Assembly (NCBI GenBank): GCA_037444405.1 | Contig: JBBIML010000017.1 | Location: 1 to 64,000, forward strand | DNA length: 64,000 nt | DNA from: Armatimonadota bacterium | Lineage (GTDB): Bacteria > Armatimonadota > Fimbriimonadia > Fimbriimonadales > GBS-DC | Direction of reading: 5' to 3' | In this document: piece by piece, positions 1 to 64,000 of the stretch | Layout of the letters: each line of letters begins with the position of its first letter | Numbering within the stretch: the first letter of the stretch is position 1 | Position numbers and translations under genes: made by a program | The notes under the pieces: model-generated | The model's database searches: none | Told to the model about the DNA's origin: nothing | Seen by the model: only the letters and a program-made list of their open reading frames with translations

Positions 1-150
1 GCTGGTCGCCCGCAGTGAGGATGTCGCCCTCACGATGGTGGAGGGCGCCATCCTCTATCAGGACGGCGCCTGGCACACCCTCGAAGCAGATGCATTTGCT
101 GGTTTCGCCCGAAGTACTGCACCTGAAAAACCGCAGAAAGGAGGATGCTG

Positions 151-807
151 ATGATGCGGGTCAAAAACTGGCTGGTTGTAATCGCTGTGGCAACGCTCGC
201 GGCTAACGCGCTGGCGTCAGGCTGGGATGTCACCATCGTCACCTCGCAGGGCGTGCTGAACCCTGGTGCTGCCGTGACGACCGTCCCGACTACAGTGGTG
301 GAAAATCCGCTGCCACAGGTGACCTTCAACACCAACGCGGGCAATCCGTTCCCTATCACTGTGGGCAATGGCACCAACTTCACTAACGGCACCTTCGTGG
401 GCATCTACACCGTGACCGACACCTCCAGCAGCAAGGGGCTGCTGACCGGCTTTAACTTCGTGGTCAGCGGCATCGTGTTCGAGTTCGGTCAGGTCATCGG
501 CTTCAAGAAGGTGGTCGACCTGGACACGGGCGAGGTGCTGTTCACGGGCAGCTGGGTCTGGAGCGGTTCCGCCTACGGTGGCACCGATGGCGCCTTCAGC
601 CTGAACCAGTCCTATACTCTGTCCAGCCCGTCGAACAACTTCATGGTGTTCGAGGTGTTCCTGCTGCACATTGATGGGGCGCCTGCGCCGGGCACTTCGA
701 CAGCGTCGCTGTTGCTGGTGGAGCAGGACTGGGTGCCGGAGCCGGCGAGTTTGCTGGCGCTGGGCGCTGGTCTGGCGGGTTTGATGCTGCGGCGGCGCAA
801 GCGTTAA
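151..807 (+). CDS. PEP-CTERM sorting-domain surface protein
   Basis: N-terminal signal peptide; C-terminal VPEPASLLALGAGLAGLMLRRRKR; RBS AAGGAGG at 138-144 (start 151 or 154). Confidence 0.92.
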   Translation: MMRVKNWLVVIAVATLAANALASGWDVTIVTSQGVLNPGAAVTTVPTTVVENPLPQVTFNTNAGNPFPITVGNGTNFTNGTFVGIYTVTDTSSSKGLLTGFNFVVSGIVFEFGQVIGFKKVVDLDTGEVLFTGSWVWSGSAYGGTDGAFSLNQSYTLSSPSNNFMVFEVFLLHIDGAPAPGTSTASLLLVEQDWVPEPASLLALGAGLAGLMLRRRKR

Positions 808-831
808 CCGCAGTTGCCTTTTCGGGTGATC

Positions 832-861
832 AGGGGCTGGGGTGAATCCCAGCCCCTTTTT
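832..861 (+). terminator. Intrinsic terminator hairpin
   Basis: AGGGGCTGGG-GTGAAT-CCCAGCCCCT followed by a T run, between convergent genes. Confidence 0.8.
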
Positions 862-2599
862 AGTTCGCCAGCAGCGTCCAGAGGTTGTGCAGCAGAGCGG
901 GCGCCTGCGGCATCTCCAGCAGGCGGAACCACACATAAGCCACCTGCGCGCCCTTCAGCTCGCCCGCGCGATAGCGAATAACGGCGGCGCCCTCGCCCCA
1001 GCGGCGACCTTCCGAATCGACCAGCGTAATGAGCGGGATGTATTGATTTAGCGGGCTGGGCTTGAGCATCGGTCGCCAGCGGCAGTCGCCTCCTTCCGGG
1101 AACGGCAGCCGGGCGGGCATATCGGGCAGGCGGCGCGTGTCGCAGCGGAAATGGAGCCGCACGCCTGCCGGCGGCTGCTCAAAGCCCGTCTGACCCGCCA
1201 CAGGCGGTGTCGCACTGCCCGCAATCGTCAAGCCGAACATGCTGGCTCGCTGAACGGGACGCTCGCCATCATAATAGAAGGGGAACGGTGCGGATGGCAG
1301 CGCCACCAGCGTCCCGCCCGCCTGCAGATAGCCTCGCAGCGCGCGGTCAAAATCGCCCGCCTCCCGCACCGACGCGCGATACGACTCGCCACCCAGATAG
1401 ACCAGCGTGGCGTATCGGTCAGGGGTCAGCTCGCCAGCCTGCACAACCGCTTCATACGATAGCATCTCCAGCTCCAGCCCCGCATCGATAAGCCAGAAGA
1501 GCGCCTCGGACGCGCCGCCTGGCAGGATGCCGATGCGCTTTCCGCGCCAGCGGCGGCGCAGGGCGTTCAGCTTCTCGCCCGTGATAGCCGTCAGCGGCGG
1601 CGCCATGCGCGGACGCTCCGGCAACTGCCGAAAGCGCGGCACATACTCCGCTGTCAACTTCAGATAGCGGTCGCCATGCTCGACCGATGGTTCCATCTCA
1701 CTGCCCTCGTGCCACTCGTTGAAGCTGGTAATCAGCACCCAGTCGGGATTGAGCGTTAGCACCGCCTGCCACTGGTTCCGATACGAGTCGCCGTTGAACC
1801 GCTCCGCGCGAATGCCCGGCTTGCGGATTTTGGTGTCGTCGTAGCCCGGGATAATCGTGGCGCAGGCGATTCGCCCAAGCTGACCCGCGATCTGCAACGG
1901 CTCGCGATAGATACGCTCCACCGCTGCCTGCACCGCATCCACAGGCAGACCCTGCAGGCGGTCGCAGATGTTATAGGTGTGGATGCCGTCGAAGATTCGC
2001 GCGGCGGATTTGCTGAGCTGGTCAGCAATGGCGCACACGCCCGCCTTATGCTGTCGGTTCACCTGCTCCAGCACGCTCGCCCACTGCATCAGGCTGAGCT
2101 GACCCAGCGCGCGACCGTACACAAAAATCACAGGCTTGCCATCCACCCTGAGCCACGCGGGATGGTCGCCATACTGACGCAGCAGATAGAGCCAGTCTGC
2201 CACGACGCTATCGGGATTGCCAGGCACAGGCACGATTTCATAGTAGATGCTGACCTGCAGGTTGTGCTGGCGGGCGGCGTCCAGCATCAGCGGCACGCCC
2301 TCATCATGAAAATCGCCCCTTGACCACCAGCTGAGGATGAAGCCGTCCAGATTCGACTCACGCGCCCACTGGCAATGCTGGCGGATGACCTTCGGGTCGT
2401 GTGAATCGTAGGCGCCCAGCAGGGGATAGTGCGTGCTGTTGCCAATCTGCTGGCGCACAGTATCCACCTGCTCCCAGTGCAGCCAGCGTCCTGACACCTG
2501 CGGGTTGCCGTACCAGCCGTAATAGAACGCCAGCACCCTGCGTGGAATCTGCCCGTAGCGGACGCTCGCCCGCGCCCGCAATACCGATAACTCATCCAT
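860..2599 (-). CDS. GH99-like glycoside hydrolase (endo-alpha-mannosidase-like) with C-terminal extension
   Basis: AFYYGWY, YPLLGAYDSHD and ITSFNEWHEG motifs. Confidence 0.8.
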   Translation of the reverse strand: MDELSVLRARASVRYGQIPRRVLAFYYGWYGNPQVSGRWLHWEQVDTVRQQIGNSTHYPLLGAYDSHDPKVIRQHCQWARESNLDGFILSWWSRGDFHDEGVPLMLDAARQHNLQVSIYYEIVPVPGNPDSVVADWLYLLRQYGDHPAWLRVDGKPVIFVYGRALGQLSLMQWASVLEQVNRQHKAGVCAIADQLSKSAARIFDGIHTYNICDRLQGLPVDAVQAAVERIYREPLQIAGQLGRIACATIIPGYDDTKIRKPGIRAERFNGDSYRNQWQAVLTLNPDWVLITSFNEWHEGSEMEPSVEHGDRYLKLTAEYVPRFRQLPERPRMAPPLTAITGEKLNALRRRWRGKRIGILPGGASEALFWLIDAGLELEMLSYEAVVQAGELTPDRYATLVYLGGESYRASVREAGDFDRALRGYLQAGGTLVALPSAPFPFYYDGERPVQRASMFGLTIAGSATPPVAGQTGFEQPPAGVRLHFRCDTRRLPDMPARLPFPEGGDCRWRPMLKPSPLNQYIPLITLVDSEGRRWGEGAAVIRYRAGELKGAQVAYVWFRLLEMPQAPALLHNLWTLLAN

Positions 2600-2684
2600 C
2601 GCCTGCTCCCTGCGAATCAGGATACCTCACAGTGCAGAGGCTTGCACGGATGCTGCATAGAGGTAGCAGGAACCTGAAGGGTTG

Positions 2685-2693
2685 TGGTACAAT
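2685..2693 (+). promoter_or_regulatory. Extended -10 promoter for the TPR-CHAT gene
   Basis: TGGTACAAT about 75 bp upstream of the start. Confidence 0.5.
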
Positions 2694-2769
2694 CTAACTG
2701 AGGCAGAATCTCGCCAGCGATGGCGAGCGTGTGGGTGTGAGGTTCAAGTGGACACAACAGGAGGACATG

Positions 2770-5751
2770 ATGAGATTCGCGATACTGGCTCTGGTGTTGA
2801 CGGCGTGTTCACTGATGGCGCAGGGGCAGACGGGCGCCCATCCAGAGGTGGAGACGCTGATTCGGCAAGCGATGGACGCTCGCCAGCAGGAACGCTGGCA
2901 GGATGCGCAACGGCTCTACCAGCAAGCCATCGAGCGGGCGCGTGCGCTGAATGACCGTGTGGGCGAGGCGAGCGCGTGGCACAATCTCGGTGTGGCGCAA
3001 CTGGCGATTAAACGCCCCGCGGATGCGCTCAAAAGCCTGCAGACGGCGCTCGCCCTCTGGCGCGAGCTGGGCAACCGCGTCAGCGAGGCGAACACCCTGC
3101 ACAACCTGGGCACCGCCTATGCCGATCTCGGCAAGGCGCGTGAGGCGCTCCAGATGTATCAGCAGGCGCTCGAACTCCGCCAGCAGCTGGGTCATCAGCA
3201 GGGCATCGCCGCCACCTTGCAGGGCATCGGCTCCGTCTACTACGCCATGCGCGACCTGCACAACGCCCAGCGCTATTTCGAACAAGCCCTCACTCGCTAT
3301 CGGCAACTGGGCAGCAAGGTGGGTGAGGCGGAAACCCTGCGCTACATCGGCAACCTGCTCGCTGTCGGCGGGCAATGGCAGAAGGCGTTAGCGGCTTACG
3401 AGCAGGCAGTCGCCCTCTATCGCGAAGCGAACGATATGGAAGGCGAGGCGACCACCTTAGCAGGTGTGGGCGCGCTGTTTCTGGATATGGGTCAGCCCGA
3501 ACTCGCGCTCGGCTACTACCAGCAGACGCTGGCACTGCGCCAGAAGGGTCGCGACCGCCGCGCCGTCATCAACGCGCATCTCGGCATCGGACACATCTAC
3601 GCCGCGCTCAATCGGCACGACGACGCCAAGAGGGAGTACGAGCAGGCGCTCGCCCTCAGCCGCAAACTCGGCGATCAGCGGGCAGAAGCCGCCGCGCTGA
3701 CCGCGCTCGGCACCATCGAAGCGCGCCTGCGACCAGACAAACCGAGCGCGTCCGAATCGCTCTTCCGGCAGGCGATTCTGCTCGCGCAGGCGACAGGCGA
3801 TAAGCTTGCGCAGGCGAACGCGCTGGTTCAGCAGGGCGCGCTCAGCGCCCGCACGAACCGCCCCCATGAAGCCATGCGCGGCTTCGAAAACGCGCTCGTG
3901 CTCTATCGCGAGCTGGGCGACCGCCGCGGCGAAATGGTCGCGCTCGCCAATCTGGGCGCCATCCACGCCAGCAGCGGCGAGAAAACGAAAGCCGTCGAGT
4001 ATTACCAGCAGGCGATCGAGGTCGCCGAATCGCTGCGCGAATCGCTGAGCGCGCTCACCGAAGGCAAGCTGGCGTTTCAGGAGAACCGCCACGCGCTCTA
4101 CGCCCGCTATATCAGCCTGCTGCTCAATCTGAACCGCATCGAGGACGCCTTCGCCCTCGCGCAGAAAGCCAAAGCGCGCACGCTGACCGATTTAATGGGC
4201 ATTGACCGCTCCGCCCTGCGCCGGGTGCTGACACCCGAAGAGCGCGAGCAGGAGCAGGCACTGCGCTATCAGCTCGATCGCGCCACGCAGAACCTGCTGG
4301 CCGCCCGCGCGAACCCCGACACTGACCCGCAACTGCTCGCCGAACTGCGTGAGGCTGTCCAGCAGGCGGAGCGCGAGTGGCAGGCGTTTATGGACAGCGT
4401 GTACGCCCGCCATCCGAACCTGATGCGACAGCAGGGTGTGCGCACCGTCACGCTGGAACAGATCGCGCAGAGCCTGCCCGCCGATACCGCACTGATTGAA
4501 TACCTGCTGTTGCAGCCGTCGGCGCAGGCGGGCAACGACTACCTGCTCATCTTCTGCCTGACCGCCGAGCGGGGCAAGCCGAAGCTGAGCGCACGGGTCA
4601 TCCCGCTCAGCGAGCCACCCTTAGCCGAGCGCACTGAATCGTTCGTGCTGACCTGCGCCGTGCCCAACGCCGAGTACCGAGCGCGGGCGATCGAGATGTA
4701 TAACCTGCTGATTGCCCCTATCGCATCGAAGCTGGCGGGCGTCAAACGGCTGGTTATCTGTCCCGACAGCACGCTGTGGGATGTGCCGTTCCAGGCGTTG
4801 CTGGACGGCAAGCAGTTTCTAATCGAGCGTTACGAGCTGAGCTATGCGCCCAGCGCGACGGTGGCGATGCTGTTGCGCGAGCTGCGCACCGCGCCCAATC
4901 GCCCGCGCCCGACGCATGAGCTGCTGCTGGTGGCGAACCCGCAGTTTGGCATGCTGACGCTGGCGTCGGCGAACGACGAGCGCCCGCTGACCACCGGCTC
5001 GCGCCCGCTGACAGCAGGGGCACGCCCATTAACCAGCGGCGCCCGACCGCTCACTTCAGGCGCACGCCCGCTGACCAGTGGGGCACGCCCCATCACCTCC
5101 GGTGCGCGTCCCATCACCACTGGCGCGCGCCCGCTGACCTCTGGCGCCCGCGACATCACCGGCGAATGGCTGGCGGAAGCAGGCATCCGAGTCACGCCGC
5201 TGCCCGGCACCGAGCGCGAGGCGGAAGCCATCGCCAGGCTGTTCCCCGACGCCCGACTGCTGACCCGAGAGCAGGCGCAGGAATCGACGCTCAAAAGCCA
5301 GCTTCCGCAATATCGCTATGTGCATCTGGCGACGCACGGCTACTTCAGCAATGTGGCGCCCCTGCAGAGCGGTGTGGTGCTGGCGGAGCCGCCGCCCGAC
5401 GCGAACGAGGATGGCATCCTGACCGCCCGCGAGCTGATGGAACTGCCTTTGAGCGCGGAGATGGTGGTGCTGTCCGCCTGTGAGAGCGCGCGCGGGATTG
5501 CCCGCCCCGGCGAGGGCACAATCGGCATGGTGTGGGCGCTGACCGTCTGCGGCGTGCCCGTGCAGATACTCAGCCAGTGGAAGGTCAGCGACGAAAGCAC
5601 CGCCATGCTGATGAGCGGCTACTATCAGCAGTTGCGCGAGGGCAGGTCGCCCGCCGCTGCCCTGCGCGACGCCGCGCTCGCCGTCAAACGCGACCCGCGC
5701 TTCAGCCATCCCTATTACTGGTCGCCCTTCATCTGCGTCAGCAGCTGGTGA
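2770..5751 (+). CDS. Secreted TPR-repeat CHAT-domain (caspase/HetF-like) protease
   Basis: Signal peptide MRFAILALVLTAC; many TPRs; HLATHG (His) and LSACES (Cys) motifs; PLPGTEREA; HPYYWSPF C-terminus; RBS GGAGG at 2760. Confidence 0.92.
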   Translation: MRFAILALVLTACSLMAQGQTGAHPEVETLIRQAMDARQQERWQDAQRLYQQAIERARALNDRVGEASAWHNLGVAQLAIKRPADALKSLQTALALWRELGNRVSEANTLHNLGTAYADLGKAREALQMYQQALELRQQLGHQQGIAATLQGIGSVYYAMRDLHNAQRYFEQALTRYRQLGSKVGEAETLRYIGNLLAVGGQWQKALAAYEQAVALYREANDMEGEATTLAGVGALFLDMGQPELALGYYQQTLALRQKGRDRRAVINAHLGIGHIYAALNRHDDAKREYEQALALSRKLGDQRAEAAALTALGTIEARLRPDKPSASESLFRQAILLAQATGDKLAQANALVQQGALSARTNRPHEAMRGFENALVLYRELGDRRGEMVALANLGAIHASSGEKTKAVEYYQQAIEVAESLRESLSALTEGKLAFQENRHALYARYISLLLNLNRIEDAFALAQKAKARTLTDLMGIDRSALRRVLTPEEREQEQALRYQLDRATQNLLAARANPDTDPQLLAELREAVQQAEREWQAFMDSVYARHPNLMRQQGVRTVTLEQIAQSLPADTALIEYLLLQPSAQAGNDYLLIFCLTAERGKPKLSARVIPLSEPPLAERTESFVLTCAVPNAEYRARAIEMYNLLIAPIASKLAGVKRLVICPDSTLWDVPFQALLDGKQFLIERYELSYAPSATVAMLLRELRTAPNRPRPTHELLLVANPQFGMLTLASANDERPLTTGSRPLTAGARPLTSGARPLTSGARPLTSGARPITSGARPITTGARPLTSGARDITGEWLAEAGIRVTPLPGTEREAEAIARLFPDARLLTREQAQESTLKSQLPQYRYVHLATHGYFSNVAPLQSGVVLAEPPPDANEDGILTARELMELPLSAEMVVLSACESARGIARPGEGTIGMVWALTVCGVPVQILSQWKVSDESTAMLMSGYYQQLREGRSPAAALRDAALAVKRDPRFSHPYYWSPFICVSSW
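4981..5163 (+). repeat. In-frame 21-bp/7-aa tandem repeat, 8 full units plus a partial ninth
   Basis: RPLTTGS RPLTAGA RPLTSGA RPLTSGA RPLTSGA RPITSGA RPITTGA RPLTSGA RDITG. Confidence 0.97.
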
Positions 5752-6140
5752 GCGGCTCGTCGCGCGAGGCGGTCAGCGGCTTTATTGAACTCGCGCGTGT
5801 GATGGCGCACCTCGATGCGCTCGATCTGGCGGGCGAGTTGCCGTGCCTGCTGCAACAGCGGGCGCAGGTTCGGACTGCGCACGGCGTACTCGCCCCGCCA
5901 CTGGCGCGTCAGCAGCTCGCTGTCGGTGTACCACACTAAATGCGCCACACCGAGCCGAACCGCCTCCTCCAGCCCGCGAATAAGCGCGCGATACTCCGCC
6001 TCGTTGTTGGTCGCCACGCCAATCGGCTCGCTGCACTTCGCCAGCACCGCACCCTGCTCATCGGTCAGAATCACCCCGATGCCCGCCGGCCCAGGGTTGC
6101 CCAGCGACGCGCCGTCCGTGAACAGATAGGCTTTCTTCAT
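5715..6140 (-). CDS. rnhA: Ribonuclease HI family protein
   Basis: FTDGASLGNPGPAG, TNNEAEY, TDSEL and NKAADRLA motifs. Confidence 0.88.
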   Translation of the reverse strand: MKKAYLFTDGASLGNPGPAGIGVILTDEQGAVLAKCSEPIGVATNNEAEYRALIRGLEEAVRLGVAHLVWYTDSELLTRQWRGEYAVRSPNLRPLLQQARQLARQIERIEVRHHTREFNKAADRLARRAAHQLLTQMKGDQ

Positions 6141-6148
6141 CCCTATTT

Positions 6149-7741
6149 TCAGAACAGGTTCGGCACGGTGGGGTCAATCCACACATCGAGCAGGGTCGGT
6201 TGATCCGCCTGTAAGGCTGCTGGCAGCGCCTCTTCGAGCGCGTCGGGGCTGTCGATCCGCTGCGCCTGCACGCCCATCCCCTGCGCGATTGCCACCAGAT
6301 CGAGATGGGGCACATCCATCCCCTGCAGGCGGCTCTCCGTGCCCGGATAGAACGCCTTTGCGAAACTTTTGAGGATATTGTAGGCGCGATTGTTCAGCAC
6401 GAGGAACAGCACGGGCGCGTTTTCCTGCACCGCGCTCCAGAGCGCCTGCACCGAATACATCACGGAGCCGTCGCCAATCACGCACACCACGGGTCGGTCC
6501 GGCTGCGCCATTTTGATGCCGACGGCGGCAGGCATCGCCCAGCCCAGCCCACCGCTGGCGGAGGTGAAGTAGTCGCCTGTGGTGGGGATTCGCACAAACT
6601 CGCGCAGGCAGAGGCTGGAGGAGACCGCCTCGTCCACAATAATCGCGTTCGGAGGCAGGTGGCGGGCGAGCGTGTACAGCACGAAGAAGGCGCCCATCTG
6701 CTGGCGTGCGCGGCTCGCTTCCGAGCGGCGACGAGCCTCTTCAACCGCGCGCGAGGGCGACTGATACACGCGGGCAGGCACCTGCTCCGCCAGCCAGCAC
6801 AGCGACGCCCGAATATCACCAACGAACGCGCTGTCAGCAGGCGCGCGAGTCGCCTCCTGCGGGTCATCTGTGATCAGCATCGCGCGAACGCCCGGCGGCA
6901 ACAGCCCGCCCGGAAAGTAGGGATAGAGTAGAAAGAGCGGCGCGCCCACCACCAGCACAAAATCGTGCTGGCTCAGCGCCTGCAGCAGGCGCGGCACCGC
7001 AGGCAACAGCATGCCCGCATAAAGCGGATGGTTCGTTGGGAAGGCGAGGCGCGAGTTGATGGGCGCATGATAGACCGCGCAGCCCAGCCTCTCGGCGAGC
7101 GCGACCGCCGCAGGCACCGCGTTCGCGCCGCCCACCTTTGCACCCAGCACCAGCGCGGGATTCTGTGCAGACTCCAGCGCGCTCACCACCCGTTCCAGAC
7201 CCTGCGGCATGCCCAGCGGCTGCACTTCGCGCAGGCGCGGTGGCTCCGCAGGCGCGTCCCAGAAGTTCATCGGGATCGACACGAACACCGGTCCGCGCGG
7301 CGGCGTCAGCGCCAGATGGTACGCCTGCTCCAGCGCGTCGGGCACATCCGCAGGCTGAACCACCTCAAAGGCATATTTCGTCACGGGACGCGCCATGCCC
7401 ACCAGATCGCCCGACAGCAACGGCGCATGGAACAGATGGCGCGTGTCCTGCTGACCGCAGGTTACTATCAATGGCGCGTTGTTCTTCAGTGCCGTATACA
7501 GCATGCCAATCGCGTTCCCCAGCCCGGGCGCCACATGCAGGTTCAGCATCGCGGGCTTGCCCGACGCCTGCGCATAACCGTCCGCCATCGCCACCGCCAC
7601 GCTCTCCTGCAACGCCAGCACATACCGAACCGTGTCGGGCAACTCCACCAGAAACGGCAGCTCCGTCGAGCCCGGATTGCCGAACAGATGGCGGATGCCG
7701 CGCCGCTTCATCCACTCAAAGGTCGCCTCGCGAATGTTCAT
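6149..7741 (-). CDS. mdlC: TPP-dependent decarboxylase, benzoylformate decarboxylase family
   Basis: FGNPGSTELP, LQESVAVAMADG, NLH..GLGNA and GDGS...NN TPP motif; start placed at MNIREATF. Confidence 0.8.
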   Translation of the reverse strand: MNIREATFEWMKRRGIRHLFGNPGSTELPFLVELPDTVRYVLALQESVAVAMADGYAQASGKPAMLNLHVAPGLGNAIGMLYTALKNNAPLIVTCGQQDTRHLFHAPLLSGDLVGMARPVTKYAFEVVQPADVPDALEQAYHLALTPPRGPVFVSIPMNFWDAPAEPPRLREVQPLGMPQGLERVVSALESAQNPALVLGAKVGGANAVPAAVALAERLGCAVYHAPINSRLAFPTNHPLYAGMLLPAVPRLLQALSQHDFVLVVGAPLFLLYPYFPGGLLPPGVRAMLITDDPQEATRAPADSAFVGDIRASLCWLAEQVPARVYQSPSRAVEEARRRSEASRARQQMGAFFVLYTLARHLPPNAIIVDEAVSSSLCLREFVRIPTTGDYFTSASGGLGWAMPAAVGIKMAQPDRPVVCVIGDGSVMYSVQALWSAVQENAPVLFLVLNNRAYNILKSFAKAFYPGTESRLQGMDVPHLDLVAIAQGMGVQAQRIDSPDALEEALPAALQADQPTLLDVWIDPTVPNLF

Positions 7742-7781
7742 ACGCTTCCATCTACCACCCACCGCCCGAAAATCCTGCTGA
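7716..7781 (+). repeat. 66-bp direct repeat, copy 1
   Basis: Identical to 8578-8643. Confidence 0.97.
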
Positions 7782-7853
7782 AGAGTCACCCATGCGTTGC
7801 AGGTATACTCGTTCTGACCGTTTTGAGCGGGTCTAACAGGAGGTGGCTATCTG

Positions 7854-8177
7854 ATGAGTTCGCTGATCATCGAACCGAATGTTTACTACACGGTGGACGA
7901 AGCGGCGGCGCGGCTTCGCGTTTCGCCGCGCACAATCCTGCGCCTGCTCCGCACCCGCGTGATTAAGGGGATTAAGATTGGCAGGCAGTGGCGCATCCTG
8001 GGGGCGTCGCTGCTGGAGTTGCCACACGCTCAATCGGCTCCGGCACCACCCCAGCGCTCCCTGCTTGAAGTGCTTGAGGCAATTCATGCACGGCAGCGCG
8101 CACGAGGGCATGTTCCGCCAGCACCAGAAGAGGTAACAACTTATCTGCAAGCTGAGCGAGATGGCTGGGGAGAATAG
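7854..8177 (+). CDS. Excisionase-like HTH protein, putative antitoxin
   Basis: YTVDEAAARLRVSPRTI...GIKIGRQWRI; directly upstream of a PIN gene; RBS AGGAGG. Confidence 0.8.
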   Translation: MSSLIIEPNVYYTVDEAAARLRVSPRTILRLLRTRVIKGIKIGRQWRILGASLLELPHAQSAPAPPQRSLLEVLEAIHARQRARGHVPPAPEEVTTYLQAERDGWGE

Positions 8178-8179
8178 CG

Positions 8180-8569
8180 ATGCGGTTTTATCTGGATGCA
8201 GCTCCCGTTATCTATCTTGTTGAACAGGTTAGCCCCTACTATTTGCCCCTGAGTCGGCGTTTAGCACAGTCCGGAGGTGTGCTGGTAGTGAGCGAGTTAA
8301 CCCGCCTGGAGTGCCGAGTTAAACCGTTGAAGTTTAATGATATTGATTTACTACGAGATTATGATGAATTTTTCAACTATTCGGTCGTGGAGGTTGTTCC
8401 TTTATCGCGAGCAGTGATGGAGCTGGCGACCGAAATCAGAGCGAGATACGGCTTCAGAACCCCTGATTCGATCCATCTGGCTGCTGCCAGACATGCTCTC
8501 TGCGAGGTTTTCCTGACTAATGACCACCAACTGGTGCGCTACGCCGATATTCGAGTCGAAATCGTTTAA
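8180..8569 (+). CDS. vapC: PIN-domain VapC-family toxin
   Basis: YLDAAPVIY, ELTRLE, TPDSIHLAAA and FLTND acidic motifs. Confidence 0.88.
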   Translation: MRFYLDAAPVIYLVEQVSPYYLPLSRRLAQSGGVLVVSELTRLECRVKPLKFNDIDLLRDYDEFFNYSVVEVVPLSRAVMELATEIRARYGFRTPDSIHLAAARHALCEVFLTNDHQLVRYADIRVEIV

Positions 8570-8577
8570 TGTTCACT

Positions 8578-8643
8578 TCAAAGGTCGCCTCGCGAATGTT
8601 CATACGCTTCCATCTACCACCCACCGCCCGAAAATCCTGCTGA
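8578..8643 (+). repeat. 66-bp direct repeat, copy 2
   Basis: Identical to 7716-7781. Confidence 0.97.
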
Positions 8644-8661
8644 CTGTGCTATAATAGAGGC

Positions 8662-9420
8662 ATGCGATTAAGGAAGGGGTTCACCCTTATTGAGCTGCTG
8701 GTGGTGATAGCGATTATCGCCATTCTGGCGGCGATTTTGTTTCCCGTGTTCGCACAGGCGCGGGAGAAGGCGCGTCAGACCGCATGTTTGTCCAACGCGC
8801 GTCAGCTGGCGATGGCAGTGCAGACCTATCTGCAGGATCACGACGAGGCGTTTCCGCCGTCCACCAACTACGATGTGCCCACCAATGTGCCGGAGCGCAT
8901 CTGGACGCGCATCATTCAGCCCTATGTGAAGGATACGAACATCTTTGTGTGTCCAAGCGCGTCGAATTCGGGCTTCCCGTCAGATTGGGCGTCGCGCGGG
9001 ATTGGCTCCATCGGCTACACGACCATAACCGCCTACGACCCGCTTCAGATAGAGGGCTTCGCCACGCCCGCCACTTTGCCGCAGATGGAGGAGCCAGCCC
9101 GCACGCCGCTGTTCGGCGACACCGCCAGCGGACCGACCGCCGACAAGTATCGCGGCTATGTGTTTGACCCGTATAACGGCGATCCGAACCCGCGCGATCC
9201 GCGGCTGGGCACGCCGCTGGTGGCGGATCGCGACCTGGTGCGCGAGCTGAACCATCTGCCGCCGGCTCGCCTGAAGCCGCTCTATGCGCGCCACTTCGCG
9301 ACGGGCACTAATCGCGGGCTAACGACTCTCATCTTCGGTGACGGGCACGCCAAACCTTACTCGGCAGCGTCCATCCTGGCTCAGGACCAGGGCGCGAACC
9401 TCATCTGGCGCTTTCGGTAA
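8662..9420 (+). CDS. Prepilin-type N-terminal methylation / DUF1559-like protein
   Basis: [34 protein letters not shown]-terminal RH...FGDGHAK. Confidence 0.9.
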
Positions 9421-9441
9421 GGGTCGGGTAGAATCGGCGCG

Positions 9442-10164
9442 ATGGTGAGCTTCGACTTTTCGGGCAAAGTCGCGCTCATTACGGGCGCGACGGGCGCGCT
9501 GGGGCGCGTGGTGGCACGCCACTTCCTGACGGCAGGCGCCACGCTCGCGCTCACAGGCAGAGACGAAAACGCGCTCCATCAGCTGTTCGCTGACCTCGCG
9601 CTGAACCCCGACCACCTGCTAATCGGCGGGATCGACCTTTCAGAGCCAGAGCAGGCGGAGGCTGCCGTGCGCCAGGCTGCCGAGCGGTTCGGGCGAATCG
9701 ATATTCTGGTGAACACGGTCGGGGGCTATAAGGGCGGCGCGACCGTTGATCAAACGCCCGTCGCCGACTGGGATGCGCTGTGGGCGATCAACGCGCGTGT
9801 GGCGTTTCTCATCTCGCGCGCGGTTGTGCCCGTGATGCTAACGGCGGGCGAGGGCAGGATTGTGCATGTGGCGGGGCGTGCAGGCATAAGCGGCGCGGCA
9901 GGCATCGCCGCCTACGCCGCTGCCAAAAGCGCGGTCATCCGCCTCACCGAATCGCTGGCTGCTGAACTGAAAGAGCGCAATATCAATGTGAATTGCGTGC
10001 TGCCGGGCACCATCGACACACCTGCGAACCGCGCGGCGATGCCCAGCGCCGATTTCCGCCGCTGGGTGCCGCCCGATGCGATTGCTGATGTGATACTGTT
10101 CCTCTGCTCGCCAGCGGCGCGAGCGATTCACGGCGCGGCGATCCCCGTGTACGGGCTGAGCTGA
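9442..10164 (+). CDS. Short-chain dehydrogenase/reductase
   Basis: TGATGALG, YAAAK and PGTIDT motifs. Confidence 0.9.
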   Translation: MVSFDFSGKVALITGATGALGRVVARHFLTAGATLALTGRDENALHQLFADLALNPDHLLIGGIDLSEPEQAEAAVRQAAERFGRIDILVNTVGGYKGGATVDQTPVADWDALWAINARVAFLISRAVVPVMLTAGEGRIVHVAGRAGISGAAGIAAYAAAKSAVIRLTESLAAELKERNINVNCVLPGTIDTPANRAAMPSADFRRWVPPDAIADVILFLCSPAARAIHGAAIPVYGLS

Positions 10165-10170
10165 AGCGCG

Positions 10171-12780
10171 TCAGGCACAGCCCTCCCCAAACGCGAACAG
10201 CACAATCAGCAGGTCGGCGTCGTCCACAACGCCATCGCCGTTCACATCTTCGGGCAGCCCGCTGCCCGTTTGACCGAAGGCGAACAGCACGGCCAGCAGG
10301 TCGGCATCGTCCACGCAGCCGTCGCGGTCAACATCGCCTGCAGGCGTGAGCGGCAGCCGGATGCGCCACATGCCGCGCCCATAGGTCGCTGCCATCAGGT
10401 AGCCCGTGCCCGGCACCACCTTCAGCGTGTTGACCTGCACATTGGGCAGCCCCAGCGGCGCGGTGCCGTTGTGCCATGTCGCGCCGCCGTCCAGCGTGTA
10501 GAACATGCCGATGTCCGTGCCCACATAGAGGATTCTGTCGGGCGCGGAGGGATCGATCGCCAGCGTATTGGCATGGATATCGGGCAACGCCGCGCTACCC
10601 GACCCGCTGATGTTCACCCACTGCACGGGGTTCGCCAGCGTGTTGTCGCAACGCCATACATGGGGCGCGCCCGTGCCGCCCAGCGCCACATAGATTTTGT
10701 AAGGGTTATTCGGATGCACCGCAATCGCCGTGATGGCGCGGTTGGGCAGGGACGGGTTGCCCGCGTTGATCTGTCGCCAGTTGCTGCCGCCGTTCGTGGT
10801 CATCCACAGCTCGCCCCGATTGGGATTGGAACCCGTGTAGATGACATTCGCGTTGCTGGGCGCGCCCGCGATGGAGATGACCACGCCGTTCGCCGAGAGC
10901 TGCTGATTGCCCAGTCGCGCCGTCCATGTGCGCGTGGTCTCGTCCCAGCGCCAGAGGTAGTTCGTGCCCGCCAGCAGATAGCTGGGCTGGGCAGGATGGA
11001 TGGCAATTGGCGCGATAAAAGCGACGCGGTCGCTTCCAATATCGGGGCTGATGTTGCTGGAGCTGCTCCAGTTGCTGGTGGTGCGCAAAACGCCCAGATT
11101 TTGATAGGTAGCGTACTGGATGTTCGGATTGACGGGGTTATAGGCGCAGTAGCCGCCGTCGCCGCCGCCCACATTGCGCCAGCTGTTGAGGTTGCCGTTC
11201 GCGCTCGGCGTGGAGTTGTCCTGTGCGCCGCCCAGCATCCGATTCGGGTCGGTCGGATGGAAGTCGGCGGCATAGAACTGGGTGATGCCCAGATTCGCGT
11301 TCAGGCTGGTATAGGAGACCGTGCCGGTGCTGGGGTTATAAACCAGCCGGTAGACGCCGCCGTCGTTGCCCGCCAGTGCTTCGTTCGGGTTGCGCGGGTT
11401 AATCGCGAAGGCGTGCTGGTCCACATGGATCAGCGCGCTTTCGGTGAAACCGTATGCGATGGAGCGCCATGTGCCCGTGCCGGTGCGCTGAACCAGATCC
11501 ACCAGTCCCAGATAGATCACATCGTTGCCGGTGTTATCCCGCGACACATGCAGGTGCGCGTCGTACCACGACTGGTAGAAACCACCATCTTCGGTCGGGT
11601 TGAGGGCGGTCCAGGAGTTGCCGGCGTTATCGCTGCGCCATACCTGCGAGGCGTTGCCCGACATCAGATAGACGCGATTGGGATTGGTGGGCGAGGCAGC
11701 GATGCGAAGCGCACGCTGGTTGCCCGGGAAGGGTGGGGTCAGCACTGTCCAGGTGGCGCCGCGGTCGCTGGAGCGCAGAACCCGCCCCGGATTGCCGTGC
11801 CCCACCGCATAGTAGTAGCGGATGCCGGTGCTGGGATCGCGTGCCCCCATCGCCATATCGCTCCAGATTGCGCTCACAGGGTTCACCTGCGTCCATGTCG
11901 CGCCACCATCGGTGGAACGCCAGATTTCGCCCAGCACATTCTGATAGGGACCCCAGCCTGTGCAGGCGACGATAATATCCGGGTTTTCGGGGTCAATCAG
12001 GATATCGGAGACGCACTTGTAGCCGAACTGGGCGGCGCCGATGCTCTGCCAGGTCTGCCCGCCATCGGTCGACTTCATAATGCCGATGGAGAAAGGTCGC
12101 ATCCAGCCCTGGAAATCGCCCGTGCCCACATAGATGATGTCGGGGTTCGTCGGGTGGATGGCGATGCAGGCGACCTGCAGGAACTGCCAGCTGTCGCCGA
12201 GCGGTTGCCAGGTGGCACCGAAGTCGGTGCTGCGCCACAGCCCGCCCTGCGGCGCGCCCATGTAATAGACGCCCTCCTGAGTCGGGTGATACGCCAGCGC
12301 GTTCACCCGCCCTGTGACGGGCGGGAGACCGAAATAGGTGCGGTACGGCACGCCCAGATTGCGCGGTCCGACAAACTCCCAGCGAGGTCCAGAGGCGGGG
12401 GCAAAGTCGGTCATCGCGTCGCGATGCTCGGCGGCGCGAATGTACGCCATCCAGTCCACCGAAGCATAGGGGTAGGCGCGCAGCTCCAGATAGAAGAGCA
12501 ACGCCTCCAGATATTCGGTGGCTTCTTCGAGCTTGTGGCGCTGCGCGGCGGTTAACTTCACACCGCGCTTCTCCAGCGTTCGCAGGTGCTGTTTCGCCTG
12601 CGCCTTCTCTTTTTGCACCCAGCGTTTCAGCCCGCGAATCGAGTAAAGCGGCGGCTGCGCTTCGATTCGTCGGTGCAAAACGCACTTTGACTTGGCTGTC
12701 GCGCTGGCTTGCGGTAGCGCAGGCATCAGCGCCTGAATCAGCAACCATGCAATCAACCCGAAACGGATTGCATATCTCAT
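10171..12780 (-). CDS. Secreted BNR/Asp-box beta-propeller protein with C-terminal dockerin-like repeat
   Basis: Repeated S-x-D-x-G-x-T-W boxes; ATYGRGMW; twin GDVDRDGCVDDADLL / DVNGDGVVDDADLL repeats. Confidence 0.85.
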   Translation of the reverse strand: MRYAIRFGLIAWLLIQALMPALPQASATAKSKCVLHRRIEAQPPLYSIRGLKRWVQKEKAQAKQHLRTLEKRGVKLTAAQRHKLEEATEYLEALLFYLELRAYPYASVDWMAYIRAAEHRDAMTDFAPASGPRWEFVGPRNLGVPYRTYFGLPPVTGRVNALAYHPTQEGVYYMGAPQGGLWRSTDFGATWQPLGDSWQFLQVACIAIHPTNPDIIYVGTGDFQGWMRPFSIGIMKSTDGGQTWQSIGAAQFGYKCVSDILIDPENPDIIVACTGWGPYQNVLGEIWRSTDGGATWTQVNPVSAIWSDMAMGARDPSTGIRYYYAVGHGNPGRVLRSSDRGATWTVLTPPFPGNQRALRIAASPTNPNRVYLMSGNASQVWRSDNAGNSWTALNPTEDGGFYQSWYDAHLHVSRDNTGNDVIYLGLVDLVQRTGTGTWRSIAYGFTESALIHVDQHAFAINPRNPNEALAGNDGGVYRLVYNPSTGTVSYTSLNANLGITQFYAADFHPTDPNRMLGGAQDNSTPSANGNLNSWRNVGGGDGGYCAYNPVNPNIQYATYQNLGVLRTTSNWSSSSNISPDIGSDRVAFIAPIAIHPAQPSYLLAGTNYLWRWDETTRTWTARLGNQQLSANGVVISIAGAPSNANVIYTGSNPNRGELWMTTNGGSNWRQINAGNPSLPNRAITAIAVHPNNPYKIYVALGGTGAPHVWRCDNTLANPVQWVNISGSGSAALPDIHANTLAIDPSAPDRILYVGTDIGMFYTLDGGATWHNGTAPLGLPNVQVNTLKVVPGTGYLMAATYGRGMWRIRLPLTPAGDVDRDGCVDDADLLAVLFAFGQTGSGLPEDVNGDGVVDDADLLIVLFAFGEGCA

Positions 12781-12798
12781 TTCAACCCTCCATCTGTT

Positions 12799-13479
12799 TC
12801 ATTCTACACCGGGCAGACGGCGATTGCGAGCAGCCGCGCTCAGCGGCGCGTCGAGGATCGCGTACACCCACACGATAAACAGCGCAAGCGTAATCAGCAG
12901 GTGCGCCTGACTGATGTCGCCGCGCATGCGCGACGGGTTCACAACAAACGCGATCATGTTCTCCAGCGCGGTCTTCGCATCGCCAATCAGCATGAACAGC
13001 GACAGTCCAGCGAGCATGATGCCCAGCAGGATACCACCTTTGACGATCTGACCGTTGTAAAGTTGCCCCAATCCGGGCATCACGAGCGAGAGCAGGAACG
13101 CCAGCGCGGGCTGGCGCGGGGGACCGAGTTCCTCTTCGGGCAGTTTGCCCTCGATGGCTTGCTGCCACAGCTGGAACTGCTCCTGCTGGCTGGTGAGCGC
13201 CAGCACGGTCTGGGCATATTTGCGTTCGATGGCGGGGTTATCGGGCGCCAGCTCGTGGGCGCGTTTGTAGGCGTCGTGTGCGCCCTGCATATCGCCCGCC
13301 TGCTGACGCAGGTCGCCCAGCATCGCCCACACATCGGCGTCGTCGGGCATCAGCTCCAGCGCCTGCTGAACCGACGCGCTGGCGTCCTCCAGTTGCCCGC
13401 GCATCTTCTGCAGGTTCGCCTGCCGCAGCAGGCGCTCCACCTCATCACCCTTCGGGTCCAGCTCCGAATCGGGTTTCAT
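12799..13479 (-). CDS. TPR-containing membrane protein
   Basis: TPR helices, then LSLVMPGLGQLYNGQ and transmembrane segments. Confidence 0.75.
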   Translation of the reverse strand: MKPDSELDPKGDEVERLLRQANLQKMRGQLEDASASVQQALELMPDDADVWAMLGDLRQQAGDMQGAHDAYKRAHELAPDNPAIERKYAQTVLALTSQQEQFQLWQQAIEGKLPEEELGPPRQPALAFLLSLVMPGLGQLYNGQIVKGGILLGIMLAGLSLFMLIGDAKTALENMIAFVVNPSRMRGDISQAHLLITLALFIVWVYAILDAPLSAAARNRRLPGVE

Positions 13480-13832
13480 GGTTTGCGCTCTCGCAGGCTT
13501 TCGATGAGAGGGGCGTTCTGCCAGAAGGTCTCCAGCCCGTAGTAGTCGCGCTGCTCCTGACGCATAATGTGGGCAATCACATCGCCATAATCGAGCAGCA
13601 CCCAGGTGGCTTCGCGATAGCCCTCGACCCGCTCGGCACGCTCGCCCAGCTCGCGCAACTGGTCCTGAATCCGGTCAGCGATGGAACGGATATGCACATC
13701 GGAGTTGCCACTGCACACCACGAAGTAGTCGGCAATCAGCGTCTTGCTGCGCAAATCGAGACAGCTGATCCGCTCGGCTTTGGCATCTTCCGCCGCGCGG
13801 ATGACCGCCTGCAACTTCTGTTCGGTCGTCAT
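13476..13832 (-). CDS. rsfS: Ribosome silencing factor
   Basis: ADYFVVCSG, WVLLDYGDVIAHI and YYGLETFW motifs. Confidence 0.95.
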   Translation of the reverse strand: MTTEQKLQAVIRAAEDAKAERISCLDLRSKTLIADYFVVCSGNSDVHIRSIADRIQDQLRELGERAERVEGYREATWVLLDYGDVIAHIMRQEQRDYYGLETFWQNAPLIESLRERKP

Positions 13833-13846
13833 TCCTGTTGCTCCCG

Positions 13847-14470
13847 TTATTTCGCCTCCCCGTAGAGATGGTGCGTCTGGATATATTCTATCACATTGTC
13901 AGGCGTTAAGTAGCGCAGGGTTCCGCCGGTGCGTGTTAGTTCCCGCAGTCGGGTGGCGCTGATGTCGAGCGCAGTCGACGGAATCAGACGCACGGCGCGT
14001 CGGATGGCTTCGGGCAGGCGGTTCAGGATTGGCTCAGGCGTGTAGCCGGGGCGCGCGCCGACCAGCAGGGTGCAGAGTCGGACGATTTCGAGCGGCTCGC
14101 GCCACTGCTCAAAGCTCGCCAGGCTGTCCAGCCCCATAATCAGGAACAGTTGCGCATCGGGATATTGCTCGCTCAACTGGCGCACGGTGTCGACGGTGTA
14201 GGAGACGCCGCCCCGCGCGATTTCGAGGTCGGACACAGTGAAGGCTGGGTTGCTGCTGATGGCGAGGCGCACCATCTCCAGCCGATGGTGGGCGTCGCTG
14301 AGCGGGCGGTCGGGTTTGAAAGGCGAGCGGGCAGCGGGTATGAAAATTACCTGCTCCAGCCTGGCGGCTGCACGCGCCTCCTCCGCCAGCCGCAGATGAC
14401 CGTAATGCACAGGGTCAAATGTGCCCCCCAGCAACCCGATTCGTGCCGCCCTCCGCGCCACATCCCTCAC
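13847..14470 (-). CDS. nadD: Nicotinate-nucleotide adenylyltransferase
   Basis: GGTFDPVHYGH, SYTVDT and ISAT motifs. Confidence 0.95.
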   Translation of the reverse strand: MRDVARRAARIGLLGGTFDPVHYGHLRLAEEARAAARLEQVIFIPAARSPFKPDRPLSDAHHRLEMVRLAISSNPAFTVSDLEIARGGVSYTVDTVRQLSEQYPDAQLFLIMGLDSLASFEQWREPLEIVRLCTLLVGARPGYTPEPILNRLPEAIRRAVRLIPSTALDISATRLRELTRTGGTLRYLTPDNVIEYIQTHHLYGEAK

Positions 14471-14499
14471 GATACTGCCTGCTAACGGCGATTCCTGCC

Positions 14500-14934
14500 C
14501 TATTTGCTGGGGTAAGGCTCATCGGGCAGGGCTTCTTCGAGAGTATGCCATGGCAGGGTGGCGCATTTGACGCGCACGGGGAACTGGCTCACCCCGGACA
14601 GCGCGCTCAGGTCGCCCATCTCCTCATAATCGGGTTCTATCTCGCCGCGCAACATGGCGTACACCTTCTGAATGAGTTCACGCACCTCGTCCAGCGTTTT
14701 GCCCCTGACCGCCTCCACCAGCATCGAGGCAGACGCTTGACTGATGGAGCAGCCGCGTCCGTCGAAGCGAATATCGCTGATGCGCCCATCCTCCACACGC
14801 AGTTCGATAATCACCTCATCGCCGCAGAGCGGGTTCGCGCCCTCGTGGTGAATCTTGGGGTCGTCCAGTCTGCCCCGCCCGCGCGGATGGCGATAGTGAT
14901 CCAGAATCGTATCCCGATACAAATCGCTGACCAT
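14500..14934 (-). CDS. sufU: SUF system NifU-family scaffold
   Basis: NPLCGD, GCSISQAS and RVKCATLPW motifs. Confidence 0.95.
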   Translation of the reverse strand: MVSDLYRDTILDHYRHPRGRGRLDDPKIHHEGANPLCGDEVIIELRVEDGRISDIRFDGRGCSISQASASMLVEAVRGKTLDEVRELIQKVYAMLRGEIEPDYEEMGDLSALSGVSQFPVRVKCATLPWHTLEEALPDEPYPSK

Positions 14935-14952
14935 AGACCGTTCACTCCATCT

Positions 14953-16188
14953 TCAGTATCCGAACACCTGACGCACATAATACAGCCCCTCAATGAGGGC
15001 GTCGATGTGGTCGGTGTCGTTGTAGACGGCGAGGCTGGCGCGCGCGGTGGCGGGCACGCCGAGCCGATCGCCCAGCGGATGCGCACAGTGATGCCCCGAC
15101 CGAATCGCGATATCGCGTGAATCCAGCACGGTGGCGATGTCATGGGGGTGGATGTCTTCCAGCGTGAAGGCGAAGATGCCTGCGCGATCGGGTTGCGGAC
15201 CGTAGAGGCGCAGTCCGGGCACCTCCTGCAGGCGCTGGAGCGTGTATTGCGTGAGCGCGTGTTCCTGCGCGGCGATGCGCTCGCGCCCGATGGAATCGAT
15301 AAAATCGAGCGCGGCGTGCAGCCCGACGGCTTCGGCAATCGCGGGCGTGCCCGCCTCGAACCGTGCCGGTATATCCGCCCAGGTAACCTCGTCCCAACTC
15401 ACTCGGCGAATCATGCCGCCGCCCGTCTGATAGGGCGGCATCGACTCCAGCAGTGCGCGCCTGCCGTATAGAACGCCGATTCCTGTCGGTCCGTAGGCTT
15501 TGTGCGCCGAGAACGCCAGAAAATCGCAGTCGATCTGCTGCACATCGAGGGGCAGATGCGCCGCGCTCTGGGCGGCGTCCACCAGGCAGAGTGCGCCCGC
15601 CTCATGCGCGACCCGGCAGATGTCGGCAACGGGATTGATCGTGCCCAGCACATTGGAGATATGCACGACGGCGACCATGCGCGTGCGTTCGGTCAGCAGG
15701 CGGCGCAGCTCCTCTAAATCGAGGCGCCCGTCGTCGGTGATGCGCCACACGACGATGCGCGCCCCCTTCGCGCGGGCAATCTGTATCCATGGCAGGATGT
15801 TCGCGTGATGCTCCATCTCGGAGACGATAATCTCGTCGCCCTCGCGCAGGGTGCTGCCCCAGCTCGCCGCGACCAGATTGATGCTCTCGGTGGTGCCGCG
15901 CGTGAAGATAATCTCGGCAGGCTCGCGCGCGTTGATGAATTGCGCGACGCGCTCGCGGGCGGCTTCGAACAGCTCCGACGCCTTCGCGCCGACGCCATAC
16001 GCGCCCCGATGCACATTCGCGTTATGGTGCGCGTAAAAGTTGGTCAGCGCGTCCAGCACGCTATATGGCTTCTGCGTGGTCGCCGCGTTATCCAGATAGA
16101 TAAGGCTGCGCATTTCGGGATGCGGCTGGAAGAAGGGGAACTGCCGCCGCAGCTTGTGCGCATCTAACACCGTCGGTATCGTCGCCAT
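14953..16188 (-). CDS. sufS: Cysteine desulfurase
   Basis: YLDNAATTQKP, SAHK and RSGHHCA motifs; start at MATIPT after a GGAG RBS. Confidence 0.95.
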   Translation of the reverse strand: MATIPTVLDAHKLRRQFPFFQPHPEMRSLIYLDNAATTQKPYSVLDALTNFYAHHNANVHRGAYGVGAKASELFEAARERVAQFINAREPAEIIFTRGTTESINLVAASWGSTLREGDEIIVSEMEHHANILPWIQIARAKGARIVVWRITDDGRLDLEELRRLLTERTRMVAVVHISNVLGTINPVADICRVAHEAGALCLVDAAQSAAHLPLDVQQIDCDFLAFSAHKAYGPTGIGVLYGRRALLESMPPYQTGGGMIRRVSWDEVTWADIPARFEAGTPAIAEAVGLHAALDFIDSIGRERIAAQEHALTQYTLQRLQEVPGLRLYGPQPDRAGIFAFTLEDIHPHDIATVLDSRDIAIRSGHHCAHPLGDRLGVPATARASLAVYNDTDHIDALIEGLYYVRQVFGY

Positions 16189-16202
16189 CGCCGTGTCTCC
16201 GC

Positions 16203-16526
16203 CTATAATTGTACCCACACCGAGCCGTCTTCCACTTTGACGGGGAAGGTTTTGATGGGGCGGATGGCGGGCAGCCCGCGCGCCTGACCCGTGTGCGGGT
16301 CGAACTTCGCGCCGTGATGGGGACACTCCAGCAGACCCTTGAAAATGCGCCCCGGGATGCCGTCGGCGTCCGACAGGGGCTGATTCTCGTGCGAGCAGCG
16401 ATCCAGCACGGCGAAGTAGCCCTTCTCGGTGCGCCCGATTAGAATCGGCACGCCCTCCAGCTTCACCGTGCGCAGCTCGCCTACTTTCAGCTCGTCCGGT
16501 ATCGCTCGATGCCACATCGCGCTCAC
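16203..16526 (-). CDS. Rieske [2Fe-2S] ferredoxin
   Basis: CSH...CPHH motif. Confidence 0.9.
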   Translation of the reverse strand: MSAMWHRAIPDELKVGELRTVKLEGVPILIGRTEKGYFAVLDRCSHENQPLSDADGIPGRIFKGLLECPHHGAKFDPHTGQARGLPAIRPIKTFPVKVEDGSVWVQL

Positions 16527-17881
16527 TCCTCGCTCAGCTCCGCCAGGTCCATAAAGTAGCGGGGCGCGTTGCCTTTGAGCTTGGACGCCAGCAGCCGCTG
16601 GATGGAGAGTCGCAAATCGGTGGGCTTGATTTCGCGCAGAACCTGCTCAAAGAAGCCCATCACGATGACCGCTTCGGCGGTGGCGGAGTCCAGCCCGCGC
16701 GAGCGCAGGTAGAACAGCTCGTCGGGCTGAACGGGACCGACCGTCGCGCCGTGCGTGCAGCGCACCTCGTTCGCGCCTATCTCCAGATTGGGAATGGAGT
16801 GCGCCCGCGCCTGATCGCTGAGCAACAGATTGCGGTTCGCCTGATAAGCATCGGTGTGCTGGGCGCCCTGATACACCCGTATCATGCCCGAGAAGACCGA
16901 CTGCGCCTCGTCGTCCAGCACGCCCTTGTAGAGCAGGTCGCTCGTGGTGTTGCCCACGCGGTGATCCTGCAGGGTGCGAAAATCGAGATGCTGGGTTTTA
17001 TCGCCGAAGAAGAGTCCGAGCGGTCGCGCCTCTGCGCCCTGACCGTTCATCAGATGCTGCAGCACGGTGCGGGCAAGTTTGCCGCCCAGACCCACCGTGA
17101 GCGACAGCACGCGACTATCGCGCTGCTGTTCGTAATCGACGCTGGTGATGAAAACCGTCTCGCGCCCCATGCGTTGCATCAGCGTATGGCGCAGCTGGCT
17201 ATTGGGCGCACAGAACACCTCCACCGCACCGAGGCATACCATCGGCACGCCTTCGGGTGAGAAGAACGACTGCACAACATTCGCCGCGCTGCTCTCTTCC
17301 AGCGCGATCAGCGTGTGGGGGAAGTGCGCGCCGGGCGTTTCGAACCAGTGGATAATCTCAATCACGCCCGACACTTCGAGATTGCGCGGGATGAACAGAT
17401 ACAGCCCGCTATCCCACGCGGCGGTGTGCAGCACCGAGAACTTGTCGCCGGGGATGGGCGCGAGGCGTCCCAGATCGGCTTCGAGCCGTTCGGGTTCGTT
17501 CAGCAGCACCTCGCGCAGGTCGCGCACCTGCACACCGCGCTCGCGCCACTCGTCAGGGATATGTGCCTCAAAGCCGAAGCCCGCGCGGTGATAGACCCGT
17601 ATCGTGGGTCGCTCCACCAGAAAGGGCGGCATCTGCGCGGGTGGGTTCGCAGGCGGCTCGTCCTGCCAGGCAACCGCAGGATAGTCCTCTAAATGGAGCG
17701 TGGTGATGTCGGTGTAGCGCCAGTCTTCCTGTTTGGGCGAGGGCAGCGGCAGTTGCAGGAAGCGTTCGAACGCCTCCAGCCGCCGCTGGATGTGCCAGTC
17801 CGGCTCACCCTGCGCCCGCGCCAGCCGCTCTATCCGTTCGGTGGTCAAACCCGGTGGGGCAATCAGCGTTTCCGTTCGCAT
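16523..17881 (-). CDS. sufD: Fe-S assembly protein SufD
   Basis: EDWRYTD, IPNLEI..NEVRCTHGATVG and FYLRSRG motifs. Confidence 0.9.
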   Translation of the reverse strand: MRTETLIAPPGLTTERIERLARAQGEPDWHIQRRLEAFERFLQLPLPSPKQEDWRYTDITTLHLEDYPAVAWQDEPPANPPAQMPPFLVERPTIRVYHRAGFGFEAHIPDEWRERGVQVRDLREVLLNEPERLEADLGRLAPIPGDKFSVLHTAAWDSGLYLFIPRNLEVSGVIEIIHWFETPGAHFPHTLIALEESSAANVVQSFFSPEGVPMVCLGAVEVFCAPNSQLRHTLMQRMGRETVFITSVDYEQQRDSRVLSLTVGLGGKLARTVLQHLMNGQGAEARPLGLFFGDKTQHLDFRTLQDHRVGNTTSDLLYKGVLDDEAQSVFSGMIRVYQGAQHTDAYQANRNLLLSDQARAHSIPNLEIGANEVRCTHGATVGPVQPDELFYLRSRGLDSATAEAVIVMGFFEQVLREIKPTDLRLSIQRLLASKLKGNAPRYFMDLAELSEE

Positions 17882-17989
17882 TCATTTTCCTCCCAGATGC
17901 TTAGCGTGGCTAAATTATGGCATATTGGCGTCTGGAAAGTCAAGGGGGTGAGCGGCGGTTCGAAAATTCGGGGCATAATATCGAGTGGA

Positions 17990-18640
17990 TTATTCGCGCC
18001 AGATTCGCTCGAAGACCCATGCGGCGCCAGCGGACATCATCAGCGCGTAGCCCAGCACGCCCTGCAATGCGCCCCACACGCTCTGATTGAGCAGGGCAGC
18101 TTTTGTGCCTGCAATCAGCATCAGCAGAAGCGGCAGCAGCAGCGGAAAGGTCAGCACCGCGAGCAGTGGACCCCGTAATGCCGTGCGAGCCACCAGCGCC
18201 CCACACAGGGTCAGCACGCTCACCAGGCAGAACCCACCCAGCAGCCACAGCAGAAGCATGCCCAGCAGGTTGCCCATGGGCGGCGCAATCATGATGGCGT
18301 AAAGGGGCAGCAGCACGAGGCTGATAATCAGATAGAGCGTGGCGTGAAAGAGCCACTTGCCCCAGAAGACCGCGCTGGGGCGTGGTCCCACGCGCAACAG
18401 ATCCGCCGTGCCCGTTTCCTCCTCGGTGATGAAGCCGCGCGCCAGCGCGGGGAACAGTCCGAACAGCAGCGCGAGCCAGAACAGACCCGCCTGAACCCCG
18501 CTCTCCAGCCGCTCGCCCAGCACCGCGAAGCCGATGCCCACCACCGTCACGACACCCATCAGCAGCGAGGCGACTATCCCCTGACGCAGACGCCACTCCT
18601 GAAGCAAGTCTTTGCGCCAGATCGCCACGCTCTCACGCAC
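17990..18640 (-). CDS. ccmB: Heme exporter permease CcmB
   Basis: KDLLQEWR, EEETGT and multiple TM segments; GTG start overlapping the ccmA stop is an estimate. Confidence 0.8.
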   Translation of the reverse strand: MRESVAIWRKDLLQEWRLRQGIVASLLMGVVTVVGIGFAVLGERLESGVQAGLFWLALLFGLFPALARGFITEEETGTADLLRVGPRPSAVFWGKWLFHATLYLIISLVLLPLYAIMIAPPMGNLLGMLLLWLLGGFCLVSVLTLCGALVARTALRGPLLAVLTFPLLLPLLLMLIAGTKAALLNQSVWGALQGVLGYALMMSAGAAWVFERIWRE

Positions 18641-19244
18641 CCATCGCCAGACAGAGGTCGCCCCAGCGCTCTCCGTCCGCGCGATTGGTGGCGAAGACCG
18701 CGATTCCACACGCTCGCTGTTCATCGAGTACCCGCTCAATCAGCTGCAGACCAGCCGCGTCGAGTCCCGCGTCGGGTTCGTCCAGCAGCAGCAGCGGCGG
18801 CTCGCCCAGCGTCGCGATAGCCAGGCGCAGCCGCTGGCGCATGCCTGTCGAATAGGTGCGCACCCGCTCGTGGGCGCGATCTGCCAGTTCGAACCGCTCC
18901 AGATGGGACAGCAACTGCTCCCGTGTGGTGGATAGACCCCGCACCGTCGCCCACCAGTGCAGATGCTCACAGGCGGTCAGCTCGCGATAGAGCGCGCCGT
19001 CGGTGGCGCACCAGCCGAGCCGGCGCGTGCGCTCCGTTAGAACCCGACCGCCATACAGCAGATCGATCTGACCCTCGGTGGGTGCCAGCAGCCCCGCAAT
19101 CAGGCGAATGAAGGTAGTTTTGCCCGAACCGTTCGCGCCACGCACGACCAGCACCGTGCCCTGCGCCACCGTCAGGCTCAGCCCGCGAAACACCCATCGC
19201 TCGCCGAACCGCTTGCCCACCGCCTGACAGCGCAACTCCCACAC
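18633..19244 (-). CDS. ccmA: Heme exporter ABC ATPase CcmA
   Basis: GANGSGKT, YSTGMRQR and LLLDEP; adjacent to ccmB. Confidence 0.8.
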   Translation of the reverse strand: MWELRCQAVGKRFGERWVFRGLSLTVAQGTVLVVRGANGSGKTTFIRLIAGLLAPTEGQIDLLYGGRVLTERTRRLGWCATDGALYRELTACEHLHWWATVRGLSTTREQLLSHLERFELADRAHERVRTYSTGMRQRLRLAIATLGEPPLLLLDEPDAGLDAAGLQLIERVLDEQRACGIAVFATNRADGERWGDLCLAMGA

Positions 19245-19339
19245 ACTTTAGCATACCCTGCCCGATTGCCCATCACAACGGCAGGATTTTTAGCCCGTTT
19301 GGGGTATTATAGAGCAGTCAACCGAATGAGGTGAATGGG

Positions 19340-19795
19340 ATGATACGACTGCTCGATTTTGGGGCACGCACGGAGTACGCGATCCGCGCGCTGGCGCAGT
19401 TAGCGCAGCGCGGCGAGGGCGCGATCGTTACCGTCAAGGAGCTGGCGGAAGAGACGGGTATCTCGGTTCACTTCCTCTACACGATCTTTGACATGCTGAC
19501 ACGGGCGGGGCTGGTGCGGCTCCATCGGGGCGCCCAGCGCGGCTTCTCGCTGACCCGCCCTGCCGACCAGATCAGCTTCTACGACATCCTGCTGGCGATT
19601 GAGGGACCCATCGAGAAGCATCACTGCCTGCTGGATCACCGTGCGCCGTGTCGGTCGGAAACGCCCTGCGCCGCGCACCACCTGTGGCAGAGCCTGCGCG
19701 AGGACGCAGAGCAGGCACTGCGCAGCGTCACCCTCGATAGCATCGTCGCCCAGAACCCACCCTGGCAACGCCTGAAGGAACAGGTCCGCCCCTGA
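19340..19795 (+). CDS. Rrf2-family (IscR-like) regulator with three Cys
   Basis: YAIRAL, RGAQRGFSL and C-x6-C-x5-C-x2-H; divergent from ccm/suf. Confidence 0.88.
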   Translation: MIRLLDFGARTEYAIRALAQLAQRGEGAIVTVKELAEETGISVHFLYTIFDMLTRAGLVRLHRGAQRGFSLTRPADQISFYDILLAIEGPIEKHHCLLDHRAPCRSETPCAAHHLWQSLREDAEQALRSVTLDSIVAQNPPWQRLKEQVRP

Positions 19796-19807
19796 AAACG
19801 CTCCCAC

Positions 19808-19823
19808 TGGCACAAAAGTTGCT
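19808..19823 (+). promoter_or_regulatory. Sigma-54 (-24/-12) promoter
   Basis: TGGCAC-AAAAG-TTGCT, GG-N10-GC spacing. Confidence 0.75.
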
Positions 19824-19954
19824 GCATGCTCTATCGGAAGCAGATGCCTTCATGAAAGGAGAAGGCTGGCTATCCAGAAAACCGACGAAAGGGAGCGAAG
19901 CCGCTGTCTGGGGGCGATTCAGCCCCTGAGTGAAAGGGGTCTGGAGTGGGTGAT

Positions 19955-20008
19955 GGGCGGGGTGCGCATGCGCCCCGCCCCCGAGCTATCCTGGGCAGGA
20001 TGCCCAGG
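19955..20008. repeat. Two GC-rich hairpins (terminator or REP-like)
   Basis: GGGCGGGG...CCCCGCCC and CCTGGGCA-GGA-TGCCCAGG. Confidence 0.55.
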
Positions 20009-20020
20009 CTGCGACCGCCT

Positions 20021-21721
20021 TTAGCCACCCGCACCAAAGTTGAACAACACTATCAACAAATCAGCGTCGTCCACTGTGCCGTCGTTGTTCAAATCAGCAG
20101 GCAGACTGGAGCCGCTTTGCCCAAACGCAAACAGCACCAGCAGCAAATCGGCATCATCAATTACATCATCCCCGTTCACATCCCCATTCACACCAAACTC
20201 CAGCTCCCGATACGCAAAACCCTGTGATGGAATGGAGACATTCGGGATACTGACCGAAATGTAACTGCCCGCCTTCGCCCGAAGTGTATAAGTGCCCGGA
20301 GTATTGACGCGCTCCGAGAAGCGTCCGTAGGCGTCCAGTGCGGTTGTGATGGTCTGAACCGTGTTGCCGCCACTGCGCAACTCCAGCCGAAGCGGCACCC
20401 CCAGCGGCAAACCCTGCCGATCCGTCAGACGCACCACCCCGTTCACAATCGCAGGCGGGTTCACAGGACGAACCCGATAGATGCGATTGGCGAACAGCGA
20501 GCAGACATACAGATAGCCATCGGGACCGATTTTGAGGTCGGTCACCACGCCCCAGCTGCTGCCCCAGCGCGACAGGTTGCGCTCCATGTCGCTGTCCGCC
20601 ACCCGATCGGCAAGTGAGCCAGTCAGCACAAAGTCATCCCGCGCCGCGTTCAGCCGGAAAAAGTAGAGCAGCCCATTATTGGTCTCGCCGACCACTGCCT
20701 GATCGCGCGTGCCTTCCTCAAACCGTGCACTGCGCAAAAAGCAGATGGAAGTAACGCCAATCGGCGTCAGCCACGAAAAGATGGGGTCAGCATAATAGGC
20801 GTTCGGCAGCATCACCAGATCGTCCACATCAAAACTGGTGTTGTTGTTCTCGGTGTAGGTGGCGTTGCGCGAATCGGGTCCCATAATCTTCAGCCAGCCA
20901 CTGTTGAAGCCACGCCCAACCAGGTTGATCTCGTCATACACATTCGGACCGTTCTCCGTCAGCCACAGGTTGCCCGTGAGCGCGTCAAAGGTCAGTCCGA
21001 AGCTGTTGCGGATGCCATACGCCCACAGCCGGCGGATGCGCGGGTCGCTGTGGCTGATGAAGGGGTTATCGGCAGGGATGGAGCCGTCGGGGTTGAGGCG
21101 GAAGATGCCGCCCACGCCCGCGACGGCGGTGCTGCTGGTGTTCTGCTCGATGCGGGGGTTGGTGAAGCGCCCGCGATTGAGGTCGCCGGTGACGCCGTAC
21201 AGCTTGCCGTCAGGTCCAAACAAAATCACACCGCCGTCGTGATTGGGACCGTTCGCCTGGCTGTTATCGCGTGGGAAGGAAACAATCAGCACGGGGTTGG
21301 TCAGGGTGCTGCCGTTCCAGGTGTAGCGTTCCACGCGGTTATCCGTCCACGCGCTCTGGGTGTTGGTATCGCTGCCTGTGCTGGAGAGTGAGTAGTAGAG
21401 GTACACATAGCCGTTGGTGGCAAAGTCGGGATGGAGCGCGATGCCGAGCAGTCCCCGCTCGCTGTTGTAGTTGACGGGCAGGTCCAGCACGGTTGCCGTC
21501 ACCACACCGTTCTCCACCAGCTTGACGCGCCCTGTGGTGCGCTCAATCACGAAGAAACGATTCGGATTATCGGGGCTCAGAAACTCAATCGCTATCGGCT
21601 GGGTCAACCCTGTGCTGATCACGGTCTCAACGGTCAGCGAGGGATCGACCAGTGTTTGCGCCTGCAGAATCAGTGGCGCCAGCGCCGTCGCCATCACCAT
21701 TCCAAGCCGTGCCTGCCTCAT
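20021..21721 (-). CDS. PQQ-dependent sugar (glucose/sorbosone) dehydrogenase-like protein with C-terminal dockerin-like repeat
   Basis: ERGLLGIALHPDF, NHDGG..FGPDGKLY and AYGIRN motifs; twin DDADLL repeats; start at MRQARLG. Confidence 0.88.
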   Translation of the reverse strand: MRQARLGMVMATALAPLILQAQTLVDPSLTVETVISTGLTQPIAIEFLSPDNPNRFFVIERTTGRVKLVENGVVTATVLDLPVNYNSERGLLGIALHPDFATNGYVYLYYSLSSTGSDTNTQSAWTDNRVERYTWNGSTLTNPVLIVSFPRDNSQANGPNHDGGVILFGPDGKLYGVTGDLNRGRFTNPRIEQNTSSTAVAGVGGIFRLNPDGSIPADNPFISHSDPRIRRLWAYGIRNSFGLTFDALTGNLWLTENGPNVYDEINLVGRGFNSGWLKIMGPDSRNATYTENNNTSFDVDDLVMLPNAYYADPIFSWLTPIGVTSICFLRSARFEEGTRDQAVVGETNNGLLYFFRLNAARDDFVLTGSLADRVADSDMERNLSRWGSSWGVVTDLKIGPDGYLYVCSLFANRIYRVRPVNPPAIVNGVVRLTDRQGLPLGVPLRLELRSGGNTVQTITTALDAYGRFSERVNTPGTYTLRAKAGSYISVSIPNVSIPSQGFAYRELEFGVNGDVNGDDVIDDADLLLVLFAFGQSGSSLPADLNNDGTVDDADLLIVLFNFGAGG

Positions 21722-21752
21722 AGTTCCTATTATAGCCCAAAACAGGTTCTGT

Positions 21753-22172
21753 TCAGTCGGTTGGGGTGGGGCGCACGGCTTCCGCTTCGATTTCGATGCC
21801 GCCGCGCGGGTACTGGCGCACGATGACACGCACCCAGCGGGGCTGCAACACCGCATAGAGGTCGTCGGCGATTCGCGCCGCCAGCCCTTCAGCGTAGCCC
21901 GCCTCGTCCCGAAACGCCCACAGATAGAACTTGAGCGCCTTCGATTCGAGGCAGAGTTTGTCGGGCGCGTACTCGATGATCACCTCACCGAAGTCAGGCT
22001 GACCCGAACGCGGGCAGATGGAGGTGAACTCGCGGGCATGGAAGCGCACCTGCGAGACGCCGGGCGACGGGAACGCCTCCCGCCGCAGCACCTCCACCGC
22101 CTCCGCGACGCTTCGGGGACGCGGCATCGGACCCGAACGCGGCAACCAGAAGTCCTCCTGCAAAACGCTCAT
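21753..22172 (-). CDS. queF: PreQ0 (7-cyano-7-deazaguanine) reductase, type I
   Basis: EFTSICPRSGQPDFG, LESKALKFY and PRGGI motifs. Confidence 0.85.
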   Translation of the reverse strand: MSVLQEDFWLPRSGPMPRPRSVAEAVEVLRREAFPSPGVSQVRFHAREFTSICPRSGQPDFGEVIIEYAPDKLCLESKALKFYLWAFRDEAGYAEGLAARIADDLYAVLQPRWVRVIVRQYPRGGIEIEAEAVRPTPTD

Positions 22173-22223
22173 ATCGGTTTCGATTTTACCTCTGGGCTGT
22201 CGGATTGGGGTATAATCGCGCCG

Positions 22224-22769
22224 ATGGTGAAAACGCCTGAGCTGGAAATCCCGGCGGACTATCGTTGGCTCTATGAGCGCACCGATGACGGCATCGTGAA
22301 GTATCCCGACCCGATGCTGCGCAAGCGGTCGCGCCCCGTGTCGCGCATCACCTCCGACCTGCAGGCGTTGATCGAGCATATGCTGACCTCGATGCGGCGG
22401 GCGCAGGGCATCGGGCTGGCAGCGCCGCAGGTGGGCGTGCTCCTGCGCGTGATCGTGATCGAACCGCCCGAACAGCCCGCCCGCGTGATTATCAACCCGC
22501 AGATTCTGGAGCGCTCCGGCGAGCAGGTCGGTCTGGAAGGCTGCCTGAGCCTGCCCGGCTTATACGGCGATGTGAAACGCGCGCAAGCCATCGAACTGCG
22601 CGGGCTGAACCGACACGGCAAGCCTATCCGTCTGCGACTGGAAGGGCTGGAAGCCCGAATCGCCCAGCACGAGGTCGATCACCTCGAAGGCGTGCTGTTC
22701 ATCGACCGCGTAATCCCCGAAACATTGCACTGGAATGTGCCCGACGAGGGCGAGCAGGATGAACTCTGA
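22224..22769 (+). CDS. def: Peptide deformylase
   Basis: GIGLAAPQ, EGCLS and QHEVDH motifs. Confidence 0.97.
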   Translation: MVKTPELEIPADYRWLYERTDDGIVKYPDPMLRKRSRPVSRITSDLQALIEHMLTSMRRAQGIGLAAPQVGVLLRVIVIEPPEQPARVIINPQILERSGEQVGLEGCLSLPGLYGDVKRAQAIELRGLNRHGKPIRLRLEGLEARIAQHEVDHLEGVLFIDRVIPETLHWNVPDEGEQDEL

Positions 22770-23739
22770 AGCGAAGCCACGCATTCTCTTCTTCGGTTCA
22801 GGCGCGTTCGCTCTACCGGCTCTGGAGCGCCTGCACGAGGCGGGCTATCCCATCCTGGCAGTGGTCACCCAGCCGCCGAAGCCCGCCGGGCGCGGGATGC
22901 AGGTGAGCAAAACGCCCGTGCATACGCTCGCCGAATCGCTGAATCTGCCCGTGTGGACGCCAGAGCGGTGCCGCAACCCCGAATTTATCGAGCAGGTGCG
23001 CACGCTCAGTCCCGATTTGATTGTGCTGGCGGCTTATGGTCAGATTCTGCCCGCCGCGCTGTTGCAGATTGCGCCGCTGGGCAACTGGAACCTGCATCCC
23101 TCGCTGCTGCCGAAGTATCGGGGCGCGGCGCCCATCCAGCACGCCCTGCTCAACGGCGAAGCGGAGACGGGCGTGACGCTGATGGAGATGACGCCCGAAA
23201 TGGATGCAGGCGACATCTATCTGCAGGTGTCGGAGCCGATCCATCCCCCCGATGATGCTGGCTCGCTGGAGGCGCGGCTGGCGACCCGCGCGGGCGAACT
23301 GCTGCTGGAGGGTCTGCAACGGTTGCGCACGGGCACGCTCACCCGCACGCCACAGGATCATTCGCAGGCGACCTACGCACCGCTGATTCGCAAGGAGGAC
23401 ACCTTCATCCGCTGGGCGGAGCCAGCGGAGCGTTGCCACAATCGCGTGCGCGCCTTCTCGCCGAAGCCGGGCGCGCTCACACGCTGGCGGGGCAAACTGC
23501 TCAAGCTCTGGCGCACGCAACCGCTGCCCGCTCTGGAGTGCGGAGGCGTGGCTCCCACACCCCACAACGCCGCGCCAGGCACACTGCTCGCCGTTGAGCC
23601 TGACGCGCTCGTTGTTGCCTGCGGCACAGGCGCCCTGCGCATTCTGGAACTCCAGCCTGAAAATCGCGCCCGCATGAGCGCCCGCGACTTCATTAATGGC
23701 TACCGCCCTCAGGTCGGCGACACGCTGGAACAGGTATAA
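22759..23739 (+). CDS. fmt: Methionyl-tRNA formyltransferase
   Basis: NLHPSLLPKYRGAAP and MDAGD; follows def. Confidence 0.97.
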   Translation: MNSEAKPRILFFGSGAFALPALERLHEAGYPILAVVTQPPKPAGRGMQVSKTPVHTLAESLNLPVWTPERCRNPEFIEQVRTLSPDLIVLAAYGQILPAALLQIAPLGNWNLHPSLLPKYRGAAPIQHALLNGEAETGVTLMEMTPEMDAGDIYLQVSEPIHPPDDAGSLEARLATRAGELLLEGLQRLRTGTLTRTPQDHSQATYAPLIRKEDTFIRWAEPAERCHNRVRAFSPKPGALTRWRGKLLKLWRTQPLPALECGGVAPTPHNAAPGTLLAVEPDALVVACGTGALRILELQPENRARMSARDFINGYRPQVGDTLEQV

Positions 23740-23747
23740 CTTGCCTG

Positions 23748-25472
23748 ATGGACGGCATCGAGCGGCGGTTCTGGCGGTATGTGGCGCGGCAGTGGCAACC
23801 GCTGCTGATAGCCCTGCTCTGCTCGGTGGGCGTCACCGCCATCACCGGACTCACCGCCTACCTGCTGGAGCGGGTCATCCAGTCGATGGAGTTCCGCGAC
23901 CCGACCCAGCTGAATATCATCTCGCTGACGGTGGTGGGCATCTTCGCGCTCAAGTGGTTCTTCTCCTACGGGCAGGTCTATTACCTGGCGCTGGCAGCCC
24001 AGCGAATGATGGCGCGCCTGCGTCAGGATGTGTTCGCGCACCTGCAACGGCTGCCACTGAGCTTCTTCCAGGCGCGGCAGGTGGGCGCGTTGCAGTCGAT
24101 CCTGACGAACGATGTGCCGATCCTGCAGAGCGCGGTGCTGCTCGTGCGCGATGTACTGGATGCACCCCTGCGCATCGGCGCGTTTCTGGTCTATATCTTC
24201 TATCTGAACTGGAAGCTGGCGCTGCTGGCGTGCCTCTGTCTGCCCGCGATTGCCCTGCTGATTCAGCGGCTGGGGCGCCAGATGCACCGCATCACGCACC
24301 AGACCCAGGGTTCGCTCGCGGACATCAGCGCGCTGGTGCAGGAGGCGCTATCGGGCGTGCGCGTCATCAAAACCTTCGCGATGGAAGATCGCGAGATTGA
24401 GCGGTTCGCGCGGCGCAATCAGCAGGTGTTGCACTATTCGCTGAAGGGCGAGCGGCGGCGGGCGCGCCTGCGCCCCACCGTGGAGTTCATCGGTGCGGTC
24501 AGCATCGCGCTGGTGCTCTGGTTCGGCGGTCATCAGGTCGCGTCGGGACAGATGAGTACAGGGCAGCTGATGAGCTTCCTGTTCCTGCTCCATCAGATTG
24601 CGCAGGCGGCGAACGGCGTCGGCTCCATCCAGCTCACGCGCAAGCAGGTGCGGGCGGCTGCCGAGCGCATCTTCCGCGAGGTGCTGGATGTGGAGCCGGA
24701 GCTGTACGATGCGCCCGACGCCATCGAGCTGCCCTCGCTCAAGGGACGCATCGAGTTTCGCGAGGTCTCCTTCCGCTACCCGACGGGCGAGCAGGCGCTG
24801 CGCAGAGTCTCCTTCACCATAGAGCCGGGCGAGGTGGTCGCGCTGGTGGGGCACTCAGGCGCGGGCAAAAGCACGCTGGTGGATTTGCTGCTGCGCTTCC
24901 ACACGCCGCAGGAGGGTGTTATCACCATCGATGGCTACGATCTGCGCCGCGTGCGACTGGAGAGCCTGCGCCAGCAGATTGGGGTCGTGCCGCAGCAGAC
25001 GATGCTGTTCGTGGGCACGGTCGCCGAGAACATCGCCTACGGCAAGCCCGACGCGACCCTCGCGGAGATCGAAGCCGCCGCGCGTGCCGCCCACGCGCAC
25101 GAGTTCATCGAACGCCTGCCCGCCGGCTACAAAACGCTGATTGGCGATCGGGGCGTGCAGCTCTCGGGTGGGGAGAGCCAGCGCATCGCGATTGCCCGCG
25201 CCCTGCTGCGCAACCCGCGCATTCTGATTCTGGACGAAGCAACCGCCGCGTTAGACCCCCTCTCCGAGCAGATGATCCAGCGCGTGATTGAGGAGGGGCG
25301 TGGCGTGCGCACCACGCTGATTATCGCGCACCGCTGGACGACCGTGCGATGCGCCGACCGCATTCTGGTGTTGCATCGGGGCGAGCTGATGGAGCAGGGC
25401 ACGCACGCGGAGCTGCTCGCCCGCGACGGCTACTACGCCCGCCTCTATCGCGCCGCCCAGCTGGAAGAGTAA
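23748..25472 (+). CDS. ABC exporter, fused TMD-NBD (MsbA-like)
   Basis: TM domain; GHSGAGKS, LSGGESQR and LDEAT. Confidence 0.9.
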   Translation: MDGIERRFWRYVARQWQPLLIALLCSVGVTAITGLTAYLLERVIQSMEFRDPTQLNIISLTVVGIFALKWFFSYGQVYYLALAAQRMMARLRQDVFAHLQRLPLSFFQARQVGALQSILTNDVPILQSAVLLVRDVLDAPLRIGAFLVYIFYLNWKLALLACLCLPAIALLIQRLGRQMHRITHQTQGSLADISALVQEALSGVRVIKTFAMEDREIERFARRNQQVLHYSLKGERRRARLRPTVEFIGAVSIALVLWFGGHQVASGQMSTGQLMSFLFLLHQIAQAANGVGSIQLTRKQVRAAAERIFREVLDVEPELYDAPDAIELPSLKGRIEFREVSFRYPTGEQALRRVSFTIEPGEVVALVGHSGAGKSTLVDLLLRFHTPQEGVITIDGYDLRRVRLESLRQQIGVVPQQTMLFVGTVAENIAYGKPDATLAEIEAAARAAHAHEFIERLPAGYKTLIGDRGVQLSGGESQRIAIARALLRNPRILILDEATAALDPLSEQMIQRVIEEGRGVRTTLIIAHRWTTVRCADRILVLHRGELMEQGTHAELLARDGYYARLYRAAQLEE

Positions 25473-25505
25473 CGGATGAGGTAGACTCCAGCGGGGTGAC
25501 GGGTG

Positions 25506-26480
25506 ATGGCGCAATATGTGCCTGGCGCGGTTCGCGCTTATGAGGCAGGCTGGTTCAAAGAGCGTGTGGAGGCGGCGCGAGAGCTGCTGAACGCACCCTG
25601 CCGCGTGTGTCCCCGCTACTGCAAAGTGAACCGCCTGCAGGACGAGCGTGGCGCATGCCTGATCGGGCGCTACGCGGTGGTCGCCAGCGCGTTCCCCCAC
25701 TTCGGCGAGGAAGATGTGCTGCGCGGCTGGATGGGGTCGGGCACTATCTTCATGAGCGGGTGCAACCTGCGCTGCATCTTCTGCCAGAACTACGACATCT
25801 CACAGGTGGTGCGCGGCACGCGCGTTACGCCCGAACAGCTCGCCGCGCTGATGCTCCGCCTGCAGGAACTGGGCTGCCATAACATCAACATCGTCACGCC
25901 CGAACATGCGGTGCCGCAGGTCATCGAAGCGCTCTACCTGGCAGTTCAGCGCGGACTGCGCCTGCCACTGGTCTACAACACCAGCGCGTACGATTCGCGC
26001 GAATCGCTGCAGGTGCTGGACGGGCTGGTGGACATCTATATGCCCGACTTCAAGGTGTGGACGCCGGAGAGCGCGCGACGCTACCTCAAATCCAAAGAGG
26101 ATTACGCCACCGTCGCCCGCGAATCGATTCAGGAGATGCATCGTCAGGTGGGCGACCTGCAGGTGGATGAGCTGGGGCTGGCGTATCGCGGCTTGCTAAT
26201 ACGCCACCTCGTGATGCCGGGGCTGGTGGCGGAAACCCGAGCCATCCTGAAATGGATTGCCGACACGCTGGGCGCCAACACCTATGTGAACCTGATGGCG
26301 CAATACTATCCCGCGAACAAAGTGGGGAGCGACTACCCTGAGATTAACCGCTCGGTCTATCGCGAAGAGTATCTGGAGGCGCTGGAATATGCGCAATCGC
26401 TCGGCTTGCGGCTGGATCAGCGCAGTGTTCGCGAGGGGCTGCTATTACCGTTGAGAGCCAGAGCGCTCCCGCTCAAATAA
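25506..26480 (+). CDS. Radical SAM protein, PflX-like
   Basis: CRVCPRYC, CNLRCIFCQN, DIYMPDFK and RHLVMP motifs. Confidence 0.88.
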   Translation: MAQYVPGAVRAYEAGWFKERVEAARELLNAPCRVCPRYCKVNRLQDERGACLIGRYAVVASAFPHFGEEDVLRGWMGSGTIFMSGCNLRCIFCQNYDISQVVRGTRVTPEQLAALMLRLQELGCHNINIVTPEHAVPQVIEALYLAVQRGLRLPLVYNTSAYDSRESLQVLDGLVDIYMPDFKVWTPESARRYLKSKEDYATVARESIQEMHRQVGDLQVDELGLAYRGLLIRHLVMPGLVAETRAILKWIADTLGANTYVNLMAQYYPANKVGSDYPEINRSVYREEYLEALEYAQSLGLRLDQRSVREGLLLPLRARALPLK

Positions 26481-26521
26481 AAAGGGAGCGACAGGCAAAG
26501 GAGAGCAAAACCTGCCGCTCC
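26474..26521 (-). terminator. Minus-strand intrinsic terminator
   Basis: Minus strand GGAGCGGCAGG...CCTGTCGCTCC then CTTTTTATTT; one pair is G-U on the minus strand but A-C on the plus strand. Confidence 0.65.
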
Positions 26522-26609
26522 AAAGAGAGGTGTGTAGTTGCTTGCCACCTTTTAAGACGGATAACGCCGCCAAAAAGTTCCCGCGCCCAGCCCTTTTCCA
26601 CCCCTGAAA

Positions 26610-26645
26610 GTTTCAATCCCCTGTGCAGGGGCGGTCCTTCGGGAC
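26610..26645 (-). CRISPR. Solitary CRISPR-like repeat (no array, no cas genes in window)
   Basis: Minus strand GTCCCGAAGGACCGCCCCTGCACAGGGGATTGAAAC: 36 nt, CCCCT/AGGGG hairpin, 3' ATTGAAAC handle. Confidence 0.65.
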
Positions 26646-26658
26646 CCCCTACGCGCCT

Positions 26659-26664
26659 ATTATA
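26659..26664 (-). promoter_or_regulatory. -10 box upstream of the solitary repeat
   Basis: TATAAT on the minus strand, 13 nt before the repeat. Confidence 0.6.
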
Positions 26665-26716
26665 CCCCTTTCTGAACCCGAAAATCGAGTGCCGATTCCG
26701 AACCTCATGGAACCTC

Positions 26717-26732
26717 TGGCACACAAATTGCT
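26717..26732 (+). promoter_or_regulatory. Sigma-54 (-24/-12) promoter
   Basis: TGGCAC-ACAAA-TTGCT. Confidence 0.75.
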
Positions 26733-26786
26733 TCCAATAGAGGCAGCGGGCAACGCGCCCACAACACCAGCGCAAATGAGGTCCAT

Positions 26787-26873
26787 GAGCAGGACCGGGT
26801 TCCGGAGCCTACCAGCATGCTGGTGCTGGCGACGGGGCTGGGTGGTCTGCTCCTGCGTCGCCGCAAGCAGTGA
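26787..26873 (+). pseudogene. PEP-CTERM gene remnant (sorting tail only)
   Basis: Translates EQDRVPEPTSMLVLATGLGGLLLRRRKQ*, similar to the tail of the gene at 151-807; no in-frame start between promoter and motif. Confidence 0.85.
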
Positions 26874-26882
26874 ACCCTCAAG

Positions 26883-26905
26883 AAGGTGGGGTTCAGCCCC
26901 GCCTT
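26883..26905. terminator. Hairpin between PEP-CTERM remnant and convergent protease gene
   Basis: AAGGTGGGG-TTCAG-CCCCGCCTT. Confidence 0.6.
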
Positions 26906-26909
26906 GTGT

Positions 26910-28853
26910 TTACAGCTCGTAGTTGAGCGCGACCAGATTGAACTCCAGTTGCTGTCGCCCGCGCTGGACGGTGAGTTTCAGCGGACGCCCCGGTTTCGTG
27001 TTGAGCAGACGATCGACCAGTTGCTTCTCGCTCCAGTTCGCGGGCGACTGCCCGTCGATTTTCAGGATGCGGTCGCCCGCCCTGACCCCTGCCAGATCGG
27101 CGTCGGAGAGGGGCATCACCCAGCGAATGATGAGGTCCTTGCCCTGTCGCCGCCACTGGATGCCGTAGCCCGCGTTATCGGCGGCGCGCTCGCGCTCCGT
27201 GTGTGGCTGCCACACCATCTGCTCCCGGAAATAGTTGAAAGTTATCTTGTAATGGCGCATTACTGGGATGCCCAGCAGCCCGTGCTTGCCCTTGCGCATC
27301 AGCGCAGAATCGGACGCGACCGTGCTGGCAGGCTTCTGGAAGGCGAACACGGGACCAAAACGCAACTCGCCCAGCGTCATCTTATGCAGGCGCATCACGC
27401 GCATATCGCCCGTCATGAACTCGTACTCGTCGCCCTCAAAGAACTCGCCCATTCGCTTGTACCAGTCGGCTAACTTCATCCACACGCAGGACGATTTGTC
27501 GGGTTCAAACGAGGGCGGCATCAGGTTCATCGCCGCGCCCGTGTCCACAATCATCCGAATCTGCTGCTTCTCGCCCACTCCCATCGTCACCAGAATGTGG
27601 TCGCCAAACATCTCGAAGGGGATGGCTACTCCTTTGGGCATCTCGGCGTCAGGCGGCTCGAAGGTCATCGTGCGCGTGGTGAAGTCGATGGTAATCTGGA
27701 AGGCGGAGATAATCTCGCGTCCGAGCAGTCCAATCACCTTGCGCCCGTCCACCTCATCACTGCCCAGCGGGGTGTAGTCCAGCGGACCGACGGAGAAGAT
27801 TACATCCTTGATTTCGGCGTCGCCAATCTTGACGCTTTTCGCCTTCGCGCCGTAGGCAGGCACCAGCCCGTAGACCAGCGCCAGCACATGGTCAGTTTTG
27901 GGGATGCGTTCCAGCCCCGCCTCCTTCGCGATTTTGGTATCGATCCATGAGCGCGACGCCCCCGTGTCAAAAATAATCAGATAGGGTCCCTTATCGTTGA
28001 TTTTGACCTCCACATAGAGCGAGAATCGCACCATCCGGAAGGGCACTTTAGCGGGCAGCTTCTCGCGCACAATCGGCGGTGGCTCGCATGGCGGGCGCTC
28101 AAACAGCGAATCGGGCACCTCCTTCGTGTCCAGACTGGTAAAGAACTGGTTGCGCACCTGCGTGCCGTTCAGGAACAGGCGCGTCTCGAACGGCACCAGC
28201 ACCTCGCCGGCAGGTGTCGGCACCTGCCGATAGTTGTGGTACGCCTCGAACACGCGCGACAGCTCGTCGGTCTCATAATCGACGCTCTCGTACTCCAGCC
28301 CGATGACTTGATCCTTCTCGTTGAGGTAGCAGTGAACCTTGCGGTCGGGCTTTTTGGGCAGGTTGTTGTGATGCGGCAACAGGGGCAGCTGGAAGGTGAC
28401 GCGGTAGCCCGTGCGTCCATCGGGCAGCTTGCTCTCGCCTCCGTCGATGAGCGTGGCGTCTTTATAGAGCAGGGGCAGCGCCATAAAGTCGTGGTAGCGG
28501 TCGTCGAGCAGGCTCTGCACCTCTTCCTGCGCGATGCGGGCGACCAGATAGCCCTGCTTGCGCCAGCCTTTCGTGCCGTCGAAGCCGATGATTTCAGTTT
28601 CGCCGCCGCGCTCGATCTCGGTGCGAATCTTTTCGCCTTTGCGGTAGGTGGTGATTTTCACATCGCTTTTGCCGCCGCGCTCGCTGGTGACCTCCACATT
28701 CAGGCGCACGCCTTTCGTGGCAAGCTGGGCGAACGCCTCGCCGCCATGCACCTGCAGGGCATGTTCGAAACGGGCACGGGCGGTGGTAAGGTCCGCCTGG
28801 GCGAGGTAGCCCAGAAGCCATCCCCACACAATCCCGACAGCAACCCAGCGCAT
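26910..28853 (-). CDS. Secreted double retropepsin-like aspartyl protease with C-terminal PDZ
   Basis: IFDTGAS and IVDTGAA, GLLG motifs, PDZ (AGVRAGDRILKIDG), signal peptide. Confidence 0.85.
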   Translation of the reverse strand: MRWVAVGIVWGWLLGYLAQADLTTARARFEHALQVHGGEAFAQLATKGVRLNVEVTSERGGKSDVKITTYRKGEKIRTEIERGGETEIIGFDGTKGWRKQGYLVARIAQEEVQSLLDDRYHDFMALPLLYKDATLIDGGESKLPDGRTGYRVTFQLPLLPHHNNLPKKPDRKVHCYLNEKDQVIGLEYESVDYETDELSRVFEAYHNYRQVPTPAGEVLVPFETRLFLNGTQVRNQFFTSLDTKEVPDSLFERPPCEPPPIVREKLPAKVPFRMVRFSLYVEVKINDKGPYLIIFDTGASRSWIDTKIAKEAGLERIPKTDHVLALVYGLVPAYGAKAKSVKIGDAEIKDVIFSVGPLDYTPLGSDEVDGRKVIGLLGREIISAFQITIDFTTRTMTFEPPDAEMPKGVAIPFEMFGDHILVTMGVGEKQQIRMIVDTGAAMNLMPPSFEPDKSSCVWMKLADWYKRMGEFFEGDEYEFMTGDMRVMRLHKMTLGELRFGPVFAFQKPASTVASDSALMRKGKHGLLGIPVMRHYKITFNYFREQMVWQPHTERERAADNAGYGIQWRRQGKDLIIRWVMPLSDADLAGVRAGDRILKIDGQSPANWSEKQLVDRLLNTKPGRPLKLTVQRGRQQLEFNLVALNYEL

Positions 28854-28967
28854 CTTCACAACCTCCGGGCATGATAGTACCTCGCCAGCGCGGGTGAATC
28901 CTGCCTGTTGATCTGCGACCTGTACGGGATAGCAGGCAAATCGCCTCGCGCCCCGAATCAACTCCGT

Positions 28968-29903
28968 ATGCTGATTAAGCCGAGAGCGATTGAGCCAGGC
29001 ATGACCATCGGTGTGGTCTCGCCGTCGGGACCGATCAGTGAATCGGATCTGGAGAAGGGGCTACAGCCGTTCTATCAGCGGGGCTATAAGATTGTTCTGG
29101 GCGAGCATGTGCTAACGCGGCGGGGCTATCTGGCGGGCAGCGACGAGCAGCGCGCCCGCGACCTGATGGCGATGTTCGCGCGCGACGATGTGGACGCGGT
29201 GCTCTGTTCGCGCGGGGGCTACGGCGCGGCGCGGCTCATTCCGTATCTCCAGCCCGACCTGTTCCGCCAGCACCCGAAGGCGTTTATCGGCTACAGCGAC
29301 ATCACCGTGTTGCATCTGTGGCTCCAGCGCCATGTGGGGCTGGTCAGCTTCTACGCGCCGATGCCCATCACCATGACGCGCCCCATCCCCGAGCACGCGA
29401 TGGCGGTCTTCTGGCGGGCGCTGGAGCAGCCGGAACCGCTGGGCGAGCTGCCCAACTGGGACGCGCCCGTGCGCACCCTAACTGGCGGGCGAGCGCAGGG
29501 ACGGCTCACAGGCGGATGCCTCTGCCTGGTCACCAGCTCCGTCGGCACACCCTACGAGATCGACACACGCGACGCGATTGTGTTCCTCGAGGATGTGGAC
29601 GAACCGCCCTATCGCCTCGATTCGATGGTTAACCAGCTACGCCTTGCAGGCAAGTGGGAGCAGTGCAACGGCATCGCGTTCGGCGAGGACACCCGCTGGG
29701 ACAAGCATGTGCAGGAGGGTGAGACCACGCTCACGCCCGACGAGGTGCTGGACGACTATTTCAGCAGGCTGGGCAAACCTGTGGTGGTGGGTTTCCCGGT
29801 GGGGCATATTCAGGACCCGCTGACCCTGCCCTACGGCGTGCTGGCGGAGCTGGACGCCGAACGCGGCAAGCTCATCATCTTAGAATCGGCGACTGTGCGG
29901 TAA
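28968..29903 (+). CDS. LD-carboxypeptidase (peptidase S66)
   Basis: RGGYGA, FIGYSDIT, FLEDVDE and PVGH motifs. Confidence 0.92.
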   Translation: MLIKPRAIEPGMTIGVVSPSGPISESDLEKGLQPFYQRGYKIVLGEHVLTRRGYLAGSDEQRARDLMAMFARDDVDAVLCSRGGYGAARLIPYLQPDLFRQHPKAFIGYSDITVLHLWLQRHVGLVSFYAPMPITMTRPIPEHAMAVFWRALEQPEPLGELPNWDAPVRTLTGGRAQGRLTGGCLCLVTSSVGTPYEIDTRDAIVFLEDVDEPPYRLDSMVNQLRLAGKWEQCNGIAFGEDTRWDKHVQEGETTLTPDEVLDDYFSRLGKPVVVGFPVGHIQDPLTLPYGVLAELDAERGKLIILESATVR

Positions 29904-29906
29904 GCG

Positions 29907-30802
29907 ATGCTGACCACGCTGCTGATCGCGCTCGGTGTGGCGCTGGGGATGGTGCTGATTGGCAACTGGGTGGTGGTGCAGGCGTCGTTGCGTCCACCGC
30001 GCACGCCGCTGTTCCTGTCGCCGCGCGACCTCGATCTGCCCTGTGAGGAGGTGTGCTTCCCCGCGCGGGACGGTGTGCGCCTGCGCGGCTGGTGGATACC
30101 CGCTGATGAGCCGCGCGCGATTGCCATCCTCTGCCACGGCTACCTGATGAACCGCTGTGAGCCGTTGCCAATCGCCCGCCATCTGCACCCGCACGGCTTT
30201 CACTGTCTGGTGTTCGATTTTCGCGCGTCGGGCAAAAGTGAGGGGCGACTCTGCACGATTGGTGACATGGAGCGGCTCGATGTGCTGGGCGCGGTCGATT
30301 TTGCGCTGGGCAAGGCGCCTAACCTGCCCGTGGTGGTTTATGGCGCGTCGATGGGGGCGGTGGCAGCGATTCTGGCGGCGGACGATGAGCGTATCTGGGC
30401 GGGGACGATGAGCGTATCTGGGCGGTGGTCGCCGATTCGGGCTACGCGCGCCTGAGCGATGCTATCCGCGACTGGTGGCGCGGCAGCCTGGGCGCGGGCG
30501 TGGCATGGCTGTTGAAACCGAGCCTCTGGATCGGAATGCTCATCACGCGCCGCTCGCCCTATCGCGTCGCGCCCGAAGAGCAAATTGGCAAAATCGCGCC
30601 GCGACCCGTGCTGATTATTCACGGCACGCACGACCCGCTGATCACTCCCCGCCATGCCGAACGGCTCTATCGTGCCGCGGGCGAACCTCGCACGCTCTGG
30701 TGGGCGGACGGCAGCGGACACACTCAGGCACGCTTCGATAACCCCGACGCCTTCTACCCGCTGGTGGTCAACTTTTTTATCGATGCGATTCAGCGGCAGT
30801 AG
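29907..30802 (+). pseudogene. Alpha/beta hydrolase frameshifted by a 23-bp tandem duplication
   Basis: HGY, DFR and GASMG in one frame, IIHGTHD...GH in another; GGACGATGAGCGTATCTGGGCGG at 30380-30402 and 30403-30425. Confidence 0.88.
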
Positions 30803-31580
30803 AGGCGGTGGCGGTCAGCACAGAGCCGAACTTGCGCTGGCGCGACTGATAGTCGGCAATTGCGTCCAGCAGATGCTCCATATCGAAATCGGGCCACAAC
30901 ACAGGCGTGATATACAGCTCGGTGTAGGCGGTCTGCCAGAGCAGGAAGTTGCTCACGCGCTGCTCGCCCGCCGTGCGGATGAGCAGGTCGGGATCGGGCA
31001 GGTCGGGCTGATAGAGATGCGCCTGAATGGCGCTTTCGTCGATGGCGTCGGGTTCCAGTTCGCCCTGCTGGACTTTGCGGGCAATCGCGCGCATGGCATC
31101 GACCAGCTCGGCGCGCCCGCCGTAGTTGATTGCCAGATGGAGCGTGATGCGCCGATTGTGCGCGGTGAGCTGCTGAGCGCGCTGGATCGCTGCCTGCAGT
31201 TCGGGGTGCAGTTCGTGCAGGCGCCCGCTGAAAAGGATACGCACGCCGTTGCGAGCCATCACGGGCAGCTCCTCACGCGCGGAACGCGCCAGCATCATCA
31301 TCAAGCCGTCCACCTCGTCAGCCGGGCGACGCCAGTTCTCGGTGCTGAAGGTGTAGAGCGACAGGATTTCGATGCCCAGCTCGGCGCAGCCGTAGACCAT
31401 GCGGCGCACGGTACGGTGCCCGTTGGCGTGTCCAACGAGGCGGGGCAGCCCGCGCGCCTGCGCCCACCGCCCGTTGCCGTCCATAATCATCGCGATATGG
31501 CGCGGCAATCGCCCCAGATCGATGCCGCGCGCCTGCGCCCGCTCGCGCCAGTTCGTTGCGTGCTCGCTCAGTTCAGCCAC
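30777..31580 (-). CDS. uppS: Undecaprenyl-diphosphate synthase
   Basis: IMDGNGRWA, FSTENWRR and RTAGEQRVSNFLLWQ motifs. Confidence 0.97.
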   Translation of the reverse strand: MAELSEHATNWRERAQARGIDLGRLPRHIAMIMDGNGRWAQARGLPRLVGHANGHRTVRRMVYGCAELGIEILSLYTFSTENWRRPADEVDGLMMMLARSAREELPVMARNGVRILFSGRLHELHPELQAAIQRAQQLTAHNRRITLHLAINYGGRAELVDAMRAIARKVQQGELEPDAIDESAIQAHLYQPDLPDPDLLIRTAGEQRVSNFLLWQTAYTELYITPVLWPDFDMEHLLDAIADYQSRQRKFGSVLTATASTAAESHR

Positions 31581-31596
31581 CTCCAGCCGCGCCCAC

Positions 31597-32187
31597 CTAC
31601 ACCTCCATCAGCTCCGCCTCTTTGGCGGACTGCAGGCGGTCGGCTTCCTCGATATATCGATGGGTCAGTTTCTCCACCTGCTGCTCGTGGCGCTTGAGTT
31701 CATCTTCTGAAATCTGTTTCTCTTTTTGCAGGCGTCGGAGGTGTTCCAGCAGGTCGCGGCGGATGTTGCGGATGGCGACGCGCCCCTCCTCCACGCGCTT
31801 ATGCACCTGCTTGATGAGTTCGCGGCGCCGCTCCTCGGTGAGCGGCGGCAGGTTGATGCGCAGGGTGCGCCCATCGCTAATCGGGTTCACGCCCAGGTCG
31901 GATTTCTGGATGGCTTTTTCGATGGCGGGCACAACGGAGGGGTCCCACGGCTGGATCAGCAGCTGGCGCGGTTCGGGCACCGTGATGCTCGCCAGCTGTT
32001 GCAGCTGGGTGGGCGTGCCGTAGTAGTCCACCAGCAGCCGCTCCACCAGCGCGGGGTTCGCCCGCCCCGTGCGATAGCCTGCCAGGTCCTGGCGCAGATG
32101 CTCCACCGCCTGCTTCATGCGATGCTCCGCATCTTTGAACATCGCCTCGATGTTGGGTACCGCTTCCTCCTCGTGTCGTCTGGACAT
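31597..32187 (-). CDS. frr: Ribosome recycling factor
   Basis: RTGRANP, YYGTPT and PPLTEERR motifs. Confidence 0.97.
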   Translation of the reverse strand: MSRRHEEEAVPNIEAMFKDAEHRMKQAVEHLRQDLAGYRTGRANPALVERLLVDYYGTPTQLQQLASITVPEPRQLLIQPWDPSVVPAIEKAIQKSDLGVNPISDGRTLRINLPPLTEERRRELIKQVHKRVEEGRVAIRNIRRDLLEHLRRLQKEKQISEDELKRHEQQVEKLTHRYIEEADRLQSAKEAELMEV

Positions 32188-32202
32188 GGTTGTCCCTCCT
32201 CG

Positions 32203-32940
32203 CTATGGCTTGCTGGATACGAGCGTGCCAATCGGTTCGCCCTGCACCACGCGGCGCAGGTTGCCCGGCTCCCAGATATTGAATACGACCACCTCCATCT
32301 GGCGCTCCATGCAGAGGGTGAAGGCGGTCAGATCCATGATGCGCAGCTGGCGCTGGAGCGCCTCTTCGAAGGAGAGGCTCTTGAACTTGACGGCATCGGC
32401 GTACTGGCGCGGGTCGCGGTCGTAGATGCCGTCCACATTGGTGGCTTTGAGCAGGGCGTCGGCGTTGAGTTCGACTGCGCGGAGCGAGGCGGCGGTGTCG
32501 GTGGTGAAGAAGGGATTGCCCGTGCCAGCCGCCAGAATCACGATCCGCCCCTTCTCCAGATGGCGAATGGCGCGGCGGCGAATGAACGGCTCGGCGACCG
32601 CCTGCATCGTGATAGCCGACTGCACGCGCGTGTCGACCCCATAGCGCTCAATCGCAGCCTGCAACGCCAGCGCGTTGATGACGGTGGCGAGCATGCCCAT
32701 ATAGTCGGCGGTCGCATGTTCCATCCCTGTCTGGGCGAAGGTGCTGCCCCGCACGATGTTGCCGCCGCCCACCACCACCGCCAGCTGGATGCCCAGCTCG
32801 TGCGCGCTGATCAGCTCGCGCGCCAGATAGTCGATGGCGTCGGGGTCCAGCCCCACACCTTTCTCCCCTGCAAAAGCCTCACCGCTCAGTTTGACCAGCA
32901 CGCGCTGCCAGCGCGCAGCGCCCGCTTTCCGATGCTCCAT
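32203..32940 (-). CDS. pyrH: UMP kinase
   Basis: KLSGEA, GGGNI and GTGNPFFTTD motifs. Confidence 0.97.
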   Translation of the reverse strand: MEHRKAGAARWQRVLVKLSGEAFAGEKGVGLDPDAIDYLARELISAHELGIQLAVVVGGGNIVRGSTFAQTGMEHATADYMGMLATVINALALQAAIERYGVDTRVQSAITMQAVAEPFIRRRAIRHLEKGRIVILAAGTGNPFFTTDTAASLRAVELNADALLKATNVDGIYDRDPRQYADAVKFKSLSFEEALQRQLRIMDLTAFTLCMERQMEVVVFNIWEPGNLRRVVQGEPIGTLVSSKP

Positions 32941-32993
32941 GCTCCCTCCTTACCACCGAAAAGTATACCCGAAGGGGGTACACTCTTGCACGC

Positions 32994-34112
32994 ATGGATC
33001 GCGTTCAGGTGATGGCGGTGGTCGGCACCCGTCCCGATGCCATCAAGATGGCGCCGGTGGTGCTGACTCTGCGCTCCGATCCGCGCTTTCAGGTTCGCGT
33101 GGTCGCCACAGGACAGCATCGCGAGATGCTCGATCAGGTGCTGCGCCTGTTCCAGATCGTGCCCGATGACGATTTGCAGGTGATGACGCCCCATCAGAGC
33201 CTGGCGCAGATTACCACGCGCGTGCTGGAGGGGCTGGATCGGCTGCTGCAGCAGTATCACCCCGATGTGGTGCTGGCGCAGGGCGATACGACCACCACCT
33301 TCGTCGCCGCGCTCGCCGCCTTCTATCACAAAATCGCGTTCGGGCATGTGGAGGCAGGACTGCGCACCTACGATAAGTATCACCCGTTCCCGGAGGAGAT
33401 CAACCGTCGGCTGACCGCGCCGATGGCTGATTTCCATTTTGCGCCGACGGAGCGGGCACGCCAGAACCTTTTGCGCGAGGCGATCCCCGCCGAGCGTATC
33501 TGGGTAACGGGCAACACGGGCATCGATGCGGTGCTGTGGGTGGCGCAGCAGCCGTTCGAGCCGGAGCAGCCCCCACTTCAGCGTGCCTTCGCGCACGAAG
33601 GACGCCTGCTGCTGGTCACCACGCATCGGCGCGAGAACTGGGGCGAGCCAATGCAACAGATCGCGCTGGCATTACGCGACCTGTTAGATGCCCTGCCCGA
33701 CCTGCTGGTGCTGTTGCCGATGCATCGCAACCCGCGCGTGCGGGAGGTCATCCAGCGTGTGCTGGGCGAGCATCCGCGCGCGCTGCTGACCGAGCCGCTC
33801 GATTACGCGCCGTTCGTGCAGGTGATGCGCCGTGCCACGCTCATTCTGACCGATTCGGGCGGCGTGCAGGAGGAGGCGCCCGCGTTCGGCAAGCCGATTC
33901 TGGTCTTGCGCACGACCACCGAGCGCCCTGAAGGCGTGGAGGCAGGTACCGCGAAGCTGGTGGGCACAGATCGAGAGCGTATCCGTGAGGAGACGCTGCA
34001 TCTGCTGACGGATCCCGACGCCTACGCGCAGATGGCGCACGCCATCAACCCCTACGGCGACGGGCACGCCGCCGAACGCATCCGCGACATACTGGCATCC
34101 CATCTAACATAG
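32994..34112 (+). CDS. wecB: UDP-GlcNAc 2-epimerase (non-hydrolysing)
   Basis: GTRPDAIK, TGQHRE, HVEAGLR and TDSGGVQEE motifs. Confidence 0.95.
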   Translation: MDRVQVMAVVGTRPDAIKMAPVVLTLRSDPRFQVRVVATGQHREMLDQVLRLFQIVPDDDLQVMTPHQSLAQITTRVLEGLDRLLQQYHPDVVLAQGDTTTTFVAALAAFYHKIAFGHVEAGLRTYDKYHPFPEEINRRLTAPMADFHFAPTERARQNLLREAIPAERIWVTGNTGIDAVLWVAQQPFEPEQPPLQRAFAHEGRLLLVTTHRRENWGEPMQQIALALRDLLDALPDLLVLLPMHRNPRVREVIQRVLGEHPRALLTEPLDYAPFVQVMRRATLILTDSGGVQEEAPAFGKPILVLRTTTERPEGVEAGTAKLVGTDRERIREETLHLLTDPDAYAQMAHAINPYGDGHAAERIRDILASHLT

Positions 34113-34116
34113 CTCA

Positions 34117-34213
34117 GAGGTTGACAGGCTCATTCCCGCAATACCGATACAGGTTCGGGTCGCCCGATGCGGCGTCTATCGGGTCTCTTTGCAACCAGCG
34201 GGCAGTGCAGGGG
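34117..34213 (-). pseudogene. Rhs core remnant without toxin tip
   Basis: Translates TARWLQRDPIDAASGDPNLYRYCGNEPVNL*. Confidence 0.85.
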
Positions 34214-34258
34214 GGCATAGGCGCGGACGCCCCTATGGTGCCGCTTCAGTTTCTTTGC

Positions 34259-35020
34259 TCAATCGGTTAGCCCAATAGAAAGCGAATGAAAATATCCCTC
34301 CCTATCAAAATCAATTGAGCAAGCGCTTTTCTCAAACTCCAGCACCATATAGTGTCCATAATCGCGTACCCGTTTGACGGGAGCATTCCGTAAGAAGCTC
34401 ACTACCTCGCGACGAGGCGTTCCTGGCGACAGTACCAGTGTCCGATCCCCCACACGCACTAATAATCGCTGTTTCAAGTCCATTCATGCCTTAAGCGCCC
34501 AAGGTTCCAGCCTGATGGATGCCACCTCATCAGTGTTGGTGTACAAGACCCATGCAAACACACCGCCATACAGGTTATCCATGACATGCTCGGGATCAAT
34601 CCCTTGTCGCAAGGCGGCATCGCTCGGCATTTCTTCCACCAGAGGCTTGCCCAAAACTGCCTCCACCTGTGAGCGCTTCATGCCCAATTCCAGACACCCC
34701 GAAATGCCCTTGTCCAGGTCAATGGGACCTATCAGCACTGTGATAGGAGCTTTAGGGAGGTTCTGCCCACGACCGAACCACGGGGCGGCGGTGTTCCCCG
34801 CGCGCTGACAGCCACTCCCACCAAGCAAAACTATCATCAGTAAAACACCTGTGAATAGCAACCCAAGAATGGCTGTGCCTCTTTTGCCCCTCGGTTGATT
34901 CACAAAGAGACACCTTAAGCAACTACTTCTGCCAATATTTTTTCGGTAACACATAGAGCTCCCCTCGCTTAAGCGCGTCCAAGCAGGCTTGTTCACATGA
35001 TTTCCCTTTCTGCGCCGCAC
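34259..35020 (-). pseudogene. Putative lipoprotein (immunity-like) split by one in-frame TGA
   Basis: Lipobox-like LLGGSGC; ORFs 34484-35020 and 34259-34483 are in the same frame (GCA TGA ATG). Confidence 0.55.
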
Positions 35021-35088
35021 ACTGCCTTCCTACTGCATCATTGGCTAAATCCATCGGGCTATAGGTGTCGTTGTTAGATGAGATGTGA

Positions 35089-35379
35089 TTGCGGTATCGG
35101 GAGGCGCAGGTAGTGATAGCGGACGGTGCGTATGATCGGGAGGGTTCGTTGGCGTGGTTGTTGAGCCAGTGGGAGGTTGCGTTGGAGTACGCAGTGCGCT
35201 CAGGCGGGGATTTTGTAATGTTGCCGCGTCGGTGGTTGGTGGAGCGTAGTTTTGCATGGTTATTGGGCTGTCATCGTTTGGGTCGTTGTTATGACCAGTT
35301 ATGCAAGGTGAAGGCGTGTTGGACAGTGGTGGCGTGTGTTCAGTGGCTGGTGCGTCGGATAGCAAGGAACAGTTCCTAG
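35089..35379 (+). mobile_element. IS5-family transposase C-terminal remnant
   Basis: ADGAYD and LPRRWLVERSFAWL motifs. Confidence 0.8.
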
Positions 35380-35850
35380 ATCACCTCTCGCATCCCGTTC
35401 GCGTTTCTCGAAAGGTTTGCCATGAGCAGGGGTGATAGTAGGCTCGATACCATGTGCCGAACAAAGAATAATCCGTAGTATGATTTTTGAAACAAGTCCA
35501 ACGAAACCAAGACACCATCATAGAAATAAAGGTATAATGAGATAAAGATACTTAATAAAACAATTGATAAGACTTTCCAATAAAGGCGACAAGACAAAAA
35601 CAAAAGTATAGCCCATACTGTCCCCGATGGCAAAATTATCATCATATCTATGTTCAAAAACGGATTAAATAAAAAATACAATAAAAAAATAAGCAAGTAT
35701 CAAATCCATGAAATCTAGCATTCCAGAAACCTGAGATAAAGAAACAAAGACACAGTAAATATAGCTCGTCAGGTTCGCAATCGTATAGGCGACCATCCAA
35801 TAAAGAATGGTCACTGCCAGCCACTGTATAAAATGTTTCCTGACCCTCAT
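35376..35850 (-). pseudogene. AT-rich membrane protein, frameshifted in a T7 tract
   Basis: Removing one base of the homopolymer at 35683-35689 joins ORFs 35665-35850 and 35376-35696. Confidence 0.6.
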
Positions 35851-36042
35851 CTCCTGTCCCCATCCCTATTTTACCAGAAAGCAGGCGGAATCCAGGCGAA
35901 AAAGCCCAACTGCACTGCAAGCCCCGTCGTAATCGTTGCCAAATCAGGTCGTTCCTCTGCACTGTGAAGTGAAAATGGATATACCTGCACTATTGCAATG
36001 ATGGGGGTGATAGGGAATAACCCCCTCACGGAGGACACACAC

Positions 36043-36757
36043 GATGCAAAAGAAAACCAACCGGCACGAAAGCCTCTCTGTCCACTTCGCCCGCCTCGCT
36101 TACGCCCTCGCCCAACAGGTACTCCCCCGCTACGCCCCCCAAAAGCCCCCATCACGACACCCTCCCCCAACTCGCTGCCTGCGTCCTGCTCAAAATCGAC
36201 CGCAATAGCACCTCTCACGACACCGAAGAGTGGCTCCGCGCCAGCGCCGGAATCCGCACCGTGCGGGAACGGGACACCGTGCCTGACGACACCCCCTTGG
36301 CACGCGCGTTCGCTAAAATCCCCACCCCCTTGTGGCGTCCGATGAATGCCACCTTGCTCCAGCAGTGAGGCGTTCAAGACGACCTCGTGGCACAGGGTTT
36401 CAGGACACGCAAGCGAGTGCGCTCTCTCGGTCGCGCTCAGGGCGTCCGTACCATCTTTGGTACAAGGCGGGGTGGGTGGTGGGCACGCGCCCGCAGTTCG
36501 TACTGGGGATGATCACAGGGCAGGGGTGATGTTCCGATGTTCCCTGGTTGCCCTCGTTGCGGCGGCAGGCGCAGCGATATGTGCCGCGTGCCGGGCGTTC
36601 GGTGCGCGTGTGGTTGGTGATAGACAAGGGGTTTGATGGGCAGACGGTGACTTGGACCAACGGCATTCCACCGATACGGCGGAGGCAGCAGTTGCGTTCG
36701 GTTGTGCGTCCGTTTGGTTGGGCAGCTCTCCCTACTCACAGTGTGAAGGACCGCTGA
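36043..36757 (+). mobile_element. Degenerate IS5-like DDE transposase pseudogene
   Basis: Frameshifted segments LPRY..KSP....PQLAACVLLK, VPDDTPL, GTGFQDTQAS, IDKGFD. Confidence 0.65.
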
Positions 36758-36875
36758 TCGCGCTTTCCCAGGGGCACTGGCGATATGCGACCGCACTCAG
36801 CAAGCCAGGATTCCTCACCGACCACAAGGTGGATCCACGGTGGCAAAGCGGCAGTGAGTATATCCTACAAGCTTT

Positions 36876-37658
36876 TCAAGGCTCACCTGCCCTTACCTCC
36901 CCATCAATCTGCGCTTGTGGATCGTACCTCAGGAGATTGCCCCATACCCGTCCTGCAAGACCTGCTATGAAAAACCAGCCTGCTTCGTAAGTGAGTATTA
37001 CCAGCCGCTCCTCGTTTGGCGCCCAGCGCACTGGGGGAAAACCAAGCAGGCTACAGGCCCATACTGCCAAACTGAGAGCGAAGAGCGGATGCCTCTTCTC
37101 GTAACTCAATGCTCTCCCATACGACACCCTTATGGCGGAGTAAATGATAAGGAAAATAAGCACAAATTTCAAAGCGAGGTATAGGAGAAATCCCCATCGA
37201 GCGCCGATGACGCCCCCGAAGCTCGTACTGAGAGTGCTGCCCATAATCGTAAGCACCTGCAAAGGATCCAGAACAAGATGCTCTTTCAGGGTAATCTGCC
37301 AGAGCGGGTCGTTCGAAGCCGTGAGAAACAAAAGCTTAGCCCATAGCACACAAACAACGGAGAATATCGTCAGAAACAAAACCCCATGCCTGGCTAAGTA
37401 TAGCAACAGTTGCCTCGCACCCATCGCAGGATGTTTCCACCCTGCCGCGTAACTGCTAATCAATCCCGTAATCAAAAAGATCCATCGAGCGATTCCATTA
37501 ACAAGCCCCACTATCAGTAGAGACGCTCCATAGCCCCGAAACCAGGGATTCAGCAGATATGCGATCCCCAGCGCCAGCAAAGGAGCGACCAGCCAGGTTC
37601 CCAATATGAGCCACCCTGTGATGCTCAGGAGCCGCACAAGATTGCGCTTTATAGCCAC
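36876..37658 (-). CDS. Multi-pass membrane protein (putative immunity family)
   Basis: Hydrophobic; RGYGASL...ARW motif shared with the genes at 47597 and 48417. Confidence 0.65.
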   Translation of the reverse strand: MAIKRNLVRLLSITGWLILGTWLVAPLLALGIAYLLNPWFRGYGASLLIVGLVNGIARWIFLITGLISSYAAGWKHPAMGARQLLLYLARHGVLFLTIFSVVCVLWAKLLFLTASNDPLWQITLKEHLVLDPLQVLTIMGSTLSTSFGGVIGARWGFLLYLALKFVLIFLIIYSAIRVSYGRALSYEKRHPLFALSLAVWACSLLGFPPVRWAPNEERLVILTYEAGWFFIAGLAGRVWGNLLRYDPQAQIDGEVRAGEP

Positions 37659-37699
37659 AGCGCTCCTCCAGTTTGCTCTCGCGGTTAAAATACCGAAAG

Positions 37700-38206
37700 T
37701 TAATCAGTTCTGGTTCCACCTCGCCGTGCCCAGCCAAACACCCGAAGCGTTCCTGCAACCATCGGAACGATATAGTAAAGCATATGCTCATAAAGCGGTA
37801 CTGGTCGGTAATCAATCGGATTGCCAATCCTAAAATAGGCGACTATCTGCAAAACAATACAAACCACCAAAACGAATATCTGCTGTATGAGAGATAGACG
37901 AGAAGCGCGGAGGACGAGGTAAAACAGAGCCGCTATACCACTCATATACCAGTAGCGCAAAACGCCCCAGGTCAACAGATAGCCACACAGAAATGGCAAC
38001 CCTGTAAGGGATTGCGCCAGCAGTGGAAAGAAACGGAGTAAGGCTTCAAATAGAGACAAACCCTCCTTCGCATAGCCTCCCCCAAGATAGAAAGCAGCCA
38101 AACCTGCCAGCGTGTGAACAATCCAGGAAGAGATGAAGGCACCTGCAAGCCATAGACAGGCGCCTCGCAATAGGGTCGTGAACACCTGGTGCAAACGCGC
38201 TCTCAT
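37700..38206 (-). CDS. Membrane protein, hypothetical
   Basis: Hydrophobic ORF with RBS-like GAGGG. Confidence 0.55.
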   Translation of the reverse strand: MRARLHQVFTTLLRGACLWLAGAFISSWIVHTLAGLAAFYLGGGYAKEGLSLFEALLRFFPLLAQSLTGLPFLCGYLLTWGVLRYWYMSGIAALFYLVLRASRLSLIQQIFVLVVCIVLQIVAYFRIGNPIDYRPVPLYEHMLYYIVPMVAGTLRVFGWARRGGTRTD

Positions 38207-38250
38207 AACCGCCCTCTAATGCTCACAACAGCAGAATAAGATTGGGATTG

Positions 38251-38757
38251 TTAGGGTTTACTCCCCTCCATCATGAAAACCTTGCGAGTAGAGTCCCAGC
38301 GCAGACGATGCTTGTGCTTTGCATACCACTCCTTCCATAACCTCCCTATCCGCTTCCGCTGCTCGTCTGTCACGCTATCGCATTTCGAAGAATCAATCCA
38401 TTGCCCTCCGACTGGATCCCCGACCGTCGCGTGAAGCACCTCTCGCACGCAATCGCTGACCGTGCAGACCTCGTTATAGCGAAAGGCTTCCCAGCTATCT
38501 ACCGCTCGGTTACTTAAGCGCACCGTGCGGACTCTTACAGGTGTAATATTATTAGTTTCTTCTATCAAGTAGGGTAGATACCAATTGGCATGGTCAATCC
38601 AGTGATCAAGATTGCTCCAGCTCCCGTTGATGAGAAGCCAAACTTGAAGACGAAAGAGGAAATAAGGCCCTCTCCAAAACCAGAGGAGCAGACCTATAGT
38701 CGCTAGCCCCACTACCACATAGCCTCGGCACCGTTTGGGCTTATCGTTCAACCACAT
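38251..38757 (-). CDS. Hypothetical protein with N-terminal TM anchor (immunity-like)
   Basis: RBS GGAGGG before MWLND; single TM segment. Confidence 0.55.
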   Translation of the reverse strand: MWLNDKPKRCRGYVVVGLATIGLLLWFWRGPYFLFRLQVWLLINGSWSNLDHWIDHANWYLPYLIEETNNITPVRVRTVRLSNRAVDSWEAFRYNEVCTVSDCVREVLHATVGDPVGGQWIDSSKCDSVTDEQRKRIGRLWKEWYAKHKHRLRWDSTRKVFMMEGSKP

Positions 38758-39023
38758 GCCAAGCCCTCCATTTTTTCGCCAGCTGACAGAACTCATCAAT
38801 GTTGCGTTGCTCTACCTGCTTGCCACGCGCTGCCATGATATTACCTTCCCAGCCTTGATTGGGGATTGACACCAGCTTATTTTTTATGTAAACATTTTTA
38901 TACTCTTAGTCCTAATAAATGTCCGATAGCCAGGCGCACCGATCACGGTTCCATACAATCCCCACACTCCTGATAACATGATGATATCCAACTCAGCTTC
39001 CTGCATTGCCACTAAAGACCCCC

Positions 39024-39560
39024 TCACTCAGTATCTCCGCTACGATAAGCAACAATATTAGCAAGCCACCGCCTTAACTTGATCAACAGGCTAACCAACA
39101 TCACAACGGCTCCAAAGTAAATCAGAACCTCCACCACGACAACCGCAACGAACGCCAGCACGGCGTAGAGTCCCAGAGCGAGACCCGCCAGGCGCGGTCC
39201 CTCGCGTTCTCCCAAACCTTCCACGACTACCAGGCTCACAGCCGCCGCCATTCCTGCCAGAAAACAGGATTCGAGCAGGATGCGCCGCCAATCGCGAACC
39301 CACAAAAAGGCAAGGAGCAATAATCCCATCAGCGCGATATGAATGCTATTATAGACAAGGCTGTAGTTGCTAAAGTCGATAGGTAGCCATCGCCAAGGCG
39401 CTGGCAGCGAGTCGCGAACTGCGATAAACAAATCCAGACCCAGTAGTTTGGAGCCGTAAATGGTTCCAAGAGCCAGAGACAAACCTCTGGTTGACCATCT
39501 TAGCCAGTAAGAGAAAACTTTGAGAAGCTTTCTCTCAGAGCGAAAACCGTGTTTCTGCAT
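39024..39560 (-). CDS. Membrane protein, candidate immunity for the Tlde1-like tip
   Basis: Directly downstream of the toxin; RBS GGAGG; several TM segments. Confidence 0.6.
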   Translation of the reverse strand: MQKHGFRSERKLLKVFSYWLRWSTRGLSLALGTIYGSKLLGLDLFIAVRDSLPAPWRWLPIDFSNYSLVYNSIHIALMGLLLLAFLWVRDWRRILLESCFLAGMAAAVSLVVVEGLGEREGPRLAGLALGLYAVLAFVAVVVVEVLIYFGAVVMLVSLLIKLRRWLANIVAYRSGDTE

Positions 39561-39571
39561 GAACAACCTCC

Positions 39572-40289
39572 TTATGGATAATACCTGAGTCTTGGGTCTT
39601 GAGGAACACTCATACGAGGTAGTGAACGCAAGGGTGTTGGAACTCTCACATTTCTATTGACATACTTCACTACTACCTTGACTTTTCTGCATCCGCGCTG
39701 CTGGATTAGTCGCGCAATCACTTCATCATTTGTTCCAACATCGATGCAGCCAGCCGAGCCGTAATCATTCCACTCTGAGCTGCCGTGCAGGAAAAAGCCA
39801 CTCCGCCCGAAGGTATTCGTGTTCTTGTCAGGCTGAAGAGGCACACGATAGTTGCCCCATGAGTCAGAAGGAGGGTAGTACTCGGGCGAGCGCCACTTAA
39901 AGGGGTTCGGCGTAGCAGTTTGAACCTGTCGGGGGTCTATCCAGTATGTACCCTCTGGAATTGGACCATAATCCTGCTTGGACTGGTCTGCTGGGGTTGC
40001 GCCAGGCATCCCGCTGTAGGCAGTCACCGTTTCTACCTGCCTTCCAGTTTCATCATAGAACTTGAGCTTGTCTCCTGTAAAGATGATGGTCTTGATACAA
40101 GGCTGTTTTGCCCCTGATGGATCCACCCCGTTGACGGAGTCATTCCCACAATACCGATACAGGTTCGGGTCGCCCGAGGCGGCATCTATCGGGTCTCTCT
40201 GCAGCCAGCGGGCGGTGCGGGGGTCATACTCACGGGCGCCGACATGATACAACCCTACCTCAGGTATCCATTCATACCCGTACGCCCCC
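39572..40289 (-). CDS. Orphan Rhs core end plus Tlde1/DUF2778-like L,D-transpeptidase-fold toxin (5'-truncated)
   Basis: DPSG boundary then GPIPEGTYWI, RSGFFLHG and SAGCI. Confidence 0.82.
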
Positions 40290-40315
40290 TTGCGAGAAGA
40301 AGGCTTCCAACAGCC

Positions 40316-41157
40316 CTACGGCAGTTCAGGACGAGTCAGTAAGTGTTCCAAAGCCGCGGCAAAGGTGTCAAACACCGCACACGGCTCAGAATACTCGTGA
40401 TGCAAGTAAACGACACGCCCCTCCTGCTCGCCTTCAGCAACACCTAAAAAACCGCCGCCCCGCTCCGCCAGAATGTAGTACGCCCCTGAAGACAGCCGCA
40501 CCTCCCGAACCTCCGAAAGCCCCAGCACCACCGCGTCGCCAATCTGAAAGCCTTCACAGACGCGAACCAGCTCCAGATAGTCCGCTGGCAAAGCAGCCTC
40601 TATCGCCTGCAGACGCCGCTGTTGCTCTTTATCAGAAAGCGGCGGCAACACCCTCTCAATCGCCCACTGACGCCCCAGCGCGGTACACCACGCAGGCAAC
40701 GACGCCTGCAAATCCGCCCCTGCCCCTCCAGCGAGGGCAGCGGCTCATAAATCGGTTCCATCACATCGGTATGGAAAACGACACGCTCGATGTGGACTTC
40801 GGTTTCACGCGCAATCCTCCTGTAGACTCTGCCGAAGGCGAGGGTGAACACTGTGCCTCTCACTAAATAGATGCGCATTTTCAGCCGTTCAGGTAGATGG
40901 GGCACTCGATAGTGAACGGTACACCACAGGGCTTCCAACCGTTGATTGGGGAAGCACGGGGGCGGCTTATGCTTGAGCGTGTAGAGGTTCACCTCGCCGC
41001 TCTCTTTATCGCGGTAGATGCGGTTGACCGCTTCTATCTGTTGTGCGAGAATGGCGCGGGGTTCCTCAGGCAGATGGTTTTGGAGCGCCTGAAACAGCGC
41101 ACGCTCGACAGGAGCAAACGGAGAACGACGGCGCAGAACCTTGAATAAAGACCACAT
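40316..41157 (-). pseudogene. SMI1/KNR4 (SUKH)-like immunity protein, frameshifted near 40715
   Basis: IEAALPADYLELV...G and DTFAAAL motifs; two overlapping frames. Confidence 0.65.
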
Positions 41158-41191
41158 TCCTCTAACCTCTTCACTCGTAGTGGGGTGAGCG

Positions 41192-42454
41192 TCAAACCAC
41201 CCTCAACCCTTCAAACACGCAGCCTCGAACCTCCGCTTTCTCAAGGGCTTGCTTGAGACGCTTGCTAACAACTATCAGCCTGGGGTCTTCCGCCGCCACA
41301 AACAGGTCGTGCCCCCTCACGCGGCTCCATACCAGAACAGGGCGATGCAAATCTAAGACCCTCTCAAAGTTCCGATCCCAGATCCCTATTGTCCGCTCAC
41401 GGCTCAGGCAAACCAGACGTACCTGATACACCGCTAAGTCGTAGTTGCCTATCTTCGCATTCGTTTCTGCGTCTCTCAGTTCTACCGGGACGTACCGTAC
41501 CGTATCCGATAATCCCATCTGTTCCAGCAGATTGCGTACTTTGGGGGAGAGAAGATTCGCTCCCCATGGGGTCCAAAAACAATCCGCCTCCGAATCACCG
41601 CGATAGACCCATGCGTAAAGCGACGGGAGCGCAGCAAGCTGTTCCATAGACATAGTGGATAGATCCCGCGTAAACTCTGTACGCTGTTGAGAGGAGGCGC
41701 TGGGCGTCAGCGCAAATTCGCTTACATAGTTCACCTCTTCGGGACATTTCCACGCAAAAAAGACCCAATCTTCGGCTTTCTGTTGCTCAAGCCGAACTCG
41801 GAGAGGCGCCCAGGGGGAATCGGACAGCTCCGAAGATTCAGCTATCTCTGCCCAGTGCTTTCCCAGCAGCCTTCTGGCTTCGTTTTGGGACCAACCAGCG
41901 GCAGCGTGTCTCCAGTAAAGGAGAGCCATAGACAGCTCCAGGCGTTCTATCCAGCCAAGGTACGCTCCGTATTGCGCCTCGAAATATTGCAAGGCTTCGG
42001 CAATAGCAACTCGCTGGAGACGGCTTAGAGACGAGAAGAGCTCCAGACGTCCCCCTTGTAACACTGGGAGCCTTTCGAGTCGCCTCATCAAATGGGCAAT
42101 CTCCATTTCAGGGATTTTCTCTCCCTCCAGGTATCGTTCGGCTATCCAGGTAGCCCTGTCCAAAACTTCCGAATTCTGGTAATCATTGAAGGGGTTAAGC
42201 CATTCCAGAAAGGCGTCAACTCCTCGCGAGTCCCAGATATAGGTATCAATCAGATTCTCAAGCACAAATGGAAGGTTTTCCCTCTGTTCCTTCGAAGACA
42301 AAACACTAAACCGTGACCTCAAAAAAACGGCATACTCGTGTAAATCTTCTAAATCGGACAGTGAACCCGTACCTCGATAGCCGCCCCCGTCTGCTTCTGA
42401 CTGAGGACGAAACCGATTCGGAAATGCGTGATAGAGTAGCAATCGCCAGTTCAC
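41192..42454 (-). CDS. Immunity protein with C-terminal Imm11/DUF1629-like domain
   Basis: LLSPKVRNLL...VRYVPVEL...IVVSKRLKQALEKA..RG..F. Confidence 0.65.
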   Translation of the reverse strand: MNWRLLLYHAFPNRFRPQSEADGGGYRGTGSLSDLEDLHEYAVFLRSRFSVLSSKEQRENLPFVLENLIDTYIWDSRGVDAFLEWLNPFNDYQNSEVLDRATWIAERYLEGEKIPEMEIAHLMRRLERLPVLQGGRLELFSSLSRLQRVAIAEALQYFEAQYGAYLGWIERLELSMALLYWRHAAAGWSQNEARRLLGKHWAEIAESSELSDSPWAPLRVRLEQQKAEDWVFFAWKCPEEVNYVSEFALTPSASSQQRTEFTRDLSTMSMEQLAALPSLYAWVYRGDSEADCFWTPWGANLLSPKVRNLLEQMGLSDTVRYVPVELRDAETNAKIGNYDLAVYQVRLVCLSRERTIGIWDRNFERVLDLHRPVLVWSRVRGHDLFVAAEDPRLIVVSKRLKQALEKAEVRGCVFEGLRVV

Positions 42455-42879
42455 TTTGAGATTCTACTCCTTTTTTACCACCCTGAAATACGACCGAATA
42501 CCGAGGAGTCCTGCGAACGGCTTCAGCGGCTCTGTTGCAGAGATGCGCATTCCACCTCGTGGCACGGCAGATTTCGCCGCGAGGGGGCGCGGCGACCGCG
42601 CCCCTGCTGATGCCCGTACGGACGCGGGAACCGCGTCCTGTTCTGTGAATCCCCCCTTCTTTGCAACAGAGCAGCTTGAGTCATCTGGCCCAAACGCCCT
42701 CTGATGGCGCGGCTGACTGGTTTTCCTGGACCGCATCTCATAAGCTTTCATAGCATCGAACCCATCGTGAATTCTATCTCTTCTTGGCTTTCCATATTTC
42801 CAAACAGGCAGGGTATAGTCTCTGGAAGTCCGCGGTGCGCCACACCATCTATCCTGTAGCCAGCGGACGGCAACTATTT

Positions 42880-43497
42880 TTAGCCATCTCTCAAGTCGTT
42901 GTCCGCCATTAGTAAACTCAAAACAGTCTCCAGTTGCGCCGATTGAAGATGACTATAAGGATACTCCCGTTTCGGGACAACTTGCCACACATTTAGCAGA
43001 TAACGAACCGCCTCTATCGGTGCATGTGGAACAAATAGATAACCATAGGCACAATCAGGCAAGCTAATCAAGACTAATCGTATCGGTCCCTGTTCCCCTG
43101 CTGCAAATGCCTCCAACGCCTCCCGAAGAACAGAAGAAGCGCATAACTGCTCGGCTGCTGCAGAATCATGACCAAACAGGAGAATAAGGCGATGATTGCC
43201 CTCTCCATCCACTTCTTCTTGAAAGTCCCTGATTAGCTCAGCAACCGTTTCCACGGTGAGTGGGGTGGGAGACCGTTGTTGAGTATCCCATGCACTCAGC
43301 CAGCACCAGTTCAGTCCCGATGCAAGAAGGCGCCTAGATAACTGCTCAGTAGTTCCAAAGCGTGACAAAGGCACCTGGTAAGCAATTGGGCGGCTTGGAC
43401 GCACAAAAGCGATGGTTGCTTGTTCCTCCAAAGGATTTACAAATTCTCGCAGAACCCACCCAATTCGACTTATCACATTTTTCCAGTTTTCCTGCAT
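42880..43497 (-). CDS. Hypothetical protein, candidate immunity for the 43505 tip
   Basis: RBS GGAGGTG overlapping the toxin stop. Confidence 0.6.
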   Translation of the reverse strand: MQENWKNVISRIGWVLREFVNPLEEQATIAFVRPSRPIAYQVPLSRFGTTEQLSRRLLASGLNWCWLSAWDTQQRSPTPLTVETVAELIRDFQEEVDGEGNHRLILLFGHDSAAAEQLCASSVLREALEAFAAGEQGPIRLVLISLPDCAYGYLFVPHAPIEAVRYLLNVWQVVPKREYPYSHLQSAQLETVLSLLMADNDLRDG

Positions 43498-43504
43498 CGG
43501 TGTG

Positions 43505-45096
43505 TCACCTCCTATTAGGGCAATCGCATTCTGGATCAAACTGGCTCCCAATGAGTTGCCCCAACGCACTGCCCGCAAGTCCACCTAGTGTACCTCCTAT
43601 CCATGTGCCAATTCCTGGGGCTAACACCGAGCCAATAGCCCCGCCTACCGCCGCACCTACAGCGCCGCCAACAGCTCCTCCGATAGCGCGTCCCCGATCG
43701 CATGGACCCGCTGTGGCGATATCGAGGACATCCAAGGCAAGCCCCAACACGACAGCCCCACGCCCTATATTACGTAAGACGCGATTATTGCCTAATCGGT
43801 ACAGCCAATCGGGAACATCACGATGATTAAACCGACTCAGTGGACCATATTCGGCGTTGAAGTGCGGATTTGGTTTCCCTTTGTGGGGACCGTCTAGATG
43901 GAAGCTTCTTTCCCAGTAAGGCCACTTGTTGCTAGGACGCCCCAGTTTCGCTTGTCCAGTACGCGAAGGCCGGTTCTCAAATATCAAGGCGTAAAGTAGT
44001 CCGCTACCAAATCCCAGCGAGCCTCCACCAAGCGAGTTCAATATCCAACCAAAAATATCTATATCTTCAAACAAGGCTATTGCTTTTAATCCACTTGGGT
44101 CAGCCCGACTAACGGAATCATTCCCACAATACCGATACAGGTTCGGGTCGCCCGAGGCGGCGTCTATCGGATCTCTCTGCAACCAGCGGGCGGTGCGGGG
44201 GTCATAGGCGCGAGCGCCGACATGGTACAACCCTACCTCAGGTATCCATTCATACCCATACGCCCCGTTCCAGGTAAACGGCTGGCGTGTAGTTCCCTCG
44301 TGATAAATCAGGTTCCCCCATGCATCATAGGCATACCGATCCGTCACCTGACCCGTGCTGGCATCTACCAGCATCCGCACATGCCCGAGTGCGTCGCAGA
44401 CATACAGCAACACCCGATAACCGTACAGACCCGAACGCTCCACCCGCGCCACAGGACCTAACTGACCCCACACATACTCCGCCAGCACCGTCCCGTACGG
44501 GTCAATCTCCGCCACCAGCGCGTCGCCATCGTATAGCAGGTAGACCCAGCCCCCTGTAGCAGGCGTGCGGTACGCCACCCGACGCCCCAGCGCATCATAC
44601 TGCGCCTCGTACACTACCTGCCCGTTCTGCTTCACCCAGACCAAGTTGCCAAAGCCGTCGTAGCCATACTCGCGATTGCCTGTCGGCGAGTTCTGCTCGC
44701 TAATCCGCTCCCCGTTCAGGTTGTAGCCAAACACCCAGTTGCCTATCTGACGCAACTGGTTGTACGCATACTGGGCAGTTGTCGTCGGCGCAGCAGGAAT
44801 GCCCATGAGCATATTTCCGCCCGCATCGTAAGTAAAGTTGGGGCGCGCGCCTTGCAGGGTGTCCTGCTCGTACATCAGGCTCCCGTCGGGGTAGTAGTCC
44901 CACGCAAGCTGCCGCGCCCCCGCGCCACGCCCTTCCTGCGCCGAACGCAAAGTGCCGTCCGCGTAATAGTCATAACCGAAGTAGGCAATCTCCGTGCCGT
45001 TCCACGAGGTCGCTTGCCACCACACAGAGCCGACGCTCTGGTGGTCGGCGTACTCAACCGAGGTCATTAGCCGATTGTTGCCTATATTGCTCCACA
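43505..45096 (-). CDS. 5'-truncated Rhs protein with YD repeats and a glycine-zipper C-terminal tip
   Basis: YDALGRR, YDAWGN, RWLQRDP...DPSG; GGAVGGAVGAAVGGAIG. Confidence 0.85.
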
Positions 45097-45552
45097 TCAC
45101 CCCCTGTCTTTGCAAAAGAACACCCGAACCCATCTACTGGCGATAAGAGTTCCTCGCTTGATTATTCCAAACCCTATGCCCATCTGCGCCGCTAATGTCC
45201 AGTACATCCCCATAAAGAATGGAACCGACCTCCAATCCCACGACGGATAAAGGTTGAGTTGATTGAACGCCACTGTGTAAACAACTCCGTGAATGGTGCT
45301 TAGCCCTATCGCCATGCCAATCCATAACATCTTTCGGGTTCTGACGAAGAGCAATAAAACGACGGCATTGATGCCGATAAACAGCCACGGTAACCAGGTT
45401 CGCTCTTGGCGCACAAACCAACCGACAGCCGTGCCTGCTGGTGCAAGATCCGCGGGTACGCACATCAAACCTGCGGCGGCTTGCAAGAGCGCTGAAGCAA
45501 TCAGCACACCCACCCACACTAGTCGGGTCCTGAATGACGATAACCTCTCCAT
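45097..45552 (-). CDS. Small membrane protein (orphan immunity candidate)
   Basis: About four TM segments; RBS GAGGAG. Confidence 0.6.
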   Translation of the reverse strand: MERLSSFRTRLVWVGVLIASALLQAAAGLMCVPADLAPAGTAVGWFVRQERTWLPWLFIGINAVVLLLFVRTRKMLWIGMAIGLSTIHGVVYTVAFNQLNLYPSWDWRSVPFFMGMYWTLAAQMGIGFGIIKRGTLIASRWVRVFFCKDRG

Positions 45553-45655
45553 GGTCGAGCTCCTCGTGGTCCCTGCGATGAGTCAGAGGGCACAGGCTTA
45601 TTCCGATTCTTATATTTTACCACCACCTTCACTTTTTCGCAGCCCTGTTCTTGAA

Positions 45656-45913
45656 TCAATGTGAGAAGATACCTGTCTTTGGGGGTCCTACATCGAGATA
45701 ACGCAACCAGCGGGCGGTGCGGGGGTCATAGGCGCGAGCGCCCACATGGTACAACCCAACCTCAGGAACCCATTCATACCCATACGCCCCGTTCCAGGTG
45801 AAGAGGTTCGGCGTGTCGCCTGCCTGCTCAATCAGGTTGCCCCAGCTGTCGTAGGTATAGTGGTCGGTAATAACGCCGTTTGGCGCAGCCAGCGCCCGCA
45901 CATGTCCCAACAA
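45656..45913 (-). pseudogene. Rhs core remnant truncated before the DPxG boundary
   Basis: LGHVRAL...YDSWGN...YDPRTARWLR then unrelated sequence. Confidence 0.85.
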
Positions 45914-45916
45914 CCT

Positions 45917-46789
45917 CTACCTGTTATCCAGAAACGCCTTCAGCCACTCAGTCAACTCCTCGCCTGCCCGTTTCGGCACTCGATACCACCAGAAGCCTTC
46001 AGGGCTATGGGGAAGAAATCCCCACTGTTCCCACGGCTCCGTCTTCCACAACGGTTCTGGAATATCATACGTCGCCTGTAGAAAGCGCTCATCCAGAGAA
46101 TGCAGCACGCTCATCAGCGCCTGTCGTCCTTCAGACGACACCGCTTGCGCCACCTCCTCTAACACATCACGAACGCAGAGGTCATTCCAGTAATCTTCGA
46201 TACCAAAATCATAAAAGTACTCTATTTCGGTAACCACTCTTGCCCACTTTCTGATAAGCGCATGCACAGTAGGCGTAGTGGAGTGAGCCAGTATCCGCTC
46301 AATTTGCACACTGTCCGAGACAGAAAATTGAAGCCGTTCCAGCTGGCTATCAAGGCTTGTCCGAAAACGCAAATACTCCAGGTAAGATTGGCTCTCCATC
46401 CAAGCCGCCAGATTTGTCCCCGCTTGCCTGGGTATCCGATACCACCACCACTGATTCGGGAGGTCGTCTTCAGATAGGGAATGAGAAAGAGAAATTTCGC
46501 GAGTTGCCTGTAGAAATCGGTTATCTACAGGCGACAAGGCAGTCTGCAGGGCTTCCCGACCTTCAAGCGAGATTATCTGAAGCACCCTATCTATTATATT
46601 TCGTATTTCCAAATCTGATATAACATAAAAAATCGTATTAACCGCTTCATCTTCAATAGTATCGATGGCGCTTTCCCAGCGCCCAAGTAGTTCACTCACG
46701 GATCTCGGTCCATCGTAGTATGCCAGTACCTGCTCAGCTCTAGCTCTGTCTTCCGCTGATATCTGCGGTATAGTCTCCATGTCTGCCAC
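45917..46789 (-). CDS. Immunity candidate with a tandemly duplicated domain
   Basis: Two copies of DL..R...EGR.AL...D.RFLQAT..I...WWYR.P..AG..L..W. Confidence 0.75.
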   Translation of the reverse strand: MADMETIPQISAEDRARAEQVLAYYDGPRSVSELLGRWESAIDTIEDEAVNTIFYVISDLEIRNIIDRVLQIISLEGREALQTALSPVDNRFLQATREISLSHSLSEDDLPNQWWWYRIPRQAGTNLAAWMESQSYLEYLRFRTSLDSQLERLQFSVSDSVQIERILAHSTTPTVHALIRKWARVVTEIEYFYDFGIEDYWNDLCVRDVLEEVAQAVSSEGRQALMSVLHSLDERFLQATYDIPEPLWKTEPWEQWGFLPHSPEGFWWYRVPKRAGEELTEWLKAFLDNR

Positions 46790-46793
46790 GCTC

Positions 46794-47587
46794 CTACCTC
46801 TTGAGGATATTGTTCCAATATTTCTTACCTTTATCCGGCTTATAATACGATAAGAGAGTCTTACCGTCAGGTGCTATGACAGCGAACTCATTCGTGCAAG
46901 GGTCGTACAGGTAGATTTTACCCTTGTTTTGCCCTTCTTGACCTATGTGCTTCAAAACTCCAGGCTGGTCTGCTCTGGAGACAAAGGCGCTGGCTTTCGC
47001 AAAATAATCCGATGGATCTTTCGCTCCGACCTCATGCCCGTGCTTTTTAAAGTGACCGACCAGCTTCTCCTTACTCGCAAATCGCAGATCCTGAAGGTGT
47101 ATCACAGCCTGCCGCACAGTGCCCTTCGATAAAGTTATTAGCACCCGACAATCCACCGCACCCCGAACCAGACGCGCCCCGACCATCCCTGCACGGGCAG
47201 CACCCACCACCGTCCGACTTGACCCTAAAGTCACCACATCCACAACCAAACTCACGGCGCCCACGCCCACGCGTACCCAGTCGCCCTCCGCAATTCCTTT
47301 GCCAATATCCCACAAAGCGCCGACCACAGGTATGAAGCCAATCCCGATGTCAAACAGGGTGCCTGCATCGGGACCTAAGCCTGAGGGGTCTGCGTGATTG
47401 AGGGGGTCGTTGGCACAATATGCATACACATTCGGATGCCCACCTGCCACATCAATCGGGTCTCTTTGCAACCATCGCGCGGTGCGGGGGTCATACTCAC
47501 GGGCGCCGACATGATACAACCCCGTGAACGGGATAAACTCATAGCCATACGCCTCGTTCCAGGTGAAGAGGTTCGGCGTGTCGCCCA
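46794..47587 (-). CDS. Orphan Rhs core end plus pre-toxin segment plus predicted BECR-fold RNase tip (5'-truncated)
   Basis: DPSG; GFIPVVG..WD pre-toxin motif; HFKKHG.E.G...YDP.TNEF.V...SYYKP. Confidence 0.72.
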
Positions 47588-47596
47588 CGCGCTCAG

Positions 47597-48391
47597 TCAG
47601 CTTTGAGACTGGATTAGTCTGTGAGCCGACCACGCACTTATGCCCCAAAATAGCACAAAAATCACTCCATTATAAACCGTAAGCCAACTCAACCGCCACA
47701 GCGCAGGAGCCAACCCATGAGAAGCAAGCTCCACCAGCGGCACGCTTAGATAGATTACCAGCCAGCCCTGCCACACAGTGTAGCGGCGTACCACTTCGTC
47801 TTGCAAAAAGCGCCAGCGCTGCCCTAGCCATCTCGATGCAACGCGTGAGAACCCACTGAGTAGCCATGCTACGACACCCAGCCAGAACCATTCCAGCAAG
47901 TGGAAAAGGGGACTGCCGTAGTTCCACTGCCATACGAGGGAACCTGAAATTAAACGCAGCCCTATCAGGCGCACTGCTCTGTCGGCAATGTAGCAAAGCT
48001 GTTCAAACAGGGGTATTCGGTATACATCGGGATACCCCCTCCACATAAGGCGTGTCTGAGAATTTTCTGGCTCCCACAGATTTTGATCAATCGCCAAGAG
48101 CATCAAGATGCCGATGCCTGCAAGAAGTGTACCACCAAGTATCCATCGGAAAAAGGCGCTCAGAGGATGGGTTTTTCTATGCTCCCATAGCTGCCAACCG
48201 AGCCAGCTCCAAGCCAGCCATCCGATCCATCGCGCGCTGCCCAAGCTATGTCCATAGCCTCGAATGTTCGCGCCGATATTCAATAGAACCATAAGAGGCT
48301 CTACCAGCCAAGGCGTGATGACAAGGCTCACCACAAGGCTGGTGATGCTGACAGTCAGGAAACGCATAATGCACTGGGCAACGTGTCGCAT
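47597..48391 (-). CDS. Multi-pass membrane protein (putative immunity family)
   Basis: RGYGHSLGSARW motif; Trp-rich TM segments. Confidence 0.65.
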   Translation of the reverse strand: MRHVAQCIMRFLTVSITSLVVSLVITPWLVEPLMVLLNIGANIRGYGHSLGSARWIGWLAWSWLGWQLWEHRKTHPLSAFFRWILGGTLLAGIGILMLLAIDQNLWEPENSQTRLMWRGYPDVYRIPLFEQLCYIADRAVRLIGLRLISGSLVWQWNYGSPLFHLLEWFWLGVVAWLLSGFSRVASRWLGQRWRFLQDEVVRRYTVWQGWLVIYLSVPLVELASHGLAPALWRLSWLTVYNGVIFVLFWGISAWSAHRLIQSQS

Positions 48392-48416
48392 CGCATCGCC
48401 CCTCTCGATGCCTCGC

Positions 48417-49205
48417 TCACCGATTTTCTCCACTCTCGGGAGGCTTGAAGTACCACAGCAAAGTAAGCCAGACCACTGTGAACATCGCAAACACGATTGT
48501 TACCATCCCTGAACTCACAACCGCATCCAGAAAATCCGAGAACCTTCCAGAGGAAGCCACCGCGGTGTGAAACGCCGCCACACCCCACCATCCGTAAGCC
48601 ATCTGCATCATCCACTGACTGGCACGCCAGCGAGGTACGCTACGGAGAATCATCCTCAACACAGCCCATAGCAGACCAACCTGGATTGCCAGTCCAAGCC
48701 ATGTCTCAAGCGCCGCACCCTGCCACACGAAGGCTACCGTGCTGCCTTCTGCCTTAGCAAAAGAAAAGCCAGATAAGCTCAGCAGAAGATTGGCAGCGAT
48801 CAGGCCTCCCGTGAAAAGCTGTGCCTGCTGGGGGGATTCATAGAGCAATAGCTCGAACGAGTCCCCTTCTATCCACATTTTCGGGTCGGCACACACCGCG
48901 TACACCAGCAACCAATGAACTCCTGCAAGGAGTGCTACAGGGTACAGGAGAACAGCAAGCGCACTTCGCCAAGTTGTGGGGGATAATCGGGTGTTATGAA
49001 ACACCCAAAGTGCCCACACGCAGCCCAGCGCGCCCATCCATCGAGAAACACCATACAGGAACAAGGCATACCCCCATCGCGTGTTGATGAAAGGAAACAC
49101 GCGCTCCCAGAAGGCGACGAGCGCCGGCGTGAACCAGAAGCCTGCCACAGCCAGCCCTGCAAATAAGCCGAGAACTCCTATCGATCGAGAAGTCGTCCGT
49201 TTCAT
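48417..49205 (-). CDS. Multi-pass membrane protein (putative immunity family)
   Basis: Overlaps the toxin stop (ATGA); RWGYAL...SRW motif. Confidence 0.7.
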   Translation of the reverse strand: MKRTTSRSIGVLGLFAGLAVAGFWFTPALVAFWERVFPFINTRWGYALFLYGVSRWMGALGCVWALWVFHNTRLSPTTWRSALAVLLYPVALLAGVHWLLVYAVCADPKMWIEGDSFELLLYESPQQAQLFTGGLIAANLLLSLSGFSFAKAEGSTVAFVWQGAALETWLGLAIQVGLLWAVLRMILRSVPRWRASQWMMQMAYGWWGVAAFHTAVASSGRFSDFLDAVVSSGMVTIVFAMFTVVWLTLLWYFKPPESGENR

Positions 49206-50392
49206 GGTCTTTTGTAGTTTTTCGTAGAATCGGCGAATTGCTTGAAAATGTCATTTGCTAGCAATTGTTTCCATACATCCACGCTGTGCATGTTCATGTG
49301 TTTTTCAATCCCATCACTGATGAAATTCCACCGTGACGCAGGCGCATTCACTCTAATAGTATACCAGCACGAACCTTCGTGACGCCCACCATGAAATCCA
49401 ACGGCATTTGCTAGATTAGGTCTGCTTCCAGCAACGGTATCATTCGGATCGTATACATCAAAGACGATGACATTCTGCATACGCTCTGGAGTAATTAATG
49501 CGTCGGGGGGCGAACCCAAGCGAATAATCGCATTGATAGGCGCCCCATTCTGAGCTGCAAAAGCAGCGACATTTCCACCGTTACTGTGCCCAACAACGAC
49601 TATTGGCAGCCCTGAATGTTTCTCCTGAACCTGTTTTACATAATCTGCGAATGCTTCTGCCTCGTCGCCTTGAATACTATAGCGGTTGGCAGTAGCTCCA
49701 AGGGCTCTTTTGCTACTTTGCCATGAGTAGTTATATGTACGTCCTGTTGCCCCCAAGGTGTCGGCAACATAGTCGATAAACTCCTTGCTGAACGTTGTGT
49801 CTCTGCTCATCGTTCCATGGATAAATACGACAACGCAATCCATGCCTGAAGGGTCTACACGCGTAACGGGTTGATTCAAACAATACGCATACACATTCGG
49901 ATGCCCGCCTGCCACATCAATCGGATCGCGCTGCAACCACCGCGCGGTGCGGGGGTCATACTCACGGGCGCCGACATGATACAACCCCGTGAACGGAATA
50001 AACTCATAGCCATACGCCCCGTTCCAGGTGAAGGGGTTCGGCGTGTCGCCTGCCTGCTCAATCAGGTTGCCCCAACTGTCGTAAGTGTAGCGATCAGTTA
50101 TTATCCCGCTCGGCGAGACCAGCGCCCGCACATGCCCCAAGCCATCTATCACATAGTAGCGCGTGTTCGCAGGGTTCTGCAGGTCAATCCGCGCAATCGG
50201 TCCCAGCAAGCCCCACACATATTCGGCAACAATCCGTCCCGAGCCGTCCACCTCGGCAACAATCGTGTCGCCTTCGTACACATAGTAGGTGCGCGTGGTG
50301 CCTGTTTCGCGGATAATCTCCTGACCCACACGCCGCCCCAGCGCGTCATACAGAGCGCGGTAGCGTCCTGCTGCAGGTGAATACGCCTCCAC
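49202..50392 (-). CDS. 5'-truncated Rhs protein with alpha/beta-hydrolase (lipase-like) tip
   Basis: YDALGRR...DPSG then VFIHGT, GHSNGG (GxSxG), LGSP, D.V and a C-terminal His. Confidence 0.85.
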   Translation of the reverse strand: MEAYSPAAGRYRALYDALGRRVGQEIIRETGTTRTYYVYEGDTIVAEVDGSGRIVAEYVWGLLGPIARIDLQNPANTRYYVIDGLGHVRALVSPSGIITDRYTYDSWGNLIEQAGDTPNPFTWNGAYGYEFIPFTGLYHVGAREYDPRTARWLQRDPIDVAGGHPNVYAYCLNQPVTRVDPSGMDCVVVFIHGTMSRDTTFSKEFIDYVADTLGATGRTYNYSWQSSKRALGATANRYSIQGDEAEAFADYVKQVQEKHSGLPIVVVGHSNGGNVAAFAAQNGAPINAIIRLGSPPDALITPERMQNVIVFDVYDPNDTVAGSRPNLANAVGFHGGRHEGSCWYTIRVNAPASRWNFISDGIEKHMNMHSVDVWKQLLANDIFKQFADSTKNYKRP

Positions 50393-50441
50393 CAGATTGC
50401 CCCACGCATCGGCAGATTCCTGCCTGTTGCACGGTGGCGAT

Positions 50442-51449
50442 CTATCCCCACAGAAGCTCCATCAGGATCGGCTCCAGTTGCTGGCGGAGGGCGGGGTTGG
50501 CGTAGCCGAGCCAGCCGACAGGCTCGCGAATGTCCAGCGGCACACTCAACGGCTGACCGCGCAGGTCGGTAATCTGCACGCCCAGCTCCTGCGCAATCAG
50601 CGCGGTGCAGATGTCGTACGGATGGCAGGTCAGGGGCGAGTAGTCCACACCCAGCCGCCGAAACGCCCACGGACGCACATCCGCCACGAAACGATCATGC
50701 CCGCACATCAGCTCAAAGAGCTGACCGCCAGTGGTCATATACTGGTCTTCAAACACGAGCGGGTTGATGCTGGGCTGTTCCCCGAACAGTCGTTGCCAGA
50801 AGCGCGTCTCCAGCTCCGCGATAATCGCCTTGCCCTCCGGGAAGAACTTCACGAAGGAGGCGAACCCGTGCGCGAGCGTGGTGGCGCGACTGGGCTGCAA
50901 ATGCGCGGGGCTGACCGTGCCCGTCAGCACATCGTGCCGCTCGGCATGCGCACCCTGACCGCGAATCGCCCACACATGATAGCCAATATGCTGGCGCGAG
51001 ATGGGCAGCTCCGTCTGCATCGCAATCAGAATATGCGCCAGCTCGGTCTCCCTGCCGAAGTTGGGGGCAATCCCGCTCAGTATCCATGCACTGCGCTTGT
51101 CATACATCAGCGAGCGCGTGCCATCGATGGGATCGATAATCAGCAGAAACTCGGCGTTCTGGGCGGGCGTGCCTTCGGGCAGGGGCAGCCAGCCGTCCGT
51201 GCCCAACCCCTCCGCGATCAGCACGAACGGCGTCTCCTGCGCCCACTCGCGGCACAGATCGATCAGCAGCCGCTCGATGTGGGTGTCCAGATAGTACTGG
51301 GTATCGCCGCCCGTGTCGGTGCTGACGGCGGCGAGCGTGGCGGGATCCTGCAGGCGCAGGAAGCGCAGCAGGTGGTCGCGCAGGCGCAGGTGAATCTGGC
51401 GCAGACGATTCACATAGTAGCTTTCGTCCCGACTCAGCAGCAGGCTCAT
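50442..51449 (-). CDS. Inositol monophosphatase-family protein
   Basis: LIAEG, IIDPIDGT and PYD motifs. Confidence 0.75.
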   Translation of the reverse strand: MSLLLSRDESYYVNRLRQIHLRLRDHLLRFLRLQDPATLAAVSTDTGGDTQYYLDTHIERLLIDLCREWAQETPFVLIAEGLGTDGWLPLPEGTPAQNAEFLLIIDPIDGTRSLMYDKRSAWILSGIAPNFGRETELAHILIAMQTELPISRQHIGYHVWAIRGQGAHAERHDVLTGTVSPAHLQPSRATTLAHGFASFVKFFPEGKAIIAELETRFWQRLFGEQPSINPLVFEDQYMTTGGQLFELMCGHDRFVADVRPWAFRRLGVDYSPLTCHPYDICTALIAQELGVQITDLRGQPLSVPLDIREPVGWLGYANPALRQQLEPILMELLWG

Positions 51450-51496
51450 ACAGAAGAAGTGTACCTCGCGCCCGATTGCGGTATAATTGATTAGCG

Positions 51497-52432
51497 ATGA
51501 GTCGGAACGAGCGACCGACCAGTCGGCGCGATTTTTTGAGGGAAGGCTTGCGTTCGCTGGTGCGGGCGGGATTCGGCGGCATCTTTGAGCGGCTGGAGCA
51601 GGTCTCGGAACTGCTGGAGAGCCGCGAGCCGAAGCCGATGCCACTTCAGCCCGTGTTGAGCTGTGAGACGCGCAGCCTGCACGCGCTCATCAGCAGCGGG
51701 CAACTGACACTGGAGAGCCTGCCTGCGCTGCTGCACGAGCTGGAGATTCGGGGGGTGAGCCTGAGCGACCGTCATCTACCCAGCCTGCAACCGCGCGTGC
51801 TGGAACCCCTGCGCGAGACGCTCACACGGCACGGGCTGGTCATCACGGGGCTGATGGTCGCCACGCCCATCGATGTGCACGACGAGGCGAACCTCAGCCG
51901 TCGGCTGGACGAGTGCATCGAGCGGTTGCAGGCGGCGGCGTGGTTGGGCGCGCCGCTTATCCGCCTGCACTTAGGCGGCAGCAATAACGAGCGCGAGGAC
52001 GGCACGGTGAACCTGGAGCGCGCCGCGCTCTTCCTGCAGCGGCTGCTGTTAGAGGCACGCAAACGGCAGGTGCGGATCACGCTGGAGAACCGCGATGGCG
52101 TCGCTCGCCGCGCCGAGAACCTGCTGACACTGGTGCGCAGTCTGGACCCGCGCTGGGTCGGCGTCTGCCTCGATTTCGGCAACTGGCAGCCTGAGCGACT
52201 CTACGATTCCTGTCGGATGCTGGCGCCCTACGCGATGCATGTGCATGCCAAAAGCCGCGCCTTCGACTCACGCGGTGAGGAGAGCCAGCTGGAGTATGGG
52301 CGCCTGCTGAGCTACCTGCGCCTGAGCGGCTACCCCGGCGCGCTCTCTATCGAATATCTGGGCGACGGCGACCCCATCGAAGGCATCCGCAAAACACGCG
52401 ACCTGATCCGACGCTACTGGAAAATGTATTAG
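51497..52432 (+). CDS. Sugar-phosphate isomerase/epimerase (xylose isomerase-like TIM barrel)
   Basis: LEN, LDFGN, HVHAK and SIEY motifs. Confidence 0.82.
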   Translation: MSRNERPTSRRDFLREGLRSLVRAGFGGIFERLEQVSELLESREPKPMPLQPVLSCETRSLHALISSGQLTLESLPALLHELEIRGVSLSDRHLPSLQPRVLEPLRETLTRHGLVITGLMVATPIDVHDEANLSRRLDECIERLQAAAWLGAPLIRLHLGGSNNEREDGTVNLERAALFLQRLLLEARKRQVRITLENRDGVARRAENLLTLVRSLDPRWVGVCLDFGNWQPERLYDSCRMLAPYAMHVHAKSRAFDSRGEESQLEYGRLLSYLRLSGYPGALSIEYLGDGDPIEGIRKTRDLIRRYWKMY

Positions 52433-52444
52433 GTGTTTTTGTTT

Positions 52445-53857
52445 ATGAATCCCTTAGAGCGGGTTCGGACGACCATTGTGGAACGGCAGCTGATACCGCC
52501 CGAAGGGGGTATCGTCGTGGTGGGCTATTCGGGCGGTGCCGATTCGACCGCGCTGCTGCACATTCTCACGCGCCTGCAGAACGATTTGCTCATTCGGGTG
52601 CATGCAGCGCATCTGCATCACGGCATCCGCCCTGAAGCCGATCAGGATGTAGCGCTGTGTCAGTCAGTGTGTCAGTCGCTGGGCGTGCCGCTGCATGTGG
52701 AGCGCATCGAGGTGCCGCGCCTTGCCGAGGAGCAGGGGCTCACCATCGAGGAGGCGGGTCGGCAGGCGCGCTACGCCTTCTTTGAGCGTGTGGCAGACGA
52801 GGTGGGCGCGGTCGCCATCGCCACCGCCCACACGCGCGACGACCAGATCGAAACGATCCTCATCAATCTGCTACGCGGCACGGGACCGCGTGGTCTGCGC
52901 GGGATGCCCTATCAGCGCGGGCGTATTATTCGTCCGCTGCTCGATGTCTCCCGCGAGCAGACGCATGCCTACTGCCGCGAGCAGAACCTGCCCACCTGCT
53001 ATGACCGCACGAACGAAGACCCGCGCCAGCTGCGCTATCGGGTGCGCACTGAGCTGATGCCCGTGCTGGTCGCGCTTGCGCCCACTTTTGACCGCCACCT
53101 GCTGCGCCTGGCGCAGATTATCGAGAACGAGGAGGCGTGGTGGGACGCGCAGATTCGCGAGCTGCTGAAGGGGCGCGACCCGAATCGGCTGCGCCTCGAT
53201 TTTTTGCGCTGGTTGCATCCCGCAGTTCAGCGCCGACTGCTGCGCGAGTGGCTGCGCCCGCATGTGGGTACTGAACAGCTGCCCCCGTTCGAGATTCTGG
53301 AAGCCATTCGGCGAGCGGCGATTGTGAATCGTCCCTCCTCATGGCAACTGAGCGATACGGTGCGGCTGGTGATCGACGAGAAATCGCTGCAGATTCTGCA
53401 CGACGCGCTGCCGCCTGACGATTACGAATATGCCGTTGTGCCCGGCGTGCCGCTTCTGATGCCAGAGCTGGGCATGTGGCTGGAGTCGGAGTGGCAGGCG
53501 TGCCCATCCGATGTGCGCACCGACAATCGCGACGAGGCGTGGCTGTGCGCCAACGCCCTGCAGGGGCAGCTGCGCGTGCGCAACTGGCGAGCGGGCGACC
53601 GATTCGTGCCGCTGGGCATGCCCCGCGCCGACCCCGCCGTCGCCACACACGGCAAAAAAGTGAGCCGAATCTTCATCGACCTCAAAGTGCCTCTCTCACA
53701 ACGCCGTCGCCTACCCCTGCTGTGCGATGAGCAGGGCATCCTGTGGATACCGGGTTATACGATTGCGGAACGCGCGCGGGTGGAGCCAGGCTGTCGCCGC
53801 TGCCTCTATGTGCGCCTGCACCGAAACGATACACCCGCTCGTGCGTCTGACGCATGA
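52445..53857 (+). CDS. tilS: tRNA(Ile)-lysidine synthase
   Basis: SGGADS, TAH..DDQ.ET and IRPLL motifs; C-terminal R.W..GD domain. Confidence 0.95.
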   Translation: MNPLERVRTTIVERQLIPPEGGIVVVGYSGGADSTALLHILTRLQNDLLIRVHAAHLHHGIRPEADQDVALCQSVCQSLGVPLHVERIEVPRLAEEQGLTIEEAGRQARYAFFERVADEVGAVAIATAHTRDDQIETILINLLRGTGPRGLRGMPYQRGRIIRPLLDVSREQTHAYCREQNLPTCYDRTNEDPRQLRYRVRTELMPVLVALAPTFDRHLLRLAQIIENEEAWWDAQIRELLKGRDPNRLRLDFLRWLHPAVQRRLLREWLRPHVGTEQLPPFEILEAIRRAAIVNRPSSWQLSDTVRLVIDEKSLQILHDALPPDDYEYAVVPGVPLLMPELGMWLESEWQACPSDVRTDNRDEAWLCANALQGQLRVRNWRAGDRFVPLGMPRADPAVATHGKKVSRIFIDLKVPLSQRRRLPLLCDEQGILWIPGYTIAERARVEPGCRRCLYVRLHRNDTPARASDA

Positions 53858-53882
53858 GATGGAGCTTGCAGGTAGGCTCTAT

Positions 53883-54491
53883 ATGGATGAGTTCGCTGGG
53901 CGACTTGCCGAAAGTGCATTGAGCGATGAGCAGCTGGTGGTGCGGGCACGCGAAGGGGACAGCGCCGCCCTCGAAGAGCTGTTCCTGCGCTATCGGCAAC
54001 CCGTGTATCGGCTCGTGTACCGCTCGGTGCGCAACAGCGACGACGCCGAAGACATCACGCAGGAGGTGTTCATCAAAGCGTTTGAGCGACTGCACACCTT
54101 CCGCGAGCAGAGCCGCTTCAGCACATGGCTGATGCGCATCGCGCTGAACCTGTGTACCGACCATGCACGCATGCAGAAGCGTCGGCAGGAGCTGCTGCAA
54201 AAAGAGGCGGCGGGCAAGCTCGCCTGGATGACCCATCCCTACCCGCCCGACCCCGACGAGGTGGTTCACGAGAACATCGTGCGGGACCTCTTTTATCAGG
54301 CTTTGCAACAGTTGCCTGAGGCGCAACGCCAGCTGATTGTGATGCGCGATCTGGAAGAGATGGAATATGAAGAGATGGCACACATTCTGGGTTGCACGGT
54401 GGGCGGCGTGAAGCTGCGCGTGATGCGCGCCCGCCGCGCCCTCAAAGCGAAGCTGGAACCCTTATTGCGAGCGATAGGTGAGATCGAATGA
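53883..54491 (+). CDS. ECF sigma-70 factor
   Basis: DAEDITQEVF, FSTWLMRIALN and region-4 HTH; start uncertain (53859 or 53883). Confidence 0.92.
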   Translation: MDEFAGRLAESALSDEQLVVRAREGDSAALEELFLRYRQPVYRLVYRSVRNSDDAEDITQEVFIKAFERLHTFREQSRFSTWLMRIALNLCTDHARMQKRRQELLQKEAAGKLAWMTHPYPPDPDEVVHENIVRDLFYQALQQLPEAQRQLIVMRDLEEMEYEEMAHILGCTVGGVKLRVMRARRALKAKLEPLLRAIGEIE

Positions 54492-55399
54492 TAAGACGCA
54501 GAGAGTGCAATCGGCTGAGAGACTCGATGGCGGAGTGGGGGGATGCCCTGCCTGAGTGGGCGCAGGCGCATCTCCAGCAGTGCGCGGAGTGCGCGGCTGC
54601 CTGGCGGCGCGAGCAGGCGTATCGCCGCGCCGTTCAAGCCGTGCGGCGTACGCCCGTGCCCGCGTGCCCCGTGCGCTGGGAGCAGGTGCAGGCACAGCTA
54701 ACCGCCCGCGCGGTGAAGCAGCGCACCATCCGCTGGCGGTTCACGCTCGCAGGCGCGTGCGCCACCGCACTGGCAAGCGTGCTGGTGATAACAGGCTGGC
54801 TGCTTTATGCGCCTGAACGCCCTGCCCCGCCCATGCTCGCCACACGAACACCTGCTGACCAGTCACCCAGAGTAATGGCAAGCCGTCCTGCCCATCCCGC
54901 TGAGCGGAACCCCTTACCCCAGAGGGGCGAGGGAGCTGATCAGTCCCTCACCTCCAGCGGGAGCGAGAGGGTTAATCCATCCCTCTCCCCCAGCGGAGGA
55001 GAGAGCACGGGTGAGGGGTTTACCCGGGGCGCGACGCTTGAGCCACGCGCAGGAGCAGAATCTAAAACCCTCTCCCCCAGTGGGGGAGAGAGTACGGGTG
55101 AGGGGACTGCCCTGGGCGGGGCGATCAGGCTACACGCGGGCGAGGGCATGACCTGGCCAGAATCGACGCTGAACTCACCTTTTGCAGACACACAGGGGCG
55201 CAAGCGCGGGGCAACACCGGTGGAAGAGATTGCCTTCGCTTATCCACGAATATCCGAACCGCGTGTTGCAGGCAAGCCGACCTCCACCGCCGTTGCTGCG
55301 CTGCCGTTGCCCAGCCTGCGCCCGGAGGCGTCCGAAAATACTGATTATCTGCCCATCCAGTACAGTGGAGCGGAGGTGAACCATGTGTACTCATTCTAA
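54488..55399 (+). CDS. Zinc-finger anti-sigma factor, single TM
   Basis: HLQQCAEC (HxxxCxxC) and a TM segment; overlaps the sigma stop. Confidence 0.8.
   Translation: MIRRRECNRLRDSMAEWGDALPEWAQAHLQQCAECAAAWRREQAYRRAVQAVRRTPVPACPVRWEQVQAQLTARAVKQRTIRWRFTLAGACATALASVLVITGWLLYAPERPAPPMLATRTPADQSPRVMASRPAHPAERNPLPQRGEGADQSLTSSGSERVNPSLSPSGGESTGEGFTRGATLEPRAGAESKTLSPSGGESTGEGTALGGAIRLHAGEGMTWPESTLNSPFADTQGRKRGATPVEEIAFAYPRISEPRVAGKPTSTAVAALPLPSLRPEASENTDYLPIQYSGAEVNHVYSF
54911..55105 (+). repeat. Cluster of CCCTCTCCC..GGGAGAG..GGGTGAGGGG palindromic elements inside the CDS
   Basis: 54981-55018 and 55068-55105 are 35/38 identical; degenerate copies at 54911 and 54945; related copy at 63958. Confidence 0.85.
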
Positions 55400-56414
55400 G
55401 CGTTCCTGTTCGCGCTGGTGGATAGCGATAATGGTGGGCGTGATGGGGCTTGGCACAAGCTGGTGTCAGACGCCCTCGCTGCTGGAGCGTGCCGATGCCG
55501 AGATCGGGCAGATGGTGGAGCGGGTGCGCCCTGCAGTGGTGACGGTGCAGGTACGCCGTGCGCAGATGCCCGCACGCCCCCTGCAAAGCAGTGGCTTTAT
55601 TATCGATTCATCGGGCTATATCGTCGCCTCCTCCGATGGGGTTCAGAACGCGCGCGAGCTGCAGGTGCTGCTGGTCAATGGCGAGGTTCATTCGGCTCGG
55701 CTGATCGGCAGCGACGCCATCACTGGCATCGCACTGCTGAAGATCAGCCCGCCCCGTCCGCTGACGGCGTTGCGGTTCGGCAACTCGGACGCAGTGCCTG
55801 TGGGTGCGACCGCCGTGCTGATTGGCAATCGTGGCGGGCTGGCGGGCAGTGTGACGGTCGGCACGATTGGCGGCAAGGATCGGGTCGGCGTGCGTCCGCA
55901 GACCCAGCGTGTAGTGCCACTGCTGCAGTTCAACGGCACGGTGGGCGCGGGCGAGCCAGGCGCGCCCCTGCTCAACACGCGCGGCGAAGTGATTGGCGTC
56001 ATCATCGGCGCACTCAGCGCGGTTGAAGGGATGCCTGTCGGAAGCGCAGGCGCACCAGCAGCAGGAGGCGCCTTCGCCGTGACGGGCTTCGCCGTGCCTG
56101 CAACAGTCGTGGAGCGGGTGGTGAACGACCTGCGCACGCGCGGGCGCGCCGAACATCCATGGCTGGGCGTCGACTATCGCACGGTGCCAGGCGGTGCCCA
56201 AGTGGCGCGCGTGATGCCCAACAGCCCCGCCGAACGCGCAGGGCTGAGGCCCGGCGACCTGATTGTGGGCTTCAACGGGCAACCCATCGATAGCGCGGCA
56301 GCGCTCACCCGCCACCTCTACAACGCCCGCCCCAACCAGCAGGTGGAAATCGTGCTGATTCGCGAGGGACAGACCCTCAAGCTGAAGGTCACGCTCGGCG
56401 TGCAGTCGCTCTAA
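55383..56414 (+). CDS. HtrA/DegP-like trypsin-fold plus PDZ protein, catalytic triad absent
   Basis: SGFIIDSSGYIV, FGNSD, LLNTRGEVIG and PWLG PDZ motifs; triad positions read D, G and P. Confidence 0.88.
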   Translation: MCTHSKRSCSRWWIAIMVGVMGLGTSWCQTPSLLERADAEIGQMVERVRPAVVTVQVRRAQMPARPLQSSGFIIDSSGYIVASSDGVQNARELQVLLVNGEVHSARLIGSDAITGIALLKISPPRPLTALRFGNSDAVPVGATAVLIGNRGGLAGSVTVGTIGGKDRVGVRPQTQRVVPLLQFNGTVGAGEPGAPLLNTRGEVIGVIIGALSAVEGMPVGSAGAPAAGGAFAVTGFAVPATVVERVVNDLRTRGRAEHPWLGVDYRTVPGGAQVARVMPNSPAERAGLRPGDLIVGFNGQPIDSAAALTRHLYNARPNQQVEIVLIREGQTLKLKVTLGVQSL

Positions 56415-56478
56415 CCCCTCACTCCGACAGCGCGGAGCGAGTACAATTATCCCATCAGAACGCTGACGGAGGTGACCG

Positions 56479-57045
56479 ATGGTCGAAACAGGCGATTTCC
56501 GCAACGGGTTGAACATCATTATCGACGGCGAGATTCATACCATTCTGGAGTATCAGCAATCGCATCAGGGGCGCGGCAGCGCGATTGTGCGCGTGCGGCT
56601 CAAGCGCCTGCGTGACGGCGCCATCTACGAGCGCACCTTCAAGTCGGGCGAGCGGTTCCCCCAGGCCTACATCGAACGCAAGCAGATGCAGGTTCTCTAT
56701 CGTGACGGCGACGACTGGGTGGTGATGGACACCCACACTTTCGACCAGATTCATGTGCCGATAGTCCAGTTTGGGGACGGCGCGAAGTTCATCAAGGAAG
56801 GCTCGGAAGTCTATCTGCTCTATCATGAGGGCGCGATTGTGGGCGCGGAGGTGCCCGACTTTGTGGAGCTGCAAGTGGTGGAGACCGACCCGAACTTTCG
56901 GGGCGACACAGCATCGGGCGGTTCCAAGCCCGCGAAGCTCGAAACGGGTGCGGTGGTGCAGGTGCCCTTCCACATCGAGGTGGGCGATGTGCTGAAGATT
57001 AACACCCGCGAGGGCACCTATGTCGAGCGCGTGCGGAAAGGTTAA
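56479..57045 (+). CDS. efp: Elongation factor P
   Basis: RGDTASGGSKPAKLETG and VPFHIEVGD motifs. Confidence 0.96.
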   Translation: MVETGDFRNGLNIIIDGEIHTILEYQQSHQGRGSAIVRVRLKRLRDGAIYERTFKSGERFPQAYIERKQMQVLYRDGDDWVVMDTHTFDQIHVPIVQFGDGAKFIKEGSEVYLLYHEGAIVGAEVPDFVELQVVETDPNFRGDTASGGSKPAKLETGAVVQVPFHIEVGDVLKINTREGTYVERVRKG

Positions 57046-60000
57046 CGATGCACCACTTCTCGCGGCTCCTCTATAACCACTTCCTCCACAGGTGTGCGGC
57101 GGCGGAATAGCAGGCGGCGCAGCCAGCGGGTCAGGTCATCCATCACCGTGTACATGCAGGGGATGACCAGCAGGGTCAGCAAGGTGCTGACCAGCATGCC
57201 GCCGATAATCACAATTCCCAGCGGGGCACGGAACTCGCTGCCGCGCCCGACCGCCAGCGCAATCGGAATCATCGCCAGCACCAGCGAGAGCGTGGTCATC
57301 AGGATCGGGCGCAGGCGGATGGGACCCGCTTCTAACAGCGCCTCCTCGCGCGGCCGTCCGCGCGAGCGCAGGGTGTTCGTGAAGTCCACCAGCAGGATCG
57401 CGTTCTTGCCCACCAGCCCCACCAGCATGATGATGCCGATCATCGACACGATGTTCAGTTCGGAGCGGGCGACAATCAGCGCCAGCAGCGCGCCCACCAG
57501 CGCCTGCGGCTGACTGAACATGATAATAAAGGGGTAGAGCCAGTTCTCGAACAGCGCGACCATCAGCAGGTAGACCAGAATGAGCGAGAGCAGCAGCGCC
57601 TGCATCATATACGCGCCCTCGCGAGTCATGATTTCGCCCTCACCGAACCACTGCACCTGCACACCTGGCGGCACGAGGTTCTGCTCGCGCAGCAGGCTGT
57701 CTATCTGCACGCGCAGGTTGCCCAGCGAGTAGCCCGGTTGCAGGTTTGCCAGCACCATCACGCGCCGCTGGCGGTCGGCACGCTCGATGCGGGTGGGACC
57801 CTCGCTCAGGCGAATGGTCGCCACATCGCGCAGGTAGACGGGCGCGCCCTGCACAGTGGCGACCACCAGATTGCCCAATTCGCTGGTGCGCTGGCGGTCG
57901 GCTTCGTTCAGGCGCACGCGAATGGCGTACTCCTGACCTGCCTCGCGGTACTTCACGCTGGTGTCGCCCTCGTAGGCGGTGCGCAACGCCAGCGCAATCT
58001 CGGCGATGCTCACGCCCAGCCGCGTGGCGCGTTCGCGATCCACAATCACCTGCAGTTCGGGCTTGCCCGCTGACCATGAGAGGTCGGGGTCTTTGATGCC
58101 GGGCAGGCGGCTGATTGCCTGACGCACCCGCTCGGCAGCCTCCAGCAGGGTGGCGGTGTCTTTGCCCACCATCGCCAGCTGGACGGGCTGCCCGAAGCCG
58201 CCGCCCCGAAAGCCCGAGATGGCGTTCACCGAAATCTGGGCGCCCGCTATGGTGCCGATCTTCTCGCGCAGTTCGCCTGCGACTTCCACATCGGGGCGCG
58301 TGCGCAACGGCTCCTCACGCCGAACCCAGAACATCAGGCTGTCCAGCAGCGCCTTTTTGGGATGGAGGGTCACCTGAATGTTAGCGAAGCGTGGTCCCCG
58401 GTCGCCCGCGCCGATAAAACCTGCACTCGATGCACCCACCAGCGACGACACAAACTTCACCTCCGGGATGGTGAGCGCCACCTGCTCGATGCGCTTGACC
58501 ACGGCGTCCGTCTCGCTCAGCGCGGCGTCGGGTGGCAGTTTGACCGAGATGCCTATCAGCCCCTGATCCTGCGAGGGCGCGAATCGGAAGGGCAGCAGAG
58601 GGTTACCCCGCAGTGCAGAAAGAATAATCAGCAGCAGGGTTGCCACCAGTGCGCCATTGCCGATCAGAATCACCACCCAGCGATGGCGCAGCGCCCACGC
58701 CAGCGAGCGGCGATAGAACCGCTCCAGCGCCCGATAGCGGGCATCAAACCAGCGGAAGAAGCCCTTCGGCTCCTCTAAAGCCTCGCCCCGACGATAAAAA
58801 CGGCTCGCCAGCATCGGTGTCAGCGTGAAGGAGACCAGCAGGGAGAACAGCACCGTCACCACCACTGTTAAGCCGAACGAGCGGAAGAACTGACCTACCA
58901 CTCCGCCCATAAAGGCTATCGGCAGGAACACCACCACATCCACAAAGGTAATCGTGATGGCTGCCAGCCCAATCTCCGTCCGACCGTTGTACGCCGCCTC
59001 CATCGGCGTCTCACCCATCGACAGGTGGCGATAGATGTTCTCAATCACCACAATCGCGTCGTCCACCAGCACACCCACCGCCAGCGACAGCGCCAGCATC
59101 GTCATAAAGTTAATCGTGAAGCCGAAGAAGTAGATGGCGATAAAGGACGCGAAGATACAGGTCGGGATCGCCAGCGCCACAATAAAGGTGCCGCGCGCAT
59201 TGTATAAAAACAGATAGACTATCAACACCACCAGAATAATCGCCAGATAGAGCGCGATGCGCAAATCGGTCAGGCTCTCTTTGATCGAATCCGCCTGATC
59301 AAACGAGATTTCGAACTTCAGGTCGGGATACTCTTTCTGGATGCGCTCGATAACCTGATGGATGCCGGCTGAGACCTCCAGTGCGTTCGCGTCGCTCGCT
59401 TTTTGCACAACCAGCGTCACATTCTCTTTGCCGTTCAGGCGGGTGATGACCGTGCGCTCTTCGACGGTGTCGCGGATGTCGGCAATATCCTGCAGGCGGA
59501 GGGTGGCGCCTGACGCCATCGGGTTGCGCGGGTTCTGCAGATAGAGGCGCAGGTTGCGCAGCTCATCGATGGAGCGGAACTCGCCCAGCAGGCGCACATT
59601 GTAGTCGCGCTCGCCTTCGGTGATTCGCCCGGCGGGCAGATTCAGGTTCGCCGTCTGCAGCGCGCGCACCACCGCATTAATGGACAACCCGTAGGCGTTC
59701 AGCCGCTCCTTGTCGATGGCGATGAGAATCTCGCGCTTCTGCCCGCCCGACACTGTGACGGCTGCCACGCCCGGCACGCTCGCCAGCCGATCTTTGATGA
59801 TGTTATCCGCCAGGTCGCGCAGCTCATACGGCTGACGGTTGCCTGTCAGCCCGATATACATCGTCGGCTGGGATTGCGTGTCCAGCTTGCTGATGACAGG
59901 GCGTTCGGCATCATCGGGTAGCAGACCAATCGCCGCGTTCACTTTCGCCTGCACATCGATATATGCCTGCCCAATATCGGTGCCGATGTAGAACTCCAGC

Positions 60001-60275
60001 GTGACCTGCGAGACGCCATATTGGGAGACGGAGGTTATCTGGCGCAACCCCTCCACGCCCGCCACCGCATCCTCAATCGGCTTGGTGACGAGCGTCTCCA
60101 CCTCGTCGGGCGACGCGCCCGGATAGACCGTCAGAATGGTGATGACGGGAAAGTCCACCTTCGGCTGAAGCTCCACCTGCGTTTTGCTGAGCGCGTAGAA
60201 GCCCAGCACAATCACCGCGACCATGAACACAGTGATGGTCACCGGTCGGTTCAGCGAGAGTCGGGTCAGCCACAT
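57042..60275 (-). CDS. RND efflux permease (AcrB/HAE1 family)
   Basis: GVLVDDAIVVIEN, KNAILLVDF and RLRPILMT motifs. Confidence 0.96.
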   Translation of the reverse strand: MWLTRLSLNRPVTITVFMVAVIVLGFYALSKTQVELQPKVDFPVITILTVYPGASPDEVETLVTKPIEDAVAGVEGLRQITSVSQYGVSQVTLEFYIGTDIGQAYIDVQAKVNAAIGLLPDDAERPVISKLDTQSQPTMYIGLTGNRQPYELRDLADNIIKDRLASVPGVAAVTVSGGQKREILIAIDKERLNAYGLSINAVVRALQTANLNLPAGRITEGERDYNVRLLGEFRSIDELRNLRLYLQNPRNPMASGATLRLQDIADIRDTVEERTVITRLNGKENVTLVVQKASDANALEVSAGIHQVIERIQKEYPDLKFEISFDQADSIKESLTDLRIALYLAIILVVLIVYLFLYNARGTFIVALAIPTCIFASFIAIYFFGFTINFMTMLALSLAVGVLVDDAIVVIENIYRHLSMGETPMEAAYNGRTEIGLAAITITFVDVVVFLPIAFMGGVVGQFFRSFGLTVVVTVLFSLLVSFTLTPMLASRFYRRGEALEEPKGFFRWFDARYRALERFYRRSLAWALRHRWVVILIGNGALVATLLLIILSALRGNPLLPFRFAPSQDQGLIGISVKLPPDAALSETDAVVKRIEQVALTIPEVKFVSSLVGASSAGFIGAGDRGPRFANIQVTLHPKKALLDSLMFWVRREEPLRTRPDVEVAGELREKIGTIAGAQISVNAISGFRGGGFGQPVQLAMVGKDTATLLEAAERVRQAISRLPGIKDPDLSWSAGKPELQVIVDRERATRLGVSIAEIALALRTAYEGDTSVKYREAGQEYAIRVRLNEADRQRTSELGNLVVATVQGAPVYLRDVATIRLSEGPTRIERADRQRRVMVLANLQPGYSLGNLRVQIDSLLREQNLVPPGVQVQWFGEGEIMTREGAYMMQALLLSLILVYLLMVALFENWLYPFIIMFSQPQALVGALLALIVARSELNIVSMIGIIMLVGLVGKNAILLVDFTNTLRSRGRPREEALLEAGPIRLRPILMTTLSLVLAMIPIALAVGRGSEFRAPLGIVIIGGMLVSTLLTLLVIPCMYTVMDDLTRWLRRLLFRRRTPVEEVVIEEPREVVHR

Positions 60276-60286
60276 GGTTTTGCCTC

Positions 60287-61741
60287 CTATCTATCCGATG
60301 CAGATGCAGAGATGCGCACGGGTTGACCGTCGCTGAGCAGGTCCTGCCCGCGAATGACCACCCGTTCACCGGGCTTGACGCCTTCGGCGTAGACCGTCTC
60401 GGCGTTGCTGGCGCGGATGCGCACGGGGCGTGATTTCGCGATGTTATTCTCGACAACAAACACGCGCGCTGTATCGCCCTTCTCGATCAGGGCGAGCTTG
60501 GGTATCAGCGGCACGTTGCGATAAGTGCGCAGGAGGATTGTGCCGCGGGCGAACAGCCCTGTCTTGAGCGGCAGGTCAGCGGGGTTCGTCAGGGTGACGC
60601 GCAGGCGCAGGTTGCGGGCGTTATCGGCAGTGGCGGGATAGATGGCTTCCACCCTGCCCGCGAAACCGCGCTGTGGGAAGGCGTCGATGCGCACGGACAC
60701 GGGCATGCCGACCCGCACCTCGCGCAGAAGGGTTTCAGGGAGCGTTGCTTCGAAGTAAAGACGGCTCAGATCGACAACGCGGGCGACGGGCATGCCCTGT
60801 CCGATGGCCATGCCCACATCCACGAATCGCTGGGCGATCCAGCCGTCAAAGGGCGCACGGATGAGTGTCTCGTTGAGTTGCTGTTGGGCATAGGCGAGGT
60901 TTGCCTTTGCCTGCGCGAGCGCGGCGCGCGCGGCAGCCACCTGCGACTGGCGCAGCTCGATCTGCGACTTGCCCAGTATTGCCTGCCGATAGGCTTCTTC
61001 GGCTTGCTTGACAGCCTGCTCAGCGGCTTCGATATCTTCGCGGCGGGGTCCTTCGCGGATGAGGCTCAGCGTTTCTTCCGCCTGACGCAGTTGCGCCTGT
61101 GCCGCCTCGTAAGCCGCTCTTTGCGCATCATACTGCTGTTTGGGGATCGCGCCCTGCTCGTAGAGCTGCCGGGCGCGTTCGAAGTTCGCCTTCGCCAGTT
61201 CGAAGTTGGCGCGGGCGGCGGCGACCTGCTGCTCGGCTTGCTGGCGTTCCTGCGGGCGCGCGCCCGCTTGCAACGCTCGCAGTCGCGCCTGTGCCGTTAG
61301 CAGGGCGGAGCGCGCCGATTGAATCTGCGCATCGGTCAGATCGGGTTGCACGCGCGCGGCGACCTCCGCCTGCTTCAGGTTCGCTTCAGCCGCGCGTAAT
61401 GCTGCCTCCGCCTGACGCAACTGGATGCGCCGGTCGCTCTGATCCAGCATGGCAATCACCTGTCCCTTGCGCACGCGATCGCCCTCCCGCACGCGCACCT
61501 GTACCACCTTGCCGTCAATCTTGGCAGCGACCTGCGTGTCCAGATAGCTCTTCAGATCGCCCGTCACCTCAATCTCTTCGGTCAGGTTGCCCGTTTTGAT
61601 CTCAGCGACGGCGACCGTGACGGCACTGGTTTCGTTCGCGCCGGCGCGAGGCGCGGGGGCACCGCCCCGACACGCGCTCAGCATCACGCTCAGAAAAACA
61701 AACAGCAATCCGTAGCCTGTCGGTTTTCGCATTGTCGTCAT
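60287..61741 (-). CDS. RND membrane fusion (periplasmic adaptor) lipoprotein
   Basis: Lipobox LSAC, VREGDRV, coiled coil and IRAPFDG. Confidence 0.92.
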   Translation of the reverse strand: MTTMRKPTGYGLLFVFLSVMLSACRGGAPAPRAGANETSAVTVAVAEIKTGNLTEEIEVTGDLKSYLDTQVAAKIDGKVVQVRVREGDRVRKGQVIAMLDQSDRRIQLRQAEAALRAAEANLKQAEVAARVQPDLTDAQIQSARSALLTAQARLRALQAGARPQERQQAEQQVAAARANFELAKANFERARQLYEQGAIPKQQYDAQRAAYEAAQAQLRQAEETLSLIREGPRREDIEAAEQAVKQAEEAYRQAILGKSQIELRQSQVAAARAALAQAKANLAYAQQQLNETLIRAPFDGWIAQRFVDVGMAIGQGMPVARVVDLSRLYFEATLPETLLREVRVGMPVSVRIDAFPQRGFAGRVEAIYPATADNARNLRLRVTLTNPADLPLKTGLFARGTILLRTYRNVPLIPKLALIEKGDTARVFVVENNIAKSRPVRIRASNAETVYAEGVKPGERVVIRGQDLLSDGQPVRISASASDR

Positions 61742-63075
61742 CAGCCTCCCTCTGGATGGGCTGTGCCAAGCGCATAACGCGCTCCTATCGTGCCGATTGC
61801 CCGCTGAAGAGCAGCATAGGCGTTCAGGTAGTCGAACTGGGCGTTGACCAGGTTCGTCTGGGCTTGAGTGTAGGCGAGTTCGGCGTCGCTGATCTCCAGC
61901 TGGGGTGAGACGCCTGCCTCGTAGCGGATTCGGGCGAGGCGCAACGCCTCGGTCGCCTGCTCCAGCCCCTTGCGGGCGACCTCCAGCCGCTGCAGGGCGT
62001 CCTTGAGGTTGAGGTAGGCGGTGCGCACCTCCAGCGCGACGCCTTCCTTCACCTGCTGAAGGCTGATCTCGGCGATTTGCCAATCTTCGCGTGCCTGTGC
62101 CACCCGCGCGTGGGTGATACCGCCGTCGAACACCGGGAACGATAGCACCGCCGTCGCGGTGAACACCTGCCGACGCGGGTTGAAAACAGTGGTGGTGAGA
62201 TTGAAGTTCCACTGCCCGTTGAGGGCAAGGGTGGGCAGGTTGCCCCGCCGCGCGTTCTGGATGTTCACCTGTGCCAGTTGCAGGTTGCGCTCTGCTGCTC
62301 GAACTTCGGGGCGGTTCTGATAGGCTTGTTGAATAAGCCTCTCCAGTTCGACCTCTTCGAAAGCGGGCAGGCTTTCGGGTGGCGCGACCTGCACGGGCGT
62401 GTTCAGGTCGCGCCCCAGCAGGTTATTGAGCGTTGCGCGAGCAATCTCCGCCTGATTGCGCGCGTTCAGCAGCGCCTGCTCGCTCTGGGCGACCTGCGTC
62501 TCGGCACGCAACAGATCAAACCGCGAGGCGACGCCCGTGTCCACCTGTGTGCGGGTGATGCGCAGTCGCTCCTGCGCGTTCTTGAGCGCCTCTTCCGCCA
62601 CGCGCACGAAGGCGTCCGCTCGCGCCACATTCTGATAGGCGTTCGTCACCTGCAGGATGAGGTCGTTGCGGGCGCGTTCGTACTCCAGCAGGCTCAGTTC
62701 ATAGCCCAGCGTGGCGGCTCGCACTGCGCTGCGGATGACGCCGCTGATGTCGATGGGCTGGGTGAGGGTCAGCAGCAGCACGCGGCTCTCGATGGAACTC
62801 AGCCGCACCTCCTGCGGTCCGAAGCGCGCCGTCGCCACCCTGTCAAAGCGGGTGTAGGTCGTGTTGCTCTGGATTTGTAGGCTGCCCGCGCCGCGCGCCT
62901 CGGCGACCCGTTCCCGCGCCTTCTGCAGGGTGCGCTCGGCAATCTGAAACGAGCGATTGCTCCGCAGGGCGATCCGAATTGCTTCCTCCAGCGTCAGCGG
63001 CGCCTGATCGGTCTGCGCCCCTGTTAGTGCGACCGTCAGCGTCAGCATCAGTAAGCCACCCGTTCGAGCTTTCAT
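61741..63075 (-). CDS. TolC-family outer membrane factor
   Basis: LTLEEAIRIAL and RYEAGV motifs; OEP repeats. Confidence 0.92.
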   Translation of the reverse strand: MKARTGGLLMLTLTVALTGAQTDQAPLTLEEAIRIALRSNRSFQIAERTLQKARERVAEARGAGSLQIQSNTTYTRFDRVATARFGPQEVRLSSIESRVLLLTLTQPIDISGVIRSAVRAATLGYELSLLEYERARNDLILQVTNAYQNVARADAFVRVAEEALKNAQERLRITRTQVDTGVASRFDLLRAETQVAQSEQALLNARNQAEIARATLNNLLGRDLNTPVQVAPPESLPAFEEVELERLIQQAYQNRPEVRAAERNLQLAQVNIQNARRGNLPTLALNGQWNFNLTTTVFNPRRQVFTATAVLSFPVFDGGITHARVAQAREDWQIAEISLQQVKEGVALEVRTAYLNLKDALQRLEVARKGLEQATEALRLARIRYEAGVSPQLEISDAELAYTQAQTNLVNAQFDYLNAYAALQRAIGTIGARYALGTAHPEGG

Positions 63076-63079
63076 ACTC

Positions 63080-63727
63080 TCACCTCGTGTCGTTGCTGTG
63101 GGGTTGAGTTAAAAAAGCGGGCTTGAAGAACTCCAGCGTGTGCTCCACCAGCTCCGTCAGCGGCGCATGCTCTTTTTCCATCATCCACTCCATCAGGCAG
63201 AGCCGATAGAGCCGCACGGCATAGTGCGCCAGCATTTCGGGCGGCACATCCTGGCGGAACTCGCCCTTCTGCTGACCCGCGATGAAACCCTGCAGGGCAT
63301 ACTGCGTCGCTTCCTGCACCAGCGCCATCATCTGCTGGCGCAGTTCGGCGCTCTGGCAGCAGGCGACCATAATGGAGCGTGTGAGCGCCAGCGACATGCC
63401 GTCCCGACTGGCGATATAGAGCATCACCTGGCGCAGAACCTCCCACTGGCTTTCCGCCGTCTCGGGTCTGAGCTGATCCAGAAACTCGTAGACATCTTCC
63501 GCCATCTCTTCCATGTAGGCATAGAGCAGATGCTCTTTGGTGGGGAAGTAGAGGAAGAAGGTGCCTTTGGCGACATCGGCGCGCTCGGTAATCTCTTCAA
63601 CCGTGAGCTGGTCGAAGGGTTTTTCCTGCATCAGTTCGAGCGCGGCGGTGATGATGCGCTGGCGCGTCTCCTCTTTGCGCCGCTCGCGCCGCCCTTTACG
63701 CTCCGTCAGTTCCGTTTGCGTACTCAT
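63080..63727 (-). CDS. TetR/AcrR family regulator
   Basis: TVEEITERADVAKGTFFLYFPTKEHL. Confidence 0.95.
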   Translation of the reverse strand: MSTQTELTERKGRRERRKEETRQRIITAALELMQEKPFDQLTVEEITERADVAKGTFFLYFPTKEHLLYAYMEEMAEDVYEFLDQLRPETAESQWEVLRQVMLYIASRDGMSLALTRSIMVACCQSAELRQQMMALVQEATQYALQGFIAGQQKGEFRQDVPPEMLAHYAVRLYRLCLMEWMMEKEHAPLTELVEHTLEFFKPAFLTQPHSNDTR

Positions 63728-63830
63728 CGCTTGTCGCTCCAGAGTTTACCCGATGGTATTCAACTTTGTCAAGTCCTTAGGCTTCTCTACCTCACGAATA
63801 ATGAGCCAGAGCTTGATTTTATTGAATCTC

Positions 63831-63912
63831 TGACGACCAATGGTCATCAATGAATGGCGGTCAATGTTGACCATCGATCAACATTATACCATGGGTCAGG
63901 GGGCTTTGTCAA
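63831..63912 (-). promoter_or_regulatory. Consensus sigma-70 promoter with two downstream palindromic operator candidates
   Basis: Minus strand TTGACA (63907-63912)-N18-TATAAT (63883-63888); imperfect palindromes TGACGACCAATGGTCATCA and ATGTTGACCATCGATCAACAT. Confidence 0.8.
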
Positions 63913-63957
63913 GGGGTTGGTGAGGGTGTTCGGAAAATCCACCCAGAGGCAAGGATG

Positions 63958-63993
63958 CCCCTCACCCCTACCCTCTCTCCAGAGGGGAGAGGG
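63958..63993 (-). repeat. Intergenic copy of the palindromic element
   Basis: Reverse complement CCCTCTCCCCTCTGGAGAGAGGGTAGGGGTGAGGGG. Confidence 0.8.
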
Positions 63994-64000
63994 TACAGAT

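Follow-up and report, generated by a model that had tools for sequence, protein, structure and literature searches.

The window analysed here is the whole 64,000-nucleotide stretch of contig JBBIML010000017.1 (positions 1 to 64,000, forward strand, assembly GCA_037444405.1) from an Armatimonadota bacterium. The gene under study (Table 1) is predicted from its sequence to encode an exported TPR-CHAT protein, a cysteine peptidase of the caspase/separase type whose activity is likewise a prediction. The 993-aa database form starts with MRF; an alternative ATG is found at 2767, the longest open reading frame begins with a GTG at 2731, and AGGAGG stands just 5' of the ATG pair (2767/2770). Pfam CHAT (PF12770) was matched with 260.1 bits (cut-off 24, E = 3.6e-77) over profile positions 5-287 of 289, and TPR_12 with E = 2.3e-65. 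Since the CHAT match spans 350 protein residues for 283 profile positions, the domain holds an insert of ∼67 residues. The TPR superhelix corresponds to helices at residues 25-480, modelled by AlphaFold2 with pLDDT >90. H856 (the second His of HLATHG, 993-aa numbering) and C904 were invariant in an alignment of 108 sequences, in agreement with the initial annotation, which had described both motifs as intact. The profile match, the His and Cys motifs and a modelled caspase-like fold together place the domain in the CHAT peptidase family.

Table 1. Features of the TPR-CHAT gene, in window coordinates
Feature	Coordinates	Strand	Basis
TPR-CHAT caspase-like cysteine peptidase gene, 993 aa, predicted exported	2770..5751	+	ORF list, Pfam
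Signal-peptide-like N-terminus, MRFAILALVLTACSLMAQGQ	2770..2829	+	Hydrophobic, kept in orthologues
TPR superhelix, ∼10 helix pairs	2842..4209	+	Pfam TPR families, AlphaFold2, fold matches LGN/Pins
Strand HELLLVANP, first of the catalytic half; the loop begins afterwards	4915..4941	+	AlphaFold2 strand 716-724
Loop predicted to be disordered, residues 732-806 (993-aa form)	4963..5187	+	pLDDT ∼30
Eight 21-bp units, RP[L/I]T[T/S/A]G[S/A]	4981..5148	+	Sequence, translation, Tandem Repeats Finder
Ninth unit RDITGEW, in register, without proline, returning into the fold	5149..5169	+	Unit comparison
LPGTEREAEAIARLF, first helix of the catalytic half	5200..5244	+	AlphaFold2 helix 812-824
HLATHG, catalytic His codon 5335-5337	5323..5340	+	H856 invariant
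LSACES, catalytic Cys codon 5479-5481	5470..5487	+	C904 invariant

Signal peptides were assessed by eye and with a crude hydropathy window, not with a dedicated predictor. So judged, the N-terminus looks like the signal peptide that had been reported, and orthologues with a complete N-terminus have a similar hydrophobic start with an AQAQ or GQ-type end, the AQAQ end preceding (T/I/V)RAHP. A lipoprotein reading of LTAC was rejected because its Cys varies among orthologues. Among array-bearing relatives 45 of 58 passed the crude hydropathy test, as did 109 of 131 relatives without an array; export was rejected as a trait linked to the array, array-less relatives being signal-peptide-like equally often. 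The gene upstream is divergent and the gene downstream convergent. The neighbours (a PEP-CTERM protein, a GH99-like protein and a TPP enzyme) are kept only in a relative at 96% identity, and synteny around the gene was absent in relatives at 73% and 55%. No conserved operon partner was found in the neighbourhoods compared (those of the 96%, 73% and 55% relatives).

Within the protease domain the translation runs from LLLVANPQFGMLTLASANDE into an array in the order RPLTTGS RPLTAGA RPLTSGA RPLTSGA RPLTSGA RPITSGA RPITTGA RPLTSGA RDITGEW, followed by LAEAGIRVTPLPGTEREA. Tandem Repeats Finder returned 4980-5151 with a period of 21, 8.2 copies and 67% matches. Sequence and translation thus uphold the initial annotation as to eight RP heptapeptides in this domain, and its start at 4981 was kept; its end at 5163 was not, being inside the ninth unit. 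The units were also correctly described as diverged in DNA, mostly synonymously: all 28 pairs of the eight RP units differ, by 4-9 of 21 bases (mean 6.3). Codon differences were synonymous in 96 cases and non-synonymous in 36, and third codon positions accounted for 121 of the 176 base differences. As every unit differs from every other in DNA, recent slippage is not the source of the array. The array does still turn over by whole units: nine RP units were counted in a relative with 96-98% gene identity, the extra one resembling a hybrid of its two neighbours.

Across all frames of the 2.68-Mb genome, the array was the only run of at least three RP-heptads not due to chance. No other array of at least three related heptads was found there in any frame, and a loose RP-x5 pattern gave 15 other matches across the whole genome in all frames, all of them unrelated triples. 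The initial annotation had suggested that proteins sharing the motif might be substrates. The proteome gave no support for this: outside the gene RP[LI]T[STA]G occurred 0 times (0.8 expected), G[AS]RP[LI]T once (0.2 expected) and RP[LI]T 45 times (39.6 expected). A search of short proteins for the array gave three matches among 8000 scored candidates, namely a CHAT fragment and two unrelated proteins. ARPITSG-like repeats were observed as an interdomain linker in an unrelated, secreted-looking protein (P0124).

Close homologues at 54-80% identity all carried the array (13/13), in 3 to 15 copies and with no compensating change visible among them, so that array length is not critical. More widely, period-7 arrays of 2-16 copies were found at the same loop in one Armatimonadota TPR-CHAT clade, where the units differ in sequence (RPIDTPS, RPLSDPS, RPFDRPS and RAITADS, for example). 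The cultured Armatimonas rosea has eight RPIDTPS-type units, and two tandem paralogues in one genome have RPFDRPS in 7 of 8 units and RPFDAPS/RPFDAPA in 6 of 6, respectively. Distinct period-7 loop cores, 55 in all, were extracted without presupposing any residue. One column was at least 85% Arg in 55/55 cores; the following column was P in 50 and A in 5, and the third was L, I, F or V in all 55, leaving Arg as the sole invariant polar residue of the unit. The register continued with Arg after the last unit in 43/43 distinct arrays, the next residue being D in 21, A in 9 and P in 1.

In a 152-row tree computed with the loop left out, the array-bearing rows (44/44) fell within one clade of 52 rows, and these sequence comparisons indicate a single old origin of the array. 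Across this clade the catalytic halves are only 45-50% identical to the protein described here, and in some members the array is shrunken or lost. The few named array-bearing matches were all from Armatimonadota (Fimbriimonadales, Armatimonas, Abditibacteriaceae, Bacterium HR15 and two Armatimonadota MAGs). A DNA census for four CGN-CCN-NTN units at 21-bp spacing matched 24 of 401 genomes of the phylum, a count that is neither clean nor complete because AGR codons and RA-type units escape the pattern; ∼15 of the 24 were CHAT loci among the matches listed. The other nine census genomes (G072, G033, G287, G226, G270, G010, G300, G397 and G336) had mostly exact DNA tandem repeats, and the match in G336 was on a contig absent among the CHAT matches listed.

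Array dN/dS in five orthologue pairs was 0.03, 0.10, 0.00, 0.11 and 0.11, and in each pair it was lower than that of the CHAT core (0.06-0.26) and of the remaining protein (0.12-0.38). One pair showed 38 synonymous and 0 non-synonymous differences over 63 array codons. Comparisons within arrays across the family likewise gave identical peptides from differing codons, with synonymous/non-synonymous counts of, for instance, 24/0, 40/0 and 129/7. Purifying selection is therefore stronger on this predicted-disordered loop than on the catalytic core, and the earlier proposal that the array is maintained at the protein level is well founded, given its retention in every close homologue and dN/dS of 0-0.11.

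The AlphaFold2 model of the protein (mean pLDDT 86.3, pTM 0.83) has the order strand 716-724, loop, helix 812-824, strand 829-833, helix 838-847, then strand 848-854 leading to His856 and strand 898-901 followed by Cys904. Caspase folds run strand-helix-strand-helix-strand(His)...strand(Cys). The modelled order fits this, so that the insert would be in the first loop at the active-site edge, presumably on the same sheet edge as the His and the Cys. Conservation is 90% or higher for L811, P812 and E817 at the first catalytic-half helix. By fold topology, not by coordinates, the array would be close to the active site. The loop was not seen within the cleft in the models of this protein and of a three-unit orthologue, as AlphaFold2 left it unplaced in both (pLDDT <50 for the equivalent loop of the latter). 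A complex prediction of residues 30-993 (alignment A1) with residues 766-801 (five units) gave a score of 0.00 and a mark of 0.32; run without controls, it speaks neither for nor against binding.

Our preferred reading, which is tentative and which we regard as possible rather than probable, takes the array for a substrate-like or autocleavage element, multivalent and tethered, that serves the cleft of the enzyme itself. It builds on the observed anatomy, clade-wide conservation, peptide-level selection, predicted disorder and whole-unit turnover. The disordered chain of eight R-P-[L/I]-T-x-G-[A/S] heptapeptides, ended by the proline-less R-D-I-T unit, would present the same Arg-centred motif to the cleft in every unit, and the cleft would as a result be occupied or shielded nearly all the time. 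On activation the loop would be cut, most simply at Arg, and the cut would open the enzyme. Arg would be the recognised residue, with binding or cleavage in cis.

The best Foldseek matches to the model were Csx29, DdvA and separase, with E-values of 5e-14 to 1e-13. Csx29 of the type III-E CRISPR 'Craspase' (PDB 8eey_B, 8d9f_A, 7y84_C) was the closest (E 5e-14, TM 0.42/0.55, identity 10-12%) and also combines a TPR superhelix with a CHAT domain and a His/Cys dyad. As a cytoplasmic, RNA-activated enzyme bound to Cas7-11, it differs from the protein here, which is predicted to be exported, stands alone in its genome and has a 63-residue heptad array after the first strand of the catalytic half. 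Csx29 is described, in the part of the source available, as cleaving its substrate within a flexible loop (PMC10028731). The cut in Csx30 falls between residues 427 and 429, and that part of the source makes no mention of an Arg at the site, which by analogy would count against cleavage centred on Arg.

DdvA (E 6e-14) is likewise a TPR-CHAT protein outside the cytoplasm with a canonical dyad. According to the available portion of its description, periplasmic DdvA is proposed, not demonstrated, to cleave its own dimer within a flexible linker, and it is reported from Myxococcota and a single Comamonas but not from Armatimonadota (PMC11506125). DdvA differs in having a transmembrane helix and, at its N-terminus, an anti-sigma domain, and the segment that it may cut in itself is the linker to the membrane, while here the repeat array is inside the CHAT domain.

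Human separase (PDB 9hn5, 9hma, 7nj1; E 8e-14) resembles the protein in joining a helical-repeat region to a caspase-like domain. According to the sections available to us, its large disordered insert contains three autocleavage motifs with Arg at P1, one occupying the catalytic pocket of an inactive mutant and another docked on the TPR-like domain, and loops and securin serve as substrate mimics (PMC12609080). Separase is a far larger eukaryotic protein of the cytoplasm or nucleus; its insert belongs to the TPR-like domain and not to the protease domain, and its three ExxR motifs are dissimilar and not in tandem, in contrast to 8-16 identical heptads. For a bacterial caspase-like protease, the part of a preprint that was available reports a strict preference for Arg at P1, the residues flanking the site being small (bioRxiv 10.1101/2024.10.24.620036).

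A substrate-like element is suggested by the modelled position of the array, its constraint, the likeness kept among its units, the invariant core, the single origin and the analogy with separase, DdvA and the P1-Arg-specific bacterial protease. Against it, a single copy would do, simple autoinhibition does not explain 8-16 equally constrained copies, and homologues that are 54-80% identical have anywhere between 3 and 15 copies. The more specific proposal of the initial annotation, that Arg-Pro bonds resist cleavage and the final Arg-Asp is the real site, is weakened. Proline is not essential, since 5 of 55 array types have Arg-Ala throughout, and the R-D segment is kept in two clade members without an array and so may be a plain anchor back into the fold.

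A multivalent binder or entropic brush is an unlikely alternative: a flexible, protease-resistant tentacle would bind a periodic partner (for example a polymer of the cell envelope, an oligomeric protein or the TPR grooves of adjacent molecules) or act as a steric fence at the active site. The predicted disorder is in keeping with this, uniform units suit avidity, and P at position 2 with G or P at position 6 favours extended chains. Unit types outside the genus mostly hold one Arg and one acidic residue, as soluble polyampholytes would, the TPR part is like LGN/Pins, which binds long extended peptides, and the P0124 linker offers ARPITSG-like repeats in such a role. A pure spacer, however, would not give dN/dS of 0-0.11 at every position, and the active-site edge would be a strange place to insert an outward binding arm. 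Copy number also does not follow TPR-region length, and no partner is conserved in the gene neighbourhood.

Tandem identical peptides encoded by different codons are the signature of multi-copy products, as in polyubiquitin, the yeast alpha-factor precursors and multi-core RiPP precursors. The array shares with these its tandem identical core peptides under peptide-level selection, synonymously diverged DNA, variable copies and a basic residue at each unit boundary. It is conceivable, if quite improbable, that the enzyme or a sister molecule cuts at each Arg and frees n heptapeptides of the form P-[L/I]-T-x-G-[A/S]-R as signals or effectors, extracellularly or in the periplasm, while the CHAT halves remain associated. 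Each unit is equally constrained, and units are uniform inside a protein and variable between lineages (the RPFDRPS and RPFDAPS/RPFDAPA paralogues), as lineage-specific signals would be. Copy number is free, from 2 to 16, the extra terminal Arg of all 43 registers would complete the last peptide, and the protein is predicted to be exported. On the other side, 993 residues of enzyme are a costly outlay for only eight peptides, no receptor, transporter or modifying gene is conserved adjacent (synteny being gone at 73% and 55%), and cleavage of Arg-Pro bonds is uncommon for most proteases. Known multi-copy precursors are moreover dedicated and processed by separate enzymes; here the repeats are within the catalytic domain of the protease itself. 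The fullest form of this idea, which we consider decidedly doubtful, is a self-contained dispenser in which an exported TPR sensor and CHAT blade would store 2-16 lineage-specific heptapeptides in the active-site loop, and activation would lead to cuts at Arg, self-opening and a burst of identical signal or effector peptides. We know of no precursor of such a self-dispensing type.

It is very improbable that the array is a target of post-translational modification, its Thr/Ser-rich Pro units being glycosylated or otherwise modified into a mucin-like shield of the active site, either periplasmic or extracellular. Each of the eight RP units has T at position 4 and T, S or A at position 5, many other unit types have S or T beside P, and predicted export would suit such a role, but several types (e.g. 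RAIGAEA, RPLPAPD) have few or no fixed hydroxyl residues, and the invariant features are the Arg and a hydrophobic residue, not Ser or Thr. No glycosyltransferase is conserved adjacent to the gene, and the GH99-like neighbour is divergent and lost from the neighbourhoods of relatives. A neutral low-complexity expansion, in which a functionless slippage product is tolerated in a surface loop, would account for eight against nine units between relatives at 96-98% identity and for the shrunken or lost arrays, but is hardly credible in view of dN/dS of 0-0.11, below that of the catalytic core, the lack of any unit pair identical in DNA, retention across a clade with catalytic halves 45-50% identical to this one, and R-[P/A]-hydrophobic in 55/55 arrays.

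No array of this kind was found described in the literature on CHAT domains that was searched (with Armatimonadetes, heptapeptide and signal peptide/periplasm). Bacterial caspase-like proteases serve as executioners or switches of immunity, as in Craspase, type IV Thoeris and gasdermin systems. The array is a clean natural case of identical peptide repeats kept with diversified codons. It marks a spot where the regulation of an exported TPR-CHAT enzyme can be studied and offers candidate peptide substrates or inhibitors; if its peptides were released, it would be a new way to encode a signal.

The CHAT gene is the long single open reading frame, and its 993-residue database form starts at ATG 2770 with AGGAGG immediately upstream. 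Pfam matched a CHAT domain at E = 3.6e-77 together with numerous TPR families; membership of the CHAT family is clear. The CHAT match spans 350 protein residues against 283 profile positions, so an insert of ∼67 residues lies within the domain. The insert reads RPLTTGS RPLTAGA RPLTSGA RPLTSGA RPLTSGA RPITSGA RPITTGA RPLTSGA RDITGEW. Tandem Repeats Finder returned a period of 21 with 8.2 copies and 67% matches. No two of the eight RP units are alike in DNA: pairs differ at between 4 and 9 of their 21 bases. Synonymous codon differences among the units number 96 and non-synonymous ones 36, with 121 of the 176 base differences at third codon positions. The initial annotation had described eight codon-diverged heptads inside the CHAT domain, every detail of which was borne out by the sequence, its translation and Tandem Repeats Finder; the location it gave, 4981 to 5163, was correct except that the end falls within the ninth unit. 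The N-terminus (MRFAILALVLTACSLMAQGQ) resembles a Sec signal peptide, and orthologues have a similar one ending in AQAQ. A lipoprotein reading was rejected because the Cys is not kept in orthologues.

Coordinates of the array and of features in the window
Feature	Position	Strand	Basis
PEP-CTERM sorting-signal protein, adjoining the next	145-807	+	
GH99-like glycoside hydrolase, 579 aa	860-2599	-	
Long single ORF (CHAT gene)	2731-5751	+	ORF list
Eight RP units	4981-5148	+	sequence read and translation
Ninth unit, RDITGEW	5149-5169	+	sequence read and translation
107-aa ORF	7854-8177	+	
PIN-domain protein, directly after the 107-aa ORF	8180-8569	+	Pfam, E = 9e-12
Layout resembling a VapBC-type toxin-antitoxin pair	7854-8569	+	
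Prepilin-type N-terminal methylation motif, then DUF1559 domain	8662-9420	+	
BNR/sortilin-type beta-propeller protein, 869 aa, signal-peptide-like start	10171-12780	-	

The gene is solitary, with the GH99-like gene divergent upstream and a TPP enzyme gene convergent downstream. These neighbours are conserved in the relative with a 96% identical gene, but relatives whose genes are 73% and 55% identical lack them at this place; the PEP-CTERM protein and GH99-like gene accompany it only in the closest relative. The genome (2.68 Mb, 62.5% GC, 98.9% complete) contains two further CHAT genes, both without the array and distant in the tree. The BNR/sortilin-type protein ends in two DxDxDG-like repeats (DVDRDGCVDDADLL / DVNGDGVVDDADLL) resembling a dockerin or EF-hand pair.

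Arrays of RP[L/I]Txxx were present in all 13 homologues at 54-80% identity, with 3 to 15 RP units, mostly RPLT-x-G-x, and all terminating in RD or RN. dN/dS was calculated by the Nei-Gojobori method for five orthologue pairs. Values for the array were 0-0.11 (by pair 0.03, 0.10, 0.00, 0.11, 0.11), although where copy numbers differ some of the compared units are possibly not true counterparts, and these values could be lowered because unmatched units inflate dS. The CHAT core gave 0.06-0.26 (0.08, 0.16, 0.06, 0.26, 0.16) and the rest of the protein 0.12-0.38 (0.37, 0.19, 0.12, 0.38, 0.27). Over its 63 array codons, one pair shows 38 synonymous differences and no non-synonymous ones. The presence of the array in all 13 homologues and its dN/dS both support the earlier proposal that the array is kept at the protein level. 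The 96-98% identical gene of the same-genus relative (L005 / L034) has nine RP units. The first two codons of its extra unit match unit 4 of the window and the remainder unit 3, and its unit 8 has seemingly been converted to the sequence of its own unit 7, a pattern indicative of exchange between unequal copies and of conversion within the array.

A CHAT-domain search of 401 Armatimonadota genomes gave matches at E <= 1e-20 in 119. Among the 30 loci listed, most of those at 44-50% whole-query identity have another heptad at the same loop (for example RPIDTPS, RPLSDPS, RPFDAPS, RPITVPD, RPIITNL, RPIPDAS, RPISIPD, RPIEPPS, RPIGSPD/RVIGSPD). A loose regular expression detected at least three heptads in 47 of 152 proteins (45 distinct arrays); those of proteins P0056 and P0087 were rejected as false matches, leaving 43. 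The register continues into one extra Arg in 43/43; this Arg precedes D in 21 arrays and A in 9, but P in just 1. When 1.84 billion cluster representatives were searched exhaustively with HMMER, 109,924 matched at E <= 0.001. The best 150 included 147 new proteins, 57 with at least three heptads, 26 with two and 64 with none or one, the last group also taking in proteins whose His-motif anchor failed. Further unit types from this search included RPFDRPS, RPFELPS, RPLPAPD and RPIVAPS; proline-less types include RAITADS, RAISAES, RAIGAEA and RALIATS.

Periodicity was also assessed free of residue assumptions on 201 extracted loops, 84 of them of at least 40 aa. Self-identity peaked at lag 7 in 66 of the 84 and at lag 14 in 4. 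All 55 distinct period-7 cores have one column of at least 85% Arg, followed by Pro (50 cores) or Ala (5), with L/I/F/V in the third column throughout. Similar heptads occur elsewhere. Residues 54-218 of P0032, a barnacle (Amphibalanus amphitrite) 'Protein dachsous' model, comprise 24 near-perfect RPLTVGA/RPLTAGA heptads before cadherin domains; translation of a 21-bp minisatellite, or an error in the gene model, is the probable source, and the likeness looks coincidental. In P0124, a 424-aa secreted-looking protein, AKPITTN/ARPITSG heptads at residues ∼225-275 link two domains, so that a closely similar repeat serves independently as a spacer.

A confident AlphaFold2 model built from a 108-sequence alignment (mean pLDDT 86.3, pTM 0.83) contains some ten pairs of TPR helices together with a helical linker and the CHAT domain. 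The sole long low-confidence stretch, residues 732-806 (pLDDT ∼30), is flanked by strand 716-724 (HELLLVANP) and helix 812-824 (LPGTEREAEAIARLF). Next come a strand, a helix and another strand that ends at His856; Cys904 follows a later strand. This order is that of the caspase fold, and the array would therefore occupy the first loop at the sheet edge bearing the putative catalytic dyad. The equivalent loop of a three-unit orthologue, modelled from its own alignment, likewise has pLDDT <50. The nearest Foldseek structures were Csx29 (Craspase TPR-CHAT), the periplasmic TPR-CHAT portion of the anti-sigma factor DdvA, and human separase (E = 5e-14 to 1e-13); the TPR portion resembles LGN/Pins.

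Any account of the array must explain a predicted disordered loop, placed by fold topology at the active-site edge, with every unit equally constrained; an invariant R-[P/A]-hydrophobic motif, with positions 4-7 lineage-specific and copy number free; and an Arg-led, proline-less segment returning to the fold of a protein that is exported, judging by its signal-peptide-like N-terminus. Our tentative reading is a tethered, multivalent substrate-like element: units held in cis would be offered to the enzyme's own cleft, and the loop might be cleaved upon activation. The earlier suggestion, in which Arg-Pro bonds resist cleavage and the final Arg-Asp would be the actual site, loses weight: 5 of 55 array types are all Arg-Ala, and the R-D segment persists in clade members that lack the array. 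Clostripain, a clan-CD enzyme, cleaves Arg-Pro bonds.

For a substrate-like loop the closest precedent is separase, itself among the best structural matches. The available part of the separase report (PMC12609080) describes three autocleavage motifs, each having Arg at P1, within a sizeable disordered insert. In an inactive mutant the first of them occupies the catalytic pocket, whereas the third is docked on the TPR-like domain; substrate mimicry by loops and securin is also described. [quoted passage not shown] Against a substrate-like role, the modelled loop is not docked in the cleft, a single copy would be enough for autoinhibition, any P1 Arg preference of this clade is putative, and the part of the Csx29 report available (PMC10028731) places the cut in Csx30 between residues 427 and 429 with no mention of Arg at the site. 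In the literature listed on the CHAT domain with Armatimonadetes, heptapeptide or signal peptide/periplasm, outside subscription journals and supplements, no account of the array was found.

An unlikely alternative is a multivalent binder or steric brush. The predicted disorder suits it, and so does the polyampholyte make-up of most unit types, but the loop position and very low dN/dS do not fit. Less probable again is a multi-copy released peptide, which matches the pattern at least as naturally as the substrate-like element does, with identical peptides from different codons, arrays uniform inside but unlike from one lineage to another, a copy number that varies freely and an Arg closing the array, but neither product, receptor nor exporter is in evidence. 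A modification target is improbable, being weakened by unit types without a fixed Ser/Thr. Neutral expansion, contradicted by the selection data, is very improbable.

With the loop removed, a FastTree tree of the catalytic half (152 rows, 199 columns) placed all 44 rows that bear the array inside a single clade of 52 rows (support 82, not starred), itself part of a 55-row clade (support 93). The array label requires at least 9 changes, 4 forced by well-supported branches alone. Eight rows in the 52-row clade lack the array: loci L022 and L025 retain two units each and P0022 one; L023 and L028 have lost it and kept the R-D-hydrophobic segment ahead of RGG..LPGT; units are absent from the loop in P0024, L029 and P0021, the last without the whole region. 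P0021 is a 657-aa relative with a catalytic half 67-68% identical to the window's; its TPR/helical region joins straight to the post-loop helix, and both the array and the entire first half of the CHAT domain are missing, perhaps through natural deletion or an artefact of assembly. Two to four tandem TPR-CHAT genes that bear arrays occur in larger Armatimonadota genomes (L056, G229:C89:38500-58499; L058, G005:C101; L059, G026:C1; L060, G261:C3). Tandem paralogues have sister unit types, uniform per array, such as RPFDRPS beside RPFDAPS in one genome. Within the 30 arrays with DNA, after 4 off-frame regular-expression artefacts were dropped and their counts subtracted, codon differences totalled 2425 synonymous and 1332 non-synonymous, with extremes of 24/0, 40/0, 50/4 and 129/7; DNA-identical units occurred as one pair each in only 4 arrays. 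The array is thus old, with turnover of whole units and selection on the peptide sequence of every unit.

Follow-up and report, generated by a model that had tools for sequence, protein, structure and literature searches.

Does a single CRISPR repeat that appears to carry its own promoter and terminator serve as a regulatory RNA, or is it what remains of an array that has collapsed? This question is raised by a locus on contig C17 of the genome under study (G000; 2.68 Mb, 98.9% complete, 40 contigs, 62% GC), which was analysed within a stretch of 64,000 nucleotides, hereafter the window. A sequence-only reading of the minus strand had described a TATAAT element, one 36-nt repeat, about 37 nt of spacer-like sequence and a hairpin with a U-tract, and had suggested either an RNA that loads a Cas effector in trans or the last relic of an array. 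In the present study, the locus was compared with two congeneric genomes (G001 and G002, the latter being the nearest relative), with further relatives and with metagenome contigs. Herein, we propose that the unit is a zero-spacer CRISPR relic, located at a rearrangement breakpoint and accidentally fused upstream of a candidate new small RNA family, and we consider this explanation to be about 85% probable. The features on which the argument depends are collected in Table 1.

Table 1. Features at and around the repeat unit, with positions counted from the first nucleotide of the window
Feature	Position	Strand	Remarks
Radical SAM gene	25503-26480	+	PF04055, E 8.6e-15; convergent with the small RNA
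Predicted terminator of the small RNA	26475-26521	-	10-bp stem, 17-nt loop, U-tract
U-tract CTTTTTATTT	26475-26484	-	
Terminator stem arms	26512-26521 / 26485-26494	-	
Putative unpaired 5' part GGCAAGCAACUACACACCUCUCUUU	26522-26546	-	C/U-rich, anti-Shine-Dalgarno-like; inferred start point
Presumed ECF-sigma-like promoter of the small RNA	26552-26582	-	GGGAAC-N17-CGTCTTAA
CGTCTTAA	26552-26559	-	CGTCT in 24/25 orthologue rows
GGGAAC	26577-26582	-	Present in 25/25 unmasked orthologue rows
Junction between repeat and small RNA promoter	26583-26609	-	27 nt, not a spacer; carries 3 changes in the orthologous site of G002:C22
Single intact 36-nt CRISPR repeat	26610-26645	-	Exact match; occurs once in window and genome
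ATTGAAAC	26610-26617	-	Last 8 nt of the repeat; would-be Cas6 5' handle
Repeat-proximal ~62 nt of the CRISPR leader	26646-26706	-	Alignment with leaders of G001, G002 and metagenomes
TATAAT, putative -10 of the leader promoter	26659-26664	-	18-nt spacer to the -35
TCGATT, weakened putative -35	26683-26688	-	TTGATT in G002
Gene remnant, presumed PEP-CTERM type	26709-26875	+	Abuts the leader; neighbouring context outside the CRISPR unit
Aspartyl-protease/PDZ gene	26910-28961	-	PF13650, PF13180; upstream flank; orthologues in G001-G003

The repeat and its leader

First, the geometry of the unit was confirmed. The TATAAT element (26659-26664), the 13 nt that follow it (26646-26658) and the 36-mer (26610-26645) stand on the minus strand in the positions and the orientation previously given. 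A search of the window at up to 3 mismatches returned a single match to the 36-mer, with none in any of 100 shuffles, and the repeat is also single-copy in the 2.68-Mb genome. The repeat carries two small internal hairpins, and Rfam gave only sub-threshold CRISPR-DR matches at this position (18.9 and 15.8 bits, where the gathering score is 39). A functional array is recognised by at least two direct repeats with unique spacers, and only one repeat is present here; no partial repeat above 70% identity was found in the flanking 100 bp, where the best downstream match reaches 42% and the upstream side is leader. A score as high as this best ungapped match within 170 nt downstream (15/36) was reached in 1854 of 2000 shuffles. 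The match of 14/36 at 26537-26572, which had been mentioned as a weak second unit one period downstream, was counted correctly, but it is at chance level and is not a second repeat; it overlaps the -10 box and the 5' end of the small RNA described below. Two other candidates were discarded in the same genome: a pair of partial repeat matches on contig C7 near 52 kb lies inside coding sequence and is attributed to chance, and the region C27:36384-36620, flagged by a simple array finder, is no CRISPR locus but a tandem repeat of ~68 nt in which unique spacers are absent.

Second, the repeat and its leader belong to arrays that are present in relatives. Within 3 mismatches, the repeat was detected in 2 of 61 genomes, namely G000 (1 copy) and G002 (2 copies, 70 nt apart). 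It is identical at 35 of 36 positions to the repeat of the two-repeat array of G002:C31 and, as a 5-mismatch variant, at 31 of 36 to those of four G001 arrays (5, 3, at least 5 and at least 6 repeats). One of the latter, on G001:C35, adjoins an 897-aa RT-Cas1 fusion, and G001 also carries Csm1-5 and a Csx10/Csx7 module (type III-A and III-D-like genes). In metagenomes, 10 loci with 1-8 repeats were found, the repeats in their arrays being identical at 34 of 36 positions and the leader being homologous in 9 of the 10; some of their terminal repeats are degenerate at the 3' end, and one locus, L049, is a second solitary repeat unit. The leader shares ~62 nt with these arrays, TATAAT included (alignment A1), at 79-93% identity to the array leaders of G001 and G002, and its distal ~60 nt are absent in G000. 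Together, repeat and leader are homologous to real arrays over 97 nt, and because of this homology the resemblance is, on sequence grounds, far beyond chance. Thus, the suspicion that the unit is CRISPR-derived, with similar repeats in arrays of relatives, is borne out in G001, G002 and the metagenome contigs, and the suggestion that it represents the last relic of a collapsed array agrees with the finding that the whole unit, with its leader, is homologous to the leader-side ends of congeneric arrays that hold several repeats.

The leader promoter is putative and has a weakened -35. A consensus scan of 26300-27000 called 0 promoters and 0 terminators, a result that is uninformative because the -35 TCGATT matches at 3 of 6 positions, below the threshold, and the 17-nt hairpin loop exceeds the limit of 8. 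The undecayed canonical repeat and the perfect TATAAT could indicate either a recent origin of the relic or some retained use.

The candidate small RNA gene downstream and the breakpoint

Third, the hairpin that had been assigned to the repeat unit as its own terminator belongs to a different element. The region 26475-26582 (-) is an independent, conserved candidate gene for a small RNA of ~70 nt with its own predicted promoter; the module is found in 34 of 61 relatives, including all 28 genomes of the family, in which it stands without a CRISPR repeat. The earlier description of the hairpin and U-tract is otherwise accurate, since G-U pairs allow full closure on the minus strand only. Over 29 sequences, none of the 10 stem pairs is ever broken and 4 change on both sides. 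The 17-nt loop contains an invariant UUUGCUCUCCUUU and recurs on unrelated stems in 6 of the 7 distant matches inspected. Model R1 matches 26473-26559 at 104.7 bits and, among 150 other genomes of the phylum, detects related forms in 26 (27/151 with G000), a count that includes some false positives because the remaining one of the 7 inspected matches is a plain terminator without the loop motif. Loose ends of contigs from other organisms have GCAAGCARCTACACAC in common with the 5' part of the small RNA. No Rfam family matches at the small RNA, and no described regulatory RNA of Armatimonadota was found in Rfam or in the literature as judged by title.

Promoters of the ECF type have the consensus AAC ... 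CGT, with 16-17 nt between the two elements. By its likeness to this consensus, the small RNA promoter is presumably read by an ECF sigma factor. The 17 nt between its boxes vary among genomes, and the strict GGGAAC-N17-CGTCTTAA motif is unique in G000, where an ECF sigma/anti-sigma operon is preceded by two similar sites in tandem (G000:C7, ~217.77-217.86 kb). Genome-wide support for the assignment is weak (15 motif sites vs 8 in a reversed-sequence control). One subfamily of the small RNA seems to be linked to an ECF-type promoter. With the predicted ends, the small RNA would most likely pair with the ribosome-binding sites of mRNAs and act under a stress sigma factor. This by-product of the analysis is perhaps more useful than the repeat itself, as it provides a candidate family of small RNAs whose C/U-rich loop is invariant and which is conserved across part of Armatimonadota.

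The 37 nt previously read as spacer-like sequence can now be divided into the 27-nt junction and the conserved promoter of this separate gene; the junction matches nothing else in the genome significantly, and a 44-nt stretch of junction and promoter has 0 matches in metagenomes. The boundaries of the relic are visible in G002. For relatives in general, the earlier reading had asked whether the orthologous locus holds a full array or a conserved single unit. In this nearest relative, neither is present: G002:C22 matches the window up to 26621, with 96% identity in the syntenic radical SAM flank, and keeps only an 11-nt repeat stub, GGGATTGTCGC. On the other side, G002:C24 matches down to ~26706, and homology to the G002 flank ends exactly there. 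Beyond both points, G002 runs into regions that are located on contigs C8 and C13 of G000. Neither junction is present in the outgroups G001 and G003, and the rearrangement may have run in either direction. Next to the leader, the remnant at 26709-26875 (+), which we take to be of the PEP-CTERM type, is an open frame that ends in VPEPTSMLVLATGLGGLLLRRRKQ and a stop, without a start codon upstream of its last 19 codons and without a Pfam match; the ATG at 26707 lies in a different frame, and 552 nt of G002 are absent from G000 at ~26787. In the genus, leader/repeat units are located at deletion and rearrangement breakpoints.

Loss of the cas genes and alternative explanations

The observation that the window holds no cas gene agrees with whole-genome searches of G000. 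Family searches returned 0 matches for Cas1, RAMP, Cas5 and DevR/Cas7, and only generic matches below the cut-off for the Cas3 core and Csm1; no Cas1 or Cas2 homologue was found by family search or by tblastn with the cas ORFs of congeners, and no type III genes were found. The only cas family match in the genome is cas6, on contig C28, and there is none on C17. When every ORF of the congeners' cas loci was used in tblastn, only this cas6 (96%) and a truncated next gene were recovered. The latter is cas8-like, covers residues 1-387 of 487 and still forms an open 357-codon frame; nucleotide homology to the type I operon of G002 stops ~1.05 kb into it, and an aminotransferase gene follows. In the G002 operon, cas7 is absent from the ORF set, in which a 630-nt gap separates the ORFs. 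G000 also retains a residual type I-B-type array with a 30-nt repeat, located at the end of contig C26. The cas6 gene (G000:C28:6599-7426) is intact, with an omega of 0.11 vs G002, housekeeping neighbours being at 0.07-0.13, and therefore Cas6 could still cut the repeat. Formally, a cas locus could be hidden wholly inside an assembly gap, given 40 contigs.

Across the genus, a decay series is apparent, from G001 (type I-B, III-A, a III-D-like module, RT-Cas1 and several arrays) through G002 (a truncated III-A module and two-repeat or degenerate arrays) to G000 (cas6 and one repeat).

To describe these changes, we propose the following course of events. Of a former array, the proximal ~62 nt of the leader and one repeat (26610-26706, minus strand) would be left, the remainder of the array and the distal leader having been lost at the breakpoint of a chromosomal rearrangement. 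Adaptation and interference genes were subsequently lost in the host lineage, in which cas6, the truncated cas8-like gene and the residual array remain. Because those genes are gone, the unit has nothing to guide; in other words, it is a repeat unit without an effector and most likely inactive as CRISPR. If the weakened leader promoter fires, the transcript would read into the small RNA and stop at the small RNA terminator.

Read-through of this kind is the starting point of the alternative that survives best, although we regard it as unlikely. Under exaptation, the leader promoter would be a second entry into the stress small RNA, served by the housekeeping sigma factor, and a longer isoform would arise through Cas6 cleavage of the read-through transcript at AUUGAAAC (26617). 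No terminator separates the repeat from the small RNA, and therefore read-through is expected. The intactness of repeat, -10 and cas6, the last with its low omega, is consistent with such a use, which would also account for the retention of cas6 alone, and the single-repeat state is constant across three runs from the same study, being identical in contigs from two further runs, which fits the relic reading as well. However, in G002 this small RNA is found where neither the leader nor a usable repeat is present, the 28 of 28 family genomes express the small RNA, if at all, from its own promoter, and the -35 is weakened from TTGATT to TCGATT. A recent deletion explains the retention of cas6 equally well, the truncated neighbour still being open over its 357 codons. 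If exaptation were true, a CRISPR processing enzyme and a repeat would have been recruited for the maturation of an ordinary regulatory RNA.

Less probable again is a regulatory guide, a crRNA-like RNA of the CreA or mini-array type that would repress a gene through a Cas effector. A solitary repeat with a promoter-like element resembles the ectopic repeats of such systems (PMC8501985, PMC9458426, PMC10120712). The earlier proposal that the unit could load an effector in trans is nevertheless contradicted by the gene inventory: the 98.9%-complete assembly yielded no gene for an effector or for adaptation, and the type I operon breaks off at a deletion edge just after cas6. The unit lies on C17 and the only cas gene on C28, a second repeat-like element is absent, and its "spacer" consists of the 27-nt junction and the conserved promoter of another gene. 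A 33-mer searched against the genome gave at best an exact match of 14 nt, or one of 21 nt with 2 mismatches (E 0.03), which is at chance level for a genome of 62% GC, although matches of short seeds may exist. Moreover, the unit is lost in the closest relative, G002.

An RNA anti-CRISPR, that is, a Racr-like solitary repeat unit that sequesters Cas proteins for a mobile element, is very improbable. The truly solitary repeat just 3' of a promoter-like element is what has been reported for viral solitary repeat units (SRUs; PMC10651486). The neighbours, however, are chromosomal and conserved (fmt-like, ABC transporter, radical SAM, protease, LD-carboxypeptidase), with flanks syntenic in G002 and no phage or plasmid genes among them; the repeat occurs in 0 viral contigs, the matching CRISPR-Cas system to be inhibited is gone from the host, and the unit bears the array leader of its own lineage. 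Consequently, the architecture of CreA/CreR or of RNA anti-CRISPRs that had been ascribed to the locus is not retained, with no second repeat-like element, no nearby cas locus, no mobile element and no viral copy to be seen.

Equally improbable is an empty but competent array, in which leader and repeat await spacers. Versions with a leader and one repeat or one spacer do recur in the lineage (L049, G002:C31, L051, L052), but a Cas1/Cas2 homologue was not found in G000 and the distal half of the leader is absent. Finally, a dispersed REP-type palindrome or a chance resemblance, the least probable explanation of all, could appeal to the two small internal hairpins and to the abundance of GC-rich REP-like elements in G000, but the dispersal that the earlier reading had named as grounds for abandoning a CRISPR origin was not seen, and the single genomic copy of the 36-mer with its 97-nt homology, leader included, to real arrays refutes it.

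Comparison with known systems

The relic proposed here shares features with several described systems, and the differences are instructive. Like the viral SRUs or Racrs (PMC10651486), the G000 unit consists of one repeat, has no partial repeat within 100 nt, follows a promoter-like element and lies away from cas genes; unlike the Racrs characterised there, it is chromosomal, carries the leader of its own lineage and resides in a host without a cognate system, and no viral copies were found. For CreA antitoxin RNAs and mini-arrays, an origin from truncated arrays or by inter-repeat recombination has been proposed, and these elements are reported in or beside cas loci, dependent on an effector, and usually with two (degenerate) repeats around a short spacer that matches a cas or toxin promoter (PMC10120712, PMC8501985, PMC9458426). 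Like these elements, the G000 repeat is ectopic, outside a normal array, whereas proximity to a cas locus, two repeats and an effector are missing, and a promoter-matching spacer probably is too. A caution follows for similar loci: a flawless lone repeat that seems to have its promoter and terminator can result from decay and borrow the parts of a neighbouring gene. Such relics can be told from CreA-like or Racr-like RNAs only if relatives are compared and the cas genes inventoried.

The downstream module invites a different comparison. MicA and RybB are sigma-E-dependent envelope-stress small RNAs of enterobacteria (PMC1804206, PMC1851643). Like these RNAs, the predicted module is short and combines an alternative-sigma-type promoter with a pairing region that is left unpaired at the 5' end and with an intrinsic terminator. 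Unlike them, it belongs to a different phylum, has no sequence relationship to them and no Rfam family, and repeats its C/U-rich motif in the invariant terminator loop.

Orphan or degenerate CRISPR arrays persist after the loss of cas genes, and the G000 unit is in several respects one of them. As in such arrays, its leader and repeat are homologous to functional arrays of relatives and the edge of the cas deletion is visible; the sister genome G002 has decayed further, to the 11-nt stub, and the unit sits at a recombination breakpoint. Unlike typical orphan arrays, it has been cut to zero spacers and one still-perfect repeat, and it lies by accident directly upstream of an unrelated small RNA gene. 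Because this gene follows directly and in the same orientation, the relic has the appearance of a self-contained transcription unit.

The leader and repeat unit at a rearrangement breakpoint

Inspection of the minus strand confirmed the order and spacing described in the sequence-only reading, namely TATAAT, the 36-nt repeat, and a hairpin with a U-tract. First, the repeat is solitary. With as many as 3 mismatches allowed, the window contains it a single time (0 of 100 shuffles contained a match), and a genome-wide search, as advised at that stage, gave one copy in the host genome (G000; 2,683,681 bases, 40 contigs, 98.9% complete), with low-stringency blastn finding nothing elsewhere above a 14-nt exact fragment. 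Two resembling fragments on contig C7 lie inside coding sequence and were rejected. The weak 14/36 match previously reported one period downstream is arithmetically correct but attributable to chance, the best ungapped match within 170 nt downstream being 15/36, a score equalled by 1854 of 2000 shuffles. A consensus scan around the unit called zero promoters and zero terminators, with the -35 element TCGATT scoring just 3/6 and the 17-nt hairpin loop exceeding the length permitted by the scan; Rfam gave CRISPR-DR matches below threshold only.

Coordinates of the features in the window, the host genome and related loci
Feature	Location	Strand	Remark
CRISPR repeat	26610-26645	-	GTCCCGAAGGACCGCCCCTGCACAGGGGATTGAAAC; read from the sequence
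TATAAT	26659-26664	-	13 nt between it and the repeat
Hairpin arms	26512-26521 / 26485-26494	-	then CTTTTTATTT; ~90 nt past the repeat
Probable gene remnant	26709-26875	+	tail VPEPTSMLVLATGLGGLLLRRRKQ*
ABC transporter gene	23748-25472		
Weak mir-1238 match	25380-25461	-	28.3 bits, gathering 81
REP-like element	63906-63993		~90 nt
Small RNA paralogue	G000:C23:31855-31939	-	
ECF sigma / anti-sigma operon	G000:C7:~217767-218900		
cas6 and truncated cas8-like gene	G000:C28:6599-8533		
Residual array	G000:C26:1-165	+	30-nt repeat, reading GTTTCAATCCC... on this strand
G001 arrays	C22, C3, C35, C25		5, 3, 5 (contig end) and 6 (contig end) repeats; 5-mismatch variant throughout
G002 arrays	C31, C2		2 repeats; degenerate pair
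G002:C2 unit	L016:9756-9935		ORFs from 9886
Second solitary unit	L049:1501-1600		
Arrays beside transporter	L051:1434-1640; L054:1434-1860		2 and 5 repeats

Second, the repeat has homologues with the same leader. Among 61 genomes (G000 and 60 relatives), the 36-mer occurs within 3 mismatches in two, as a single copy in G000 and, on C31 of the congener G002, as two copies at a distance of 70 nt. When window 25500-28000 was searched by blastn against three congeners (G001, G002 and G003), 26610-26706, comprising the repeat and ~62 nt upstream of it, emerged as one block, 79-93% identical to sequence on G002:C31, on G002:C2 and at three G001 sites, each of these last followed by more repeat copies spaced 67-83 nt apart (congener repeats were counted at up to 8 mismatches). 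Leader alignment A1 revealed a leader common to the unit and the congener arrays, invariant around TATAAT, with a -35 of TTGATT in G002 versus TCGATT in the window; an extra ~60 nt of distal leader common to the G001 and G002:C31 arrays is missing from the window. In a search of one genome per species (185,579 species), the repeat family was confined to records titled 'Bacterium HR15' and 'MAG: Armatimonadota bacterium'. Metagenome contigs yielded 10 loci with 1-8 repeats each behind the same leader, and the terminal repeats of these arrays were decayed at the 3' end (...GATTGTGCG, ...GATTGAGCC). By these homologies, 26610-26706 holds a genuine CRISPR repeat together with genuine leader sequence. 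One metagenome contig of another organism (L049) holds a second solitary unit of leader and one repeat, followed by the GC-rich palindrome GGTAGGGGCGCACGGCCGTGCGCCCCTACC and unrelated sequence. Zero-spacer units recur in the lineage. On two other metagenome contigs (L051 and L054), arrays lie directly upstream of, and co-oriented with, an orthologue of the window's ABC transporter gene, a placement that hints at an array long resident in this neighbourhood, with an inversion separating the arrangements.

Third, the orthologous locus was compared, as had also been advised. G002:C22 is 96% identical to window 24001-26621 and keeps only the stub GGGATTGTCGC of the repeat, after which the 27-nt junction (3 changes) and the downstream module recur; the stub is preceded by an unrelated outer-membrane-like gene, the leader and the 5' two-thirds of the repeat being absent. 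G002:C24 can be aligned with the window between 30130 and ~26706, diverging exactly at the leader start (between ...GAGGTTCCATG and AGGTTCGGAATCGG...). Past both match ends the G002 sequence corresponds to G000 contigs C8 and C13, and thus the 84 nt of 26622-26705 stand as a separate block where a rearrangement broke the chromosome. As outgroups, G001 and G003 do not polarise the order of events, since neither junction is present in them. Two additional runs of the source study gave contigs that span 26286-26769 and 26478-26696 and show zero differences; misassembly therefore does not account for the single-repeat state, which is fixed in these data, all of them from one study that is not independent of the source. 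Next to the breakpoint, a PEP-CTERM-like tail lies in a reading frame that lacks a usable start codon, and is probably a gene remnant; at ~26787, 552 nt of G002 sequence are missing from the window. A dispersed REP-like element with many GGGAGAGGG / CCCTCTCCC palindromes occurs near the window's end and at dozens of genome sites, and copies of it flank the G002 arrays.

A candidate small RNA gene behind the repeat

The unit had been credited with its own terminator and a spacer-like sequence, an assignment that did not hold. Window 26471-26582 matches G001:C58 (92%) and G003:C155 (88%), both sites being without a CRISPR repeat, after an unrelated gene in G001 and in another intergenic region in G003. 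The module is found in 34 of 61 genomes, including 28/28 genomes of the family, usually as one full-length module per genome plus a paralogue having just the hairpin in common. In the alignment, GGGAAC is present in 25/25 unmasked orthologue rows and CGTCT in 24/25, with the intervening 17 nt variable; the conserved unpaired stretch AGCAAGCAACUACACACCUCUC, a hairpin with loop UUUUGCUCUCCUUUG and a U-tract follow CGTCT, a pattern that reads as a promoter plus gene. Across 29 sequences, 0 of 10 stem pairs are ever broken and 4 are changed on both sides, and G-U pairs restrict the stem to the window's minus strand. In other words, the "spacer" and "terminator" belong, on this conservation, to another gene, that of a candidate small RNA, for which Rfam gave no match. 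A weak Rfam match to mir-1238 inside the ABC transporter coding region was taken as chance.

With a covariance model of the small RNA (R1), family members were detected in 27 genomes, G000 included, out of an even sample of 151 from the phylum. Of seven distant matches examined, six retain the loop atop markedly different stems, and most carry the 5' stretch CACCUUCCUUCC, like the paralogue at G000:C23; the seventh is a plain terminator, and weak R1 matches therefore include false positives. The paralogue has an ATAAT-type -10, a terminator with a different stem and the same UUUGCUCUCCUUU loop, and is of the form found across the phylum. High-depth contigs of other organisms from the same runs match the hairpin of the window module alone, and their loose ends carry its 5' stretch too.

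ECF-sigma promoters carry an AAC/CGT signature, and the fit of GGGAAC-N17-CGTCT to it is suggestive, not proof. The strict motif GGAACTT-N14-16-CGTCT is unique in G000, which encodes 21 sigma-70-family genes. One operon of an ECF sigma and a zinc-finger anti-sigma has two tandem sites just upstream, TGGAAC-N17-CGTCTAAG and GGGAAC-N17-CGTATAAC (general form GGAAC-N17-CGT(C/A)TAA), and is a candidate regulator of the small RNA. The looser motif occurs at 15 sites genome-wide versus 8 in the reversed-sequence control; several lie just upstream of start codons, one preceding a presumably DnaK-like ORF starting MAKVVGIDL (C8:~95080, minus strand), and a similar site lies at C9:98353 (minus strand). 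The small RNA probably acts under an alternative sigma factor, its C/U-rich regions pairing with ribosome-binding sites; this view draws on its anatomy and on the example of sigma-E-dependent RNAs (PMC1804206, PMC1851643).

Loss of cas genes and origin of the unit

The G001:C35 array adjoins an 897-aa RT-Cas1 fusion, and G001 has a complete type III-A module (Csm1-Csm5 and accessory genes) plus a Csx10/Csx7 (III-D-like) module. G002 has cas6, a cas8-like gene, cas5b, cas3, cas4, cas1b and cas2, and a III-A stump of truncated csm4, csm5 and a TM1812-family gene; on G002:C2, leader and degenerate repeats stand directly against the 5'-truncated csm4, and it looks as if this unit marks a deletion that removed cas10, csm2 and csm3. 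Family searches of G000 found 0 Cas1 (G001 2, G002 1, G003 1), 0 RAMP (6, 1 and 3), 0 Cas5 and 0 DevR/Cas7 genes; the Cas3 core search gave 3 helicase matches, all below the cut-off, and the Csm1 search one 29-bit HD-domain match. Cas6 was found once in G000 and once in each congener. A tblastn search of G000 with every congener cas-locus ORF as query returned nothing beyond cas6 (96% identity) and, for the next gene, residues 1-387 out of 487. On G000:C28, cas6 is intact and has an omega of 0.11 versus G002, like its housekeeping neighbours (0.07-0.13). The cas8-like gene breaks off at 357 codons through a deletion that also took the remainder of the type I operon; nucleotide homology to the G002 operon ends ~1.05 kb into that gene, and an unrelated aminotransferase gene lies beyond on the opposite strand. 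G000 also keeps a residual array with a different repeat at the start of C26, with at least 3 repeats, 36-37-nt spacers and a leader-like region after them, its true size hidden by the contig break; the two repeats have the 3' end ...GGGATTGAAAC in common. A further candidate from a crude finder (C27:36384-36620) was rejected as four tandem ~68-nt GC-rich copies without unique spacers.

With cas6 and a truncated neighbour as its cas inventory, this unclosed 40-contig assembly offers the transcript no effector to load, and the proposed loading of a host effector in trans is contradicted by the family searches and tblastn. We consider the CRISPR part of the unit to be an inert, zero-spacer relic (probability about 0.85). 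The lineage carried several near-identical leader/repeat units; recombination or deletion between such units most likely produced the relic, and loss of the cas genes then stranded it. The weakened leader promoter, if it fires, would transcribe through the small RNA gene to the terminator of the latter; this read-through product would be the ~175-nt RNA of the sequence-only reading, an accident of position. Of that reading, the relic half is supported by the homologous arrays and the breakpoint, and the mimic or regulator half is not supported, with no effector found and the spacer being another gene. Recruitment of the leader and Cas6 site to express and process the small RNA, the most novel of the readings, seems very improbable. 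As a CRISPR feature the relic is ordinary, and the candidate small RNA family is a side result of modest interest.

Comparison with known solitary repeats

Viral solitary repeat units (Racrs), as described in PMC10651486, are carried by viruses and plasmids, with a promoter immediately before the repeat, and ~83% match the CRISPR subtype of the host. The window unit is likewise solitary, but has neither a mobile-element location nor a matching host CRISPR system. [quoted passage not shown] Standalone repeats are also proposed in PMC10120712 to arise readily through recombination and array truncation, an origin that fits the window unit.
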